Part shown: positions 1 to 64,000 of the stretch, in pieces
Layout: each line of letters begins with the position of its first letter
Position numbering within the stretch: the first letter of the stretch is position 1
From: Spirochaetota bacterium
GTDB lineage: Bacteria; Spirochaetota; UBA4802; UBA5550
Length of the DNA: 64,000 bases
NCBI GenBank assembly: GCA_963663865.1
Contig: OY760686.1
Location: 2,688,001 to 2,752,000, forward strand
Reading direction: 5' to 3'
Translations under genes and position numbers: made by a program
Notes under the pieces: generated by a model
What the model was told of the DNA's origin: nothing
Databases searched by the model: none
What the model saw: the letters and a program-made list of their open reading frames with translations, nothing else

Positions 1-2943
1 GTACACGGCAAGGCCCCCGCCGCTGCCGTCAGCGGCAAGCTTCAGGCCGGTCATGGAGTTAGCGTGATTTGTTATGAAAAACTCCGTGCCGGCTGCAGAA
101 CCGTCACGCAGATTGATGTATCTTCCTCTTATATCGCCTGCTGAGTCTGTCCACGCGAACAGCACCCTCGGCTGTACGATGTAATAATGACGCCCTGATA
201 CCGTGCTCCCGCTCACAGCAAGCTGTGTCTGGCTGTTGACAGCCTCGACACTCAGCTCATCGTAGCCGGAAGCCCCGTCGCTGCAGTAGACTGTATCCCC
301 CGCCGAAATACCGGCGTCAACGAACGTGGCCCCGGTGTCATTGAGCAGGCCGGCGCCCCCGGCTGTACACTGCCCGATGTCAAGCAACGGGTGTGTGCTG
401 TCAAGAACCGCAAGGGTGTCGGTATCGGCAGCCGCGTTCACAATCGGGCGTGAAAGCGAAAGTGACGTTCCGTTGTCATAGCGGACCGCCGCGTATCTGT
501 TGCGTGTAATATTAAATATGATATCGCCCACTGCGGCCGTATTCACATCGCCGTAATGCACTCCGGTGATAGCGGCCGTATTGACGGGCCCTCCGGCGTC
601 GCGTTTGCCGAAAGCAGCAACTGAGCCGGCTGGAACGCCGGACACTATCCAGTAGCTGTAGTTATCATTCATAATGTTCGCGGAAAGCCTTACGGCTCCT
701 GCATTCTGATAAGATGCGATATCTGAGATGTCAAAGCCGGAGCCGTTTCTTTCAGAAAAAACCGTACTGCCGATATAAGCAGCGGTAAAAGATGAATCGT
801 TGTCATAAAGCGCCATGGCCTTTGACTCTGTCGTAAAAAGGGTTCCGTACGCGCCGACCAGGCCTTCAAGCCTTTTGTAAACGCCGAAGCTCTCACCGTC
901 ATTAAGCCCGATATCGTGACTTATCAGAACACGGTCATAGGCGGGGAATGTGTCGCAGGCCGTGACGTATGCGTAACCAGTCACGTCTGAAATATTGTAT
1001 ATAATGTCTCCCGGCGAGACATCGGTCGTGTAGGCTGTTGTGTAAACGGCCGTACCCCCCGTATTCTGCGGCGGGATAAGCGTGTGCCCGTCAGCAGCAG
1101 CTGTGAGAACTGGAACAGAATCAAGCAGCACACAGTCCGACGCGTCTCCTATCGTGTCCGCGGCTTCGTAGAAGGTGTATTTTGAAGCATCAGCGTCGAG
1201 CGTTACCGGAGACAGAATCGAAGCTATGTCTACACCGCTTCCATAGCCGGCCGACAGCGAAGATGAGAGAGCCGCGTAGTCCCCTGTGTTAAAACCAGCA
1301 AGTGTGAGAAAGTTCAGCTGGCTGTCAAACACAAGCGCGGCGTCGCCGTATCCCTGCATCTCGGTGACAGCCTGAGCCGTAACCGACGGCCCCGGAAACT
1401 GTTTAACAAGTCTTCCTCTGTAAACATTGTTCTCAAGCCCTGAATGAACCAGGACCGCGGACGGAAGATTGTATCCGGCAGTATGCCCGAAGGTCAGTCC
1501 CGAGGCGGCAGCGCTGTTGACTCCGCTCCATCCCGCGACAGTGGCATTGCCCGGGTTGAAGGACAGCGAACCCGCCGAATCGGCAAGATGCTTGACGTAG
1601 AAACCCGACCCGTCTGAGACAGCCGCAAGCGCCCCCCCGCAGCCGTCCGGAAAGGCCCTCACACCGTCGGATGCCCCGAAGCTGTGCAGAGGCTCACCGC
1701 CCGCGGCCCAGAGTACGCTTCCGGTGTTTTCGAAATACTGCCCGCGCAGCGAGGTCCCGTTCAGCCAGAATGAAAATGTATTTCCAGTAAGCGCTCCCGC
1801 CATGTCGGCAGAGAGTGCTAGGAGTGAGGTCTTGCTGCCTGCAGCTGTGTCGAATGCGCTGTCTCCGCTTATTGCATAGTTCTCCGCGGTCAGGAAGCTG
1901 CCCGTCTCAGTCACTGTTCCCGCGGCACTTGAGCTTATTCTGAAATAATACCTTGAAGCAGGATCTAACGATGTGAGCTCAACGGAATACACCGAAGACA
2001 TTGAACCGCCCGGCCCGGCATAGGCAGTCGAGCCGTAACCCGTGCCCCTTCCGAACTCAACAAGGTTGTTAATGTCTTCTGTGGGATATTGACCTATCCA
2101 GTTTATTACAGCGCTCGAATCAGTCACATCGCTCACCCAGAAGGACAGAATACCGTATGCGCCTGTCGGAGACGGATCCGCTTCGGCCGTAAAGCTCCAG
2201 CTGTACGCGTCCATTGCGGCGCCTGATTGGTCTGTCAGAGCGGCACTCAGACTTGCAGTATATGTCGTCCCATAGCTGAGCGTATTGACCCGCAGCCTGC
2301 ATGACCTGCTGTCCGTCCAGTATGGGTCTCCATCAGCGACAGATCCGGAAACGGTAAATGACGCGGGACTCAGTGTAGTTTCATCCATATCGCGCGTGAA
2401 GTAGACTTCTATCTCGGAGATGCCGACATCAGCAACAGTCCCATCCCCGGGGAAAACAGCCAGGACCTCAGGCTGCAACTCTGCATCTCCGGCGAGGGTG
2501 ACGAACTCAGACGAAAAAGGCTCCTCAAGGGAATGCCCCTCAAGATCGGTTGCCGCCGCGCTTACGTCAACAGTATATGTGCTGCTGGCCGCAAGCGGAT
2601 TGTCAAAGATTATCCTTGCAGCCCTGCCGGCGCCTGCCGCTATAATGCTGAATTCCGGCACACCGGCCGGCCCGACCGTAACGGCCGCGGAAAGCGTGGA
2701 CTCGTCCACCGGCTTGTTAAAAACAATGACTATCTCGGTATCGGCCGGAACTGCACCGGAAGACGCGTCAGGGTAAACCCTCTGGACCTGAAGAGCCGTG
2801 GTCCCGGTGTCTCCCTCGGGATTGCTTTCCCTGGCCTCCTCGGGAATCACCGTCGGTGCAGTATCTGAACAGGCATAAAGCAAAAAGGCCGCTGCCAGCA
2901 TGATAAAAGCTGAAATATGTCTTGAGTAACTTTTCATCATCAT
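1..2943 (-). CDS. Large surface lipoprotein with Big_5/SbsA-type Ig-like domains and an FN3-like domain; 3' end runs off the window (absent from ORF track)
   Basis: Manual translation from 2943 (start could be 2937): MMMKSYSRHISAFIMLAAAFLLYAC-SDT (lipobox), then VYPDASSGAVPADTEIVIVFNKPVD...LAASSTYTV (Big_5-like) and SVELTSLDPASRYYFRISS (FN3-like); frame open at the positions spot-checked. Confidence 0.8.
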   Translation of the reverse strand, partial: MMMKSYSRHISAFIMLAAAFLLYACSDTAPTVIPEEARESNPEGDTGTTALQVQRVYPDASSGAVPADTEIVIVFNKPVDESTLSAAVTVGPAGVPEFSIIAAGAGRAARIIFDNPLAASSTYTVDVSAAATDLEGHSLEEPFSSEFVTLAGDAELQPEVLAVFPGDGTVADVGISEIEVYFTRDMDETTLSPASFTVSGSVADGDPYWTDSRSCRLRVNTLSYGTTYTASLSAALTDQSGAAMDAYSWSFTAEADPSPTGAYGILSFWVSDVTDSSAVINWIGQYPTEDINNLVEFGRGTGYGSTAYAGPGGSMSSVYSVELTSLDPASRYYFRISSSAAGTVTETGSFLTAENYAISGDSAFDTAAGSKTSLLALSADMAGALTGNTFSFWLNGTSLRGQYFENTGSVLWAAGGEPLHSFGASDGVRAFPDGCGGALAAVSDGSGFYVKHLADSAGSLSFNPGNATVAGWSGVNSAAASGLTFGHTAGYNLPSAVLVHSGLENNVYRGRLVKQFPGPSVTAQAVTEMQGYGDAALVFDSQLNFLTLAGFNTGDYAALSSSLSAGYGSGVDIASILSPVTLDADASKYTFYEAADTIGDASDCVLLDSVPVLTAAADGHTLIPPQNTGGTAVYTTAYTTDVSPGDIIYNISDVTGYAYVTACDTFPAYDRVLISHDIGLNDGESFGVYKRLEGLVGAYGTLFTTESKAMALYDNDSSFTAAYIGSTVFSERNGSGFDISDIASYQNAGAVRLSANIMNDNYSYWIVSGVPAGSVAAFGKRDAGGPVNTAAITGVHYGDVNTAAVGDIIFNITRNRYAAVRYDNGTSLSLSRPIVNAAADTDTLAVLDSTHPLLDIGQCTAGGAGLLNDTGATFVDAGISAGDTVYCSDGASGYDELSVEAVNSQTQLAVSGSTVSGRHYYIVQPRVLFAWTDSAGDIRGRYINLRDGSAAGTEFFITNHANSMTGLKLAADGSGGGLAVY

Positions 2944-2995
2944 CCCTGTTTTTTTGCCCGCCACCATATGCAACCGAGGCAGGGCACAACCATTA

Positions 2996-3024
2996 ATAAT
3001 AGTAATTCTCCAGCGGCTTGTCAA
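2996..3024 (-). promoter_or_regulatory. Putative sigma70 promoter of the Ig-like lipoprotein gene
   Basis: TTGACA-N17-TATTAT on minus strand, about 50 nt upstream of the start. Confidence 0.6.
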
Positions 3025-3163
3025 CAAAACAGGCCCGCCGGGGCGGTTTTTTACTCTATTTAAGTAAACAAATAAAAAATTCTTGCCCTTCTGGACACCG
3101 CGTGAAATAGTCCGGACTGTTCAACTTATTGAGCTCCAATACTCCATTTCAGCCGGGATAGCA

Positions 3164-5659
3164 ATGAAACCAGGGATACTTCTGACCGCACTCACCATAA
3201 CATTCTGCCTCTCATCCATAGCTTCGGACGCGGCAGTTACCTCTGTTATAGTAACACCGCCCGCGCCCTCAGTTGTCAAGGGCAATTCCTACTACCTGGC
3301 CGGCGTTCAGTATGATTTCCGGGTACAGGTTACCGACCCGGCCGCCTCCGCGAGAAGCTACTACAGCTATGTTGATCTGTCCATCCCGCTTGACGCTTCA
3401 AACACGCTCGCAGCCAGATGGACTGCGCCGGCCGCGGCAGGCGCAGGCAGCTACTCCATTACCAGCGGCGGAGGCTCGTCCCTCATTGAAGCCGCTTCCG
3501 ACGGGGTAAATGTGAGCGGGACAACAATGCTCAGCCTGCGGTTCAGGATAACCTTCGCGTATGACATCAACGCTCCGGCAGGCATCAGCCAGACTCCCGC
3601 GTCAAGGACGATATCGGCCGCCGCTGTTGACGATGCCGCCTCTTCTCTGACGGGTTCAGCCCTGTCAGTTTACGGTTTTTGCAGTCAGGTTAAACTTGCC
3701 GGTATGGCTCAAAGCGGCGATGCGGCAGACGGCCGCATTAACCCTCATTTCCTTGCAGGTTCTTTCAATGTAACAGGCACGCTCATATACAATATTTCAG
3801 GCGCGGATTCTTCTGATACGGTTCAGGGAACTGTTGGAACAATTTCGCTTTATGAAGACGACGACAACAACTACGCGACAGGCAACACCGCCACGCCCTA
3901 TGCTGACACAGACGGAAACACTTCTGTAAGCATTACTGTACCCTGCACTTACTTTAACGGCAGAGCGCTCAGGCCCTACTACTGGCGCTGCCAGGCCGCC
4001 CTCTCGCCCGGGGGCACATCCATCTGCCGAAACAGCCTTCAGCTGATAAACGACAGGGTAGCTGTCACTTCAATTTCCATAACACAGGGCGGCGGCCGCG
4101 ACAACGGCAGCTATCACTGGCGAAGCATGAGCGTGAGCGGCACTCGCGTCACCGTAAACGCCCAGATGCAGTCTTCGGGCGGCGGAATGACCGGAAACAC
4201 CAACTTCGAAATAAACTATTCGGGCGGAACGTCCTTTACAGTAAGCATTCCCAACGGGCAGACTTCCGCGACCGCTGTCATTCCGGCGGCAAGCCTTCCA
4301 TCTCCCGCTGAAGGTTCTACCTCAAGCTGCGAATACCATGTGACTTCAATCAGAGGCGGAAATCACGGAGACCAGGGCGACGGGACTATAGGAAGCACTA
4401 CGGAAAACACCGGAGACGATCAGGTTGACCCCACGGTAACAGGGGCCGATCCCTTCGGTGCAGCTGCCTATACCAGGCAGGTCATTCACTGGGACAACCT
4501 TCACGGCCCGTCGGTATCAACAGACGATATAACCACATTAACTCTGTCAGCAACATCGGTAGCTTTCACGTGGACACCTGCCCTTGACACTTCAGACACA
4601 TCGCCCCACGGAGATTTTTACGAGTACAGGCTCTACTACCGCGAGGCCGACACACTCGACTCCTTCAAGCAGTGGGACGGAGACAACGACGCCGCGCTCA
4701 GAGGACTTGAGGCGGCCACTACAACCAATGTGCAGAATCTTAAGATATTCACCTCATACGACTTCTACCTCGTAGGCGTAGACATATTCGGAAATGAATC
4801 ACCCGTGACAGACCGCGAAGGCAACACCATACCAACGGCTGATTACAGCACCTTTAAGACAACGCCCTATTCCATACAGGCGGCTGTCACCGACGGGATT
4901 ACCACATACGACAACCAGACCTTCATTACCGGTTCCGAACCCGGCGACTATCAGACGCGCCCTCTCAGGGCCGCCAACATTAAGGTCTCTCTTAATATCG
5001 TCACATCAGGAGACGACCCGGAGACCGTGAGAGTATGGTTCACCAACGACTTTACAGACAATACAGATATGGTTATAACGGGAGCGGCCCAGGTTGAAAA
5101 CGCCGGAGGCTTCATCGAAGGGGCACTTGACTCATCGCTTGCCCAAAAAACTGCGCCTAACACCTGGACAGCATACCTTCCGACAACATCGGCGGCGGTA
5201 CAAAGCGGATCAGGGGTCAGGTTTGTAGTCGAGACCGAAAAGGACGGTGTCCGCGTATTTACCGACACAAACTCGTTCGCCGAAGACCCGGCTGACCCGA
5301 ACAACAATGAATGGTCGTTTTACATTACTACCGAAGCACAGTTCACGCCGTGGCCGACCAGGGTGTTCAACAATGTGCTCACGAGAAGCAGCCCGACCGC
5401 TTATCCGGCATACTACCTCTCCGACGACGCCTATGTCACCATCAGGGTGTACGACATCAAGGGGAGGCCCGTTGTCACGATTCTGGACAAGGCATACCGC
5501 CGCGGCGGGCAGAACATCAAAGACCAGGGATGGAGCGGGACCAACAAGTCCCGACGCAAGCTGGGTATAGGATTATACTACATGCACTTCAAGGCGAAGC
5601 GAGTATCCGACGGAAAGACCATCCTCAACGACATCAAGAAGATCGTCATCCGCAAATAA
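3164..5659 (+). CDS. Secreted protein with FN3 domain and C-terminal FlgD-Ig-like domain
   Basis: Signal peptide MKPGILLTALTITFCLSSIASDA; FN3-like SVAFTW..YEYRLYY..NLKIFTSYDFYLVGVDIFGNES; C-terminal YYLSDDAYVTIRVYDIKGRPVVTI...WSGTN...LGIGLYY. Confidence 0.75.
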   Translation: MKPGILLTALTITFCLSSIASDAAVTSVIVTPPAPSVVKGNSYYLAGVQYDFRVQVTDPAASARSYYSYVDLSIPLDASNTLAARWTAPAAAGAGSYSITSGGGSSLIEAASDGVNVSGTTMLSLRFRITFAYDINAPAGISQTPASRTISAAAVDDAASSLTGSALSVYGFCSQVKLAGMAQSGDAADGRINPHFLAGSFNVTGTLIYNISGADSSDTVQGTVGTISLYEDDDNNYATGNTATPYADTDGNTSVSITVPCTYFNGRALRPYYWRCQAALSPGGTSICRNSLQLINDRVAVTSISITQGGGRDNGSYHWRSMSVSGTRVTVNAQMQSSGGGMTGNTNFEINYSGGTSFTVSIPNGQTSATAVIPAASLPSPAEGSTSSCEYHVTSIRGGNHGDQGDGTIGSTTENTGDDQVDPTVTGADPFGAAAYTRQVIHWDNLHGPSVSTDDITTLTLSATSVAFTWTPALDTSDTSPHGDFYEYRLYYREADTLDSFKQWDGDNDAALRGLEAATTTNVQNLKIFTSYDFYLVGVDIFGNESPVTDREGNTIPTADYSTFKTTPYSIQAAVTDGITTYDNQTFITGSEPGDYQTRPLRAANIKVSLNIVTSGDDPETVRVWFTNDFTDNTDMVITGAAQVENAGGFIEGALDSSLAQKTAPNTWTAYLPTTSAAVQSGSGVRFVVETEKDGVRVFTDTNSFAEDPADPNNNEWSFYITTEAQFTPWPTRVFNNVLTRSSPTAYPAYYLSDDAYVTIRVYDIKGRPVVTILDKAYRRGGQNIKDQGWSGTNKSRRKLGIGLYYMHFKAKRVSDGKTILNDIKKIVIRK

Positions 5660-5667
5660 AGCTCTAT

Positions 5668-6690
5668 TCAGAACCAGATAATCTTTATTCCCTCAGAAGG
5701 CCTTATCCTCCCTCTGAGGCTGTTCTGAGCGTACACGTCCATTTCGCCGTCTACAAGAATTCCCGCTACATCGCTCCTGCCCGCGAGAAACTTCCTCGCA
5801 CGCGCCGCCCCCATCACAAAAACCGCCGTTGCCAGAGCGTCGCTTTCAACCGGTTCGCGGCCGATGAGCGTCACCGACGCCAGACCCTCAGCGGGATAAC
5901 CTGTCGCAGGGTTAATAATGTGATGGTATCTCCTGCCCTTCCAGAAAGCAGCCCTCTCGTAATCGCCGCTTGTCACTGCGCATTCCCCGTCATATAAATC
6001 GACTGCCAGCATAATTCTTTTTTTTCGGGGGTGGATGAGGCCGGCCCTCCACGGCTGCCCCCCGCGGCTTCCGATTACCTGCACATCTCCGCCCTCCTCT
6101 ACAAGTCCGGACTCAATACCCCTCATCCGCATTACCTCGACGGCACGTTTTACAGCGTAGCCCTTGGCGATACCGCCGAGCCCTATCCTCATGCCTCTCC
6201 GGGCTAACTGAACCGTTTGCCTCTCACTATCGATAAGTATTTTCCTGTAGTTGACAAGATGAATCCGGCGGGAAATCTCTTCCTGGGCTGGAGGCCTGAA
6301 ATTCGCGGCTTTGAAGTTCCAGAGCCCTGCCAGGCCGGCAAAGCTGATATCAAAGGCCCCGCCGGTCTGACGAGATACTTCAAGTGAGTGGTTTATGAGA
6401 GACAGCGTCTCGCCGCTGACACTGACTGCGGCTCCGGGGGCGGCCGCGTTTATTCTGAAGATATCAGCTCCGGGCCTGTACGGGCTCATGACTGATTCAA
6501 TTCGTGCGATCTCGCTGAAGGCGGCTTCAAAGGCGCTGCTCGCCGCGGCGGGCCGGGCCACGGCCTTCAGGGTCACGATGGTTCCAAGAAGAGGCCGGCT
6601 CACCGTGTACTCCCGAGCGCCGCATGAAAAAAGCGGCATCACCGTGATTAAGGCAGCGGCTTTTAAAAATTGAGTATTAAATCGGACCAT
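5668..6690 (-). CDS. apbE: FAD:protein FMN transferase
   Basis: GAFDIS, IGLGGIAKGYAV, TSGDYER, YHHIINPATGYP, SDALATAVFVMG; lipobox LFSC. Confidence 0.95.
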   Translation of the reverse strand: MVRFNTQFLKAAALITVMPLFSCGAREYTVSRPLLGTIVTLKAVARPAAASSAFEAAFSEIARIESVMSPYRPGADIFRINAAAPGAAVSVSGETLSLINHSLEVSRQTGGAFDISFAGLAGLWNFKAANFRPPAQEEISRRIHLVNYRKILIDSERQTVQLARRGMRIGLGGIAKGYAVKRAVEVMRMRGIESGLVEEGGDVQVIGSRGGQPWRAGLIHPRKKRIMLAVDLYDGECAVTSGDYERAAFWKGRRYHHIINPATGYPAEGLASVTLIGREPVESDALATAVFVMGAARARKFLAGRSDVAGILVDGEMDVYAQNSLRGRIRPSEGIKIIWF

Positions 6691-7375
6691 GAATAATCGC
6701 GTCTATCAGCTTCGGCACATCTGAAAACGTGTCAGCTATGTATGGTTCGCCCTGTATCTCGATAACACCCGCGTGTCCAAAGGAGCATCCGATAAAGGGC
6801 ACTCCATTTGCCGAGGCGGCGTTCCGGTCAGAAGCCCTGTCTCCAACCATGATGAGCTTTTTGCCGGATACAGGCCCTCTCATGTATTCCGCTACAATGT
6901 CCTTCTTGTCAGGATATTCCCCGGAAACAAACAGCATTCCCTCAGAGAACATGCCTATGAGGCCATGTGTTTCCAGAATGGCTTTTATGTAGTCTTCCCT
7001 GCCGTTTGAAGCGGTCAGGAATTGATACCCCGCTTTGTGGAGCTCGACGAGAGAGTCCGCGACACCCGGGAACAATCTGCCTCCCCCTGCTCTGATTATA
7101 GAGACAAAGCTTCTGCTGCATTCATCGTTAAGCTCTAAAAGCTCGTCTGCGGAGAGTTCGGGGAAGAGTCGTATAAATATCTCATGCGTGGGCAGGCCGA
7201 CAAGTTTGAGTATGCTGTCTCTTTCCGGAAAGGCGGCCGGTTTTTCGCCGGCTGAATCGAAGTATCTCAGCATTCCGCCGCGGAAGGCGTCTACAACTAT
7301 GCCGGCGGAGTCATATATTGTTCCGTCAATATCAAAAGCTATAAATACGTCCCTGACCTTTCTTATCTCCCGCAT
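6677..7375 (-). CDS. HAD-family hydrolase
   Basis: FDIDGTIYDS motif I; MVGDRASD motif IV. Confidence 0.9.
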   Translation of the reverse strand: MREIRKVRDVFIAFDIDGTIYDSAGIVVDAFRGGMLRYFDSAGEKPAAFPERDSILKLVGLPTHEIFIRLFPELSADELLELNDECSRSFVSIIRAGGGRLFPGVADSLVELHKAGYQFLTASNGREDYIKAILETHGLIGMFSEGMLFVSGEYPDKKDIVAEYMRGPVSGKKLIMVGDRASDRNAASANGVPFIGCSFGHAGVIEIQGEPYIADTFSDVPKLIDAIIHGPI

Positions 7376-7485
7376 GGCCTTCAGACTTTATCGGAATAAG
7401 CTGCTGTCAATTAAAAAAGCAATAATTTCTTGACTCCGCCGAGCCGCTGTTGTGACCTGAATTTTCATCACAACAATGCCGGGAG

Positions 7486-8442
7486 TTGATATTGAACACA
7501 CAGGTAAAAATCGGAAAGCTGGTTTTAAAAAACCCGGTAACCGTCGCATCCGGTACCGCCGGATACGGAGAAGAACTCTCAGATTTTTTTGACATATCAA
7601 AGCTGGGCGCAATATTCACGAAAGGCCTGTCAATAAAACCAAGAGCCGGCAATAAGGGACACCGCATTCTTGAAACCCCGTCAGGCGTCCTGAATTCGAT
7701 CGGCCTTGAGAACGTTGGCATTGAAGTGTTTCTCGAAAAAAAACTTCCATTCCTTCTCTCACGAAATGCGGTACCGATTCCGAACATCGCCGGCCACTCA
7801 GTAGAAGAGAATGAAAAGCTGTGCTCAATACTCTCGCGCACTCCCGGAATCGACGCGGTTGAATTAAATGTATCGTGCCCGAACGTCAAAGAGGGCGGCA
7901 TAGCTTTCGGGACAGACCTGTCCGTCTTTACCCGTCTTCTTGAACGAGTAAGGTCGGTGACAGACTGCGCTCTTATAGTAAAGCTGTCTCCCAACGTGAC
8001 GGATATCGCTTCGTTCGCGAAGAGGGCTGAAGAAACAGGCGCTGACGCCGTGTCAGCGGTCAACACCCTTCTCGGCATGAAAATCGACATTGAGACCGGC
8101 CTGCCGCACTTCACAAACAGGGTGGCGGGGCTCAGCGGTCCCGCGATAAGGCCAATGGCAGTCAGAGCGGTATATCAAATATTTGAGAGGGTTTCAATAC
8201 CCGTCATTGGACTTGGCGGCATAGCCTCGACCGAAGACGCAGTCGAATTCATGATGGCTGGAGCTTCGGCGGTTTCAGTGGGTACGATGAACATGGTATA
8301 TCCCGCTCTCGCCCTCGAAATAGCGGAGGGAATCAGCAAGTTCATGGAAAAGAAAAATATTATATCAGCCGGCTCACTCACCGGAATCTCTCATAACCAG
8401 GGGCCCAGAGCCTCGCAGTCAAGCGGCTGCTCAATCCGCTGA
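7486..8442 (+). CDS. pyrD: Dihydroorotate dehydrogenase class 1B, catalytic subunit
   Basis: ASGTAGYG, NSIGLEN, ELNVSCPNV, VKLSPNVTDI, GLSGPAIRP. Confidence 0.95.
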   Translation: MILNTQVKIGKLVLKNPVTVASGTAGYGEELSDFFDISKLGAIFTKGLSIKPRAGNKGHRILETPSGVLNSIGLENVGIEVFLEKKLPFLLSRNAVPIPNIAGHSVEENEKLCSILSRTPGIDAVELNVSCPNVKEGGIAFGTDLSVFTRLLERVRSVTDCALIVKLSPNVTDIASFAKRAEETGADAVSAVNTLLGMKIDIETGLPHFTNRVAGLSGPAIRPMAVRAVYQIFERVSIPVIGLGGIASTEDAVEFMMAGASAVSVGTMNMVYPALALEIAEGISKFMEKKNIISAGSLTGISHNQGPRASQSSGCSIR

Positions 8443-8472
8443 AACGGACTTATCAAGGAGACAATTACAGCA

Positions 8473-9522
8473 ATGAAATTCTGGAACAAGACGCTCACCG
8501 AAATGGATGAATATATACCCGGGGAACAGCCCGATCACATTGAGGAATACATTAAGCTTAATACAAATGAAAATGCCTTCCCGCCGTCAAGAGAAGCTGT
8601 TGCGGCAATCCAGAAGGCTTCAGAAAAGCTCAACCGCTATCCTGAACCGGCCTCGGACACGCTCAGGCAGGTCTTTGCGTCAATGAACGGCATCCCGGTC
8701 GAAAGCGTTTTCGCGTCAAACGGATCAGATGAGATATTCACCCTTATCTTCAGAGGATTCGCCGACAGCAAAAAACCTGCGGCATTCCCCTATCCTTCTT
8801 ATTCCCTTTATGACACGCTTGCGCAGGCCTGCGGGATTCCCTTCAAGAAAATCAACCTCAGAGACGATTTCTCTTACGACCTCAACGCGTTCCTTGATGA
8901 AGAGTACAGTCCGGTCATAATAGCCAACCCGAACAATCCTACCGGAACATGGTTCAGCATTGAAGAGCTTCGCACCTTTCTGACTAAATTCCGAGGGCTC
9001 CTCGTTGTCGATGAAGCGTATATCGACTTCTACGGCGGGTCGGCGCTGCCGCTTGTTCAGGAATTCGACAACATTATCGTTACGCGCTCTTTTTCCAAGT
9101 CTTACTCTCTGGCGGGCCTGAGGGTGGGCATAGCAGCCGCACATCCGGACATCATCAGGGGCTTTATGAAGCTGAAAGACTCATACAATCTCGACAGCTG
9201 CGCGATAGCAGGCGCTGCTGCCGCGCTTAAAGACACCAGGACATTCAAATACAACGCGGAAATGATAGTGAGCAACAAGGAATATCTCGAATCATCTCTT
9301 GAATCAATGGGATTTTCATTAGTCCCCTCGCATGCCAACTTCGTCTTCACCCGTCACCCGGACTTCGCGGGAGAAGAACTTTACAGAGAGCTAAAGGCGA
9401 GACAAATTCTCGTCCGCCACTTCAGAGGAGAGCCCCAGAGCAGCTACATCAGGATTACTGTCGGAACCATGATGGAGATCAAGAAGCTCTGCTCAGAACT
9501 TCGCTCTATAACGGGAGCCTGA
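8473..9522 (+). CDS. hisC: Histidinol-phosphate aminotransferase
   Basis: YIPGEQP, KLNTNEN, NGSDE, NPNNPTG, DEAY, RSFSKSYSLAGLRVG. Confidence 0.95.
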   Translation: MKFWNKTLTEMDEYIPGEQPDHIEEYIKLNTNENAFPPSREAVAAIQKASEKLNRYPEPASDTLRQVFASMNGIPVESVFASNGSDEIFTLIFRGFADSKKPAAFPYPSYSLYDTLAQACGIPFKKINLRDDFSYDLNAFLDEEYSPVIIANPNNPTGTWFSIEELRTFLTKFRGLLVVDEAYIDFYGGSALPLVQEFDNIIVTRSFSKSYSLAGLRVGIAAAHPDIIRGFMKLKDSYNLDSCAIAGAAAALKDTRTFKYNAEMIVSNKEYLESSLESMGFSLVPSHANFVFTRHPDFAGEELYRELKARQILVRHFRGEPQSSYIRITVGTMMEIKKLCSELRSITGA

Positions 9523-10171
9523 TTATTGCTCCCGTCATACCGGTGACTGTGGCCCTGACGACGACCTCCTGAAGCGTAAGCTTGCCCCGCTCAAAGAGAA
9601 TAACGTCGTCTTCAACAATCCATATATTGACGTGTTCCTCATTGCCGGAGCGCAACCATTTGAATCCGATTACCATTCCAACAATATTCTTTTCCCTGAA
9701 GACCGATATGCAGGTGTTGACCGTTTCCATAACCTGTTTGAGAGTTGTATCTGCATATGAAGCTGCCGCATCCTGGTAGCGTTCGCTCGTGCTGATTCCC
9801 ATCTCCAGATCGATGCCAAGATATAGCCTGTCCCGTGAGTCCGATTTTCTGTCAAAGTAGAAGCCGATTGAGCCTTTTGAAACCTTAAGAGATTTATCCT
9901 CAACAAGCTCAGCCCCGATCGCTATGAGGTATTTTCTGTACTTCTCATGATATACCCTGCCGCTTGAGGTATATCGCTCCGGATCAACCAGAAGGTCCGC
10001 GTATTTCTCAACGGCGCCATCCTCGCGTTTTTCAAGAAGTGCCTTCTCCCTCGACTCCTGCGCATTATCGCGTATCTCTCCCGGCTTTGACGCGCAGGTG
10101 GAAAGGGACAGCACTGTTATCAGGACTACGTACTTAGCTATTATCTTAAAACCAATCATTCTATCCTCCAA
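9506..10171 (-). CDS. Hypothetical lipoprotein
   Basis: 221-aa ORF with GGAG RBS; hydrophobic N-terminus ending LSTC. Confidence 0.65.
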   Translation of the reverse strand: MEDRMIGFKIIAKYVVLITVLSLSTCASKPGEIRDNAQESREKALLEKREDGAVEKYADLLVDPERYTSSGRVYHEKYRKYLIAIGAELVEDKSLKVSKGSIGFYFDRKSDSRDRLYLGIDLEMGISTSERYQDAAASYADTTLKQVMETVNTCISVFREKNIVGMVIGFKWLRSGNEEHVNIWIVEDDVILFERGKLTLQEVVVRATVTGMTGAIIRLPL

Positions 10172-10523
10172 TGGCGGAAATTTTGCATTTTTCTGTTTTT
10201 GTCTATTCCATTAAGACCAGTGATATTTTATAAAACCTTACTTTATTATTCATATCGTCAATTATTTATTGCGGCTCTCACATTATCATTTTTTCTTTCC
10301 CAAATTTTCGCCGTTTCTGATTATGAGTCTGCTGATTCTTTTTAGTTCATTCTCATCGTGAACGATGTGATCATGAAAACGGGATTGCCGGCCAAATTCA
10401 GGATAAGATTTACCGGCCAAATCACAAAACCTTCTTTACAGCTGATCACAGAATGAACAGTCTGCATTGTGGATTCACACATCGAAAGCAATACTGTTAA
10501 AATACCGGAGGCAGCCTGTCAGC

Positions 10524-11762
10524 ATGCGTTTTCATCCCCCCCTTTTTTTATATATACTTGTTCTTCTGTCATGTTCAGAAAAAACTATAAACTACAATTT
10601 CCCGGGGGAACCCGGCAAGAGGGTTACTACCGGACTTGAGGTGTTTATTGAGGAAAAAGCCGAAAAACTCAGAGGCATAAATGCTGTACTGGTGACTAAT
10701 CACTCTGGGACCGACTACGCTCTCAGGAGCAGCTATTCGCTTCTCATTGACGCGGGCATCAATATCACGAAGATTATGGCGCCTGAACACGGCATCTATG
10801 GTTACCAGAACGAATATGACAGCAGGATAAAAGTCCCCGGGCCGTCCAAAAACTGTCCTGTCTACAATCTGCACCACCTGAATAAACGCTCGTTCCTTCG
10901 GCTGATAAAGGACGCTCACGCCGTAATATTCGACATACAGACACTGAGCATGAGATGCTACACTTATATTTCAAACCTCAAGTTCCTCATGGACTCAATG
11001 GCAGGACACCCCGCCGAGCTCTTCGTACTCGACAGGCCTGATCCGATTGGATTCCTGGGACCGGACGGCCCCCTGCTTGAGAGAAACCATGAATCCCGGT
11101 TCATTGGCGAGTTTCCCGGCCCTTTCATGTACGGCATGACAATCGGAGAGGCGGCGCTATATTACTCTGACAGATATGAACCCCGGACAAGGCTCACAGT
11201 AATTCCAATGCGGGGCTACAGCAGAGAGATGCTTTTCAGCGAAACGGGTCTTCCGTGGATTCCTCCATCGCCCAATCTTCCCGACTACAGCGGCACAATC
11301 ATCTACACCTTTGCTGTGTATCTTGAGGGCATCGAAGTCTCAATCGGCAGGGGAACCACAAAGCCCTTTGAATACATCGGCGCGCCCTACATTGATCCGG
11401 AGCTTCTTGCCGCGGGACTTACTTCGATGGGCCTCAAAAACTTCAAATTCAGGCCTGTACGATTCAAACCTGTTTTCAGCCACTTCAGGGGACAGGCCTG
11501 CGGAGGAGTTCAGGTTTTCTACACGGGAGGACATTTCAGCCCCACTGAGACCGCTTATTCCATTATCAGCTGCATCAGAAAGCTTTACCCCCAGGCCCGA
11601 TGGCGCAGAAGCGGCGGTGTGTATGTAATAGACTCCCTCGCGGGCAGCGCATCAATGCGCCAGTACATTGACCGCGGCGAATCGGCCCCGGAATACAGCT
11701 CTCTGACCGGAAGCGGAATCAGGAGATATAAAAGAATAAGGAAGAAATACCTGATGTACTGA
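10524..11762 (+). CDS. namZ: Exo-beta-N-acetylmuramidase NamZ (DUF1343) family lipoprotein
   Basis: LVTNHSG, APEHGIYG, FDIQT..RCYTY, VLDRPDP, GMTIGE, WIPPSPNLP, GRGTTKPFE; GGAGG RBS upstream of ATG 10524. Confidence 0.88.
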   Translation: MRFHPPLFLYILVLLSCSEKTINYNFPGEPGKRVTTGLEVFIEEKAEKLRGINAVLVTNHSGTDYALRSSYSLLIDAGINITKIMAPEHGIYGYQNEYDSRIKVPGPSKNCPVYNLHHLNKRSFLRLIKDAHAVIFDIQTLSMRCYTYISNLKFLMDSMAGHPAELFVLDRPDPIGFLGPDGPLLERNHESRFIGEFPGPFMYGMTIGEAALYYSDRYEPRTRLTVIPMRGYSREMLFSETGLPWIPPSPNLPDYSGTIIYTFAVYLEGIEVSIGRGTTKPFEYIGAPYIDPELLAAGLTSMGLKNFKFRPVRFKPVFSHFRGQACGGVQVFYTGGHFSPTETAYSIISCIRKLYPQARWRRSGGVYVIDSLAGSASMRQYIDRGESAPEYSSLTGSGIRRYKRIRKKYLMY

Positions 11763-11783
11763 GGCAGATCCGGCGCCTTCATA

Positions 11784-14249
11784 TTACATCTGCAAAAATT
11801 CCATGTATTTTTTTATTTCGACAGGATAATTGCCCTCAGAGTCCATATACTTTTTATAGCGCCTCTCGTATGACTGATAGTTTCGGATTAATATGTTCGT
11901 GTACCTCGTATTGTACTGTCCGAACGCCGGCATCTGTCCGAGCCTCTCGCGGATGTCCTTTTTGAAGGGAATGTGCTTGAAAAACATCTCCCTCACGACA
12001 GAATTCAACTTCATGATTCCATCTTTCTCGAACAGCACCCAGGTCTGATAGTCATCGGCAAACCGGTCCCGGTTTGTTCTGATACTCTTGAACTTTTCGT
12101 TAATCTTGTCCTTCGCTTCGACAGAAAGTTTGGAGTTCTTCTTGAATGTATTAACGTAATCAAAGTACTCGCCTGTAACTCCGCCCTCAATGGGATCGGC
12201 CCACATGGCTCCCTTGAGGCTGCGATTGAGCTCCCACCTGAAACAGGCAAGCGTATGAGCGAGGTTCTTCTGAAAATCACCTGCAAAGAATACCGGGATT
12301 ACAATCCGCCCCCTTGAACGCTTATTGGTCCCGGACAGCTCCTGCCACAGAAGGGTTCTGCTTCCTGACACCGGCAACAGTATAAAGTAAGGGAGGATTT
12401 CTTCCCTGATAATCTCACGCGCGTCCTCCAGTTTAAGCACCGTTTCCCTGTAGAACAGTGAAAAGTCTATGTCCCTGATTTCACGGACAGCTTTGTCGAC
12501 AGCTTCCCTGGCCATATACATGGACTTGAGGGAACCGTGAATGTTAAATGAACACAGAAAAGGAATCGCGGTCGATGTTGAGCCTGAACAGACCGCCGAA
12601 GTGCTCGCCAGACGCTGCTCAATCTCGTACATCACCGTAGCAAAAGCCGGATCAGCTGTCTCCGGGTGCGTGCCCTTCTTGCCTCTATGCCTCTCCTCTT
12701 CCCGGAGATGAGCGTCATAAGAAAGGCCCATCTCGGTTATACTTGGAGCCTCTTTACCCTGAAGAATCAGTGAAAGAAAATCCGTTTCCCTGACGACGGG
12801 TACCGAGGTTTTCTTCTCCGAGAGAGCGGCTATCTCCCATAGTTCGTTCTGATGCTCGTTATCAAGGAGAGTTTCATCAAGCAGGCCGAATGAAAGCATC
12901 ATCTTCACAGGCACCGGGGTATTGGGATCACCCTTGGAGCGGATAAAGGCCTGCTTGTACATATCCCAGTACATCTTCGTGATATGTCTCCTTAACTTTC
13001 TCGCCCCCGAATCGGTGGCAAGCGGGTTTTTGGCGGCCTTGAAATCCTTCAGCAGCTTGATAAACTTTGCCTGAAAGTCCTTGTCGGCAAGCGTATATTC
13101 CAAAATCTGTCTGAGAGAGTTTTGCAGTCCAGGCACCGGCCCGGCATTTCCAGCAGAGGTTTGTACAGAGGCTGCGGCGCTCTCAGATTTTTTCCCCTCA
13201 GCTTCAACAGGCCGCGATGCAGCTCCGCCGGCCGTGTAAAAGACGTGAATCTCCCTGATTCCGGGATAGACTGAAGTCATCTTCACGCCGAAGATTTCCT
13301 CGTACATGGAATTCATCTTCACTATTAGAGAGAGAGTCTGCTTCACAAACTCGGGACCGGCAAGCCCGGCACTGACAATCTGGTTAAAACCTCCGCCGGC
13401 AGTGAGATAAGACGACCAGCTTGTTTCAGCCCCGAACAAATCAGCAAGCTCTCGCCCTGTCTGATCGCACAGGGACTCAATCCTTCCGATTACGCCGGAC
13501 TGGGAAGCGGTGACAAGCTGAAGCATGGAAGCAGCGATTTCCGGGTCTGCTCCGATAATTCCTGCCGAAGCGGGCTGATTAACAATTCTTGAAATCATGT
13601 CAATCATCGGGCGGTTTATAAGATTTTCAACAGGCTCCCCCGAGAAGTTATACCTTCTGCTCAAATATCTGCTGTTGTCCGTTATAAGGAACCTTGCTGT
13701 TACCGGCGAGGGAAGCGCCCCGCCTGAAGAAGTAAAATTAGCAAACAGCGATGATGCCTTCCCCTGAAGCCTTTCGCTGAGCCCTCTTCCGCTGGCAGCC
13801 CCGTAAAGTATGCAGAGATTGTCAGACATCATCGTAGCGGAACGCCATAGCCGCAGCAGCCTGTCTGAGTCGGCGGCTGATGAAGCCACAGAGAGTATGA
13901 GGCCCCTTATGACCCAGGCCGCCGAAGCCGGATCGGCTGAAGCCAGCCTTGATATGCCGCCCTGAGGGACTTGCACAAACGAAACTTCACAGTCGGTCAG
14001 CGCCCTCGCACCGGCGCCGTGGGCCTCTGTAAGCCCGATGCTGCAAGGCGGTACTATCCCGCCCTGACGGATGAGGGAAACCCTGCTGCTCTTCGACGCG
14101 GTCAGAGCCGGATCAAGGCCGTTCATGGATTCAGGCGCGTTGAGCAGCTCAACAACGCCTTTTTTTAAATAGTACACCTTCTCCGGAGCCTCCCCCTGAC
14201 TAAACAAAAGGGTCCCGGCTGAACAAACCTCAATCTTCTCATTGGCCAT
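11784..14249 (-). CDS. Large cyclic-nucleotide-binding domain protein with C-terminal region of unknown function
   Basis: N-terminal AGTLLFSQGE...VYYLKKGVVE...ARALTDC cNMP fold; 821 aa. Confidence 0.7.
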   Translation of the reverse strand: MANEKIEVCSAGTLLFSQGEAPEKVYYLKKGVVELLNAPESMNGLDPALTASKSSRVSLIRQGGIVPPCSIGLTEAHGAGARALTDCEVSFVQVPQGGISRLASADPASAAWVIRGLILSVASSAADSDRLLRLWRSATMMSDNLCILYGAASGRGLSERLQGKASSLFANFTSSGGALPSPVTARFLITDNSRYLSRRYNFSGEPVENLINRPMIDMISRIVNQPASAGIIGADPEIAASMLQLVTASQSGVIGRIESLCDQTGRELADLFGAETSWSSYLTAGGGFNQIVSAGLAGPEFVKQTLSLIVKMNSMYEEIFGVKMTSVYPGIREIHVFYTAGGAASRPVEAEGKKSESAAASVQTSAGNAGPVPGLQNSLRQILEYTLADKDFQAKFIKLLKDFKAAKNPLATDSGARKLRRHITKMYWDMYKQAFIRSKGDPNTPVPVKMMLSFGLLDETLLDNEHQNELWEIAALSEKKTSVPVVRETDFLSLILQGKEAPSITEMGLSYDAHLREEERHRGKKGTHPETADPAFATVMYEIEQRLASTSAVCSGSTSTAIPFLCSFNIHGSLKSMYMAREAVDKAVREIRDIDFSLFYRETVLKLEDAREIIREEILPYFILLPVSGSRTLLWQELSGTNKRSRGRIVIPVFFAGDFQKNLAHTLACFRWELNRSLKGAMWADPIEGGVTGEYFDYVNTFKKNSKLSVEAKDKINEKFKSIRTNRDRFADDYQTWVLFEKDGIMKLNSVVREMFFKHIPFKKDIRERLGQMPAFGQYNTRYTNILIRNYQSYERRYKKYMDSEGNYPVEIKKYMEFLQM

Positions 14250-14254
14250 AGAAT

Positions 14255-14602
14255 CTATTCTCCGTCAGCTGATTTGAGGGATTTCATATATTCATCCCAC
14301 TCAACGGGTAAAAGGTTTTTTTTCCTGTTATTGCATTCCTTACATGCGGGAACAATATTCTCGCGGTCCGACATGCCCCCCCTTGCAAGAGGAATCCTGT
14401 GATCCATCGTCAAGTCCGCGGGAGAAAACTTCCCCGAACAGTAGTAACAAATCCCGGTTGAAATCTTCTTTTTCCACCATGGCGTCGTCCTCAGCTTCCT
14501 CGCCTTCTGTTTCTCTCTCGATATATGTTCGGACATGAAATCCATTCCCGAAGCTGGGACAGGGCGCTTTTCTCTTCTGTATTTTTTATCTCTATCGGAC
14601 AT
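14255..14602 (-). CDS. HNH endonuclease (McrA-like small protein)
   Basis: CYYC...LTMDHRIPLARGG...NIVPACKECNNRK; start uncertain. Confidence 0.9.
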   Translation of the reverse strand: MSDRDKKYRREKRPVPASGMDFMSEHISREKQKARKLRTTPWWKKKISTGICYYCSGKFSPADLTMDHRIPLARGGMSDRENIVPACKECNNRKKNLLPVEWDEYMKSLKSADGE

Positions 14603-14702
14603 GAAAACTTTCACCGGCTGATTCATAATAGGCGGGAACATGAACGGCCCCACGGGCAGCTGCCTCAGGAATGATTGCACTCTGGAAACTTTTTGTCAAT
14701 GA

Positions 14703-15632
14703 TTATTGGAAAAAAGAACCGTTCAAATGCCCATGCCCATTGATAAAGGCGCCGGCAGACATAGGTTTTTTTGTTTCCGGCTGAATATCGACAATTTCAA
14801 TGACTCCGCTTCCAGTCCCTGCCAGTACCCTTTTTTTCCCGTAAAATGAGAGCTCTCCCGGCCTGAGCCTCACATCCGGTATATCCCGCAGCGAGGTCTT
14901 TCGTATCTTGAACACCTTCCCGCCCAGACGAGTATGCGCGCATGGTGACGGGTTGAGGCCTCTGACGAGATTGTGTATTGTTTTTGAATCAACCGCCCAG
15001 TTTATTTGTGCGGTTTCCTTCGTAATTTTCCCGCAATATGTCGCGCTCCTTTCGTCCTGAACAATTCTGACTGCCGCGCCGGAAGCCAAAAGCTCAACCG
15101 CTCTGGAAAGCATAGCGCCTCCGATCTCTTTAACTATTTCAAAAAGCTCACCGGCATCTATCTCATCGTCGAGCTCGATTTTTTCCTGCAAAATAATATC
15201 GCCCGCGTCCATCCGCTCATTGATAAGCTGAACAGTGATTCCGGTCTTTTTTTCCCCGTTTATAAGGGCCCACTGTACCGGAGCCGCTCCCCTGTATAAT
15301 GGCAGCAATGAGGGATGAAGGTTCACTGTCCCCAGAGGAGGCATATTAAAAACGTCAGCGGGGATTATTTTACCATAAGCGACAACAACGAAAATATCGG
15401 CTCCATGGGCCTTTATTGTTTCCATAAAAGACGCCTCTGTGAGGACGTCTGGCTGGTACACCGGTATATCGTTGCACATAGCCTCATCCTTTGCGGGGCA
15501 GAAGACAAGCCTTCTATTCCTTCCCGAAGGCTTGTCCGGCGGCGCAACCACAAAGAGGACCTCATGGCCTTCAACAAGTCCGCGCAGACAGCAGGAAGCG
15601 AGGTCAGGAGTTCCGAAAAATCCAATTTTCAT
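14703..15632 (-). CDS. fmt: Methionyl-tRNA formyltransferase
   Basis: FFGTPD, PDKPSGR, VVAYGKI, NLHPSLLPLYRGAAP, MDAGDI. Confidence 0.96.
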   Translation of the reverse strand: MKIGFFGTPDLASCCLRGLVEGHEVLFVVAPPDKPSGRNRRLVFCPAKDEAMCNDIPVYQPDVLTEASFMETIKAHGADIFVVVAYGKIIPADVFNMPPLGTVNLHPSLLPLYRGAAPVQWALINGEKKTGITVQLINERMDAGDIILQEKIELDDEIDAGELFEIVKEIGGAMLSRAVELLASGAAVRIVQDERSATYCGKITKETAQINWAVDSKTIHNLVRGLNPSPCAHTRLGGKVFKIRKTSLRDIPDVRLRPGELSFYGKKRVLAGTGSGVIEIVDIQPETKKPMSAGAFINGHGHLNGSFFQ

Positions 15633-16239
15633 TTTTCTTTTTTTCCGCATTCAATTTCTTTAAGGTTTTCTTTTCAATTTTTTTCAATCTCGGCAAATAG
15701 CGTTTCAGGCAGTCACCCGAAAGGTAATCGACAAAGAGCTTACCGTCTATATGGTCAATCTCGTGCTGAAGCACCCTCGCAAGGAGCCCCCCTGCCTCAA
15801 TCTCAAGCTCCCTCCCGTTCAGGTCAACGGCCGACACGAGAATCTCTGAAGGCCGGTAGACCTCGGCCGTGATCCCGGGTATTGAGAGGCAGGACTCAAA
15901 ATAAGAAGTTCTTTCCAGGTTATAATCTCTGATAGAGGGGTTGATAAGCGTCATCTCGTTAAAATAGTCTCTCACATCGACAACGATCATCCTGAGGGGA
16001 ACGCCCGCCTGTGGAGCCGCAAAACCCACGCCCTTATTGGCTTTCATGAGCCGTGACATACCAAGAGACAAATTCACTATTGAATTATCAATGTTGTTTA
16101 TCTCTTCAGCCCTGGCCCTTAAAACATCATCGCCATAGCGGACGACTGATGAGCAGTCTCCGAAGCCACCCCCTTTCTCTGCCGGGTTTTCCACGAAAGA
16201 TGACCTCCTCTTCATGCTGTTTATCATCGCCCGACTCAA
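15604..16239 (-). CDS. def: Peptide deformylase
   Basis: GVGFAAPQ, ESCLSIP, QHEIDHIDG; adjacent to fmt; start uncertain. Confidence 0.95.
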   Translation of the reverse strand: MSRAMINSMKRRSSFVENPAEKGGGFGDCSSVVRYGDDVLRARAEEINNIDNSIVNLSLGMSRLMKANKGVGFAAPQAGVPLRMIVVDVRDYFNEMTLINPSIRDYNLERTSYFESCLSIPGITAEVYRPSEILVSAVDLNGRELEIEAGGLLARVLQHEIDHIDGKLFVDYLSGDCLKRYLPRLKKIEKKTLKKLNAEKKKNENWIFRNS

Positions 16240-16420
16240 GCCGCTGTCAAATGAAAATACAGTCCTGATAAAAAAATAACAGCCCCGCTTGATTGAACAT
16301 TACACCTTTTTTTTCTCAGGTAAAAATCATTTTTTTTAATTTTTTTCGTGTCCTGCTCCAGTGTTTTTGTTGACAGAAAATACCCATGTTGTTTTATGTA
16401 TCTCGTATCGCGGAGGAGAT

Positions 16421-16494
16421 GGGGTGTTAGCTCAGTTGGTTAGAGTACCTGCCTGTCACGCAGGGGGTCGCGAGTTCGAGTCTCGTACACCCCG
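16421..16494 (+). tRNA. tRNA-Asp(GTC); CCA not encoded
   Basis: GGGGTGT/ACACCCC acceptor stem, D-arm AGCTCAGTTGGTTAGAG, anticodon arm CCTGC-CTGTCAC-GCAGG, T-loop GTTCGAG. Confidence 0.97.
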
Positions 16495-16919
16495 CATTCA
16501 AAAAGGCATCTTCTGAAATTCATTTGAAGCCTTTTTGAATTCTGGTTTTCCGCCAGACGGATAATAACTACTCCTCCTAAATTTTGTGTTATATCCTGAA
16601 TTAACTCACTTCGAAGGACATAGGACGGCTTTAGCCCCCTGTGGCACTTCGTAAAGTGAGATTTTTTCATTAATCCAGCCACTACTCTTCCCTTAACTAA
16701 AATACCATATTCGTAATTATTATTTTGCTTGATTATTCTTCATGATCTATGACAGATAATACACGCAGCTCCTGACGGCGTTTATCGGCTGCTGAATATT
16801 ATGCCTCCGGGCATATTCGGCTCGTTAAGACATTTCCCAAAATGCCTCTATTGAAATGATAAATCAAAGTCAGCTCTTTTTCACTTGTACCAATTTTCTG
16901 ACAGGCGGTGTCTCCTGAT

Positions 16920-17099
16920 ATGAATGAATCAATAAAAGACGCAGTAAAATATATATCGCAGCGGCTAAAAAGCGGGCAACAGGAAGATATACTCAGCCTT
17001 GTCGAAGAGGCCTCCAGAAAATACGACCTTAACGCGCTTCAGTCCGAATTTCTACTTTCAAAATACCTGCAAAATGAGGAGACTGATCAGGTTGAGTGA
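16920..17099 (+). CDS. Small helical hypothetical protein
   Basis: 59 aa (MNESIKDAVKYIS...EEASRKYDLNALQSEFL); overlaps the start of the next gene. Confidence 0.65.
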   Translation: MNESIKDAVKYISQRLKSGQQEDILSLVEEASRKYDLNALQSEFLLSKYLQNEETDQVE

Positions 17100-17823
17100 C
17101 AGCACCCCAATCGAAACTCTTTTATCAAGAAAGGCTCTGAAGCTGCACTCAGATGCAAAGCTCCTGCTGAAGAAGATGCTCGAATCAGATTACAGCTCAT
17201 GCGTCTCGCCGGAGTTCAGGCAGGACTACTCAAGGGTCCTTGAGCTATTCGACCTCTTTGCGGCTGAATACGTCAGGAAGTCAGGTTACAGGGTTTCCTG
17301 CGGGCCCCGCTGCGGGCAATGCTGCTGCCACTGGGCTGAGGACGTCTACTCGTTCGAAGCGGAGATAATAGCATCCGAGCTCGTCAAAAAAGGAGCTCCG
17401 GTTTCAGATATTAACTCACAGATTAAAACAGACGAAATTGAGTTCTTTAGACTCGAACGAATGCTTCATGAACGCACTGACGCCCTGCGCGAAAACGGTA
17501 TTGATGAAACAGACCTGTTACTCTCGGCCTTTTATCAGCTTGAAAGGCCCTGCCCTCTGCTCGACCCGGAAGGCTCATGTTCTATCTACGCGATACGCCC
17601 GATGATGTGCCGTTCCTTCTTCAATACCGGCAGTGTTGAGACCTGTCATCCCGAGAGGATCAATGAGGATGACTCGGTTACAATGATCGTCGAACTCGAC
17701 GCGGAATGTGAAGCTATTCTTGACACTCTGCACATGAAACACACCCGCTTCGGAGTGCTCTCAGCCCTCAGACCTCTCCTGAGAAAATGCCTTGAAGAGC
17801 CGCTTCATGAACCCTCGGCCTGA
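17092..17823 (+). CDS. YkgJ-family CxxCxxCC zinc/iron-chelating protein
   Basis: CGPRCGQCC...CPLLDPEGSCSIYAIRPMMCR; GAGGAG RBS before TTG 17092. Confidence 0.88.
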   Translation: MSDSTPIETLLSRKALKLHSDAKLLLKKMLESDYSSCVSPEFRQDYSRVLELFDLFAAEYVRKSGYRVSCGPRCGQCCCHWAEDVYSFEAEIIASELVKKGAPVSDINSQIKTDEIEFFRLERMLHERTDALRENGIDETDLLLSAFYQLERPCPLLDPEGSCSIYAIRPMMCRSFFNTGSVETCHPERINEDDSVTMIVELDAECEAILDTLHMKHTRFGVLSALRPLLRKCLEEPLHEPSA

Positions 17824-20800
17824 AACGCCTTTCTTCCCTCTTCAAATGCCTCTTCAAGATTGACGAAAAGCTCCCCCGCTTTCTCAGATTTTCCCTCTGA
17901 CGAATCCATCTCAATTCTCTGAGCTAATGAAGCAATCTCTTCAAGCCTCAAATTAAGCGCTGCTCCCTTTATTCGGTGAGCCAGGCGTCCAGCCTCTTCC
18001 AGCTCTCCGGAGTTGAGAGCCGCCTTAAGATTATCCATATTTTCGCCGGCTTTCTGGAAAAAGTCAGCCGAAAGCCTGCGCACTGCTGCTACCGGAATTC
18101 CCAGCTCAGCCGCGGCCTTATCCGCGGCCGATGTCCCGCTTCCCGCTGACGCTCCCTCGCTCAGATGCCCAAGGTATTTCTCTAAAACCTCTCTGAGTGA
18201 TGAAGACTCAAGGGGTTTCGGCAGATAATCGTCCATCCCTGAGGCGAGAAGCGCCTCTCTGTCTCCCTTCATTGCCTTTGCGGTCAGAGCAACAATTGGA
18301 GTATGCCTCAGCCCGCTCTCTTTTTCGTAAGCGAGTATCATCTCTGCCGCCTCAACTCCGTCGCACACCGGCATATTCACATCCATCAGGACAAGGCTGT
18401 ATCCCCCCTCCTTATATCTGTCAAAGGCCTCAAGACCGTTTGAGGCAAAATCAGTTGTGATTCCGTACGGTTCAAGCATCAGCCTGACCAGCAGCTGGTT
18501 GATGGGATTATCCTCTGCTGTCAGAACCCTGGCATTCACCCTGAAATCCCGGTTTAGAGATGCCGCTGTGTCTCTTTTTGATGCCTTCGCTGAAACTCCG
18601 TGAACGATATCCATAACACAGTTAAAAAGACGTGAAGAGTTTACCGGCTGTAGTATTATCCTTGCCGGACCGCACTTCATACCCTTGACCGCGGCAATAT
18701 CGCTCTCATGGGCTATGACTGCGACACGGTTTCCGTAGGGACCGGAGCATATTTTTTCGAGAACTGCTGCGCCCGGCCCGGAAAATACGGTAAATATGAC
18801 ATCGGGCTCGGTGCCTGAAGCGGCATCATCCGGCCCCATAATAAGCTTTGACGCGAACCCGAAGGACTCCAGATACCTGAGGATGAGCCTGTCCATTGTA
18901 CCCGGTTCCGGACCGACCAGTACAGCGCAGTTCACTTTCCTGCCGCCTTCTTCGGGGGCGATTCCGTACCGGGCCTCGCTCTGCTTCTTCATCCTCAACA
19001 CAAACCTGAAGGTGCTTCCTCTACCCATTCGGCTTTGCAGGACAAGCTCTGAACCCATCAGCCCGACCAGATTCCTGCTTATGCTCAGGCCAAGCCCTGT
19101 TCCACCAAAACGCCTTGTCACAGACGAGTCTGCCTGCTCGAATGCATCAAAAATACGCTTCCTCTTATAGTCAGGTATCCCTATGCCGCTGTCCGACACG
19201 GCAAACTGGATTTCACAGTGAGTCGCGCTTGAATCAAGAAGGATAATTTCAACGCGGATCTCACCCTCTTCCGGAGTAAACTTAACCGCGTTGCTCAGGA
19301 GATTTCCGAGGACCTGTTTTATTCTGAGGGCATCCCCAATTACAGACTCGGGCAACGCCGGATCTATGAACGTTAGCAGGTCAATCCGTTTTTCATTCGC
19401 CTTGGCGTAGTACAGATCAATCACTGATTCAAGTTCGCGCACAGGGTTGAACGACGAGCTGTCAATCTGCAGCTTGCCGCTCTCTATTTTTGAAAAATCC
19501 AGAATGTCGTTGATTATACCGAGCAGGCTTCTCGCGCTTGAGGTGACAATATCAAGGTATTCAGTCTGGACCTCATCAAGTTTCGTGGTGCGGAGTATTT
19601 CAATAAAGCCCATTATGCTATTGAGGGGATTTCGTATTTCGTGACTCATATTTGCCAGGAATGAACTCTTGGCCCTATTAGCCGTTTCTGCCTCGACCCT
19701 GGCCCTTATCATCTCCTCTTCCGTGCTTTTCCTGCCGGTCACATTGCGTATGATTACCAGGACCTCGCTGGGCCCGCTGGCCACGAACCTGGCTTCATAG
19801 TACATCTTTGCGCCGTCCTTCTCAAGAGGATACTCGTACACCTGCACATCACCTGTCTCGAATGTCTTCCTGATAGCGTCAATTGTCTTAATCCTGACGT
19901 CTTCAGGATAGACCTCGCAGAGCCTGGCCCGCATGGCAGGCTCAAGGCACATGCCGCTGTCATTCAGATGAAACATTAAATCCGGTACCGCTTCAAGAAG
20001 CGCCCTGTTGCGTGCCTCGCTTCGCATGAGTTCCCGCTCGGCGGCCTTTCTTTCGCTGATATCGCTAACCGCGGCTATATATCCGCCAATTTCATCTCCC
20101 GAATCCCGGAATATGCTTATACTCATGTCGGCATCAATTCTTTTGTTTCTGCTGCCGATATTTACGTATTCAAAAGTCCTGCTTCTGCCGTCAGCAAGAC
20201 AGAGGTCCATATTTATTTTTAGGCGGTAACGGTCCGGCTCATCCATATATTCCGAAATCAAAGAGCCCTCGGCCTCCGCGCAATCAGAGAATTCCTGTAT
20301 TTCCGTAAACGCGGAGTTTGCGTAAAGGATACGGCCCTGCAGATCAATCAGGGCTATCCCGTAAAAGACAGAGCTGAGTATTCTCCTGAAAGTCAGCTCT
20401 CGGGGAAAAAGTACCGCCGAATACCGGGCGCATAGAATTGACCTCATTAGCAGATCTGAGTTCAGGTTGTCTCTGGGAATAACATCGTCAGGTCTTAAGG
20501 CCGTATACTTCTTGCCTCTGGCCGGGCTTACAACAACAAGCGCTGAGCCCGTCCTCTGCCTCAGCTCCGAGGAAGTCCGGGCTGTAACCTGCTCCGGCGG
20601 GAAAAGCAGAATACAGTCAGCGGATTTCACTACGCTTTCAGCCGCCCCTCCTGTCACAGCAGAAGAGGCAATGTCCTTCTGGTGTACACCTGAGTAGTTC
20701 AGAAGCTTTGAAGTTATCTCAATATCTTCAGGATCATCAGAGAAAATGTGGACTCGCCCCGCGGCAGCAGAAGGTTTCATGGCAGCTTCCAGTTTCGATT

Positions 20801-20825
20801 TATTTTTGTTATCGCTTGCTTTCAC
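17805..20825 (-). CDS. Hybrid sensor histidine kinase (PAS-HisKA-HATPase-REC-REC-Hpt)
   Basis: FLANMSHEIRNPL, NLLSNAVKFT, GGTGLGL, LMDVNMP, AHRIKGAA (Hpt). Confidence 0.95.
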   Translation of the reverse strand: MKASDNKNKSKLEAAMKPSAAAGRVHIFSDDPEDIEITSKLLNYSGVHQKDIASSAVTGGAAESVVKSADCILLFPPEQVTARTSSELRQRTGSALVVVSPARGKKYTALRPDDVIPRDNLNSDLLMRSILCARYSAVLFPRELTFRRILSSVFYGIALIDLQGRILYANSAFTEIQEFSDCAEAEGSLISEYMDEPDRYRLKINMDLCLADGRSRTFEYVNIGSRNKRIDADMSISIFRDSGDEIGGYIAAVSDISERKAAERELMRSEARNRALLEAVPDLMFHLNDSGMCLEPAMRARLCEVYPEDVRIKTIDAIRKTFETGDVQVYEYPLEKDGAKMYYEARFVASGPSEVLVIIRNVTGRKSTEEEMIRARVEAETANRAKSSFLANMSHEIRNPLNSIMGFIEILRTTKLDEVQTEYLDIVTSSARSLLGIINDILDFSKIESGKLQIDSSSFNPVRELESVIDLYYAKANEKRIDLLTFIDPALPESVIGDALRIKQVLGNLLSNAVKFTPEEGEIRVEIILLDSSATHCEIQFAVSDSGIGIPDYKRKRIFDAFEQADSSVTRRFGGTGLGLSISRNLVGLMGSELVLQSRMGRGSTFRFVLRMKKQSEARYGIAPEEGGRKVNCAVLVGPEPGTMDRLILRYLESFGFASKLIMGPDDAASGTEPDVIFTVFSGPGAAVLEKICSGPYGNRVAVIAHESDIAAVKGMKCGPARIILQPVNSSRLFNCVMDIVHGVSAKASKRDTAASLNRDFRVNARVLTAEDNPINQLLVRLMLEPYGITTDFASNGLEAFDRYKEGGYSLVLMDVNMPVCDGVEAAEMILAYEKESGLRHTPIVALTAKAMKGDREALLASGMDDYLPKPLESSSLREVLEKYLGHLSEGASAGSGTSAADKAAAELGIPVAAVRRLSADFFQKAGENMDNLKAALNSGELEEAGRLAHRIKGAALNLRLEEIASLAQRIEMDSSEGKSEKAGELFVNLEEAFEEGRKAFQAEGS

Positions 20826-21042
20826 ATCTGGGCTTCAAGTTACATACCTTTGCCGAATAGGGCGTCATGCAATAGAGACTGAGGCGCTCGTCTTCGGTGT
20901 ATTTCATAATCTATTATCGAACTTTGAATGTTTATTTCTGAAGCCCGATTGCTGTTTTTTCCGGCCTGACACAGGTATTTGTTGTTGATATTATAATGAC
21001 GCGTGTTAGTTTCTGGCAGCTCATCCTAAAAAGGCGGATTTA

Positions 21043-22113
21043 ATGCAAGATCAAAAGGGTTCCAGCCTTGACACTCAGTTCTTCCGTGACATCAACGCGG
21101 TATCGGTTGATGATGACGATTCGAACCTCATGCTGATTGAAGCAATGGCATCCGAGCTGGGCATAACTGTTCACTCCTTTACCGATCCGAGAGCGGCCCT
21201 CGCTTATATGCGCCAGAATCCCTTCGATCTTGTATTCGCGGACTATCAGATGCCCGGGATGAATGGAATCGAACTTATTAAATCAATCCGTCAGGAACAC
21301 AGGGACATACCAGTAATAATGATTACCGCGGTAAATTCTGACCACGCGCTGAAACTTGAAGCAATAGAGGCAGGGGCGACTGAATTTTTAAACAAGCCAA
21401 TTAACATGCCGGAATTCAGGGCAAGGATAATCAACCTCTCACATATTAGGATGATGAACCTGCTGTTAAAAGACCGTGCCCTCCTTCTCAAAAACGAAGT
21501 CGCGGCGGCAACCGAAAAGATCGTCAGCCGCGAGCACGAGACCATCCAGATACTCGGACGCGTCGCGGACTACAAAGACTTCGAAACAGGCATACACATC
21601 TCAAGAGTCGCCCGGTACGCACAGCTTCTCACATCGCTCCTCGGTGAAAGCACAGAGACACAGGAGCTTATGTTCACTTCAGTCCCCCTTCATGATATCG
21701 GCAAGGTCGGGATTCCCGACTCTATCATCCGCAAGAAAGGCAAGCTTACCTCCGATGAGTACAAAACAATGCAGACACATCCGGCAATAGGATACAACAT
21801 TCTCAAGGAGACTGAAAGCCCCTATCTCAAATTCGGAGCTATAATCTCGTTAAGCCATCACGAAAGATTCGACGGTACCGGTTACCCGAACAGCCTTGAA
21901 GGCGAAGAGATTCCCCTCGCCGGAAGGATAACAGCGGTATGCGATGTTTTCGATGCTCTTGTCTCGGAAAGGCCGTATAAGGAAGCATGGAGCTACGATA
22001 ATGTTGCAGCGTACTACGAGGAGAACAGGGGCCGGCACTTCGATCCCGTTCTCTGCGACCTCTTCCTGAAAAACTTCAGCTCGTTTATCGATATCCATAA
22101 AAAACACAGCTGA
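21043..22113 (+). CDS. Response regulator with HD-GYP c-di-GMP phosphodiesterase domain (RpfG-like)
   Basis: REC ADYQMPGMNG; HDIGK; HHERFDGTGYP; RPYK. Confidence 0.95.
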   Translation: MQDQKGSSLDTQFFRDINAVSVDDDDSNLMLIEAMASELGITVHSFTDPRAALAYMRQNPFDLVFADYQMPGMNGIELIKSIRQEHRDIPVIMITAVNSDHALKLEAIEAGATEFLNKPINMPEFRARIINLSHIRMMNLLLKDRALLLKNEVAAATEKIVSREHETIQILGRVADYKDFETGIHISRVARYAQLLTSLLGESTETQELMFTSVPLHDIGKVGIPDSIIRKKGKLTSDEYKTMQTHPAIGYNILKETESPYLKFGAIISLSHHERFDGTGYPNSLEGEEIPLAGRITAVCDVFDALVSERPYKEAWSYDNVAAYYEENRGRHFDPVLCDLFLKNFSSFIDIHKKHS

Positions 22114-22207
22114 ATCAAAAATATTTAGCTCTTATGTCGCCTGGGCCGGTCTTAAACAATGCCGCTTCCGATAATGATACCGGGGAAGCACCCGCCTACT
22201 CTTATGC

Positions 22208-22468
22208 TTGATAAGGGGCATTGCCGTGTGGAAGAAAATTTCTCTGCATCCGGAAACAGAAGCGCTGGTTAGATACAGGATATACAGCGATAAAAAAGAA
22301 GAGCTTGAAAGCTTTATTCGGAAGGAATTTGAGCTCTGGGGCAGCTATGAGAGCATGCCCGGTTATATAAAGAAGCTCATCGACTCAGAGCTTGTGGCAA
22401 TCGGGCGCTACGGCAAGCGTATTGACGCCTACACCATTGAACAGAGAATCGCTTCGGGAGAACTCTGA
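22208..22468 (+). CDS. Hypothetical protein
   Basis: 86-aa ORF filling the intergenic gap; true start may be the downstream GTG. Confidence 0.5.
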   Translation: MIRGIAVWKKISLHPETEALVRYRIYSDKKEELESFIRKEFELWGSYESMPGYIKKLIDSELVAIGRYGKRIDAYTIEQRIASGEL

Positions 22469-22479
22469 AGGTCAGTTTA

Positions 22480-23175
22480 TCAGAAGTCCGGGCCGTTTTT
22501 TTTTTGATGTATCACGCTGTAAAGCCGCTGCATTCTGGAATCAGTATCAGCAATAACATCCGCGCAGCTTTTAAGCTCTGCCTCAAGCTCAGGAATTTTT
22601 CCGTCTTTGAATTTATAGGCAAGCTCATGCTCAAGAGAGGCCCAGAAGTCCATGGCAATAGTGCGAATCTGAACCTCAACCTTTACATCGGCTGTGCCGT
22701 CAGAGAGGAACACCGGCACCTCGACTATCAGATGAAGGCTGCGGTATCCGTTAGGCTTAGGGTCCTTTATGTAATCCCTTGTTCTGACAAGGGTAACATC
22801 GCTCTGAGATGTAAGCATGGAAGCAATCATGTAAATATCGTCAATGTAAGGGCAAATAACCCTGACACCGGCGATATCGTTGAGATGCTTCTGCGCAGAC
22901 TCAACGGTCATCTCGCGGCCCATTCTCTTAAGCTTCTGCATTATGCTTGCAGGGGTTTTAACCCTGGTTTTGATCTGGTGAATGGGATTTCGGTCTTTAG
23001 TGTACTTGAACTCGTTGTTTAGATTCTCAAGCTTAGTTGATATCTCCCTGACAGCTGAGAGATAGAGATTTTCGGTCCTCAGAAAGGAGTTTATCGCGCT
23101 TACAAGCTCCTCCGGAATTGCCTGATCTCTGACTCCATCAAAAAAATACGAGGTCTTCGGCTGATCGATCTCCAT
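22480..23175 (-). CDS. Small alarmone (p)ppGpp synthetase, RelP/RelQ (YwaC/YjbM)-like
   Basis: RVKTPASI, DIAGVRVIC, KPNGYRSLHL, EVQIRTIAMDFWASLEH. Confidence 0.93.
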   Translation of the reverse strand: MEIDQPKTSYFFDGVRDQAIPEELVSAINSFLRTENLYLSAVREISTKLENLNNEFKYTKDRNPIHQIKTRVKTPASIMQKLKRMGREMTVESAQKHLNDIAGVRVICPYIDDIYMIASMLTSQSDVTLVRTRDYIKDPKPNGYRSLHLIVEVPVFLSDGTADVKVEVQIRTIAMDFWASLEHELAYKFKDGKIPELEAELKSCADVIADTDSRMQRLYSVIHQKKNGPDF

Positions 23176-23228
23176 GAGAACTCCTTAAACTGTTATATGC
23201 TTCAGTATATAGACCCGGTATCGCGTAA

Positions 23229-24191
23229 TTAGTTACATTTTGAAAGAATTTTTCCTTCCTTTACCGGCAGGATCAGGCTGAAAAGCGCCCCTCCAAGGGG
23301 AGAGCGGCCTATCTCAAGCCGCCCCCCGTGAAGCTCCGCACAGGTTTTCACGGTTGTAAGGCCAAGCCCGGTACCCTGTTCTTTGGTTGTGTAATAGGGC
23401 TGCAATATTTTTTTTATTTCATCTTCGCTGATGCCAGGGCCATTATCATGAACCTCAATAACAAGCTGGCCTGACCGGTCAACAATGTGCACCGCTATTT
23501 TGCCGTTAGATTCAACCGCTTCAGCTGCATTGAGAATTAGATTTATCACAGCGTGTTCCAAAAAAAATGGATTTATCATAAAGCTCAGAGGAGTCGATTC
23601 GATTATTCCGACTTCGCAGGACTTGACCTTTTCGTGCCGTCTGGCCAGCTCAACCGCCATGTTAATAAAGCTGTTGATATCCGTACAGCTCATCTCAACA
23701 TCATCTGAGCGGGCCTTCCCTACTCTCTGCATTCTTCCCGTCATCTCGCTTATCATCAAAAAGACCCTGTTCAGGCGATCAATACTAATCTTCTTGTTGT
23801 CGGGAACGGCAGCTGCAAGATCATCCATATCAAATTTTATTACACCGAGCAGATTGTTAATATCGTGCGCTATACCCCCCGCGATTACACCTGTCAGTGC
23901 CCTTGCCTGTGCTCCGGCAATGGCCTTCCTCTGAATATCAATTTCCCGGTTTTGCTGTTCAATCTTTGACAGAAGGCGGTAAAAAAACACGAAAATCATG
24001 ACCCCGGTTACGACGACAAAGGCTATGCCCTTGTAAAGCTCAATTATCTGCAGTGTTGAAAGCGACTTCGAGAACTGAGCGGCGATGCGGCCTGAAAGCC
24101 AGATATACCCCGCACAGAGTATTATGTACAGACCCGCCGCCTTTACTGAAACCCTGAAAGGACGAAATCCGTAAATCCTGTTTTTCTTCAT
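23229..24191 (-). CDS. Membrane-bound sensor histidine kinase
   Basis: Two N-terminal TM helices; IAHDINNLL, NLILNAAEA, DNGPG, GTGLGL. Confidence 0.92.
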   Translation of the reverse strand: MKKNRIYGFRPFRVSVKAAGLYIILCAGYIWLSGRIAAQFSKSLSTLQIIELYKGIAFVVVTGVMIFVFFYRLLSKIEQQNREIDIQRKAIAGAQARALTGVIAGGIAHDINNLLGVIKFDMDDLAAAVPDNKKISIDRLNRVFLMISEMTGRMQRVGKARSDDVEMSCTDINSFINMAVELARRHEKVKSCEVGIIESTPLSFMINPFFLEHAVINLILNAAEAVESNGKIAVHIVDRSGQLVIEVHDNGPGISEDEIKKILQPYYTTKEQGTGLGLTTVKTCAELHGGRLEIGRSPLGGALFSLILPVKEGKILSKCN

Positions 24192-24326
24192 AGCTGATGC
24201 TCTTAACCCTGTATTCCGAACGATACAGCTCTGCATCAATCCGGCAAATTACGTCGAGAAATTTCATAGTGCACATTTTTCTCATTATTGCAATATTTTT
24301 TAGGGCCGGTTGAGGCTAAATTTCAG
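23946..24326. repeat. Direct repeat A, copy 1 (5' part and upstream region of the kinase gene)
   Basis: Matches 26982-27362 (offset 3036) with about 3 substitutions by eye. Confidence 0.95.
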
Positions 24327-24350
24327 AATGTAAATTATTACAGGAAAGGC

Positions 24351-24379
24351 AGCCTCACTGTTTTTTGAACAGAGAGGCT
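24351..24379 (-). terminator. Hairpin terminator after cassette 1
   Basis: AGCCTCACTGTT...AACAGAGAGGCT imperfect inverted repeat just past the stop at 24386. Confidence 0.55.
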
Positions 24380-24385
24380 ATATTT

Positions 24386-24910
24386 CTATTTATTAGGGGT
24401 CACAGAGAAATTATAAAAACTAACATGCATACCTGAAGCATCTCCATTTTCATAAATCTTTGTTGTTGCAACATAGCTGGGATAATAATAACTATCATCA
24501 TACTTTACAGTTACTATTGATTGTATCCAGTCCGGATCTGCAGGCTTTTGCTGAAGACTACTGTATTCAGATTCAATATATTTGAAAATATCATCAATAG
24601 TTGTAATTTCACTTAAATCTGGAAGAACATTGCCGGTTGAAAAATCACTCTGAAAAAGACACTCTCCATTTTCTACAAATGATTCTCTAACATAATCGCC
24701 TGAAGCTGCGGTGTTACAATCCTGTACAAAGCTATAATCAAGGATTGCAAGACTTCGCCATATAGCTTTTGCCTGATTGAAAGATTCTGCGTCAAACTCA
24801 ACTGTATACTTAGTCACTGAAGAATCGTCACAAGCTAAGTCTGGTAATGACATTATTATAAGTGTTATAATGAATAATACTTTTGATTTTAATACTTTTA
24901 TAGTTTCCAT
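24386..24910 (-). CDS. DUF6174-like lipoprotein (partner of the C10 peptidase)
   Basis: Lipobox-like LAC; W...ILDYSF, TIDDIF, VKYDDSYYYPS pattern; starts 8 nt after the C10 stop. Confidence 0.7.
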   Translation of the reverse strand: METIKVLKSKVLFIITLIIMSLPDLACDDSSVTKYTVEFDAESFNQAKAIWRSLAILDYSFVQDCNTAASGDYVRESFVENGECLFQSDFSTGNVLPDLSEITTIDDIFKYIESEYSSLQQKPADPDWIQSIVTVKYDDSYYYPSYVATTKIYENGDASGMHVSFYNFSVTPNK

Positions 24911-24918
24911 TTTACACC

Positions 24919-26432
<1,514 letters not shown>

Positions 26433-26704
26433 ATTGTACCTCCTGTATTGTATTAATTCTTTTCATGAATTCTATATAGTATTATACATAACAATGTCAA
26501 TAAATAAATTTATATAAACCTAACCACTATTGCCTGAATGTTTACTTATAAATCGAATCTATAAAATTTTATGTTATATTTCATTCAGCTGAAACGAATC
26601 TTCACTTATGTAAGATAATTGATAATGAATTCTTATTTGTGTCCTTGCTGACGATCAAAACCTTCAGTCCCTTCCCTGAGGCCGAGAAAGCCCCGAAGCA
26701 CACT

Positions 26705-26981
26705 GCCGCCAATGAAAGTCAGAGCAGGCAGGATTGCCGGGCTAAAATACTTCTTGACCGTACATTTTTACGCATTTACTGAAAAGCATGCTTAGAATAC
26801 TGACTATAGCGCTCACCGTCATCTTTTTCGTTCCGGCCTCCGGAGAAGAGCCTCCCGCATACCGCTGGTCGCCTCTTGACGCCTACAGCCACGAAGCCGC
26901 GCTTGAAACCGCAGCTGAGTTTCTTGAAACGTTCAACACCAGACGCTATGATCGGACCCTCGCTCTCATGCACCCCGCTGA
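26705..26981 (+). pseudogene. Truncated 5' copy (with upstream region) of the 30804-31775 gene; repeat B copy 1
   Basis: Homologous to 30721-30997 (offset 4016); about 18 differences in the 194 coding bp, mostly synonymous; breaks off at ..CACCCCGCTGA. Confidence 0.92.
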
Positions 26982-27362
26982 CCGGTTTTGCTGTTCAATC
27001 TTTGACAGAAGGCGGTAAAAAAACACGAAAATCATGACCCCGGTTACGACGACAAATGTTATGCCCTTGTAAAGCTCAATTATCTGCAGTGTTGAAAGCG
27101 ACTTCGAGAACTGAGCGGCGATGCGGCCTGAAAGCCAGATATACCCCGCACAGAGTATTATGTACAGACCCGCCGCCTTTACTGAAACCCTGAAAGGACG
27201 AAATCCGTAAATCCTGTTTTTCTTCATAGCTGATGCTCTTAACCCTGTATTCCGAACGATACAGCTCTGCATCAATCCGGCAAATTACGTCGAGAAATTT
27301 CATAGTGCACATTTTTCTCATTATTGCAAGATTTTTTAGGGCCGGTTGAGGCTAAATTTCAG
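26982..27362 (-). pseudogene. Truncated 5' copy of the histidine kinase gene; repeat A copy 2
   Basis: Near-identical to 23946-24326; kinase frame cut after ..KIEQQNR. Confidence 0.93.
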
Positions 27363-27387
27363 GAGGGTTAACTATTAAAGGAGGTAC

Positions 27388-27414
27388 GCCTCTCGGCAGT
27401 TTACGCCGGGAGGC
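27388..27414 (-). terminator. Hairpin downstream of cassette 2
   Basis: GCCTCTCGGC...GCCGGGAGGC inverted repeat. Confidence 0.45.
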
Positions 27415-27506
27415 CTCGCTGATTACTGTTCCCTGAAAGGAACAAAACCGTCAACTCACAAACGGTTATTGCCGCTTGGCGTTTAGAGAAATGTGACTGT
27501 TTACTG

Positions 27507-28493
27507 TCAGTATATAAACATACTCGTGACCCTGTAATCAACATTTTGCCATTCAGTATTAATCCAATAGCCAGTCAAAGAGTCAGATGTCATGTCTTCT
27601 ATATGTGTTTTTTCTCCTGTGAAATAGATGCTATTGTCATAGAACAGCATTGTCTTAATTCTCAAATCAAGATTTACAGTTCCGTTTGGTTCGCTCAATT
27701 CATTCCATACTCCATCGGCATAATAACATCCTATTAAAACAATACTTTCATCACTCTCTTTGTAAGAGGCGCCCAGATAAACACTTTTTGAATGCACTTC
27801 AATTTGAGTAATGTAAAGCTGTCTGTCTTGTTTCGGTGCCTCTACTTCTACAAAAACATCATCTTCCCAATATCCATCATGGCCCTGGCAAATAACGTAT
27901 AATTTATTATCTGAGACCTCAAAATCCAGGATTTCACCGCTTTTAATAATTTCACCGTTTTTACTGAAATTTCGCGAACTGCCATTTATCCATAATGTCG
28001 GGATACCATTTAAGGTTCCGGAAGCATATACGACATTTTCAATAATCTTAATATTAAAAAGATAACCAGTGCCGGTTTCAGTGATATATTTAATACTTCC
28101 ATCCTGCCAATAATTCGGCCTCGAATCTGGCCTGATCCCTGCTGCGTAGACTTTTCCATCAGACACGTAAATATTATGAATAATTGTTCCTTCAGATTGT
28201 TCACATTCAACCCATTTTCCGTTTCGCCAGTAGCCTGCAATGAGAGTGTAATTTCTTTGAATACCACCGCCTACATAAACGTCATCACCCTCTACAAAAA
28301 TACTTTTTGTGTACACATCATCTGCTCCTGCGGGAATATCACATTCAATCCACTCGCCATCTTTCATGTAACGGGCCGGATCGGCACTTAAAACAATTCC
28401 ATTATTGCTGTTATTGTTATCTTTTTCTGAATCTGAAGACAAATCGCATCCGAATGTGAACAATGTTATTATTAGCATAAATATCTTTATCAT
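27507..28493 (-). CDS. Lipoprotein with YW(x)NG repeats, probably beta-propeller (partner of the M4 peptidase)
   Basis: AAGGAG RBS; MIKIFMLIITLFTFGC lipobox; repeated VYxxG...YWxxG units. Confidence 0.8.
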   Translation of the reverse strand: MIKIFMLIITLFTFGCDLSSDSEKDNNNSNNGIVLSADPARYMKDGEWIECDIPAGADDVYTKSIFVEGDDVYVGGGIQRNYTLIAGYWRNGKWVECEQSEGTIIHNIYVSDGKVYAAGIRPDSRPNYWQDGSIKYITETGTGYLFNIKIIENVVYASGTLNGIPTLWINGSSRNFSKNGEIIKSGEILDFEVSDNKLYVICQGHDGYWEDDVFVEVEAPKQDRQLYITQIEVHSKSVYLGASYKESDESIVLIGCYYADGVWNELSEPNGTVNLDLRIKTMLFYDNSIYFTGEKTHIEDMTSDSLTGYWINTEWQNVDYRVTSMFIY

Positions 28494-28519
28494 ATCGAAA
28501 CTCCTTATTTTGAATAATA

Positions 28520-30483
<1,964 letters not shown>

Positions 30484-30803
30484 ATTGCTCCTCCTGTATT
30501 GTATTAATTCTTTTGATGAATTTTATATAGTATAAAAATAATAATGTCAATAAAATAATTTTATTAAACTCAAACACAATTGTCTGATTATATCTCATTC
30601 AGCTTGCACTAACCTCCGGTTTTGTATAATATTTTATAATCTATTCTTATTCACGGTTCATGCTGACGATTAGAATCCTCTGCTACTTTCTTGAGGCAGA
30701 GCACACCCCTGACGCTAATTGCCGCCAATGCGAGACCGAACAGACATGATTACCCGGCTAAAATACTTCTTGACCGTACATTTTTGCACATTTACTAAAA
30801 AGC

Positions 30804-31775
30804 ATGCTTAGAATTCTGACAATTGCGCTCACAGTCATCATCTTCGTGCCGGCCTCCGGTGAAGAGCCTCCTGAATACCGCTGGTCGCCCCTTGACGCCT
30901 ACAGCCATGAAGCCGCGCTTGAAACAGCCGCAGAGTTTCTTGAAACGTTCAACACCAAACGCTATGACCGGACCCGCGCTCTCATGCACCCCGCTGAGAT
31001 GACGACCGATGGAAGCCTGTGGACTGGCACGGAACGCTTTCTTTACGACATGTTGAAATACCTTAAGGGCGGCCGCGTAGGCTGGAAAAACCTGCGGGCC
31101 TATACCTTCGATGAATGTGAAGCCGACACTGAAGGTAAGTCTGCCGCCATGACGGTCTACCGCGCGTACGACAGCCTATCTCTGGTGGCCGTCGCGGAGA
31201 TTCTTCCTGAGGCACTGGGTCCCTCCGGCGCTTCACAATGCGTTATGGTTTTGAGGCGCAGCAATAAAGGGGGGGGATGGTACATCAGTGCAGTCAATGG
31301 GCTTTCCGCCACCAAACCGGAGCTAAAGCCTGAACCACCGGGGGGCGACATCCTCTGGAAAAAAGAGGACTTTAGACAGTTCGGTTTCAGAATAATGATT
31401 CCCCGTCAGTTTTCAGAAACCGTCGTGGAACGGCTTTCGGTCAACTACTTCCTTCCCGGAAGAACGCGGAACGACGCGGCTTTTCAGATTGTCGCGACTG
31501 ACGGCGTCAGGCCGCTTGCCGTCGAGGCCAGAGCGTTCATCAGAAGAATCGTCAGACACGGGGAGTTCAGCAATTTAAAGGCTGGCTATCTACCGAACGG
31601 ATACCGGTTCTCATTTGACTTCACCGGTTCTGACGGCAGAAGAAACCGTATCATGATCGCGGCGCTGCGAAACAACGGATATTCTATTTTTGCGAGCTTT
31701 ATGGGCTTCACCGACGTCTTTGACAGGTGGTGGAAGGAAGCTGAGTATTCCCTTCATAACATCGTGTTATGGTAA
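30804..31775 (+). CDS. Hypothetical secreted protein
   Basis: 323 aa; signal peptide MLRILTIALTVIIFVPASG; its divergent 5' copy shows mainly synonymous changes, supporting coding status. Confidence 0.8.
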   Translation: MLRILTIALTVIIFVPASGEEPPEYRWSPLDAYSHEAALETAAEFLETFNTKRYDRTRALMHPAEMTTDGSLWTGTERFLYDMLKYLKGGRVGWKNLRAYTFDECEADTEGKSAAMTVYRAYDSLSLVAVAEILPEALGPSGASQCVMVLRRSNKGGGWYISAVNGLSATKPELKPEPPGGDILWKKEDFRQFGFRIMIPRQFSETVVERLSVNYFLPGRTRNDAAFQIVATDGVRPLAVEARAFIRRIVRHGEFSNLKAGYLPNGYRFSFDFTGSDGRRNRIMIAALRNNGYSIFASFMGFTDVFDRWWKEAEYSLHNIVLW

Positions 31776-32859
31776 GTCCAGGGGGGCTGCCGAAATCGAA
31801 GGTGAGCTGTCTGTCGAAATCAGCGCCGTCATCCTCTCCGCATATATTTGAAACTGAGGCGCCCACAAGCCTCACTTTTCTGGACCCGGCATCGGTTTTT
31901 TCGACAAGCTCACAACAAACACTGTATATCACATCTTCCGAATCAACATACAACGGCAATGTTCTGCTTCTCGTCACCGACGTAAAGTCATCGTACTTCA
32001 GCTTCAATGTAACTGTCTTGCCTGAAGCCCCTGCGCCCTTAAGCCTCCTGGAAACAGAACCCGCAAGCCCGCGCAGCACCTCGTGTATTACCCTTACATC
32101 TAAAATGTCCTCGCCGAATGTGCGTTCACGTCCGAATGACTTTCGCTCATGGGAGGGTTCAACCTCTCTGGGGTCGTTTCCGCAGGCAAGGCTGTAGTAA
32201 AAGGCGCCGCTCTTTCCGAAGCTGCTGACAAGCGCGTCAAGCCCGGCGCGCTTCAGGTCGGCACCGGTCATAAGCCCCATCTCCTTCATGCGCGCCTCGG
32301 TGACCTTCCCTACCCCGTAAAACCTTCCAACCGGCAATGCCTCAATAAAGCCCTGCGCGCGCTTCGGCGTAACCACGGTGAGTCCGTCAGGCTTCCTGAA
32401 ATCGGAAGCAACCTTTGCGAGGAACATGTTGTAGGAGACACCGGCTGACGCGGTAAGCCTGATCTCGTCTTTGATTCTGCGCCTTATCTCTTCAGCAACC
32501 TCTGTTGCTGGGCGGCCGCCAAGGTAGTCTGTCACATCAAGATATGCCTCGTCGAGCGAGAGAGGCTCAATCAGGTCAGTATAGTCTCCCATAATAGACC
32601 TTACACGCTGTGAGATATCTATGTAACGGTCAAAGCGGCCCGGCAAAAAGACCGCGTGAGGACATAGCCTGTAAGCTCTTGACGAGGGCATTGCCGAGCG
32701 CACACCGAACCTTCTCGCCTCGTACGAACATGTGGACACTACTCCCCTGCTGTCAGGAGGCCCTCCCACTATAACGGGCCTGCCCCGCAGAGACGGGTTG
32801 TCGAGCTGCTCAACCGCCGCGAAAAAGGCGTCCATGTCTATGTGAATAATCTTGCGCAT
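31708..32859 (-). CDS. dinB: DNA polymerase IV
   Basis: IIHIDMDAFFAAVE, CSYEARRFGVRSAM, SLDEAYLDV, AKVASDFRKPDG. Confidence 0.97.
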   Translation of the reverse strand: MRKIIHIDMDAFFAAVEQLDNPSLRGRPVIVGGPPDSRGVVSTCSYEARRFGVRSAMPSSRAYRLCPHAVFLPGRFDRYIDISQRVRSIMGDYTDLIEPLSLDEAYLDVTDYLGGRPATEVAEEIRRRIKDEIRLTASAGVSYNMFLAKVASDFRKPDGLTVVTPKRAQGFIEALPVGRFYGVGKVTEARMKEMGLMTGADLKRAGLDALVSSFGKSGAFYYSLACGNDPREVEPSHERKSFGRERTFGEDILDVRVIHEVLRGLAGSVSRRLKGAGASGKTVTLKLKYDDFTSVTRSRTLPLYVDSEDVIYSVCCELVEKTDAGSRKVRLVGASVSNICGEDDGADFDRQLTFDFGSPPGLTITRCYEGNTQLPSTTCQRRR

Positions 32860-32881
32860 ATAATGTCCGTTAATTGGACAA

Positions 32882-32931
32882 AGCATATCAGGGGCATGGT
32901 TTTATGTCAACATTTGTTTAGCTTCTAAACA
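32882..32931 (-). promoter_or_regulatory. dinB promoter with adjacent palindromic operator candidate
   Basis: TTGACA-N17-TATGCT on minus strand; TGTTTAG-N3-CTAAACA at 32915-32931. Confidence 0.55.
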
Positions 32932-32979
32932 CTAAAGCAATATTACAAGAACAAGTTGCTCTTTTGTTGCGTTTTTATC

Positions 32980-33007
32980 TTGACACAATCGTTATTGTTG
33001 TTATACT
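32980..33007 (+). promoter_or_regulatory. Putative sigma70 promoter of cassette 3
   Basis: TTGACA-N16-TATACT with upstream TG. Confidence 0.55.
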
Positions 33008-33176
33008 GTACAGTTCGCTTTCAATTTTCACAAAATTAGTAATTATTTCTCAGCCGTGGTACTCTTTGGAACAGTATCAAAACTGTTGATGGGCATATTG
33101 ACACCATGCACCAATCATATGCTGGTTCTGTTGGAATAATTACTGAAATAAATACAATTATTTGCGGAGGTTTCCC

Positions 33177-34662
33177 ATGTTCACTAAAAACATCAAGGGA
33201 AGGAAGGAAGGAAGGAAGGAAGGAAGGAAAATTTATAACCTGCTCGTGTAACCCACAACTTGTTTTTATGCTTTTCATTATTCTTCTCACATCGTGCTGG
33301 GACTCAGCAATCAGTTCAAAATCTTCAAGCGGTGCCGTAATCAGCGGCAATCTTGTTATTGGCCACAATCAGAAAGTAACGTTTAATGTGAAAGAGATGG
33401 ACACTAACCGCAGAGCAGCACTATCCCGATGCCGTGCCGCCGGTGATGAAGACCAGCTGACCTTCGAAGAAGCCCTATCCGAGGCTTATGATGAAGCAAT
33501 TACTGAAATTTTATCAAAAATCACAGATGAAAAAGAAAGGGCTGAATTCCTTGAAAATGGGACACTTGAAGCTGATGTTTCTGTGGGGATGGAGTTAACT
33601 GAAGAAGAAATGAAATCCGTTACGAGATCAGCTGATGGAACTGAAACAATTGACAACAACTTCTACAAAAGCTATCAAATTCACGGCAAAATGACCGATT
33701 ACCTCGGAGAGGTTTTTGGAGACACTTCGCTGGAAAAAACACAAATGAGCGAACTTGTCACGGAAGAATTCTACAACAACATTGATGAAACGGTAAAGGC
33801 CTCTGAACTCGCAAATTTTTACATTGCCTCAATGGATTATGACAGGGTACTGAATCTCGCTTCTTTCTGCGGCCTGACAATAGACGAAAAATACTTCAGC
33901 GAATTATGCGGAGAGATACAGGCGCTTTCAGAGACAGCGGACGAAGCGGAAGAAGCCTCCGATACAGCAGAAGCAAGGGGAGCAGCCCGCAGCGGTGAAG
34001 GAGGCGGTTCATGCCCGTCATGGTTTATACCTTCGAGCAGGGGCGGCAAGATCAAGGATGGAACGGTGCTGCTTGAGCGCGGCGGGAATAAATTTCTACA
34101 GTGGACTGGTACCTACACTCACGCCGGGATGTTTTCGCAGGCTGAATTTGAAGAATCCTGGGATGGACAACCATATCAAAAAAGCTATCAATCAGCAAAA
34201 TGCATTCAGACAGCAACTGAACCGAGAGCATGCCTGCAGGCGCTCAACAAGTTCGGAGGTGCAAGTAAATACGCAGGGCTTCTTCCCAAAAAGTGGTCAA
34301 ACTCCAAAGCTATTGCGGCCGGTCAATACAATGAGACTACATTCAACTGTTCTCAAAGAAACGGGAAAGGTGCAGACTACTGCTGCCCGTGGTGGGAGTC
34401 TTTCATGTTCTGGAAGGACACAAGCCACAACCTCAAGTCTTCAAACGCGTACTGTTCAAAAGTCGCGTACACAGGCTGGAAGAAGCAGGGAATCAACGTT
34501 GACGGCAATACAAGACTCGGGAACCTGATTCATCCTTACGAGATAATGGCCAGCTCAAAAGACCGTTACATCAGGATCGCTACAATAAAATGGTTTTTCG
34601 GAAAGATAACTATCAGGAAAAAAACATACAGTGCTAAAACAAATGTAATATTCGAAGAATAA
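33177..34662 (+). CDS. Permuted papain-like NlpC/P60 (YiiX/YycO, C92-like) lipoprotein, frameshifted at an SSR (phase OFF)
   Basis: GGAGG + ATG 33177 (MFTKNIKGRKE..ENL-stop); main frame has LFIILLTSC lipobox; IKDGTVLL..YTHAGM (His first) ... AYCSKVAYTGW..G..LIHPYEI (Cys last). Confidence 0.75.
33198..33229. repeat. SSR (GGAA)8
   Basis: Counted directly. Confidence 0.97.
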
Positions 34663-34670
34663 ACCTTTAT

Positions 34671-34703
34671 TGGTTTCCGGCCCCTGATGGGGCCCGGAAA
34701 CCA
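34671..34703 (+). terminator. Strong hairpin between the NlpC/P60-like gene and the first partner lipoprotein
   Basis: TGGTTTCCGG...CCGGAAACCA. Confidence 0.55.
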
Positions 34704-34721
34704 TTTAACATGGAGAAAATA

Positions 34722-35792
34722 ATGAAATACATATACATATTTTATCTGACTGTCCTTGCGGCCATGTCTTCGTGCTCGTGCGGATGTTCAAACGATATCA
34801 ACTTCACTTATCCAAAATCATTCGAGCCTGTTACAGTTGATAGAAATACAATTTTTCTGTACCTCCCTGATTTCATGGGCCCATATGTCTTTGACACTAA
34901 ATCAAAAAAATGCATATACAAATATGATTTCACCGGATACTCTTTTGTTTCGAATATTGAACAGTTTTCTGACTATATATTTATAATGCTTAACGAAGAT
35001 GATGTCGATAGACAGGTAACCGTCAGCAAACTTATTCAAATTACCATTTCTACGGGAAAGGTTAAGGAAATTCCATTCTACGACGACATGCCATCAACCA
35101 TTGAAGTGATTGACAATAAGCTCTGGATTGACAGCGCCTATACCGACATGTACCCCAGAAAAATTCAGATCTATGATCCGGCAACTGGTGAGTATAATTA
35201 CATGAGTATTCCTCACCGTTTTACTGGTCAACCCGGGGGAAGAGTAGAAGGAGTCTTCTATACAAGCGTAGCGGCATCAGAACACGCACCTATTCTTGAC
35301 TGTTCTACCGGCGATACAATTGATACAATAGGCATATTCGGAGATACACTCTCTTCATTTCGTCAGACTTATCCTATTTTCTGCAGAGACCTCGGAAACA
35401 GCAACAGCGCTTATTTAGGTTTTTTATCGCATCACGCAACAGATGAGTCAAAAAATAAATACCCACTATTTAAGGTGGATTCACTGTCAAATAAAGAGTT
35501 CACACTACTGATGAATGGGCTTACCAGTGAAACAGGATCATACAGATATGCCCTTGAATATAACGACTACATCTATGTATTTTCTGTTGGAATGACACTG
35601 GGTGCCCCCTGCAGATTGTTCAAGTTTGATACAACAAACTACGAACTCGTTTATAAGATGGATGTTCCTGACATTGCCAGTTATATGAAATTCATCGACA
35701 ACACATTCTGGTTTGAAAAATCAGACCTGAAAAATGTATATTCAATAGACATCGAAACCCTGACAATCACAGAACATAAGGTCGATTTTTAA
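34722..35792 (+). CDS. Lipoprotein, beta-strand-rich (paralog 1)
   Basis: GGAG RBS; MKYIYIFYLTVLAAMSSCSCGC; clearly homologous to the next gene. Confidence 0.8.
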   Translation: MKYIYIFYLTVLAAMSSCSCGCSNDINFTYPKSFEPVTVDRNTIFLYLPDFMGPYVFDTKSKKCIYKYDFTGYSFVSNIEQFSDYIFIMLNEDDVDRQVTVSKLIQITISTGKVKEIPFYDDMPSTIEVIDNKLWIDSAYTDMYPRKIQIYDPATGEYNYMSIPHRFTGQPGGRVEGVFYTSVAASEHAPILDCSTGDTIDTIGIFGDTLSSFRQTYPIFCRDLGNSNSAYLGFLSHHATDESKNKYPLFKVDSLSNKEFTLLMNGLTSETGSYRYALEYNDYIYVFSVGMTLGAPCRLFKFDTTNYELVYKMDVPDIASYMKFIDNTFWFEKSDLKNVYSIDIETLTITEHKVDF

Positions 35793-35814
35793 TCGTTGTT
35801 ATCATGAAAAACTC

Positions 35815-35881
35815 AACTGAACAGGTTGACTCATAAAGCATATAGTGTAAAGGAAGCATGGTTCGACAGCGGGGCTTGAGA
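35815..35881. repeat. 67-bp direct repeat, second copy at 36958-37024
   Basis: AACTGAACAGGTT..TCATAAAGCATATAG..AGGAAGCATGGTTCGACAGCGGGGCTTGAGA in both copies. Confidence 0.9.
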
Positions 35882-35902
35882 TACTTCCTCATGGAGAAAA
35901 TA

Positions 35903-36979
35903 ATGAAATACATGTACATATTTTATCTGACTATCCTTGCGGCCATGTCTTCGTGCTCATGCGGATGCTCTGAGGATATAAGATTCACATATCCAAAATA
36001 CTTTGAGCCATTAAAGGTAAATGAAAACACTGCTTTTTTTTCACTTCCCGGTTTCAAAGGTATTTTCTCATTCAACACCGATACAAAGAAGATTCTTTAT
36101 AAATACGGTTTTACCGGATACTCTGAGATATCATATTATCAATTTACCTCCAATAATGAATTTATATTCATTATAATTGATGAAAATGACAACAACAGGG
36201 AGGTTACAGTAAGCAAGATCATTCAGATAACCGTCTCAACCGGAGAAGTAAAGGAGGTGCCCTTCTATGATGATATGCCTTCATTTATCGAGATGATTGA
36301 CGGCAAGCTCTGGGTTGACAGCGCTTACACCGATATATATCCGAGAAAAGTTCAGATATATGATCCGTTAACTGGTGAGATTAATTATATGAACATTCCA
36401 CACCGTTTTACAGGTCAGCCGGCAGGCCATGTCGAAGAGAATTACTACACGAGCGTATCCGCATCGGGTCACGAACCGCTGCTCAACTGCAGTACAGGTG
36501 AAATGGTTGACACTGTTTCAATATTCGGGGAATACCTTTCAAAGTACAGCTCATCATATCCTAAATTCTGCAGCGATCTGAACAACAAATCAAGCGCCTA
36601 TCTCGGATTCTATACATATAATACAACTAAAACAAACAACTTCCCGCTTTTTAAAATCGATTCGATTGACAGGAAAGAATTTAAACTGATTATAAACAGC
36701 CAGCTTACCAATACTGGAAGATTTTATTCTGCTTGTGAGCTTAACGGCTATCTCTATCTTGTATCATATACTGAATACACAGTAAAAAATCTGCTAATAA
36801 AGATGAACACAGAGAACTACAGCATTGAGTCAACTACCGTTCTTCCTGAAATGGGTGGGGGCTTTCAGTTCAAAAATAACAAATTCTGGTATCGAAAAAC
36901 TGATTCAACAAATGTCTACTCGGTTGATCCGGAAACCCTTGTAATTACAGAACATGTAACTGAACAGGTTAGTTCATAA
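35903..36979 (+). CDS. Lipoprotein, beta-strand-rich (paralog 2)
   Basis: Near-identical RBS and signal sequence to paralog 1; shared PFYDDMPS, DSAYTD, PHRFTGQP. Confidence 0.8.
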   Translation: MKYMYIFYLTILAAMSSCSCGCSEDIRFTYPKYFEPLKVNENTAFFSLPGFKGIFSFNTDTKKILYKYGFTGYSEISYYQFTSNNEFIFIIIDENDNNREVTVSKIIQITVSTGEVKEVPFYDDMPSFIEMIDGKLWVDSAYTDIYPRKVQIYDPLTGEINYMNIPHRFTGQPAGHVEENYYTSVSASGHEPLLNCSTGEMVDTVSIFGEYLSKYSSSYPKFCSDLNNKSSAYLGFYTYNTTKTNNFPLFKIDSIDRKEFKLIINSQLTNTGRFYSACELNGYLYLVSYTEYTVKNLLIKMNTENYSIESTTVLPEMGGGFQFKNNKFWYRKTDSTNVYSVDPETLVITEHVTEQVSS

Positions 36980-37238
36980 AGCATATAGCTAATAGGAAGC
37001 ATGGTTCGACAGCGGGGCTTGAGACAACTATGATATGGTTGAACGATAGCCCAATTATACAGTATGAACAAGCTGGAATAATATGATTCTATTCCAACGT
37101 CATATCTGAAACATAAATGGTCAACAGTATGAACAGGAACAAGCGGTTGTCGAAACGTGTGCAATCCTGTCCAGTTCAAGACCTTAAAAGGCCTTGAACT
37201 GCTCTATTGTTAACTTTACATCTATAAATATTTACGGT

Positions 37239-38168
37239 ATGAAAATGAGATTAAAAAGACTAATATACAAACTGATCCTCTTGGTGCTTCTTATAACAGC
37301 ATCACAAAATCATGGATGGGCAAAAAAGGAATCCGAATACCCGGTAAAGATAGAAACATCTCTGAACTCAAGTCTCGTGTATGGATCCCTGGGCGAATAC
37401 GTATATTCAGGAAGCCGTACCGTCAGCCGCCTCGACTGGGACATGCAGGGCATAGTGTTTACCGGATTCAGTATAAACGCGGAGATATCAAAGTCCTGCA
37501 TCATTCACGCTGAATTTAATTATGGGATTAGCGATGACGCGGGGCGGATCAGGGATTACGACTGGGAAAACTCAGACAGCCTTACAAACTACTCCAACCA
37601 CAGATGTATTCTCGAAAAAGCCTTTACCTTCAAAGCATCAGCCGGATACAGGCTTAGTCTGTCAGACAGCATAACTTTAACGCCAGACTTATTTATTTCA
37701 GCTTTCGATATAAAGCTTACGGCGCTTGACGGTTACTACCAGTATCCTCCTGATTCGGCGCCCATCGACCTGTACGGCACTGTTATCTCCTACCGGCAGC
37801 GTTATCTGATTCAGGGCATAGGAATCACCGCGGCTCTCTCTCTTAAAAAAATCAAGGTGAGTGCGGAACTTGCATATGGTTTCTGTGGGAAATGCAGGGC
37901 TGTTGACAGCCATCATCTTAGAGATACTGATTTTTACGACAGCTTCGATTCCGTCAAAATGTTTTCCGCGCGTGCAGCGGCGCAATTCAGCTTAACAGAA
38001 CATCACTTTGCCGGCCTATTCACCGGCCTTATTTCAATGCCGGAAACAAAAGGTGATGAATATCACATCGACACATCGAGCGGCGCCAGGTCCAACACGC
38101 TCCAGGACTCGGCAGGCGTTAAACTGAAACTGTATCAAACGGGCATCTACGCCGGCCTCAAAATCTGA
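37239..38168 (+). CDS. Omptin-family (OmpT/Pla-like) outer-membrane protease
   Basis: EYVY...SRLDW, IRDYDW, YSNH, VDSHHLR (DxH); beta-barrel alternation. Confidence 0.85.
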   Translation: MKMRLKRLIYKLILLVLLITASQNHGWAKKESEYPVKIETSLNSSLVYGSLGEYVYSGSRTVSRLDWDMQGIVFTGFSINAEISKSCIIHAEFNYGISDDAGRIRDYDWENSDSLTNYSNHRCILEKAFTFKASAGYRLSLSDSITLTPDLFISAFDIKLTALDGYYQYPPDSAPIDLYGTVISYRQRYLIQGIGITAALSLKKIKVSAELAYGFCGKCRAVDSHHLRDTDFYDSFDSVKMFSARAAAQFSLTEHHFAGLFTGLISMPETKGDEYHIDTSSGARSNTLQDSAGVKLKLYQTGIYAGLKI

Positions 38169-38209
38169 AAGCCCCGGCTCTTTCATTTCCGGGGCTTATC
38201 TGCCACCTG

Positions 38210-39610
38210 TTAAAAGTAAATGTCCCTCTTCCCTTCGTCTATCTCGCTTAAGACACCGGACATTTTCTCCCTGAGAGGGTCCTTATCCACCCCTGAAAGA
38301 AGTTCCTGGATCAGTTTCTCGCCTTTTTCCCTGGTGGAGGGCGACGCGAAGTCGTTCAAATACTCTTTAAAGGTAAAAACCGCGTTTGGCATGCAGTACT
38401 GTTTTATGAGCCCCGGCTTAGCCAGGTCCATGAAATCATGTCCAACGCGGCCCTTGCGGTAGCAGCCGGTGCAGAATGACGGAATGTAACCCTGTTCGGT
38501 TATGGCGGATATGACCTCATCGAGGTTACGGTGATCGCCGAGTGAAAACTGGCTTCCGGTCTTTCCTTCGCCCTCGGCGTAGGCCCCAGGGTTTGTTCGT
38601 GAGCCGGCCGATATCTGGCTAATGCCGTACTGGAAAAGCTCGGAGCGCATCTGCTCGTTTTCGCGTGTGCTGAGGATGATTCCGGTATAGGGCAGCGCGA
38701 TGCGTATTATTGCCACGATCTTTTTAAAGTCTTCGTCACTGACAGGGTATGGGATACTGCTTGTGAGCGGAGCATTGTCGGCGGGCTCAATCCTCGGGAC
38801 GCTTATCGTGTGAGGCCCGCAGTTGTACGTCTTCTCAAGATGGGCCGCGTGCTCCATAAGGGCGAGAACCTCGAATCGGTAATCGGCCAATCCAAACAGC
38901 ACACCCAGTCCGACATCGTCAATTCCCGCCTGCATGGCCCTGTCCATTACAGTGAGGCGGTAATCGTAGTCGGCCTTTGGCGTCCCCTTCGGATGATACT
39001 TTTTATAAAGCTCAGCATCGTATGTTTCCTGGAAACAGACATAGGTCCCTATTTTCTCGCTGTGAATCTTCCTGAAATCTTCGACTTCCATGGGCGCGAG
39101 CTCAACATTGATGCGTCTGATATAGTGGGCGTTTTCACGCACCGCGTACGTTGTCCTGATAGCCTCACACATATAGTCCGTATCGTTCTCGGGAGTCTCC
39201 CCGCAGATGAGAAGCGCCCTCTTGTGGCCGTCGCGCAGAAGTATCCGCACCTCCTGCTCTATCTCGCTCATGCTGAGGATCTTGCGTTTAAGCTCTCTGT
39301 TTGAAGTACGGAACGCGCAGTAAACGCAGTTGTTCACGCACTTGTTTCCTGTGTATATCGGCGCGAAAAGGACGAGCCTTTTTCCGTAGATGTTCTCCTT
39401 CACCTGATGTGCAGCGTTCATTATTCTGGATATCTGAGAGCTGTCCTCAACACGCAGAAGCGCGGCAACGTCCTCAAAGCCAAGCCCCTTCATCCTGAGC
39501 GAACGATTTAGTATTTCGTCAAGCTCAGCCGGTGTCGGCGGAGCGCCCTCTACGAGACTGTAAAGCTTATCCCTGTCTATAAATGTCTTTTCACGCGTTG
39601 ATGTGTTCAT
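38210..39610 (-). CDS. hydG: [FeFe]-hydrogenase H-cluster radical SAM maturase
   Basis: CVNNCVYC, FQETY, GPHTISVPR, SAGSRTNPG, SFCTGCYR. Confidence 0.95.
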   Translation of the reverse strand: MNTSTREKTFIDRDKLYSLVEGAPPTPAELDEILNRSLRMKGLGFEDVAALLRVEDSSQISRIMNAAHQVKENIYGKRLVLFAPIYTGNKCVNNCVYCAFRTSNRELKRKILSMSEIEQEVRILLRDGHKRALLICGETPENDTDYMCEAIRTTYAVRENAHYIRRINVELAPMEVEDFRKIHSEKIGTYVCFQETYDAELYKKYHPKGTPKADYDYRLTVMDRAMQAGIDDVGLGVLFGLADYRFEVLALMEHAAHLEKTYNCGPHTISVPRIEPADNAPLTSSIPYPVSDEDFKKIVAIIRIALPYTGIILSTRENEQMRSELFQYGISQISAGSRTNPGAYAEGEGKTGSQFSLGDHRNLDEVISAITEQGYIPSFCTGCYRKGRVGHDFMDLAKPGLIKQYCMPNAVFTFKEYLNDFASPSTREKGEKLIQELLSGVDKDPLREKMSGVLSEIDEGKRDIYF

Positions 39611-39866
39611 GCAGCTCCTCCCTGTATTTCGTCAGAACCGATTTAACCTCGGCCCCCTGAAGTCTGCCGATTTTTCCGGAAAGAGCGCCTATCTCGTCGG
39701 TTGTTCCCTCAACTATCAGGGATATTATATGGATGCCCCTGCCCCGTATGGGTATGCCCTGTCTTCCGATTATTGCGTCTGAATGATCGGACAGAATGGT
39801 ATTAAGCCTTGGGACGGCCGACTTGTCGGTCAGGAGTACGGCGAGAACGCCGAGTCTCTTTTCCAT
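39591..39866 (-). CDS. Iron-only hydrogenase system regulator (TM1266 family, ACT-like)
   Basis: LNTILSDHSDAIIGRQGIP...IGALSGKIGRLQG; coupled to hydG. Confidence 0.88.
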   Translation of the reverse strand: MEKRLGVLAVLLTDKSAVPRLNTILSDHSDAIIGRQGIPIRGRGIHIISLIVEGTTDEIGALSGKIGRLQGAEVKSVLTKYREELHEHINA

Positions 39867-39947
39867 CAGAATGCTCCTCTGGATCGGTCTGTTTTTGAAT
39901 CCTCACGCCTGCGGCCCGCTGAGGACGGCCGGCATTCAGATAGTTAC

Positions 39948-39976
39948 AATGTATTTTAACAACCTCAGCTGGTCAA
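39948..39976 (-). promoter_or_regulatory. Putative sigma70 promoter of the TM1266-hydG operon
   Basis: TTGACC-N17-TACATT. Confidence 0.55.
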
Positions 39977-39993
39977 GAATATAAACGCAATTC

Positions 39994-41748
39994 TTACAGA
40001 TTGATTGACGCCTGAGCCCTGAGCAGATCGTGTAGAGTCAGAATCCCGTGGACTGAGAGGGTCTTCCTGTCCAGAACTACGAGGGCGTTTGCAGTGGAAC
40101 CCACGAATCTGTCCCCGACCTCCCTGACCGTCTCGTCGCTGTAGCAAAAAACCGGGCTGTGCAGAACCGGCAGCTGCCTTGATTCAAGCGACGCCTGAAT
40201 CTCCTCCCTCGTCACGAATCCCTTCACCTTTGAACGCGAGAAAACAGGAAAAACATTGTATGGATAACGCGAAAGCTTTTCCTTCATTTCCTTTCTGTTG
40301 AGTCCCCTTAGCCCTACTAAATTCGGATTGGCTATTACGGATATTGACAGATTCTGCCAGCTCTGAAGGTCCTGCGGCGGTTTAATCTTATGAAGTTCAT
40401 TGCCGTCCTGAATAAGGATTTCATCATAGAAGTTCAGCCTGCTGAAGCGCTTTGACACGGCAAGACTGATTATCGTTCCAAGCATAAGCCCCGGCACAAG
40501 GGCAAACTGGTGAGTCATTTCAAACACAATGAGCATCGCCGTTAAGGGGGCATGAACAATCGCTCCCATACAGGCGCTCATTCCGACAGCGGCAAGCACA
40601 ATGTGGTCTTCAGCTCCCAGCGGTATGACCTGGCCGGTCAACCCGGCAATAAAGAATCCGGTCAGCCCTCCGATAAAAAGGGACGGCGCAAATATTCCGC
40701 CGCATCCCCCGAAGCTGTAACCGGCGATAGTGGCGATAAGCTTTCCGCATACCAGCAGTCCCGCGATCTTCCACTCGAACTGATTATTGAGGACGTCAGA
40801 GAGGTCCTGATATCCAAGCCCGAAGATGCCGATTTTGCCTGTCGCCGCAAAAATACCGCTTCCGATGACCCAGGTTATAAAGCCGCCGATTACAGGGAGC
40901 ATCCATCGCGGAATCCTTTTCTGGTTTTTAAGAATTCCCCTCCACGAAAGTGTCGTCCTGTGAAAGACCACCCCGGCGAATGAAGCCGCAAGGGCGACAA
41001 GCGGCACAACTGCGTAATGGACCCAGCTGATATTTTCAACCGACGGAATCGAAAAGGCGGGATGTCTTCCGAGCACAGCATGCACTGTAAAGGCTCCGAT
41101 AAGGGCTGAAAGAACAACGCGTCCGAGATACCTGTTGTTGATATCCCCCACCACCTCTTCAATAATAAAAGCAATGGCAGCCAGCGGGGTATTGAACGCG
41201 GCGGCAAGGCCGGCCGAGGCCCCTATAAGATTGGCCCCCCTGCGCTGACGTCTGCCTGTTCCGAAAAGCCCGCTAAGGTTTGAAGCAACCCCGCTTCCAA
41301 TATAAACAGAAGGGCCCTCTCGGCCGAGGCTGTTGCCCCCTCCAATACTCAGCGTGCCCGCGATCAGCTTCACAATGACCGGCGTCTTAGGGATATGCCC
41401 CAGCTCCTTCCAATATGCCATCTTCGCCTGGGGGATGCCACTCCCTGCTGCCTCGGGGCTGAACACATTCAGGAGGTACCCGACCATGGCCGAAGTGGTC
41501 ATTATCAAAATAAAGCTTGCAGTTATAAAAAAAAGAGGAGATTTCTGAGCAAATACCGTATAGGTTCTGGTAAAAATGAAGTTTGTCATGAAAAGAAAGG
41601 CTACAGCCGAAAGACCCGCCCCGAGGCTGAGAATACATGTCAGAATCACTGAACGGATATTTTCAGGAAATAGATTCAAAAAGCTCACGAATATTTTTTG
41701 GGAAAGCCCTGATACCTTTTTTACAACTCCGTCCATTTTATATCTCAT
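39994..41748 (-). CDS. ClC-family chloride channel/antiporter with CBS domains
   Basis: GSGIP, GREGP, GGIFAP motifs; C-terminal GILTLHDLL. Confidence 0.93.
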   Translation of the reverse strand: MRYKMDGVVKKVSGLSQKIFVSFLNLFPENIRSVILTCILSLGAGLSAVAFLFMTNFIFTRTYTVFAQKSPLFFITASFILIMTTSAMVGYLLNVFSPEAAGSGIPQAKMAYWKELGHIPKTPVIVKLIAGTLSIGGGNSLGREGPSVYIGSGVASNLSGLFGTGRRQRRGANLIGASAGLAAAFNTPLAAIAFIIEEVVGDINNRYLGRVVLSALIGAFTVHAVLGRHPAFSIPSVENISWVHYAVVPLVALAASFAGVVFHRTTLSWRGILKNQKRIPRWMLPVIGGFITWVIGSGIFAATGKIGIFGLGYQDLSDVLNNQFEWKIAGLLVCGKLIATIAGYSFGGCGGIFAPSLFIGGLTGFFIAGLTGQVIPLGAEDHIVLAAVGMSACMGAIVHAPLTAMLIVFEMTHQFALVPGLMLGTIISLAVSKRFSRLNFYDEILIQDGNELHKIKPPQDLQSWQNLSISVIANPNLVGLRGLNRKEMKEKLSRYPYNVFPVFSRSKVKGFVTREEIQASLESRQLPVLHSPVFCYSDETVREVGDRFVGSTANALVVLDRKTLSVHGILTLHDLLRAQASINL

Positions 41749-41965
41749 TGTCCTGTTTTATTTTCGGCCAAAACGCTGATTGCCTGGGCCTGCCCAGCCA
41801 GAGCCTCTAATGAGCGGCAAATATAGTTTTCCGGCCCGGCTCTCTTATTTTTTCATGTCTCACTTCGGCAACTACTATATGATCCGTCTCCGGTCAATAA
41901 GATTTAATGAGCTGTCCTAAAACATGGTCACATACGGATTAAACCGTCCACAAGACAGCTTCTGT

Positions 41966-44965
41966 TCAGCCGTTGATGCACTCCCAGACCTTCTTTGAAA
42001 GCTCTTCGATGCTGTAGGGCTTATTTATGAAACCGGCCGCTCCCTTTTGCATAATCGAGGCTATATTCTCGTGGCGGGTGAAACCCGAAGAAAGAAGAAC
42101 CTTAACATCAGAATTGATCTCTTTAAGCAGATGAAACGTGTCGACTCCGCTGATCTCAGGCATAATCAGGTCCAGAACAACAAGTTTGACTGCCGCGCTG
42201 TTCTCCCTGTAAAAATCGGCCGCGTCATAACCGCTGCTGAAAGCCTCAACGCTGTAGCCAAGACTTTTCAGTATTTTAGCTGCAGTGTTCCTCAGGATAT
42301 CCTCATCATCAACAACCATGATAAGCCCCTCGCCCTTATGGATCGGGGGCACGGCAGAGACCGTCACAGCCTCAGCACCGCCCGACTCGGCGATAGGCAA
42401 CATAATGCGAAAGACACTTCCTTTGCCGGGTTCTGATTTCACATCAATACTGCCGTTATGACTCTCAATGCAGCCGTAAACCGCGGCAAGGCCCAATCCG
42501 GTCCCTTTGCCGGAAGGCTTGGTTGTGAAATACGGCTCAAATATCCTGCTGAGGGTATCCGGCCCCATTCCCTTTCCGTTGTCTTCAACTGTCACAAGTA
42601 TATACTCTCCCGGCTGGAGCTCAAGACCCGCCGTCTCTCCGCCAATTACTGTGATGTTTTCAGTCGAGTAGGTTATTTCCCCTGAGCCTTCGATAGCATC
42701 GCGGGCGTTTATCCCCAGATTAAGAAGAGCGCTCTGCAGAGATACCGGATCGCCCATTACTCGGCTCTGTGCGGCGTGAAGGCTTTTTTTCACCGCAATC
42801 TGCCTGTCAATGCTTCTTGATAGAAAACGAACAGCCTCATCGATTATATTGTGGATATCAACCGGAACAGACAGAAGCCTCCCCTTTCTTGAAAAGCTTA
42901 GCAGACGCGCAGTCAGCTCAGCAGCCTGAGTTGATGAAAAAACAATATCGCGCACAAGTCCCCTTTTTTCCTCGTCGTCTGAAAGCATATTTTCGAGTAT
43001 CTGGGCTGAGCCAAGTATCACGGTCAGTATGTTGTTAAAGTCATGTGCAACGCCTCCGGCAAGCTGCCCTATTGTCTCCATTCTCTGCGACTGATGAAGC
43101 TGTTCCTGCAGCCTTATTTCCTCTGACATGTCTCTGAGGACAAGCACTACCCCCACGAGCATACCGTCAGTGTTTCTTATAGGAGCCGCACTTCCGGCTA
43201 TATTCGTAAGGCTACCGTCTCTGCAGACAAGGTAATAGTCCCTCCCCGCGAAGGCCGCAGGCCGGCCTGTTTCAATTACCTCTGTCACTGGATCAAGAAT
43301 ATCATCGCAGGACGGATTGCCGCATATTCTGACAAATTCCCGAAACATCTTTCCATGAATGTCATCGTGGTCCCAGCCTGTGATATCAAGCGCCCTCTGA
43401 TTGACCCTTGTAGTTATCCCGCTGGCATCGGTGGAGATGACACCCTCGCCTATTGATTCAAGCGTTATACGCAGATTTTCCTCGCTCTGTGCTACTATCT
43501 CCTGAATTTTTTTCTGTTCGACAATGTCCCTCATTATCAGAGATACGAATCCGCTTTTCATCCTGGTTTCGGAGTGGATCATAGCAGTAACTGAAACAGG
43601 GATTTCATTACCGGAAGACGTCTTAATTCGAAGTTCCCCGCTCCAAATCCCGTCAAGTCTTACGTACTCAAGAATTCTTTCCACAGCTGACCGTTCATCG
43701 GCAGGAAACAAGCGGTAGATATCAAAGCCCGGTACAGCATCTTCGCCGAGAGAAAAAGCTGCCCGCCCGGCCCTGTTGATATAGACAGGCATCAGATCCA
43801 TGCCTATGGTACAGACTATGTGATTCGTAGCTTCAAGAATATCAGCGAGACGTTTGAGCTTTGATTCGGCATTTGCTTTCAAAACACGGCTCACGATAAG
43901 AAATAGAGTCAACGCGACAAGCACAGGAAATAGAAATACTATCGTCCATATCTGGTAGAAGTATCGGTGATAGAAGGATGCCGGCATGTTAACCACATGT
44001 GCATCTGAGGGAATTCTGGAGACAGGTATTTTAAACTTTTTAAGCGCTTCGTAGTCAACCATGAGATGCCGGACTGGATTGTCTATCACGGGAATACTGT
44101 CGGCGGCAACCCCCGTTAATATTTGGCTCGTCATCTCCGCTGCCTTTATGCCCTGAACTGTACCTGAGAGAAGGCTGCCCCCCGCCACGCCCCCGCTGAA
44201 TCGGGTCTCGTCAATTGTGTAAACCGGAACATTGGCTCCTGAAGCGAAATATGGCCCGGTGCGTCCCGAGTCAAAGACCCTGCCTTCACTGTCAGTATTG
44301 TACCCGAGAAGAAGGACAGCCGTATCACGCGGCAGGGATGATATTCTACTGAGCGTTTTTTTTGAGCTTTCTTCAGGCAAAAATCTGAACCTGAACTGCT
44401 TATAAAAAGGCATTACATCAACGAGATTTTTTTTTGTTCCAATACCGCTTTCGGTGTAGTCGTGAACAACGACAATCTCTCTGACCTCAGGCTGCAGTAT
44501 CCCGATGAGATCAAGGGTGCCCGATGGGTCCCACTTTTCAGTAATGCCCGTTACGTTTTTCCTTCCCCTGACAATCCCGGAAGGCGGCCCGTTGATTCCG
44601 CAGAAAACAACCGGCACCCCCGGAAAGAGCCATTCCCTGTAATCGAGGGCAAACGACAACGCGGCGTTGTCCGACGTGATAATGACTGAAAATTTATGTT
44701 TGAGAGTTTTGCTTTTAAGGTACGCAAGAAAGGCCTTACGGACGTCATTATCGGTATGACGTTTGACGTCCATATACTCAATGTGCAGTTCCGGAGAAAC
44801 TCCTCTTTCCCTGAACCCTCTGTTTATTCCGTCCATTACAAGGCCGGTCCAGGTAAATCCCGGATGGTAGGAGTGAAGTACCAGAACATCCGGCCACTGA
44901 CCGGAATAAAGCGCCCCTGAACACAGCAGAGATATTAGAGCTGTCAGAATGACCCCGCATTTCAT
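41966..44965 (-). CDS. Hybrid histidine kinase (periplasmic ABC-type binding domain, PAS, HisKA, HATPase, REC)
   Basis: [28 protein letters not shown]. Confidence 0.93.
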
Positions 44966-45112
44966 TTACTTGCCCTTTCTTGCGGCTGCATTCCCTCTTC
45001 TCCCCCCTGTGCACAGCAGTTGAGCACATTCTACCACCGTACCGCCGTCATGTCAATATGTGAGCTGCCGTTTACCGCTGCAGGCCAGGAATCAGTTCCT
45101 TTACAATCAGGG

Positions 45113-46354
45113 CTACTCTATATCACGGTCCCTGAATCCCATAAGGTAGAGGACAGCGTCAAGGCCTATTGTTGATATTGCGTGTTTTGCCGTCTCCTGG
45201 ACCTTCGGCTTTGCGTGAAAGGCAATACCGAGGCCCGCTATGTTAATCATCGGAAGGTCATTGGCCCCGTCGCCTATGGCGACCACCTGCTCAAGGTGAA
45301 TATCTTCTTTAAAAGCTATCTTTTTGAGCCACTCGGCCTTGGCCTCGCCGGTAACCACCTCTCCCAGGTAATTGCCGGTCAGCTTTCCGTCAACTATCTC
45401 AAGATCGTTGGCAAAGACGTAGTCAATGTCGAACTTTCTCTGAAGGTGTTTTCCAAAGTAGGTAAACCCGCCTGACAGAATCGCAGTCCTGAAACCGTAC
45501 TTTTTAAGGGTTTTAAACAGCCTTTCGGCCCCCTCAGTCACGGGGAGATTTTCAGCGATCTCCTGCATTACGCTTTCATCGAGCCCCTTGAGGAGCGAGA
45601 CCCTTTTAGCAAAGCTTTCCTTGAAGTCAATCTCACCGCGCATTGCCGACTCGGTTATGCGGTCAACCTCGTCTCCGACACCGGCCCTCTTCGCCAGCTC
45701 AACAATGACCTCTGTCTGAATAAGCGTGCTGTCCATATCAAAGCAGACAAGCCTTCTGTTTCTTCTGTAGATATTGTCGTACTGAAAGGCTATATCCGCC
45801 CCAACCTCTTTTGAAACATCAATAAAACTTCCGCGCATCTCGACTGTATCGCGGGGAGTCCCCCTGACAGAGAACTGGACGCAGGCCTTGCTTGACTTAT
45901 CGTCGGTCTCGGGTACTGAATCAAGCGGAACCCGGCCCGTCAGACGCGTTATTCCGTCGATATTGAGTCCCTGTTCGTATATTATCTCCGCGACTTTGGA
46001 AAGCTGGTGAGAGGTTATCTTCCTGCTGATAAGGGTTATAATGTACCTGTCCTTGCCCTGCAGCGAAACCCAGTGATTGTACCTTTTCTCGGTAATGGGA
46101 GTAAACTTGACTGAAACGCCGAGCTCATATCCCTTGAAGAGAATGTCCTTGAGAACAGGCGACGTCTCAGCGGCGCCCGAAAGCTCGAAGAGAATACCTA
46201 ATGAAAGATGATCGTGAATAACCGCCTGACCGATGTCGAGAATATTGACATCGTAGTCAGCCAGAACCGATGTAAGCGACGATGTGACACCGGGTCTATC
46301 GGCGCCGGATATACTCATCAATATAACTTCACGCCCTTTTGCCATAAACCTCAC
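45113..46354 (-). CDS. serB: Phosphoserine phosphatase with ACT domains
   Basis: FDMDSTLIQTEVI, LSGGF, GDGANDL. Confidence 0.95.
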   Translation of the reverse strand: MRFMAKGREVILMSISGADRPGVTSSLTSVLADYDVNILDIGQAVIHDHLSLGILFELSGAAETSPVLKDILFKGYELGVSVKFTPITEKRYNHWVSLQGKDRYIITLISRKITSHQLSKVAEIIYEQGLNIDGITRLTGRVPLDSVPETDDKSSKACVQFSVRGTPRDTVEMRGSFIDVSKEVGADIAFQYDNIYRRNRRLVCFDMDSTLIQTEVIVELAKRAGVGDEVDRITESAMRGEIDFKESFAKRVSLLKGLDESVMQEIAENLPVTEGAERLFKTLKKYGFRTAILSGGFTYFGKHLQRKFDIDYVFANDLEIVDGKLTGNYLGEVVTGEAKAEWLKKIAFKEDIHLEQVVAIGDGANDLPMINIAGLGIAFHAKPKVQETAKHAISTIGLDAVLYLMGFRDRDIE

Positions 46355-46396
46355 TCCATAAAAAGATGAGCAAGCCTAAAACTGTACGGACCTCTG

Positions 46397-47410
46397 TCAA
46401 GACTTTTGGCTCGTCTGAAGATTAATGCCTAACATCCCTGCTGCCCTCCTGACAAGCTCGGGATTATCTTCAGAGGTGGTCTTATGCAGGGCCTCTTCGC
46501 GGCTCATCGCACCGGCCCTTACTATGCCGGCATTTTCCCAGGCGTAAGGATGAAAACCGAACTCCCTTCGGTGCAGATGATTAGCCAGGGCGTTCAGAGT
46601 GCAGTTAGTGGAATTTGGATCCGTGTCGTCAGGCTTCTCCCAGCCGGCCCCGGTGATCTCTCTGAGAATATCGTCTTCTGAATAATCCATGAATGCGAGA
46701 GGATGAACATTGAGAGGCCACCTTTCAGGAGGTGCGCTCATCTCTTCCTCAGAGAGAAAGAGCCCGGCTGTCCGTGGTCCGCACTTTGAGACCAGCGGAT
46801 CGCGTATGCTTCTGTTCGAAAAGCTCTGAATGCCGGGACCCGTCTTCATAATTGATGAAGAAATAGGGGCCTGACCCGGCGACCATCCATAGGCTGCAAG
46901 CGGGATGCCGTACCTGATAGCCGCTCCGGTAACCAGAGACTTCACCATACCAATGCAGGCAGTACATATTGAACTGGCTCTGTCAAGTGTCTTGGGACTG
47001 AATATACCGCCCCCGGCGGCAGCCCGGAAAATGTCCGAAATCAGGGGAAAGGGCGGCCTGATTATCCACGAAACAGCGCCGGCCCTGTCAGTCATCTTCT
47101 TTATGTTATCAAGTGACTTACTGGAGAGGAAGCCGTTGTCAAATGTCAGCGCCAGAACACTCAGCCCGAACCTTTCAGTCAGCTTCATGAGGGTGTAAGT
47201 AGAGTCCTTGCCTCCGCTGTAGGCTATAACAGCGTCAAAACGCTGTTTCCCCCTGACTTCATCGGCAATTCTTTCGAACCTTTCGAGATACTCTTCCTTT
47301 TTGGCTTTATCGGGCTGTTGAGTATTCCGGCAGTAGTTGCACACTCCCTCTTTGTCGAATTCTATTCCGGGGAAGGTTTCAGGAAGAACGCATTTTTTAC
47401 AGTAAATCAT
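46397..47410 (-). CDS. PP-loop ATP pyrophosphatase, N-acetyl-sugar amidotransferase-like
   Basis: CKKCVLP...GVCNYC; YSGGKDS; ICTAC; STNC. Confidence 0.78.
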   Translation of the reverse strand: MIYCKKCVLPETFPGIEFDKEGVCNYCRNTQQPDKAKKEEYLERFERIADEVRGKQRFDAVIAYSGGKDSTYTLMKLTERFGLSVLALTFDNGFLSSKSLDNIKKMTDRAGAVSWIIRPPFPLISDIFRAAAGGGIFSPKTLDRASSICTACIGMVKSLVTGAAIRYGIPLAAYGWSPGQAPISSSIMKTGPGIQSFSNRSIRDPLVSKCGPRTAGLFLSEEEMSAPPERWPLNVHPLAFMDYSEDDILREITGAGWEKPDDTDPNSTNCTLNALANHLHRREFGFHPYAWENAGIVRAGAMSREEALHKTTSEDNPELVRRAAGMLGINLQTSQKS

Positions 47411-47414
47411 GACA

Positions 47415-47666
47415 TTACCCCTCAACGCCCTTCCGCCTCAGAAAAGCGGCAATCCGGTCTATACTGTCAAGGTTCTCAGGGACAAGCTCGTCATCCTCAA
47501 CGGTTATGGAGAACGTCTCCTCAAGAAACATCACAAGCTCAAGAACCCCCGTCGAATCAATGACGCCGCTCTCAATAAGGGAATCTTCCGGAGCAAGACC
47601 GGTATCGGTTCTCCCCGCGATAAAGTTTTCTCTTATAAACTTAAGGATATTTTCGCTAACAGACAT
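47415..47666 (-). CDS. Acyl carrier protein
   Basis: SLIESGVIDSTGVLELV (DS phosphopantetheine site), PENLDSI. Confidence 0.9.
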   Translation of the reverse strand: MSVSENILKFIRENFIAGRTDTGLAPEDSLIESGVIDSTGVLELVMFLEETFSITVEDDELVPENLDSIDRIAAFLRRKGVEG

Positions 47667-47687
47667 GAATTCCTCCGCAAATTGTAT

Positions 47688-49643
47688 TCAGATTTTATCA
47701 GAACGCGCAGCAACCGCTGCGCCTCTTGCCGCACCCGAGGCATGCATATAATAAAGCATCTGTGTTGATGATATCGCGGCCAGGGCCATATCGTCTCTCT
47801 CGCTTATGAGAGCATCGGGGTTTTCAGCCTTTCGAAGCAGATTGATCGCCGCAGCCTCCTCGAAAACACCCGCCGACCTGATATTCTCCTCTGAGCATGA
47901 TTCCCGGGCGCTCCCATCAAGGCCCGCAACAACGCCCGCTATCGGAGCCCTGTAGGGCTGCTTGCTTCTTGAACAAACCTCATCGGGAAGCATGCCCTCG
48001 AACGCCCTTTTTAAGATGTATTTTTCATTCAGAACGTTCAGCTTATATCGCGGGGGGATGGATGCGGCGTACTCGATTACCCTGTGGTCAAGGAAGGGAA
48101 AGCGGCCCTCGACCGAATGCCCCATAAGCACCCGGTCTCCCTGCGAAGACAGAAGATAACCCGGCAGAAAGAGTTTGCTTTCTATGTACTGCGCCCTGCA
48201 TAGCGGATTCCACCTGCTGATGTCAGGGCTTATATATGAGTCAAGCCTTTCCCGCTGAGCAGTATCACTGAGCAGCTCCCTTATTTCAGGCCTTAGAAAG
48301 TGCTTTATACTCGATGTATTCTTCCATCTTATCGTGTGGGAATAATAGGGATTGTCAGTGTCCTCAAGCCCATATTTGAAGAAAGACTGCCAGAAGCGGA
48401 AAACCCTCGGATCCCGCGTGATGTACGGATAAAGCGTCGAGAGAAGCTTGGGCCTCCTGTGCGATGACGGCACCTTCGCCCAGAACCGCCTTATGCAGTC
48501 CTCCTTGAAGATATTGTAGCCCCCGAAAATCTCATCGGCGCCCTCGCCCGTAAGAACTACTTTGAGGCCGTTTTCTCTCACCAGACCGGAGAGTAGGTAT
48601 AGCGGCGCGGGCGCGCTCCTGGTCAAAGGCCTCTCACCAAACCACACCGCCTCTTCAAACGCCCTTGCGGTGTCCTGCAGTGAGGCGCGAACCGAGCTGT
48701 GCTCAGTTTTCAGCATACCGGCCATGAGCTCCTGATATGAAGATTCGTCATATTCTGAATCATCAAAGGTCACGGAAAAAGTCCTGAGCCCGTTCCCCTT
48801 GATTCGCCCGGCAATCATAGATATTATGGATGAATCCAGACCCCCGCTCAGATATGAGGCAACCGGAACATCAGCCCTCAGCCTGACAGACACAGCATCG
48901 TAGATCAGCTCATTCAGCCCCGCAATGTAATTCTCGACAGGCGCGTCATCGTAGTTACCATCATCCGGAAATGTGAAATCCCAGTAACGGCGAGAGGCGG
49001 TTCCCCTGGGACTGACGGTGATGTGTCCTCCGGGCTCTACCTCCTGAACCACTTTATAAGGTGTCATGGGGGGGATATTGACCCACATTGTCAGTATATC
49101 CTCAAGCCCCTGTTCCGAAAATTCAGGACTGACGCTGCCCTCCGCGAAGAGAGCCTTCATCTCGGAAGCAAACACAATACCTTCAGGGACCTGAGCAAAA
49201 AAAAGCGGGACAATACCGACCCTGTCCCTTACGAGATGCAGCTCCCTTCTCATCGAATCCCACAGGGCAATCGCGAACTGTCCGTTCAGCTTATCCATAA
49301 AATAAGGTCCGTACTCCTCAAAGAGATGCACAATGACCTCAGTGTCGGATTTTGTTTTAAATACATGCCCCTTTTGAACAAGAAAGTCCCTGAGCTCAAT
49401 GTAGTTGAATATCTCTCCGTTGAAGACGACACAGACGGTTCCGTCCTCATTGTAAATCGGCTGGGTGCCGCCGCTGATATCTATAATTGAGAGGCGGCAG
49501 CTCCCCAGAGCAAGAGGGCCGTTTACGTGAAAGCCCGTCTCATCGGGTCCTCTATGCCTGAGTGACGCTATCATCGTCTCAACGGCTCCGTTTTGAGCCG
49601 GAGCCATTTTTCTATAGTTGTATATTCCTGCAATTCCGCACAT
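47688..49643 (-). CDS. asnB: Asparagine synthase (glutamine-hydrolysing)-family amidotransferase
   Basis: MCGIAG, HRGPD, RLSIID, NGEIFN, SGGLDSS, GEGADE. Confidence 0.92.
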   Translation of the reverse strand: MCGIAGIYNYRKMAPAQNGAVETMIASLRHRGPDETGFHVNGPLALGSCRLSIIDISGGTQPIYNEDGTVCVVFNGEIFNYIELRDFLVQKGHVFKTKSDTEVIVHLFEEYGPYFMDKLNGQFAIALWDSMRRELHLVRDRVGIVPLFFAQVPEGIVFASEMKALFAEGSVSPEFSEQGLEDILTMWVNIPPMTPYKVVQEVEPGGHITVSPRGTASRRYWDFTFPDDGNYDDAPVENYIAGLNELIYDAVSVRLRADVPVASYLSGGLDSSIISMIAGRIKGNGLRTFSVTFDDSEYDESSYQELMAGMLKTEHSSVRASLQDTARAFEEAVWFGERPLTRSAPAPLYLLSGLVRENGLKVVLTGEGADEIFGGYNIFKEDCIRRFWAKVPSSHRRPKLLSTLYPYITRDPRVFRFWQSFFKYGLEDTDNPYYSHTIRWKNTSSIKHFLRPEIRELLSDTAQRERLDSYISPDISRWNPLCRAQYIESKLFLPGYLLSSQGDRVLMGHSVEGRFPFLDHRVIEYAASIPPRYKLNVLNEKYILKRAFEGMLPDEVCSRSKQPYRAPIAGVVAGLDGSARESCSEENIRSAGVFEEAAAINLLRKAENPDALISERDDMALAAISSTQMLYYMHASGAARGAAVAARSDKI

Positions 49644-49886
49644 AAGCATCCACTTTACGGGTATTAAACCGGCTTTTCTTTCGGCTCATCGTCCTGAGAC
49701 AGGGCATGATTACACGCGAATTTCTTTCACCTCCCGGCCGGCATGTCAAGCTATCTTTATAAAAGAGCACTTTTCAGGATAATTTCACTTTACTCTGAAA
49801 TGTTCTTGAAAAAAAATATGATGCAGGGCATAATGAGTGTCTTATTATTTGAATAACCTCATATCTTTTTACCACACGGAGTCTTT

Positions 49887-50753
49887 ATGAAAGGAATTAT
49901 ACTTGCAGGAGGCAGGGCAACCCGCCTTTACCCCGTAACAAAAGCGGTAAGCAAGCAGCTTCTGCCTGTCTATGACAAGCCGATGATCTATTATCCCCTG
50001 TCCGTTCTCATGCTCTCAGGAATAAAAGAAATTCTTATTATATCAACGCCGGACGCGCTGCCGCTGTTCAGGCTCCTTCTCGGTGACGGTTCATGGCTCG
50101 GCATCTCAATCGAATACGCCGAGCAGGAATCCCCCAGGGGACTCGCGGACGCCTTCATCGTCGGCGAAAAGTTTATCGGCAGCTCGGCTGTCAGCCTGAT
50201 TCTTGGAGACAACCTGTTTTACGGCCAGAACCTCAGCGAGAAGCTGCAGAAGGCTGCATCATGCGAATCAGGCGCTTCCGTTTTCGGATACTTTGTACAC
50301 GATCCGGAAAGATACGGCGTTGTCGAGTTCGACGCTGAAGGCCGGGCAATCTCCATTGAAGAGAAGCCCTCTAAACCCAGGTCCAACTGGGCGGTAACCG
50401 GCCTTTACTTCTACGACAACCGCGTCGTCGACATAGCAAAGAACATTAAGCCCTCAGCGCGCGGCGAGATAGAGATCACAGATGTAAACAAAACATATCT
50501 TAACATGAATGAACTTATGGTGCACAGGCTCGGCCGCGGATACGCCTGGCTTGATACCGGAACTCACGACTCCCTCATTGACGCTGCTATGTTCATCAAG
50601 ACAATCGAATCAAGACAGGGGCTCAAGGTTGGCGCCATTGAAGAGATTGCCTTCAGAATGAATTACATAGATTCAGACCAGCTGATGAAAACAGCCGGGA
50701 ACGCCGACACGGAGTACGCCGCGTACCTGAGATCAATAGCAGGAGAAGCCTGA
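49887..50753 (+). CDS. rfbA: Glucose-1-phosphate thymidylyltransferase
   Basis: [37 protein letters not shown]. Confidence 0.97.
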
Positions 50754-50754
50754 A

Positions 50755-51324
50755 ATGCCCTTTAACTTTACGCCTTTAAATATACCTGACATTATGCTCA
50801 TTGAACCGAGGGTTTTCAGGGACGAACGGGGCTACTTTTTCGAGTCATTTAAAACCTCTGACTTTCACAGTGTAGGAATCGCCGGCACTCCCGTGCAGAT
50901 AAACCATTCAACGTCTTCCAGAGGGGTTATCCGCGGGCTGCACTATCAGAAAAACCCCCGTGCCCAGGCAAAGCTTGTAAGGGTAATATCAGGCAGCATA
51001 TTTGATGTCGGAGTCGATATAAGGGAGAACTCTCCTCACTACGGAAAGTGGGCAGGAGCGGAGCTGACAGCCGAGAACCGGAAAATGCTCTATCTTCCGA
51101 GAGGTTTCGCGCACGGCTTCTGTGTTCTTTCAGAAACAGCAGAGGTTGAATACTGCGTCTTCGGTGGCGAATATTCGCCCGATAACGACAGAGGCATCAT
51201 CTGGAACGACCCTGACATAGGCATTGACTGGCCGGAAGAAAACCCTGTCTTATCGCCGAAAGACTCGGCCTTACCAGCGCTTAAAAACGCTGAAAACAAC
51301 TTCATATACCTTAAAATTGACTGA
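50755..51324 (+). CDS. rfbC: dTDP-4-dehydrorhamnose 3,5-epimerase
   Basis: DERGYFFE, RGLHYQ, QAKLVRV, GFAHGF. Confidence 0.97.
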   Translation: MPFNFTPLNIPDIMLIEPRVFRDERGYFFESFKTSDFHSVGIAGTPVQINHSTSSRGVIRGLHYQKNPRAQAKLVRVISGSIFDVGVDIRENSPHYGKWAGAELTAENRKMLYLPRGFAHGFCVLSETAEVEYCVFGGEYSPDNDRGIIWNDPDIGIDWPEENPVLSPKDSALPALKNAENNFIYLKID

Positions 51325-51342
51325 TAATTACGGGAATTAATA

Positions 51343-52188
51343 ATGACCAGGAAAATACTCATAGCTGGGGCCGGCGGCCAGCTCGGAAAGGAATTTGCAG
51401 CCAGACTCAGTTCGGAAGGCTCAGACTTCGTTGCGCCTCCCGAAGGCGAGTTCAACATCACCAATCCCACAACCGCAGAAAACATGATAAAGAGTCACAG
51501 GCCTTCAGTGCTTATAAACTGCGCCGCTTTTAACGCCGTTGATGCCGCCGAAGACGATCCCGGCACAGCCATGCTCGTCAACAGAGACTCGGTCGGCTAC
51601 ATGGCCGAAGCGTGCAGAAAACACGGGGTATTCTTCGTCCACTACAGCACAGACTATGTCTTTGACGGAACAAAGCAGAACCTCTACCTTGAGGAAGACA
51701 AGCCTGCCCCCGTCAATGTTTACGGTAAAAGCAAGCACGAGGGAGAACAGAGAGCGGCGGAAGCACAGGACTGCCTCATATTACGCCTGTCCTGGGTGTA
51801 CGGGTCCGGAAAGCAGAACTTTCTGTACAAGCTCTCACAGTGGGCTGAAACTAATCCGGTCCTAAAGGTAAGTTCTGACGAGGCCTCAGTCCCAACATAC
51901 ACCGAAGACATCGTTACGGTCACGCTCAGGTCACTCGACAGAGGGCTCGGCGGGCTCTATCACCTTACAAACAGCGGTTACGCGTCAAGATACGAACTTG
52001 CCCGTTTCTATCTGAAACAGAGGGGACTGTCCACCCTCGTCATTCCGGTACCTATGGACTCCTTTGCGACAAGGGCACGAAGGGCGCCCTTCCTGGCCAT
52101 GTCAAACAGCAAAATATGCGCTGATGCCGCGATCGAGATTCCCTGCTGGGAAGATGCAGTCAGCAGATTTGTCAAAAAAAACGTCTGA
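51343..52188 (+). CDS. rfbD: dTDP-4-dehydrorhamnose reductase
   Basis: GAGGQLG, STDYVFDG, YGKSK. Confidence 0.96.
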   Translation: MTRKILIAGAGGQLGKEFAARLSSEGSDFVAPPEGEFNITNPTTAENMIKSHRPSVLINCAAFNAVDAAEDDPGTAMLVNRDSVGYMAEACRKHGVFFVHYSTDYVFDGTKQNLYLEEDKPAPVNVYGKSKHEGEQRAAEAQDCLILRLSWVYGSGKQNFLYKLSQWAETNPVLKVSSDEASVPTYTEDIVTVTLRSLDRGLGGLYHLTNSGYASRYELARFYLKQRGLSTLVIPVPMDSFATRARRAPFLAMSNSKICADAAIEIPCWEDAVSRFVKKNV

Positions 52189-52309
52189 CAGTCAGTACGC
52201 AATTCCAGGAGCCACACAAGCCAATGCTCTTAAAAGTATTGACTTTGGGCAGGCCGCGTATTCCAGTAAGTCTGCGTTCTGTTTATAATCTTGCTCATCC
52301 GGATTGATC

Positions 52310-53563
52310 ATGCTCAGTACAAATAATCTCGACGCTGAAGACCTGCTACTTCTGCAGCTGTTCTCACAACGGGCTGATGAATCGGCTGTCAGCACAATTG
52401 TCCATTCAGAGCGCTTCAGCGTGAAGCGTTTCATGTCCCTTGCCCGAAGACACCTTCTGGACGGGGAAGCGTCTGACGCTCTTTTAAGGCTGAAAATAAG
52501 GGATGGACTGCCTTTGAGCATTGAGAAGGCGTGCCTCAGAGAGGCCGCCCTTGCATCCGCAGCGGCCGTAAAGCTCAGGTACGAAACCCTTTCCGTTATG
52601 AGATTACTCACCGACAATGAATTAGAGTGCGCTGTCATGAAGGGGACGTCGCTTGACTTCTCCGGATTCCGCCGCGGGCGCGACATCGACATACTCATCA
52701 AACCTGAAGTCCTTGAAAGGGCCTCAGAACTTCTTTCTTCCGGAGGATTCAGCTCCGCTGGAGGACGCAGCAACCTCATGGTTACGAAATCCGAGATTGA
52801 CGATTTGCCCGGGCAGATGAAGTGGAACTGTCAGTTTCAGTTTGAACACCGGGAAGCAGGATATCTCGTCGAGCTTCACACCGGCCTATTCGAAAAATCA
52901 AGAATATACTCTGAGAGCCTGAAAAGCCTTCACAGCCATGAGAGCATGTTCCTCAAAGGAAGGGTGTTCGACGATGAATTGGGGACATGGCGTATGAACA
53001 ACGCGGATATGCTCTTTCTGATGTGCATGCATTCAGCCGTCAAAAGGCCCCCCTCTTCAGATGGATTTCTGCTGAGAAACACTGTTGATATTACAAGATT
53101 GGTTAATAAGCCATTTGACATGGAACGCTTCCTTGAGACCGTCAGGAAAACCGGAACTGCCTGCTATATCTTCTTTTCGCTCAAGCTTACCTCCATGCTT
53201 TTTAAAGGAAGCATTGATGAAAAATTACTCAGCTCCTTGAGAGAGATGACCCCCAGGCGCTGTACCGCAGCTAATTTTTTTCATTTCCGCTCATTCAAAA
53301 ACCTCTCCGGCAATTCGACCCTGTTCTCGAACATCTACCGGACACTGATTCCCCTCACCTCCGCCGCAGCTGGACCGGGAATGCTGAGAGCTCTTTTCCC
53401 TCCTCTCCTATTCCCGCGGCCTGTTGCTGTTTGCCAGGCCTTCAGATTAAGACTGTCAGGCATAACGCTCGCGGCCGGGTATCTGCTGTGGCCGCTGATG
53501 CTTCTTTGCAAGGGCGGCAAGCTTGTCTACAAAAAGCTCAATCATACAGGCAGGAGAAGCTGA
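52310..53563 (+). CDS. Nucleotidyltransferase (NTP_transf_5 family)
   Basis: VMKGTSL...RRGRDIDILI...VELH. Confidence 0.82.
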   Translation: MLSTNNLDAEDLLLLQLFSQRADESAVSTIVHSERFSVKRFMSLARRHLLDGEASDALLRLKIRDGLPLSIEKACLREAALASAAAVKLRYETLSVMRLLTDNELECAVMKGTSLDFSGFRRGRDIDILIKPEVLERASELLSSGGFSSAGGRSNLMVTKSEIDDLPGQMKWNCQFQFEHREAGYLVELHTGLFEKSRIYSESLKSLHSHESMFLKGRVFDDELGTWRMNNADMLFLMCMHSAVKRPPSSDGFLLRNTVDITRLVNKPFDMERFLETVRKTGTACYIFFSLKLTSMLFKGSIDEKLLSSLREMTPRRCTAANFFHFRSFKNLSGNSTLFSNIYRTLIPLTSAAAGPGMLRALFPPLLFPRPVAVCQAFRLRLSGITLAAGYLLWPLMLLCKGGKLVYKKLNHTGRRS

Positions 53564-53566
53564 ACA

Positions 53567-54847
53567 GTGAACATAAATGAAAAAAGCGCTGAATGGCTTG
53601 AGATGGTCAGCGGAGGGCATCCGGTCGGCCCGGTGAAAATGGAGGTTCTTAGCGGGAGCATGCATCCGGCAATACGCGCTGGTGACACTGTAGTAATTGA
53701 CACCTCAGAGAACCGAAGACCGCGTATCGGTGAGATCGCTGTTTTTGCCGAAAAAAGACAACTGACCGCCCACAGGGTTCTATTCACCCTGCCCGGACGT
53801 ATATACCAAAAAGGTGATAGAAACAGCTTCGGAAGATTTTCTGCGACAAAAAATGTCGCGGGCGTCATCACTGGTATTATGAAGCCTGACGGAACCCTGC
53901 TTGAACTTGAAGATTCCGGCCGTATTGCGGCCTTCAGAGAAACGCTGAAACTGCTTTATTCCCTTGCGACAGAACCGGCGAGGAAGCTCAAAAGACGCCT
54001 CTTCCCGCGTCCTCTGGTCATTCAGTGCGGCGGCATCAGGTTAGGGCTCATTGTACCGGGAAAGCAGCTTCTTTCTTTTATGTCTGATTATTACAGAGGA
54101 TTTATCGTGCCGGAAAACCCAACATTCACACTCAAAATCAGTATCCGCAGAAGAAGCGGATCATTTGAAATCCCGGACTCTCTTTTCAACACCAAGACAG
54201 TAAACTCCAGCACCTTCAGCGCGGGCGGACTTGTTGATGGAAAGCTCTGCCGGGACGGCAAAGGCGCCGTTATTTCGGTCCCTGCCGGGCTTTTTGTGAA
54301 ACCGGTCGTAAGGGTATTCGAACAAATACTGTATCAGGCGTACTTCAACGCGGCGGCATTGTCTGATGAAGAGTCCTTCCTTATACACGCCTGCGGGGTC
54401 GAAGACGATGGAAAAGGCTATCTCTTCTGCGGGCCTTCCGGTTCAGGAAAATCCACAACAGCTGCCCTTTCAGTACAGACCGGGAAAAAGGTGCTGAACG
54501 ACGAAATATGCCTCATAAGGCGGTTAGACGGCCGCCTTATGCTGTCTTCAACACCGTTCAACGGCCTTTTCAGAGACAAGTATCTTGCTGAAGTCCCTCT
54601 AAAGGCCGTCTTTTTAATCGCTCATGGAGCAACAAACATGATCGAAGATATAGCTGAAAGCCACGCGGTAAAATCATTAGCTCGTGAAATTGTTCCGCCC
54701 ATTGGGCTCACGGAGAAAATCAGGCCGGCAACCTTTACCGGTATGCTTGATACGGCACAGAAGCTGACCAGAGAGATTCCGGTTAAGCGGCTGCGCTTCA
54801 GGCCGGACGCTTCGTTCTGGAAAACAATATCTGAACACTTTTCATAA
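53567..54847 (+). CDS. Fusion of S24/S26 peptidase-like domain and HPr-kinase-related P-loop kinase
   Basis: SGSMHPAIRAGDTV...AHRV..KGD; IHACGV...LFCGPSGSGKSTT...LNDE. Confidence 0.8.
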   Translation: MNINEKSAEWLEMVSGGHPVGPVKMEVLSGSMHPAIRAGDTVVIDTSENRRPRIGEIAVFAEKRQLTAHRVLFTLPGRIYQKGDRNSFGRFSATKNVAGVITGIMKPDGTLLELEDSGRIAAFRETLKLLYSLATEPARKLKRRLFPRPLVIQCGGIRLGLIVPGKQLLSFMSDYYRGFIVPENPTFTLKISIRRRSGSFEIPDSLFNTKTVNSSTFSAGGLVDGKLCRDGKGAVISVPAGLFVKPVVRVFEQILYQAYFNAAALSDEESFLIHACGVEDDGKGYLFCGPSGSGKSTTAALSVQTGKKVLNDEICLIRRLDGRLMLSSTPFNGLFRDKYLAEVPLKAVFLIAHGATNMIEDIAESHAVKSLAREIVPPIGLTEKIRPATFTGMLDTAQKLTREIPVKRLRFRPDASFWKTISEHFS

Positions 54848-54860
54848 GGAGACAACAGCA

Positions 54861-55136
54861 ATGGAAATCAGTAACAAAAAGAGACCTCATAGTGTGGAAG
54901 GAATTACCGTAAAAGAAATCGGCGGCGAAACAATAATAGTTACTGACGAAGGGAACTGGATGCACACCCTCGACACAACCGCATCATTTATCTGGAAGCT
55001 CATCGAAGAGGGACGTGAATCTACTGATATTGCCCTCCTGGTGGCTGATAGATACAGCATCCCCGAGGAAAGAGCGTCATCTGACGTCCACGAATTTCTG
55101 GAGGAACTGCGCAAGAAGGGCCTCATTCATTTCTGA
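54861..55136 (+). CDS. PqqD-family / RiPP recognition element (RRE)
   Basis: EIGGETII...HTLDTTASFIWKLI...DVHEFLEELRKKGLI. Confidence 0.9.
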   Translation: MEISNKKRPHSVEGITVKEIGGETIIVTDEGNWMHTLDTTASFIWKLIEEGRESTDIALLVADRYSIPEERASSDVHEFLEELRKKGLIHF

Positions 55137-55169
55137 ACAGGCCCTGTATCTCAGTCTCTTAACGGCAGG

Positions 55170-55337
55170 CTACCTTCTTCCGAAGAAAGAAAAGAGCCAG
55201 CCCCAGAAACCGCCCATTCCGCCCCAGCCATGTCCATGATGACCGCCGTTTCCGCTGCCGCCCTGACCTCCGTAGCACCCGAAAACACCTATCGAAACCC
55301 TCTCTGAAAGAATTGACGGCTTACTATACTCAAGCAT
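55170..55337 (-). CDS. Putative RiPP-like precursor peptide (55 aa)
   Basis: AGGGAG RBS; MLEYSKPSILSERVSIGVFG-CYGGQGGSGNGGHHGHGWGGMGGFWGWLFSFFGRR; YxxP leader motif; adjacent to RRE gene. Confidence 0.72.
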   Translation of the reverse strand: MLEYSKPSILSERVSIGVFGCYGGQGGSGNGGHHGHGWGGMGGFWGWLFSFFGRR

Positions 55338-55390
55338 ATCGCTCTCCCTGTGAAATAATATGGCATAACCCTTCACAACCTGCCAGATTC

Positions 55391-55419
55391 ATCTTAAGTA
55401 CAATTTCGGGGGAAATCAA
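55391..55419 (-). promoter_or_regulatory. Putative sigma70 promoter of the peptide gene
   Basis: TTGATT-N17-TAAGAT. Confidence 0.55.
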
Positions 55420-55454
55420 AATTTTTTTGTGCTTTTTTAAAAAAAAGCGATAGA

Positions 55455-55608
55455 ATCCCCGCCGGTGGCGGGGATTTATTGTATCGATCTCGTTTCGTTC
55501 AACATTAACTCATGGATTCCCCGCCCCCAAGGTCTGGGTATGTTGCTTATAATCATATCCCACAATACTGAAAGATCTCCCCGCCTCAGGCGGGGAGATC
55601 TTTCAGTA
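55455..55608. repeat. Pair of related palindromes (TCCCCGCC-N3-GGCGGGGA core), REP/MITE-like
   Basis: 10-bp stem at 55455-55477 and 20-bp perfect stem at 55566-55608. Confidence 0.75.
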
Positions 55609-55705
55609 CAAAGGAATTACTCTTTTTTCATCTCAGCTTCAATATTTGCTGGCTTTTATTATTTTAATCTTAAAATATATCATAAAACACTATAGAACGG
55701 CTGCA

Positions 55706-56626
55706 ATGAATAATACCCTTAAAGTAGATAACATATCAAAGTCATTCCGAAGGATATCGCTTTTCGCTTCAGCAAGGATACCGGTTCACGCCCTGAAAGA
55801 AGTGAGCTTCCAATGCGGGGGAGGCTCAACCCTGTGTGTTCTCGGGCCGAACGGCGCCGGCAAGACAACCCTGATGAAGATTCTCGCCGGGCTCATATTC
55901 CCCGACTCTGGAAAAGTCCTGTTCAGCGGCAAACACGGTTCAGTCCGTTCCGGACTGGTGAGTCCCAACGACAGGTCTTTCTACTGGCGCCTCACCGGCA
56001 GGCAGAACCTCGACTTTTTCGCCTCGCTGCACGGTTACCGGGGCAGGGCAAGGAATAGTCAGGTAAGCGCGCTTCTTGAGCGCTGCGGCCTCGCAGATGA
56101 AGCTGACCGTCCCTTCAGGCTCTACTCTGCCGGCATGAAGCAGAAGCTCATGATCGCCCGTGCGCTTCTCGGCAACCCGCAGGCGCTTCTTCTTGATGAA
56201 CCAACGTCTCACCTTGACCCTGCCGCGAAGAAGAGCATTCATTCGCTCATTAAGTCCTTCACGGACAGGATTATCATTCTTTCAACTCACGACCTCACTG
56301 AGGCAGGCGCCCTGTCAGACGAAATAATTCTGCTGAACGGAGGAAGCGTTATCGCCAGGGGCAATGTAGATTCACTGCGCCTGTCCGAAGCAAAGGTTTA
56401 CACCATCAGGTTCGAGTCTGATCCGGTTCAGGGGTGGGATAATGGCCTTCTCTCAAAACCGGCCCGCAGCGCCGGCGGCGAACACCGCTTCATAATCCAT
56501 AAGGACGAATCCGCCTCCTGCATACTATCCAGAGCGCTGAATGCCGGAGGCCGGATAATTTCCTGCGGATTTGAAACCGAATCTCTTGAGGACATCTTCA
56601 CCAGAATCACTGAGGGTAAATCATGA
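55706..56626 (+). CDS. ABC-2 type exporter ATP-binding subunit
   Basis: GPNGAGKTT, YSAGMKQK, LLLDEP. Confidence 0.93.
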   Translation: MNNTLKVDNISKSFRRISLFASARIPVHALKEVSFQCGGGSTLCVLGPNGAGKTTLMKILAGLIFPDSGKVLFSGKHGSVRSGLVSPNDRSFYWRLTGRQNLDFFASLHGYRGRARNSQVSALLERCGLADEADRPFRLYSAGMKQKLMIARALLGNPQALLLDEPTSHLDPAAKKSIHSLIKSFTDRIIILSTHDLTEAGALSDEIILLNGGSVIARGNVDSLRLSEAKVYTIRFESDPVQGWDNGLLSKPARSAGGEHRFIIHKDESASCILSRALNAGGRIISCGFETESLEDIFTRITEGKS

Positions 56627-57423
56627 TATTTCTTGCTTTCGTTAAAAGGGACATTCTCACAGCGCTAAGTTATCCCTTAAACATTGCCCTGCAGCTGATC
56701 AAGGTAAGCATTACCCTCTTTCTGATTTACTTCATCAGCCGGACATTCAGCGGGAGTGTATCTCCGCACCTGACAAAGTACAGCGGTGACTATTTCGCCT
56801 ACGTGCTGATGGGAATATCTGTATCAAGCTTTGTCTTCGCCGGGCTGGACGCCTTTGCCTCATCTGTAAGAACAGCCCAGGTTGAGGGCACGCTCGAAGC
56901 GGTTTTGACAACGCCAGTATCAATATTCACGGTTCTGCTGGGCAACTCTCTCTGGACTTTCATCCTGGCTTTTGGAAGCTCCATTGCTCTTCTCGGCGCC
57001 GGAATGCTTTTTTTGGGCATTACGCTTTCCCTTACGTCAGCCCTGCTCTGTCTGGCAGTGCTGCTGCTCACCTTTCTTTCGTTTCTTTCGGTTGGAATGC
57101 TTTCAGCTTCCTTTATCATGGTATTCAAGCAGGGAAACCCGATCGGAATGATTTTCGGCACATCAAGCTATTTTCTGGGAAGCGTCCTCTTCCCCGCCGA
57201 GGTCCTTCCCGGTTTTCTGCAGCAGGCGGCAAAGCTGCTGCCAATGACATACGCCGTAAGGTCTCTGAGGGATATCGTTCTTGCTTCAGCGGCTCCGGGC
57301 GATGTTTTTCCGGTTATGCTCCAGCTGGCCCTTTTCATAATTATCCTTGCTCCCGCGGGGCTTCTTTCGTTCAGCTTTGCCGTGAAAAGGGCCAGGATAA
57401 ATGGAAGCCTTGTGCAATATTAA
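56623..57423 (+). CDS. ABC-2 type exporter permease
   Basis: Six TM segments; EGTLEAVLTTP, LLPMTYAV. Confidence 0.9.
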   Translation: MIFLAFVKRDILTALSYPLNIALQLIKVSITLFLIYFISRTFSGSVSPHLTKYSGDYFAYVLMGISVSSFVFAGLDAFASSVRTAQVEGTLEAVLTTPVSIFTVLLGNSLWTFILAFGSSIALLGAGMLFLGITLSLTSALLCLAVLLLTFLSFLSVGMLSASFIMVFKQGNPIGMIFGTSSYFLGSVLFPAEVLPGFLQQAAKLLPMTYAVRSLRDIVLASAAPGDVFPVMLQLALFIIILAPAGLLSFSFAVKRARINGSLVQY

Positions 57424-57557
57424 GCCATTATCCCCCCCTCAAAATAAAGCGTCGCGATTAATACCGTTTATTAGCCTTTCCGGGCGGAAATCCTCTTGAC
57501 ACTTTTAAAACGGCATGTTCCCCTTACTACACCCTTTTAATGGAGCAGTGAGGCCTG

Positions 57558-58673
57558 ATGGTTTACAGTAAAGCTTTCCCCGTTTTATTTCTTACATTGC
57601 TTTTTTTCCCGAATGGACTCTACGCCCTTGAAATTAACCTCCTGGCCGGTTTTGAGGGAATTTACGACAGCAATATCAATATGTCTCCGGATAATCCCGA
57701 GTACGATTTCTCGGGCCGAGTCATGGGCGGATTGGCGCTGCTCGAAAAAAAAAGAAAAATCGAGTATGGAATTACCGCCAGGGCTTACTATGACGCGTAC
57801 GTAAAAAATACCGGACTCAGCACACACACCGAAGATGCGGAAGCCTCTGTTTCAGCTCAGCTGACAGACAAGCTCTCTGTTGCTCTTGCTGACACCTTCA
57901 CGAGATATCAGGAAGCCCGATCCTATGAATCGCTTTTCGGTTCAACCGGTGAGAGGGCTATGATTTACAGCAACAGCTTTAGCGCATCGCTGCGCTACGA
58001 TTTGCTCAGAAGGATGTATTTCACCTGTAATTACGGCAACAGCTTTCAGTTTACCGACAGCGAGACATACCAGACTGCCGACACGCATGAAGGCGGCGGC
58101 AGGCTGACCTACGCGTTCAGCTCAATGAACATGATCTATTTTTCCTCGGGATATTCATTCTCGGATTACGAAGAGGGCATGGATGTTTCCGTGCTCGCGC
58201 TAAGCGCGGGCTATAGCCACTACTTCACACGAAAGCTCTACATGACGGCCGAAGGGGGCGCTGAGAGGCAGAAAAGCGGAGAGGCAAATACAAGCTGGAA
58301 CCCTGCAGGCTCCATTTCTCTGACAGATGACCTGGATGCAAAAAACCAGCTCTCTGCCAGGTGCGAATACTCAACATCAACTACGGGGCAATCCGATGAA
58401 GCCTTCACCTCGTGGACGACCTCGCTCTCGTACAGGCGTGAGGTCAGTCAGCGGATGTCCGTTTCGCAGGAGACATTCTACGGAAGAGGAACCTACTCCG
58501 TGTCGAAGCAGACAAGCGAGCTTTTTGGATTGACATTTGCTGTTTTTTATGCGATTGGAGAGGATATTGCCGCCGGGTTGCAGTATAGTTTCACAAGAAA
58601 CGACAGCCGTATCGATAACGCAGGCAAATACAACAGAAGCTTAATCACGATTTCATTGTCCGGCACATTCTGA
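57558..58673 (+). CDS. Outer-membrane beta-barrel protein associated with polysaccharide export
   Basis: Signal peptide; YDSNI motif; alternating beta strands; terminal Phe; upstream of OPX gene. Confidence 0.78.
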   Translation: MVYSKAFPVLFLTLLFFPNGLYALEINLLAGFEGIYDSNINMSPDNPEYDFSGRVMGGLALLEKKRKIEYGITARAYYDAYVKNTGLSTHTEDAEASVSAQLTDKLSVALADTFTRYQEARSYESLFGSTGERAMIYSNSFSASLRYDLLRRMYFTCNYGNSFQFTDSETYQTADTHEGGGRLTYAFSSMNMIYFSSGYSFSDYEEGMDVSVLALSAGYSHYFTRKLYMTAEGGAERQKSGEANTSWNPAGSISLTDDLDAKNQLSARCEYSTSTTGQSDEAFTSWTTSLSYRREVSQRMSVSQETFYGRGTYSVSKQTSELFGLTFAVFYAIGEDIAAGLQYSFTRNDSRIDNAGKYNRSLITISLSGTF

Positions 58674-58727
58674 TATTCAGCCGCTTTTCGGGCGGTAAAC
58701 GACGCAGGAATCTGGAGGTTCTTTTTT

Positions 58728-59306
58728 ATGCGTGTTTTGACAGTTTTACTTATTCTTTCCCTTGCCCTGCCGTCCCAATTGGCAAGCCTGAAAGTATACG
58801 CCCAGCAGTCTTATAAAGTCGGAGTTGGAGACATTCTTGACGTCAATATCATCAAACCGGATCAGGTTCGGAGTCAGGTCACCGTTTCACCCGGAGGTGA
58901 AATCTCTGTTCCATTCCTTGGCACTATTCAGGTTAAAGATAAAACCATAACCGAGATTCAGAAAATTATTCAGTGGCAGCTGTCCCAGGGGTATCTGAAA
59001 TATCCCGTGGTCACCGTCTCTCTTGTTGAGTCAAAAAGCCAGAATTACACCATTTCCGGAGAGGTCAACACACCGGGAACCTATCCTCTCAGCGACAACA
59101 CGACGGTTCTCAGAGCCATTGCCATCGCCGGGGGCTTTACCCGCTTCGGCTCATCAAGCAGAGTAAAGATACTGCGCCCGAGAAAGGACAGGCCCGGTTA
59201 CAGAAGCATAAATGTTGACCTGAAAGCGGTCGTTAACGGCGATGCCAGGGCAGACATACTCCTGGAAGCAGGCGATATTATCGTAGTCTCAGAGGGGCTT
59301 TTCTAA
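58728..59306 (+). CDS. wza: Short OPX/Wza polysaccharide export protein (Poly_export + SLBB)
   Basis: YKVGVGDIL, GEISVPFLG, GEVNTPG, AIAGGFT, LEAGDIIVV. Confidence 0.88.
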   Translation: MRVLTVLLILSLALPSQLASLKVYAQQSYKVGVGDILDVNIIKPDQVRSQVTVSPGGEISVPFLGTIQVKDKTITEIQKIIQWQLSQGYLKYPVVTVSLVESKSQNYTISGEVNTPGTYPLSDNTTVLRAIAIAGGFTRFGSSSRVKILRPRKDRPGYRSINVDLKAVVNGDARADILLEAGDIIVVSEGLF

Positions 59307-59367
59307 TTCGAATATCAGTTAAAAAATACCTTAAACCTGAATTTGATCTCAACCGGAGGACGCTCAG

Positions 59368-60957
59368 ATGAAAACCCACAACTATGTGTCTGATTTCACA
59401 TTGAGGGACATTGTCATTATACTCTTCAGATACAAGATGCTGATTATATCAACCATCTTCATCATTATGGGACTGACCCTGCTGGGCCTGAAAATGAATA
59501 CGCCGATGTACGAAGCAAGCGTGAAAATTCTAATTAAAGGTCAGTCGGTATCAGCAGCGGAAACATATCAGAGCCTGGGTTCATTTCGTATTCACAACAC
59601 TCAGACCGAGATTGTAAATTCCACCCCGGTTCTGCGCAGGACAGTCATCGCCCACAAACTGCACGAGAGACCCCTTGATTACGAAAAGCAGTTCTGTTCA
59701 CCTATAAAAGCGCCTCTTGTCGAATTTATAGCTAAAAAGGATTTCCAGACGCTTGAAGAGGAAAAGCTGTCGCCTGAGGACAAAACAGAACGCCTTATAA
59801 GTATAGCGGTAAATAAGCTGAGAAAAAACCTCAGCACATCATTAATACCAAATTCCGACGTCTTTGTGATTAATGTATTAGACTACAGCCCTGAAGAAGC
59901 CGTAAGAATCGCCAATATTCTGAGCCGGTCATACGCGATTTTCGACCTGCAGTCACAGCTCGCAGAGTTGAACATGCGGTACGGAGTACTGCACCCTTCA
60001 GTACTTCAGCTCAAAGACAACATCGAAAACATGACCGAGAACCTTTCCGGAGACAGGCTTCCCGACATTGAGGCTATTGGAACTGCAAGCGTAAAGGTTA
60101 TTGAACAGGCTTCTTCAAACAGTCTGCCTGTAGGAAAATCTTCAAAGCTTGTCTTTATTATGGCTTTTTTCGCGGCCTGTTTTGTATCAATAGCTCTTGC
60201 ACTTCTATTTAATTCATTTAACAAAAAGTTCAGAAGTCCCCAGGACATAGTAACCACCCTCAACATACCCGTAATCGGTTCTGTCCCGAAGAAAAAACTC
60301 AAGGATGGGCTGCTTCTCTCCCACGATTCCAAACCGGGCATCTACTACTCCTTCTGTGAAGACCTTGCCGAGCAGGTCTACATTTTCATGAAAACACAGA
60401 ACATGAAGAAGATCATCATAAACTCCATAACCCGTCTGAAGAGCACTCAGGCCGTCAGTTCAAATATAGCATTCTGCATCTCTCAGCTCATGGGTCACAG
60501 AGTGCTGATTGTTGACCTCAATCTCAGCGCTCCTGTCTTATCAGTCATTCACCATACTGGAAAGGTGCCCTCCATTGACGAGCTGAAAGAATCTGAAAGC
60601 ATAGATGAGTACATTCAGCAGATTTATCCGGGGCTTGACGTCATTCCCTGCTCAAAAAGCCAGACGAGAGCATCGGCATTTTTAAAGCAGACAAGCCTTG
60701 GTGAAAAGATAGCCGCCGTTCAGGACAGATATGACGCGGTCTTTTTCGACTGTGTAAACATCACCAGCAGCGCTGATATTATTCTGATATCCGAATTCGC
60801 TGATGCCGTAATGCTTGTAATAAATGAAGGAAGGGATAAAAAGCAGGTGGTTAAGAAAACGGCGGGCATGCTCTCGGGAAACAACGTGAAACTGGTGGGA
60901 GGCGTACTGAACAACAGGACATTCCCTGTGCCAGGGTTGTTTTACAGGTATTTTTAA
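59368..60957 (+). CDS. Polysaccharide co-polymerase (Wzc/GumC-like) with degenerate kinase domain
   Basis: Wzz N-terminus (LRDIVIILFRYK..PMYEAS), HPSV, second TM, VIGSVP, GGVLN. Confidence 0.85.
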   Translation: MKTHNYVSDFTLRDIVIILFRYKMLIISTIFIIMGLTLLGLKMNTPMYEASVKILIKGQSVSAAETYQSLGSFRIHNTQTEIVNSTPVLRRTVIAHKLHERPLDYEKQFCSPIKAPLVEFIAKKDFQTLEEEKLSPEDKTERLISIAVNKLRKNLSTSLIPNSDVFVINVLDYSPEEAVRIANILSRSYAIFDLQSQLAELNMRYGVLHPSVLQLKDNIENMTENLSGDRLPDIEAIGTASVKVIEQASSNSLPVGKSSKLVFIMAFFAACFVSIALALLFNSFNKKFRSPQDIVTTLNIPVIGSVPKKKLKDGLLLSHDSKPGIYYSFCEDLAEQVYIFMKTQNMKKIIINSITRLKSTQAVSSNIAFCISQLMGHRVLIVDLNLSAPVLSVIHHTGKVPSIDELKESESIDEYIQQIYPGLDVIPCSKSQTRASAFLKQTSLGEKIAAVQDRYDAVFFDCVNITSSADIILISEFADAVMLVINEGRDKKQVVKKTAGMLSGNNVKLVGGVLNNRTFPVPGLFYRYF

Positions 60958-60987
60958 TACTCCGGCTCGCTTGCCGCTTCATTCATC

Positions 60988-62427
60988 TTATGAAGCGGCT
61001 GCACCATCTTCGTCTCTGCCGGCTGACTGCTTCTCCCGGTAAATAGTGATTAATCTCGAAATGATCCCCATATATATCCAGAAGATAAACTGGAAAGACT
61101 CAAGCGCGACAACCCCATTGATAATGAACATGGCAACCAGGCTGATCATAAGAAGCTGAAGAAGCTGATCATCCCTGACCGCCTTTCCCATAACAATAAA
61201 GGGCTTAATCATAGGTGAGATGAACATAAAAAGCCAGGAGAAAAGCCCTGCCAGACCGTAATAATAAGCAATTAAAAGATAGAGATTGTCGACCGTGTTG
61301 TGGTAGTTATCTCTCATATACCCCAGAAATCGCAGTCTCATAGGCGTTGGAATGAGTCCATGCCCGAATAGAATATTATTCTTAATATAGTCCTTTAAAA
61401 AATAGAACTGGTCAACCCTTGCGCTTGAGGAATCCTGGAGAACCGCGTCTCCGCTGAAAAAGGGATTGAGTGTTGACAGCCTGTATCTGAATGAACCCGA
61501 AAGCAGCAGAGGGAAAATCCCGAGAATATAGATAAATTTTTTATTTTTATCAACAACAAAAAGATAGTAAAGAATCACAATTATCGCCCCAATCTGGGCC
61601 CCTCTGGAATTAGTGCCGATAATCGTGTTAAAAACGAATCCTATAAGAAGGACTATCATCAGCTGATTGCGCCTGTAACGGTATAAAACCATGGCCAGAG
61701 TTCCTGCAAAATAGGTTCCGAAAGCTATAGGATGACTGAATGGACCAAGTATTCTTATTGCTCCTCCCCTTACGCTGTGTTCAAAAGCCCCCGTAAACTG
61801 GTCGCTGAATGTACCGAAAATTGAATACGGATTTGAGGTTGTTATGGTTTCGTACAGACCAAGAAAGCAAAGTACAACCACGGAACGGCTCATATTGACA
61901 ACAAGCAGTTCGATGTCATCCCTTGTCCTGAATGTTGAATAGACAATGACAGTCAGTATAAAGGACTCGAAAAAGTAACTGAAAAGGGCATTAAGTGTCG
62001 AACCTGCCGCGCCCGAGAAAAGAGCTGAGCCCAACACGCTAACAATGAAGCACAGTACAGGAACCCCGAAGGTCTTCGACCTGAAATACTCAGAGTAGTA
62101 CTTCAGGAAAAGCCCGCGCCTCAGCAGAAAAACTATGACAAGCAGCGCAAGAATTCTGTGAGCTCTCACTACCGGCATGCCGGGTGCCAGCCTTAGCCCC
62201 CAGAGAGACGGAAGAAGAGGATACAGAAAAATCAGAAATAAAATAAGGCTTTTAGCTTCAATCTTTTCTATATAGTACCAGTAAATAACGCCGCCAAGCA
62301 AAGCCGCACCAAGAACAGGAGATATAAGCGGATTTAATATGCTCACAGAAGAAAAAACTATACCGCATACGAGCAGAACAAAGAACTGAGCAGCAACGCC
62401 CGGAACAGAAATATCACGGACAGACAT
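60988..62427 (-). CDS. O-antigen ligase/Wzy-like polymerase
   Basis: Multi-TM; RILGPFSHPI, TNSRGA, DNLYL...GLAG. Confidence 0.82.
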   Translation of the reverse strand: MSVRDISVPGVAAQFFVLLVCGIVFSSVSILNPLISPVLGAALLGGVIYWYYIEKIEAKSLILFLIFLYPLLPSLWGLRLAPGMPVVRAHRILALLVIVFLLRRGLFLKYYSEYFRSKTFGVPVLCFIVSVLGSALFSGAAGSTLNALFSYFFESFILTVIVYSTFRTRDDIELLVVNMSRSVVVLCFLGLYETITTSNPYSIFGTFSDQFTGAFEHSVRGGAIRILGPFSHPIAFGTYFAGTLAMVLYRYRRNQLMIVLLIGFVFNTIIGTNSRGAQIGAIIVILYYLFVVDKNKKFIYILGIFPLLLSGSFRYRLSTLNPFFSGDAVLQDSSSARVDQFYFLKDYIKNNILFGHGLIPTPMRLRFLGYMRDNYHNTVDNLYLLIAYYYGLAGLFSWLFMFISPMIKPFIVMGKAVRDDQLLQLLMISLVAMFIINGVVALESFQFIFWIYMGIISRLITIYREKQSAGRDEDGAAAS

Positions 62428-62447
62428 TCAACCCCTCCCCTTTCATA

Positions 62448-63656
62448 TCACTGATTCCTTCGTCTACCAAAAATAAGCATGTATGACCCCGCTGTCCTGA
62501 AAGCCATTGAAGCTATTCCCGCAACTACAAATCCCTTCAGGCCGAAGCGGGCAAGCATGAAGATGCCCCCGATCCTTATGACAATACTTACGGCATTTAC
62601 GAGCTGCATCCATCTTTGCTGTGTGGATGAGCTTTTTGCGACAATGTAGCAGGCTGGCACCGCGTAAATCAGAATTACTGAGTGATAAAGACAAAACAGA
62701 GAAGTAAGGGCAATACCCGAGTGATACTTCCCGGCAAACAGAATATCAAGTATAATATCCGAAAAGATTAGATAAAATGACGAAAGCATCAGAGCAGCTA
62801 TCAGGACCTTTCGTATTAGTCCTGACAAAGACATCTCCGGATTTTGAGAAAGCTTTTGAGAATAGACGTTAAATATAGCGACATACGCGAACCCGAAAAT
62901 CTGCATGAGAGCGGTCATTATTCCGAAGAGGGCCATATCGCTGTAAGTCAGCAGCTTAACAATCAAAAAGCCGTCGACCCTGGTCAGCATCATCACAATT
63001 ATTCCAAGTTCCCACATGGCCAGGCCGTTCAAGAAAAAATGCCTGTTGATTTTTTTACTTCCCTCACCCCACCTGACGAGAAGGTAGACAAGAACCGGAA
63101 TTATAAAGAGATAAGATGAAAACTTTGCCGTAACCGCTGACGAAAGCGTTATTTTAGAGGTCAGCACCAGAACAACGAGAATGAAGCCAAGAATTACCGG
63201 TGCAGCTCTTTCGATCAACAGAGACATATTGAAACTGCCTTTGGACCTCAAAGCCGCTCCAACCAGAGTTGTAATGCAGTGCAAAAATGCCGCTGCGACA
63301 ATTATTCCAACAAAGCTTATTTGAATACCGTATAACTTCACAATCAGAAATGCTGGAATTGGAAGAGCTGCAAGAACCAGCATTGAATACACAAGAAATG
63401 TTTTTTTCCATTTGTAATTATTTATCGGATCAGCGGAGAAGAACCTCAAAATAGAAGAGGACTGGCCAAGAACACAGACGAAAGCCAAAACATCGATAAT
63501 ATTGAAAAATATAAAGGTATATCTCCCAAAATCGTCTTTCGAAAGGTATTTACCAAGGACCATATTGTTGCCGAGCTGAATGACAGCGATAGCGCCCAAT
63601 ATAATGAAATTCTGGAAAGCCTTATGTGCTATCAGATGGCGGACTTTATACTTCAT
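62448..63656 (-). CDS. Wzx-type oligosaccharide flippase
   Basis: Polytopic; LGKYLSKDDFGRY, LGQSSSILRF, ILFAGKY. Confidence 0.8.
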   Translation of the reverse strand: MKYKVRHLIAHKAFQNFIILGAIAVIQLGNNMVLGKYLSKDDFGRYTFIFFNIIDVLAFVCVLGQSSSILRFFSADPINNYKWKKTFLVYSMLVLAALPIPAFLIVKLYGIQISFVGIIVAAAFLHCITTLVGAALRSKGSFNMSLLIERAAPVILGFILVVLVLTSKITLSSAVTAKFSSYLFIIPVLVYLLVRWGEGSKKINRHFFLNGLAMWELGIIVMMLTRVDGFLIVKLLTYSDMALFGIMTALMQIFGFAYVAIFNVYSQKLSQNPEMSLSGLIRKVLIAALMLSSFYLIFSDIILDILFAGKYHSGIALTSLFCLYHSVILIYAVPACYIVAKSSSTQQRWMQLVNAVSIVIRIGGIFMLARFGLKGFVVAGIASMAFRTAGSYMLIFGRRRNQ

Positions 63657-63702
63657 AACATTCAGCCATTTTTTATTATTACAAACAGGAATATTCATGC
63701 TA

Positions 63703-63999
63703 TTAAGAGGGTATACTCCTGCAGCGTTTCCATAATCCCCTCACTACAGCTCTTTTCATGGTACCGGCAAGACTTCTAATTTTTTCGGACAGGGGAATTG
63801 TCATCCATAACCTCAAAAGGCGGTAACCAACAAAGCGCGGGACAGGAATCATCAGCATTTTCATCGCAGCAAGTCTTCCGAAAACAACGCTTTTTCTGTA
63901 ACACAGCCCCTGAGCCTTGACAATGTCCGCTGTTGAGGCCGATTCGGCTTCAATATATCCCGCCTGAACAGCCCGGTTGAAAAGCTTCTCACCATTACT
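63703..63999 (-). CDS. C-terminal part of an FrhB-like (coenzyme F420 hydrogenase/dehydrogenase beta subunit) protein; 5' end outside window
   Basis: Manual translation SNGEKLFNRAVQAGYIE...FGRLAAMKMLMIPVPRFVGY...KIRSLAGTMKRAVVRGLWKR; such genes are common in polysaccharide loci. Confidence 0.55.
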   Translation of the reverse strand, partial: SNGEKLFNRAVQAGYIEAESASTADIVKAQGLCYRKSVVFGRLAAMKMLMIPVPRFVGYRLLRLWMTIPLSEKIRSLAGTMKRAVVRGLWKRCRSIPS

Positions 64000-64000
64000 G

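Follow-up and report, generated by a model that had tools for sequence, protein, structure and literature searches.

The window analysed here, a stretch of 64,000 nucleotides from a Spirochaetota genome assembled as one contig (98% complete), encodes a 55-aa peptide among genes for modifying enzymes and an exporter, and the question raised by this locus is whether these genes represent an undescribed peptide class, as a first-pass annotation had proposed, or a variant of a known one. An LppN/PsmN-like nucleotidyltransferase of the NTP_transf_5 family (PF14907; 52304–53563, + strand, alternative ATG at 52310) precedes a gene for an S26/kinase fusion protein (53567–54847, +), the N-terminal part of which is a SipW/archaeal-type S26 peptidase domain (53567–53986, +; TIGR02228), followed by an HprK/PEPCK-fold kinase domain (53981–54847, +; PF27840 ScmC on homologues). 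A stand-alone RRE of the PqqD fold (54861–55136, +; PF05402), the precursor peptide gene, antisense to the kinase (55170–55337, −), a DrrA-like ABC-2 ATPase (55706–56626, +; TIGR01188, 178 bits; PF00005) and an ABC-2 permease (56623–57423, +; PF01061, E 1e-16) complete the cassette; translation of the ATPase probably does not begin at the upstream TTG (55646). None of the six ORFs is disrupted and the catalytic residues are retained, and the components were found where the first-pass annotation had put them, with matching domains and motifs. A large Wza/Wzc/Wzy locus surrounds the cassette, which follows rmlA-C-D immediately and on the same strand; this agrees with the polysaccharide setting described earlier. 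The peptide gene was said to have its own ribosome-binding site and promoter. The former is read from the sequence as AGGGAG (55344–55349, −), 6 nt before the ATG, and purine-rich sites are found upstream of most relatives' precursor starts; the latter was not recovered, as a sigma-70 scan gave no site just upstream and, over the region, three sites where chance alone would give 4.7. A lone TATTAT hexamer is present at 55360–55355 upstream of the peptide gene. The junction between RRE and peptide, with no radical SAM gene in it, was spanned by single contigs in two of four runs, one run possibly being the source sample.

Counting the window, 45 distinct loci have a member of this peptide family next to the same genes, and the association is therefore not due to chance; the earlier view of an RRE-dependent RiPP-like cassette was borne out. 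The precursor is encoded opposite to the kinase in 40 of these 45 loci and is single copy in the source genome. The family comprises 342 representatives at 50% identity (E ≤ 0.001), with hundreds of variants in uncultured bacteria. The precursor of the window contains a leader with Y4-x-x-P7 and G17-V-F-G20, the variable residue 21 (Cys here), Tyr22 as predicted acceptor (codon at 55272–55274, −), a Gly/His linker and a Trp/Phe-rich tail ending in RR; the YxxP leader, the single Cys, the lack of Asp/Glu after GVFG and the C-terminal sequence were all as originally described. Alignment of precursors lying beside homologous genes, a check suggested at the outset, showed Y4, P7, G17, G20 and Y22 to be invariant in 34 of 34. 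The single Cys had been pointed out at first, but only 36 of 149 family members carry Cys at this position, whereas Tyr at +18 from the leader Tyr is conserved in 145 of 149, a count biased upward because the 150 database peptides were retrieved with a profile including the Tyr column. When that column was omitted from the profile, Tyr at +18 was observed in 48 of 53 and three of the five exceptions carried it one or two places later, the register being ungapped and leader lengths being able to shift. Ser was found at the Tyr22 position in none of the 149 members. At one locus (L072) the precursor lacks a Tyr in this region, though the cassette appears intact. Since Tyr22 is retained with or without a radical SAM gene, it appears to serve the shared enzymes. 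Action in trans also occurs in this precursor family, because precursor genes of other lineages are found a long way from those of their enzymes (5/5 genomes tested).

The nucleotidyltransferase, the only PF14907 gene in the genome (81 bits; cut-off 31), carries the metal-binding D127-x-D129, both residues being invariant in 20/20 aligned sequences, and its model (pLDDT 89) gave pol-beta-type nucleotidyltransferases as the best fold matches (E 4e-4). The S26 domain (TIGR02228, E 8e-9) has the triad Ser31, His69 and Asp84, conserved in 71, 70 and 71 of 71 near-full-length relatives, respectively. In the kinase domain, His274, the Walker A motif (289–297) and N311-D312-E313 are invariant in 33/33 aligned sequences, and the model (pLDDT 95) matches PEPCK and HPr kinase folds. 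The fusion of S26 to kinase is also seen in P0002, P0003 and locus L023, the two being separate genes in most relatives. The RRE is the sole PqqD-type gene in the genome (PF05402, 65.7 bits; cut-off 23.4), and its profile matches the lasso and LPP RRE structures 5v1u, 9x90 and 9x8z. Of the 36 well-flanked loci, 20 have an ABC-2 pair close to the kinase gene.

This gene set was compared with that of the linear polyphosphorylated peptides (LPP; lppA-K-B-S-D-N of Paenibacillus alginolyticus), described from Bacillota, for which the kinase, the RRE-dependent SpI cleavage and the polyphosphorylation of Ser3 were shown by experiment, whereas that work left open what the end product is, what the nucleotidyltransferase does and which function the peptides have (Popov et al. 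2026, PMC13381572). Both systems have a SipW-type S26 leader peptidase with a Ser/His/Asp triad (S29/H68/D93 in LppS; PMC13381572), an HprK-like kinase, an NTP_transf_5 protein, an exporter and a discrete RRE, and neither has a macrolactam cyclase. The RRE residues D75, F79 and L83, at least 90% conserved (n = 53), align with D70, F74 and M78 of LppB, which form the pocket for the leader Tyr and leader Pro, the Asp binding the leader Tyr in LppB, so that a similar recognition of YxxP is predicted. The precursors share a YxxPx[VI] leader, a conserved N-terminal region with a variable C-terminus, and a hydroxyl-bearing residue 18 positions downstream of the leader Tyr (Y-16 to Ser3 in LPP; Tyr22 here); in addition, LPP clusters often lie in capsule loci and the distribution is patchy in both. 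However, the acceptor position is Tyr here and Ser in LPP, and GVFG-x-Y stands in place of HQxIxFET-x-x-S, so that HQ, FET and Ser3 of the LPP consensus YxxPxVLxHQxIxFETxxS (PMC13381572) are absent. The exporter is a two-gene ABC-2/DrrAB system instead of an MsbA-like protein, the precursor is usually antisense, the S26 domain is fused to the kinase in the window, a radical SAM/SPASM gene tied to a CC tail is optional in the family, and the hosts are Spirochaetota, Krumholzibacteriota, Fibrobacterota and Latescibacterota-type genomes. MsbA-like genes were seen only beside three of seven remote precursors of other lineages. A text search of the six supplementary files of the LPP paper returned no 'Spirochaet', 'GVFG', 'Krumholz', 'Leptospir' or 'Fibrobacter'. 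Because the gene set matches LPP, the cassette of the window is, as judged from sequence, a divergent variant of LPP, and the notion of an undescribed class gives way to a five-gene set in capsule loci that was already described in 2026.

On balance, we read the cassette as an intact branch, devoid of radical SAM, of a peptide pathway similar to that of LPP, with predicted phosphorylation of Tyr22, the chemistry being predicted throughout. The RRE would hold the precursor by its YxxP leader, and the conserved pocket makes this binding very probable. The HprK-fold kinase would then phosphorylate Tyr22, a target that we favour slightly by analogy, since this near-invariant Tyr occupies the place of the phosphorylated Ser3 of LPP. 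The S26 domain would remove the leader at the GVFG motif, in all likelihood cutting within or just after it; G20|C21 is the tentative first choice of site and C21|Y22 a somewhat weaker candidate, F19|G20 being doubtful. A point against this reading is that the +18 register would put the cut behind Phe19, which is unusual as a P1 residue. The Tyr22 phosphate would be modified further by the nucleotidyltransferase, possibly by addition of an NMP or a sugar, although deletion of LppN gave no detectable product change in a heterologous host (PMC13381572). The ABC-2 pair would export a linear peptide with a membrane-seeking aromatic and cationic tail, and the chances of this peptide being retained at the membrane or cell surface look about even. 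Phosphorylation or nucleotidylation, as proposed at first, remains the likely chemistry. A precedent for a hexose on a kinase-made phosphate is provided by pseudomycoidin, in which PsmN of the NTP_transf_5 family is needed for hexose addition onto the phosphate installed by PsmK (PMC6993621). Pseudomycoidin and paeninodin also share an HprK-family kinase and a discrete RRE with the window, but these phosphorylated or phosphoglycosylated lasso peptides use a macrolactam cyclase, B2 and a ring acceptor, which the window lacks, and their acceptor is a C-terminal Ser whereas the one predicted here lies near the core N-terminus. The dolichospermamides, which are phosphorylated cyanobactins, are a precedent for phospho-Tyr in a RiPP (PMC12639078), although their kinase is a PKc-like domain inside the macrocyclase that acts late, not of the HprK fold and with no RRE/S26 system. 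Phosphorylation of Tyr22 requires a changed kinase specificity, because LppK did not phosphorylate an S3Y variant and accepted neither Tyr nor Thr at Ser3 (PMC13381572); no sign of such a change is visible in the sequence or model of the kinase.

The same pathway could operate with another role for Tyr22, which is unlikely but the strongest of the alternatives: an NMP might be put directly on the Tyr hydroxyl, or Tyr22 might serve only for peptidase recognition, with the kinase acting on some other group, for example a Ser/Thr close by, the newly formed N-terminus or a small co-substrate molecule. GlnD and GlnE attach NMP to the Tyr hydroxyl of their targets, the nucleotidyltransferase has a pol-beta-type fold with its DxD intact, LppK rejects Tyr, and 85 of 149 precursors have Ser/Thr within five residues after GVFG. 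On the other hand, Ser/Thr is not conserved in this region, as 64 of 149 have none there and nine have none anywhere after GVFG with Tyr still kept, and the acceptor position coincides with LPP Ser3. A pure peptidase-recognition role is disfavoured by LPP core residues 1–5 being dispensable for cleavage (PMC13381572). Furthermore, in the fetched flanks of the well-flanked loci NTP_transf_5 was found in 26/36 against 36/36 for the RRE, kinase and RRE being the constant pair, although these loci were selected on the kinase.

Returning to the phosphorylated-Tyr22 reading, the fate of its product was considered against the earlier proposal of a glycan carrier or anchor, in which the processed peptide would be a membrane anchor or carrier, linked via the phosphate to the Wzy-dependent polysaccharide encoded alongside or to a repeat unit of it. 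We consider this role rather improbable. It is suggested by the position inside the Wza/Wzc/Wzy locus after rmlA-C-D, by the hydrophobic tails, by the LPP clusters in capsule loci, by a priming sugar transferase, O-antigen ligase or AsnB adjoining three of seven remote precursors, and by glycan-related neighbours at 10 or more of 30 loci, a lower bound as 162 of 275 called ORFs were scanned. In that same scan, 20 of the 30 loci showed no glycan genes nearby; several Spirochaetota-type loci, one from the same family, lie among hydrogenase-maturation genes; only 5 of 301 genomes of the phylum carry the precursor; the conserved core has no glycosyltransferase; and the hydrophobic stretch is short and interrupted, with no transmembrane helix.

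The absence of a radical SAM gene, noted at first, holds for the window but turned out to be one state of an optional module, which is present in 16 of 36 well-flanked relatives. In the wider family, 26 of 45 precursor-bearing loci have a radical SAM/SPASM gene with the RRE, and a C-terminal CC/CxC tail is found in 22 of these 26 against none of the 19 without it. The radical SAM state changes eight times on the kinase tree, at least six changes being forced, and a single radical-SAM-less clade was rejected (p-AU 1e-78). A phylogenetically independent test of radical SAM against CC tail had only six pairs, with a mean of 5.1 in the same direction, none opposite and a median p of 0.0625. That the window is a decaying relic, which lost its radical SAM, let its tail drift and makes a product no longer, is very unlikely. 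A patchy distribution (full-length kinase in 2 of 41 related genomes), the longest kinase end branch among the radical-SAM-less rows (0.98) and locus L021, which resembles an intermediate with its radical SAM, one terminal Cys and S26 His changed to Tyr, are in its favour. However, the six ORFs of the window are intact; an intact precursor and kinase are retained at the 19 loci that have no radical SAM gene, which go back to at least several independent origins, and an RRE at 18 of them; LPP works without any cross-linking enzyme (PMC13381572); and where CC is missing the tails have become alike in being aromatic and basic, 67 of 150 peptides having no CC but at least three Trp/Phe in the last 20 residues.

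Completion of the product by a canonical radical SAM enzyme, lasso cyclase or B2 elsewhere in the genome, which the remote precursors of other lineages and two distant SPASM-domain proteins without RRE among the genome's other radical SAM genes might suggest, is highly improbable, as the best match to the cassette-type radical SAM profile was 59 bits against 423–516 for members, nine of nine other radical-SAM-less genomes (completeness not given) stayed at or below 130 bits with a positive control of 513, and the genome has no PF13471 B2, one PqqD and one full-length AsnB. Lasso peptides need a cyclase, a transglutaminase-like B2 and an Asp/Glu ring acceptor at core position 7–9. That class was ruled out, as had been argued before: the AsnB keeps its glutaminase domain and scores as an ordinary asparagine synthase (489 against a cut-off of 267) and below the lasso-cyclase cut-off (230 against 525), and the core has no Asp/Glu acceptor. 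Radical SAM RiPPs, such as sacti- and ranthipeptides and spliceotides, have an RRE-linked radical SAM/SPASM maturase, and none was found in the cluster or the genome. The SynChlorMet/HPr-rel-A cassettes (TIGR04248-51, TIGR04352-53; PF27840) resemble the window in a kinase of the Pfam ScmC family and a PqqD partner, but the window has no paired radical SAMs, its precursor is identified, and its NCBIfam scores are far below the cut-offs (ScmC 28 against 125, ScmD 20.6 against 100, HprK_rel_A 33.4 against 200 and PqqD_rel_X 16.8 against 35 bits).

More speculatively, the family could be a widespread modular RiPP platform of uncultured Gram-negative bacteria, in which one leader and an HprK/PEPCK-fold tyrosine kinase install a phospho-Tyr handle, the nucleotidyltransferase joins this handle to a nucleotide or glycan through a phosphodiester, radical SAM is repeatedly gained and lost with its CC substrate, and the window version tethers a surface glycan to the membrane; at least three tail types would then be swapped, namely radical-SAM-cross-linked CC, uncross-linked aromatic/cationic and LHMD/LRME-ending. 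No Tyr-specific enzyme of the HprK/PEPCK fold was found in literature searches. The family offers a natural contrast set to LPP, as it has Tyr where LPP has its Ser acceptor and its loci differ both in the presence of a radical SAM gene and in whether they lie in a capsule locus. The window carries a minimal version, made up of three enzyme genes, an RRE and a peptide, and its closed genome offers no further candidate maturase. Two questions can thereby be tested directly, namely whether an HprK-fold kinase can act as a tyrosine kinase and what NTP_transf_5 adds. In relatives that keep it, the radical SAM enzyme resembles ScmE/AhbD-type SPASM enzymes and likely cross-links the C-terminal NPxFxxCC tail as a separate, optional module, so that the CC-tail branch points to an uncharacterised radical SAM cross-link whose substrate motif is already mapped.

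The NTP_transf_5 nucleotidyltransferase (NTase) gene at 52304-53563 of the window is followed by genes for an S26 peptidase/HprK-like kinase fusion (53567-54847) and a PqqD-type RRE (54861-55136). ATPase and permease genes of ABC-2 type lie at 55706-57423, and all of these assignments come from family scans. The minus strand between the RRE and ABC-2 genes carries a 55-aa precursor ORF (55170-55337), whose ATG is preceded at 6 nt by an AGGGAG site. All six genes lie where the first-pass annotation had placed them, and the peptide has the ribosome-binding site of its own that was claimed for it. The promoter also assigned to the peptide was not confirmed: a scan of the region gave nothing above chance, with three sigma-70-like sites against 4.7 expected, none of them just upstream of the peptide. 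The rmlA-C-D genes are located upstream of the cassette on the same strand, and downstream are genes for an outer-membrane protein, Wza and Wzc and a convergent Wzy gene. The surrounding glycan locus extends ~20 kb beyond the window end, where the genes were named by eye from their N-termini only. A single contig of 3.16 Mb makes up the genome, which is 98% complete. An operon divergent from rmlA-C-D (46397-49649, minus strand) encodes an AsnB-type amidotransferase, an acyl carrier protein and a WbuX-like N-acetyl-sugar amidotransferase, and is probably involved in polysaccharide amidation or acylation; AsnB and acyl carrier protein genes are also found near the cassette of one relative locus, L107. 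The stretch between the peptide and ABC genes (55454-55600) has two GC-rich palindromes at about 55456 and 55578, which we take to be REP-like in appearance. This pattern is present in 13 copies in the genome, 8 of which form a tandem run with ~60-bp spacing (G000:C1:1423335-1423759).

The window peptide matched only itself as a single-sequence query, and the precursor family emerged only via the neighbouring genes. The peptide was hit by neither NCBIfam nor Pfam models, and three relatives likewise had no NCBIfam match; the ESM Atlas gave no usable match, and a PDB search with the peptide profile returned one chance match (E 0.39). The same cassette is found in a genome of the same family, whose kinase clusters with Spirochaetota loci in the kinase tree and makes a Spirochaetota lineage probable for the window's own genome. 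There, S26 and kinase are split, the RRE is followed by a radical SAM/SPASM gene, and the antisense peptide shares its leader with that of the window. The kinase alignment search yielded 35 loci from genomes and 64 from metagenomes, to which the relative locus L021 and the window were added. The precursors found in these loci numbered 48, or 45 once three near-duplicates were removed, and were antisense to the kinase in 40 of 45 loci. The collection and alignment of short ORFs beside homologous enzyme genes, as had been proposed, showed the peptide to be conserved across 45 distinct loci. With a profile built on 34 precursors, the matches up to E 0.001 comprised 342 representatives at 50% identity; within its own phylum the precursor is rare (5/301 genomes). 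Where the sequence extended at least 4 kb before the kinase and at least 3 kb past it (36 loci), every locus was seen to have the RRE, 30 had S26, 26 the NTase, 25 a precursor, 20 the ABC-2 pair (counted from the in-frame L021 query) and 16 radical SAM. For cassettes having no precursor in their flanks, one was found elsewhere in the genome in 5/5 genomes tested; four of these carry a third type of tail, with LHMD/LRME or a similar sequence at its end, which makes up 16/150 database peptides, and two carry a second, His/Trp-rich precursor. Because genomes G054 and G052 each have both types, with the His/Trp-rich precursors (L134:8009-8200 and L135:8131-8322) beside the LHMD-type one, a single set of enzymes may act on two types of tail. 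The third-type precursors, with the same leader and Tyr, are encoded far from the NTase-S26-kinase-RRE cassette (L130:8410-8571, L131:8546-8749, L132:8635-8850 and L133:9241-9471), next to genes for MsbA-like ABC proteins (L130, L132, L133), class-III aminotransferase and porphobilinogen deaminase (L130, L131), O-antigen ligase (L131) and AsnB (L132).

The window peptide has Y4 in its leader and, at residues 17-20, the GVFG motif, which is followed by Cys21 and Tyr22. Residues Y4, P7, G17, G20 and Y22 were invariant in 34/34 aligned peptides. When positions were counted from the leader Tyr in the best 150 database peptides, one of which could not be anchored, +15 was Phe/Tyr in 148/149, +16 was Gly in 149/149 and +18 was Tyr in 145/149, the search profile itself including the Tyr column. 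Since this first profile contains the Tyr, a recount was made with a leader-only profile, in which 48 of 53 distinct matches had Tyr at +18 (two further unparsed matches left out), a figure with residual bias from seeds picked with a Tyr-containing pattern. Of the five exceptions, three have the Tyr shifted by one or two places towards the C-terminus, a fourth has it one position earlier, and the fifth lacks it. This last precursor (L072:4938-5078) has Cys at +18 and a single-Cys tail, and its cassette has all the enzymes including radical SAM. The first-pass annotation had listed a single Cys among the features of the peptide. Among the 149 peptides, +17 is variable (Cys in only 36, Asp in 34, Ser in 28, Asn in 22 and Lys in 12) while the Tyr at +18 is kept, so the single Cys is incidental, and Cys21 was ruled out as a functional residue by this variability.

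Radical SAM is an optional component of the family. The radical SAM/SPASM gene was found in 26 of the 45 precursor loci; in 22 of these the tail ends in CC or CxC, mostly as NPxFxxCC, and in the other four it ends in a single Cys. The 19 loci lacking the gene, which include the window and in which its absence on short metagenome contigs was judged from gene adjacency only, have no CC/CxC tail, and their tails are mostly rich in Trp/Phe and Arg/Lys/His. The significance of this association (Fisher p 4e-9) is overstated as kin are not independent. In a kinase tree (LG+G4, 45 rows, omitting the near-duplicates L052, L060 and L091 and loci without a precursor in cis), the radical SAM state needed 8 changes, at least 6 of them forced by well-supported branches, and a single radical-SAM-less clade was rejected (p-AU 1e-78). 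In six independent pairs, the same direction was seen 5.1 times on average and the opposite never (median p 0.0625). As the tree is unrooted, gain and loss of radical SAM look alike in it. Small ORFs directly adjoining the precursor gene at two relative loci (L071:18773-19039 and L088:2971-3174) match the radical SAM profile and have no CxxxCxxC; these are possibly stand-alone SPASM pieces.

The absence of a radical SAM gene from the window cluster, as noted in the first pass, was confirmed, and a genome-wide search for a remote partner gave a best match of 59 bits against 423-516 for members. This weak match is a radical SAM protein of 343 aa that contains 12 Cys and has no RRE nearby (G000:C1:2875717-2876748). 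The cassette radical SAM profile likewise scored at most 130 bits in 9/9 other radical-SAM-less genomes against 513 in the positive control. Two SPASM genes ~2 Mb from the cassette are, by motif, presumably of the sulfatase-maturase type. Loss of the gene in assembly was rejected, as single contigs span the junction in 2/4 runs, and no radical SAM remnant was detected by tblastn (best in-window E 5.6). Spliceases excise tyramine at a YG motif; such an enzyme was dismissed for the window because radical SAM is missing there and only 108/148 peptides have Gly after the Tyr. No B2 was found in the genome; the first-pass annotation had noted none in the cluster. AsnB as a cyclase was ruled out by family-model scan, and only L039 and L107, among the relative loci scanned, have an AsnB homologue close to the cassette.

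The S26 triad residues Ser31, His69 and Asp84 are kept in 71, 70 and 71 of 71 domains, the kinase His, Walker A and NDE in 33/33 and NTase D127 and D129 in 20/20. The kinase model (pLDDT 95) has fold matches to PEP carboxykinase and HPr kinase, and homologues of the kinase carry Pfam ScmC; a PDB sequence search with the kinase profile gave P-loop matches only. The NTase has a pol-beta-type fold with weak matches (best E 4e-4). The S26-kinase fusion is real and uncommon, being present in 3/74 S26 ORFs, two of which are the same locus, and in the homologous proteins P0002 and P0003. At L021 (L021:11414-14386), possibly a transitional locus, the radical SAM is intact, the precursor ends with a lone Cys and, uniquely among 71 domains, Tyr replaces the catalytic His of S26. 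The RRE is the sole one in the genome, its profile matches lasso and LPP (linear polyphosphorylated peptide) RRE structures, and its D75/F79 align with D70/F74 of the LPP protein LppB, which are described as holding the leader Tyr and Pro (PMC13381572).

The LPP clusters, as described in PMC13381572, comprise an SpI peptidase, a stand-alone RRE, a kinase resembling HprK, an NTP transferase and an exporter of MsbA-like type, often in capsule loci. Their kinase polyphosphorylates Ser3 and does not phosphorylate S3T and S3Y, SpI cleaves after F-E-T in an RRE-dependent manner, and deletion of the nucleotidyltransferase LppN had no visible effect (PMC13381572). The distance from Y-16 to S3 in that paper's numbering is 18 residues, as is that from Y4 to Y22 here, and the glycan-locus setting is recurrent in both. 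The cassette is real, looks functional and would work like the LPP pathway, but is set apart from LPP membership by its precursor motif, putative acceptor residue and exporter. The "undescribed class" of the first-pass annotation is an overstatement, as LPPs were already described. The main text of PMC13381572 mentions neither radical SAM nor Spirochaetota, and a term search of six of its supplementary files found no GVFG motif. Nothing on the GVFG family was found in PMC10288494 and one of its supplements, nor was a description found in a literature search that included supplements and covered mostly papers outside subscription. The literature search found no HprK-fold Tyr kinase; phospho-Tyr in a RiPP is not new, as it is reported in cyanobactins, where a PKc-like kinase makes it (PMC12639078).

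From the gene content, the intact active sites, the conserved leader and Tyr and the absence of other maturases, a pathway can be proposed in which the RRE would bind YxxPxI of the leader and the kinase would phosphorylate Tyr22. This residue is the likely target because no other hydroxyl residue is conserved near the site: Ser/Thr is absent from the five residues after GVFG in 64/149 peptides, and from anywhere after GVFG in 9/149. The NTase may modify the phosphate; PsmN is described as required for hexose addition to a phosphate placed by an HprK-family kinase (PMC6993621). The S26 domain would remove the leader at GVFG, and the ABC-2 pair would export the product as a linear peptide, with an aromatic and cationic tail expected to favour membrane association. 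Three cut positions are candidates. Signal peptidases follow a small-residue rule at the cut site, which together with the invariant Gly favours a cut between G20 and C21. The core left by such a cut would be 35 aa long, with an unmodified monoisotopic mass of 3669.59 Da. The placement of Phe19 in the pocket that holds F-3 in the described LPP system favours a cut between C21 and Y22, the matching pocket Phe being kept in 65/71 S26 domains, and the ungapped register would put it between F19 and G20.

Glycan-related neighbours were found at no fewer than 10/30 loci (L030, L033, L035, L039, L040, L046, L057, L094, L107 and L109), a count made on 162 of 275 called ORFs, with two NAD-epimerase matches not counted and without a background rate; several Spirochaetota-type loci lie among hydrogenase genes instead. 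The window cassette itself lies in a polysaccharide locus, as seen in the first pass. The anchor role for the glycan that was suggested with it is a minority reading, since glycan genes recur beside the cassette, as they do in LPP, without being required in cis. Plasmid searches returned short, distant matches only. Upstream of the peptide gene, one contig of the sequencing run X1 has an extra T in a poly-T tract at 55421, which may reflect strain variation or mark a slippage site.
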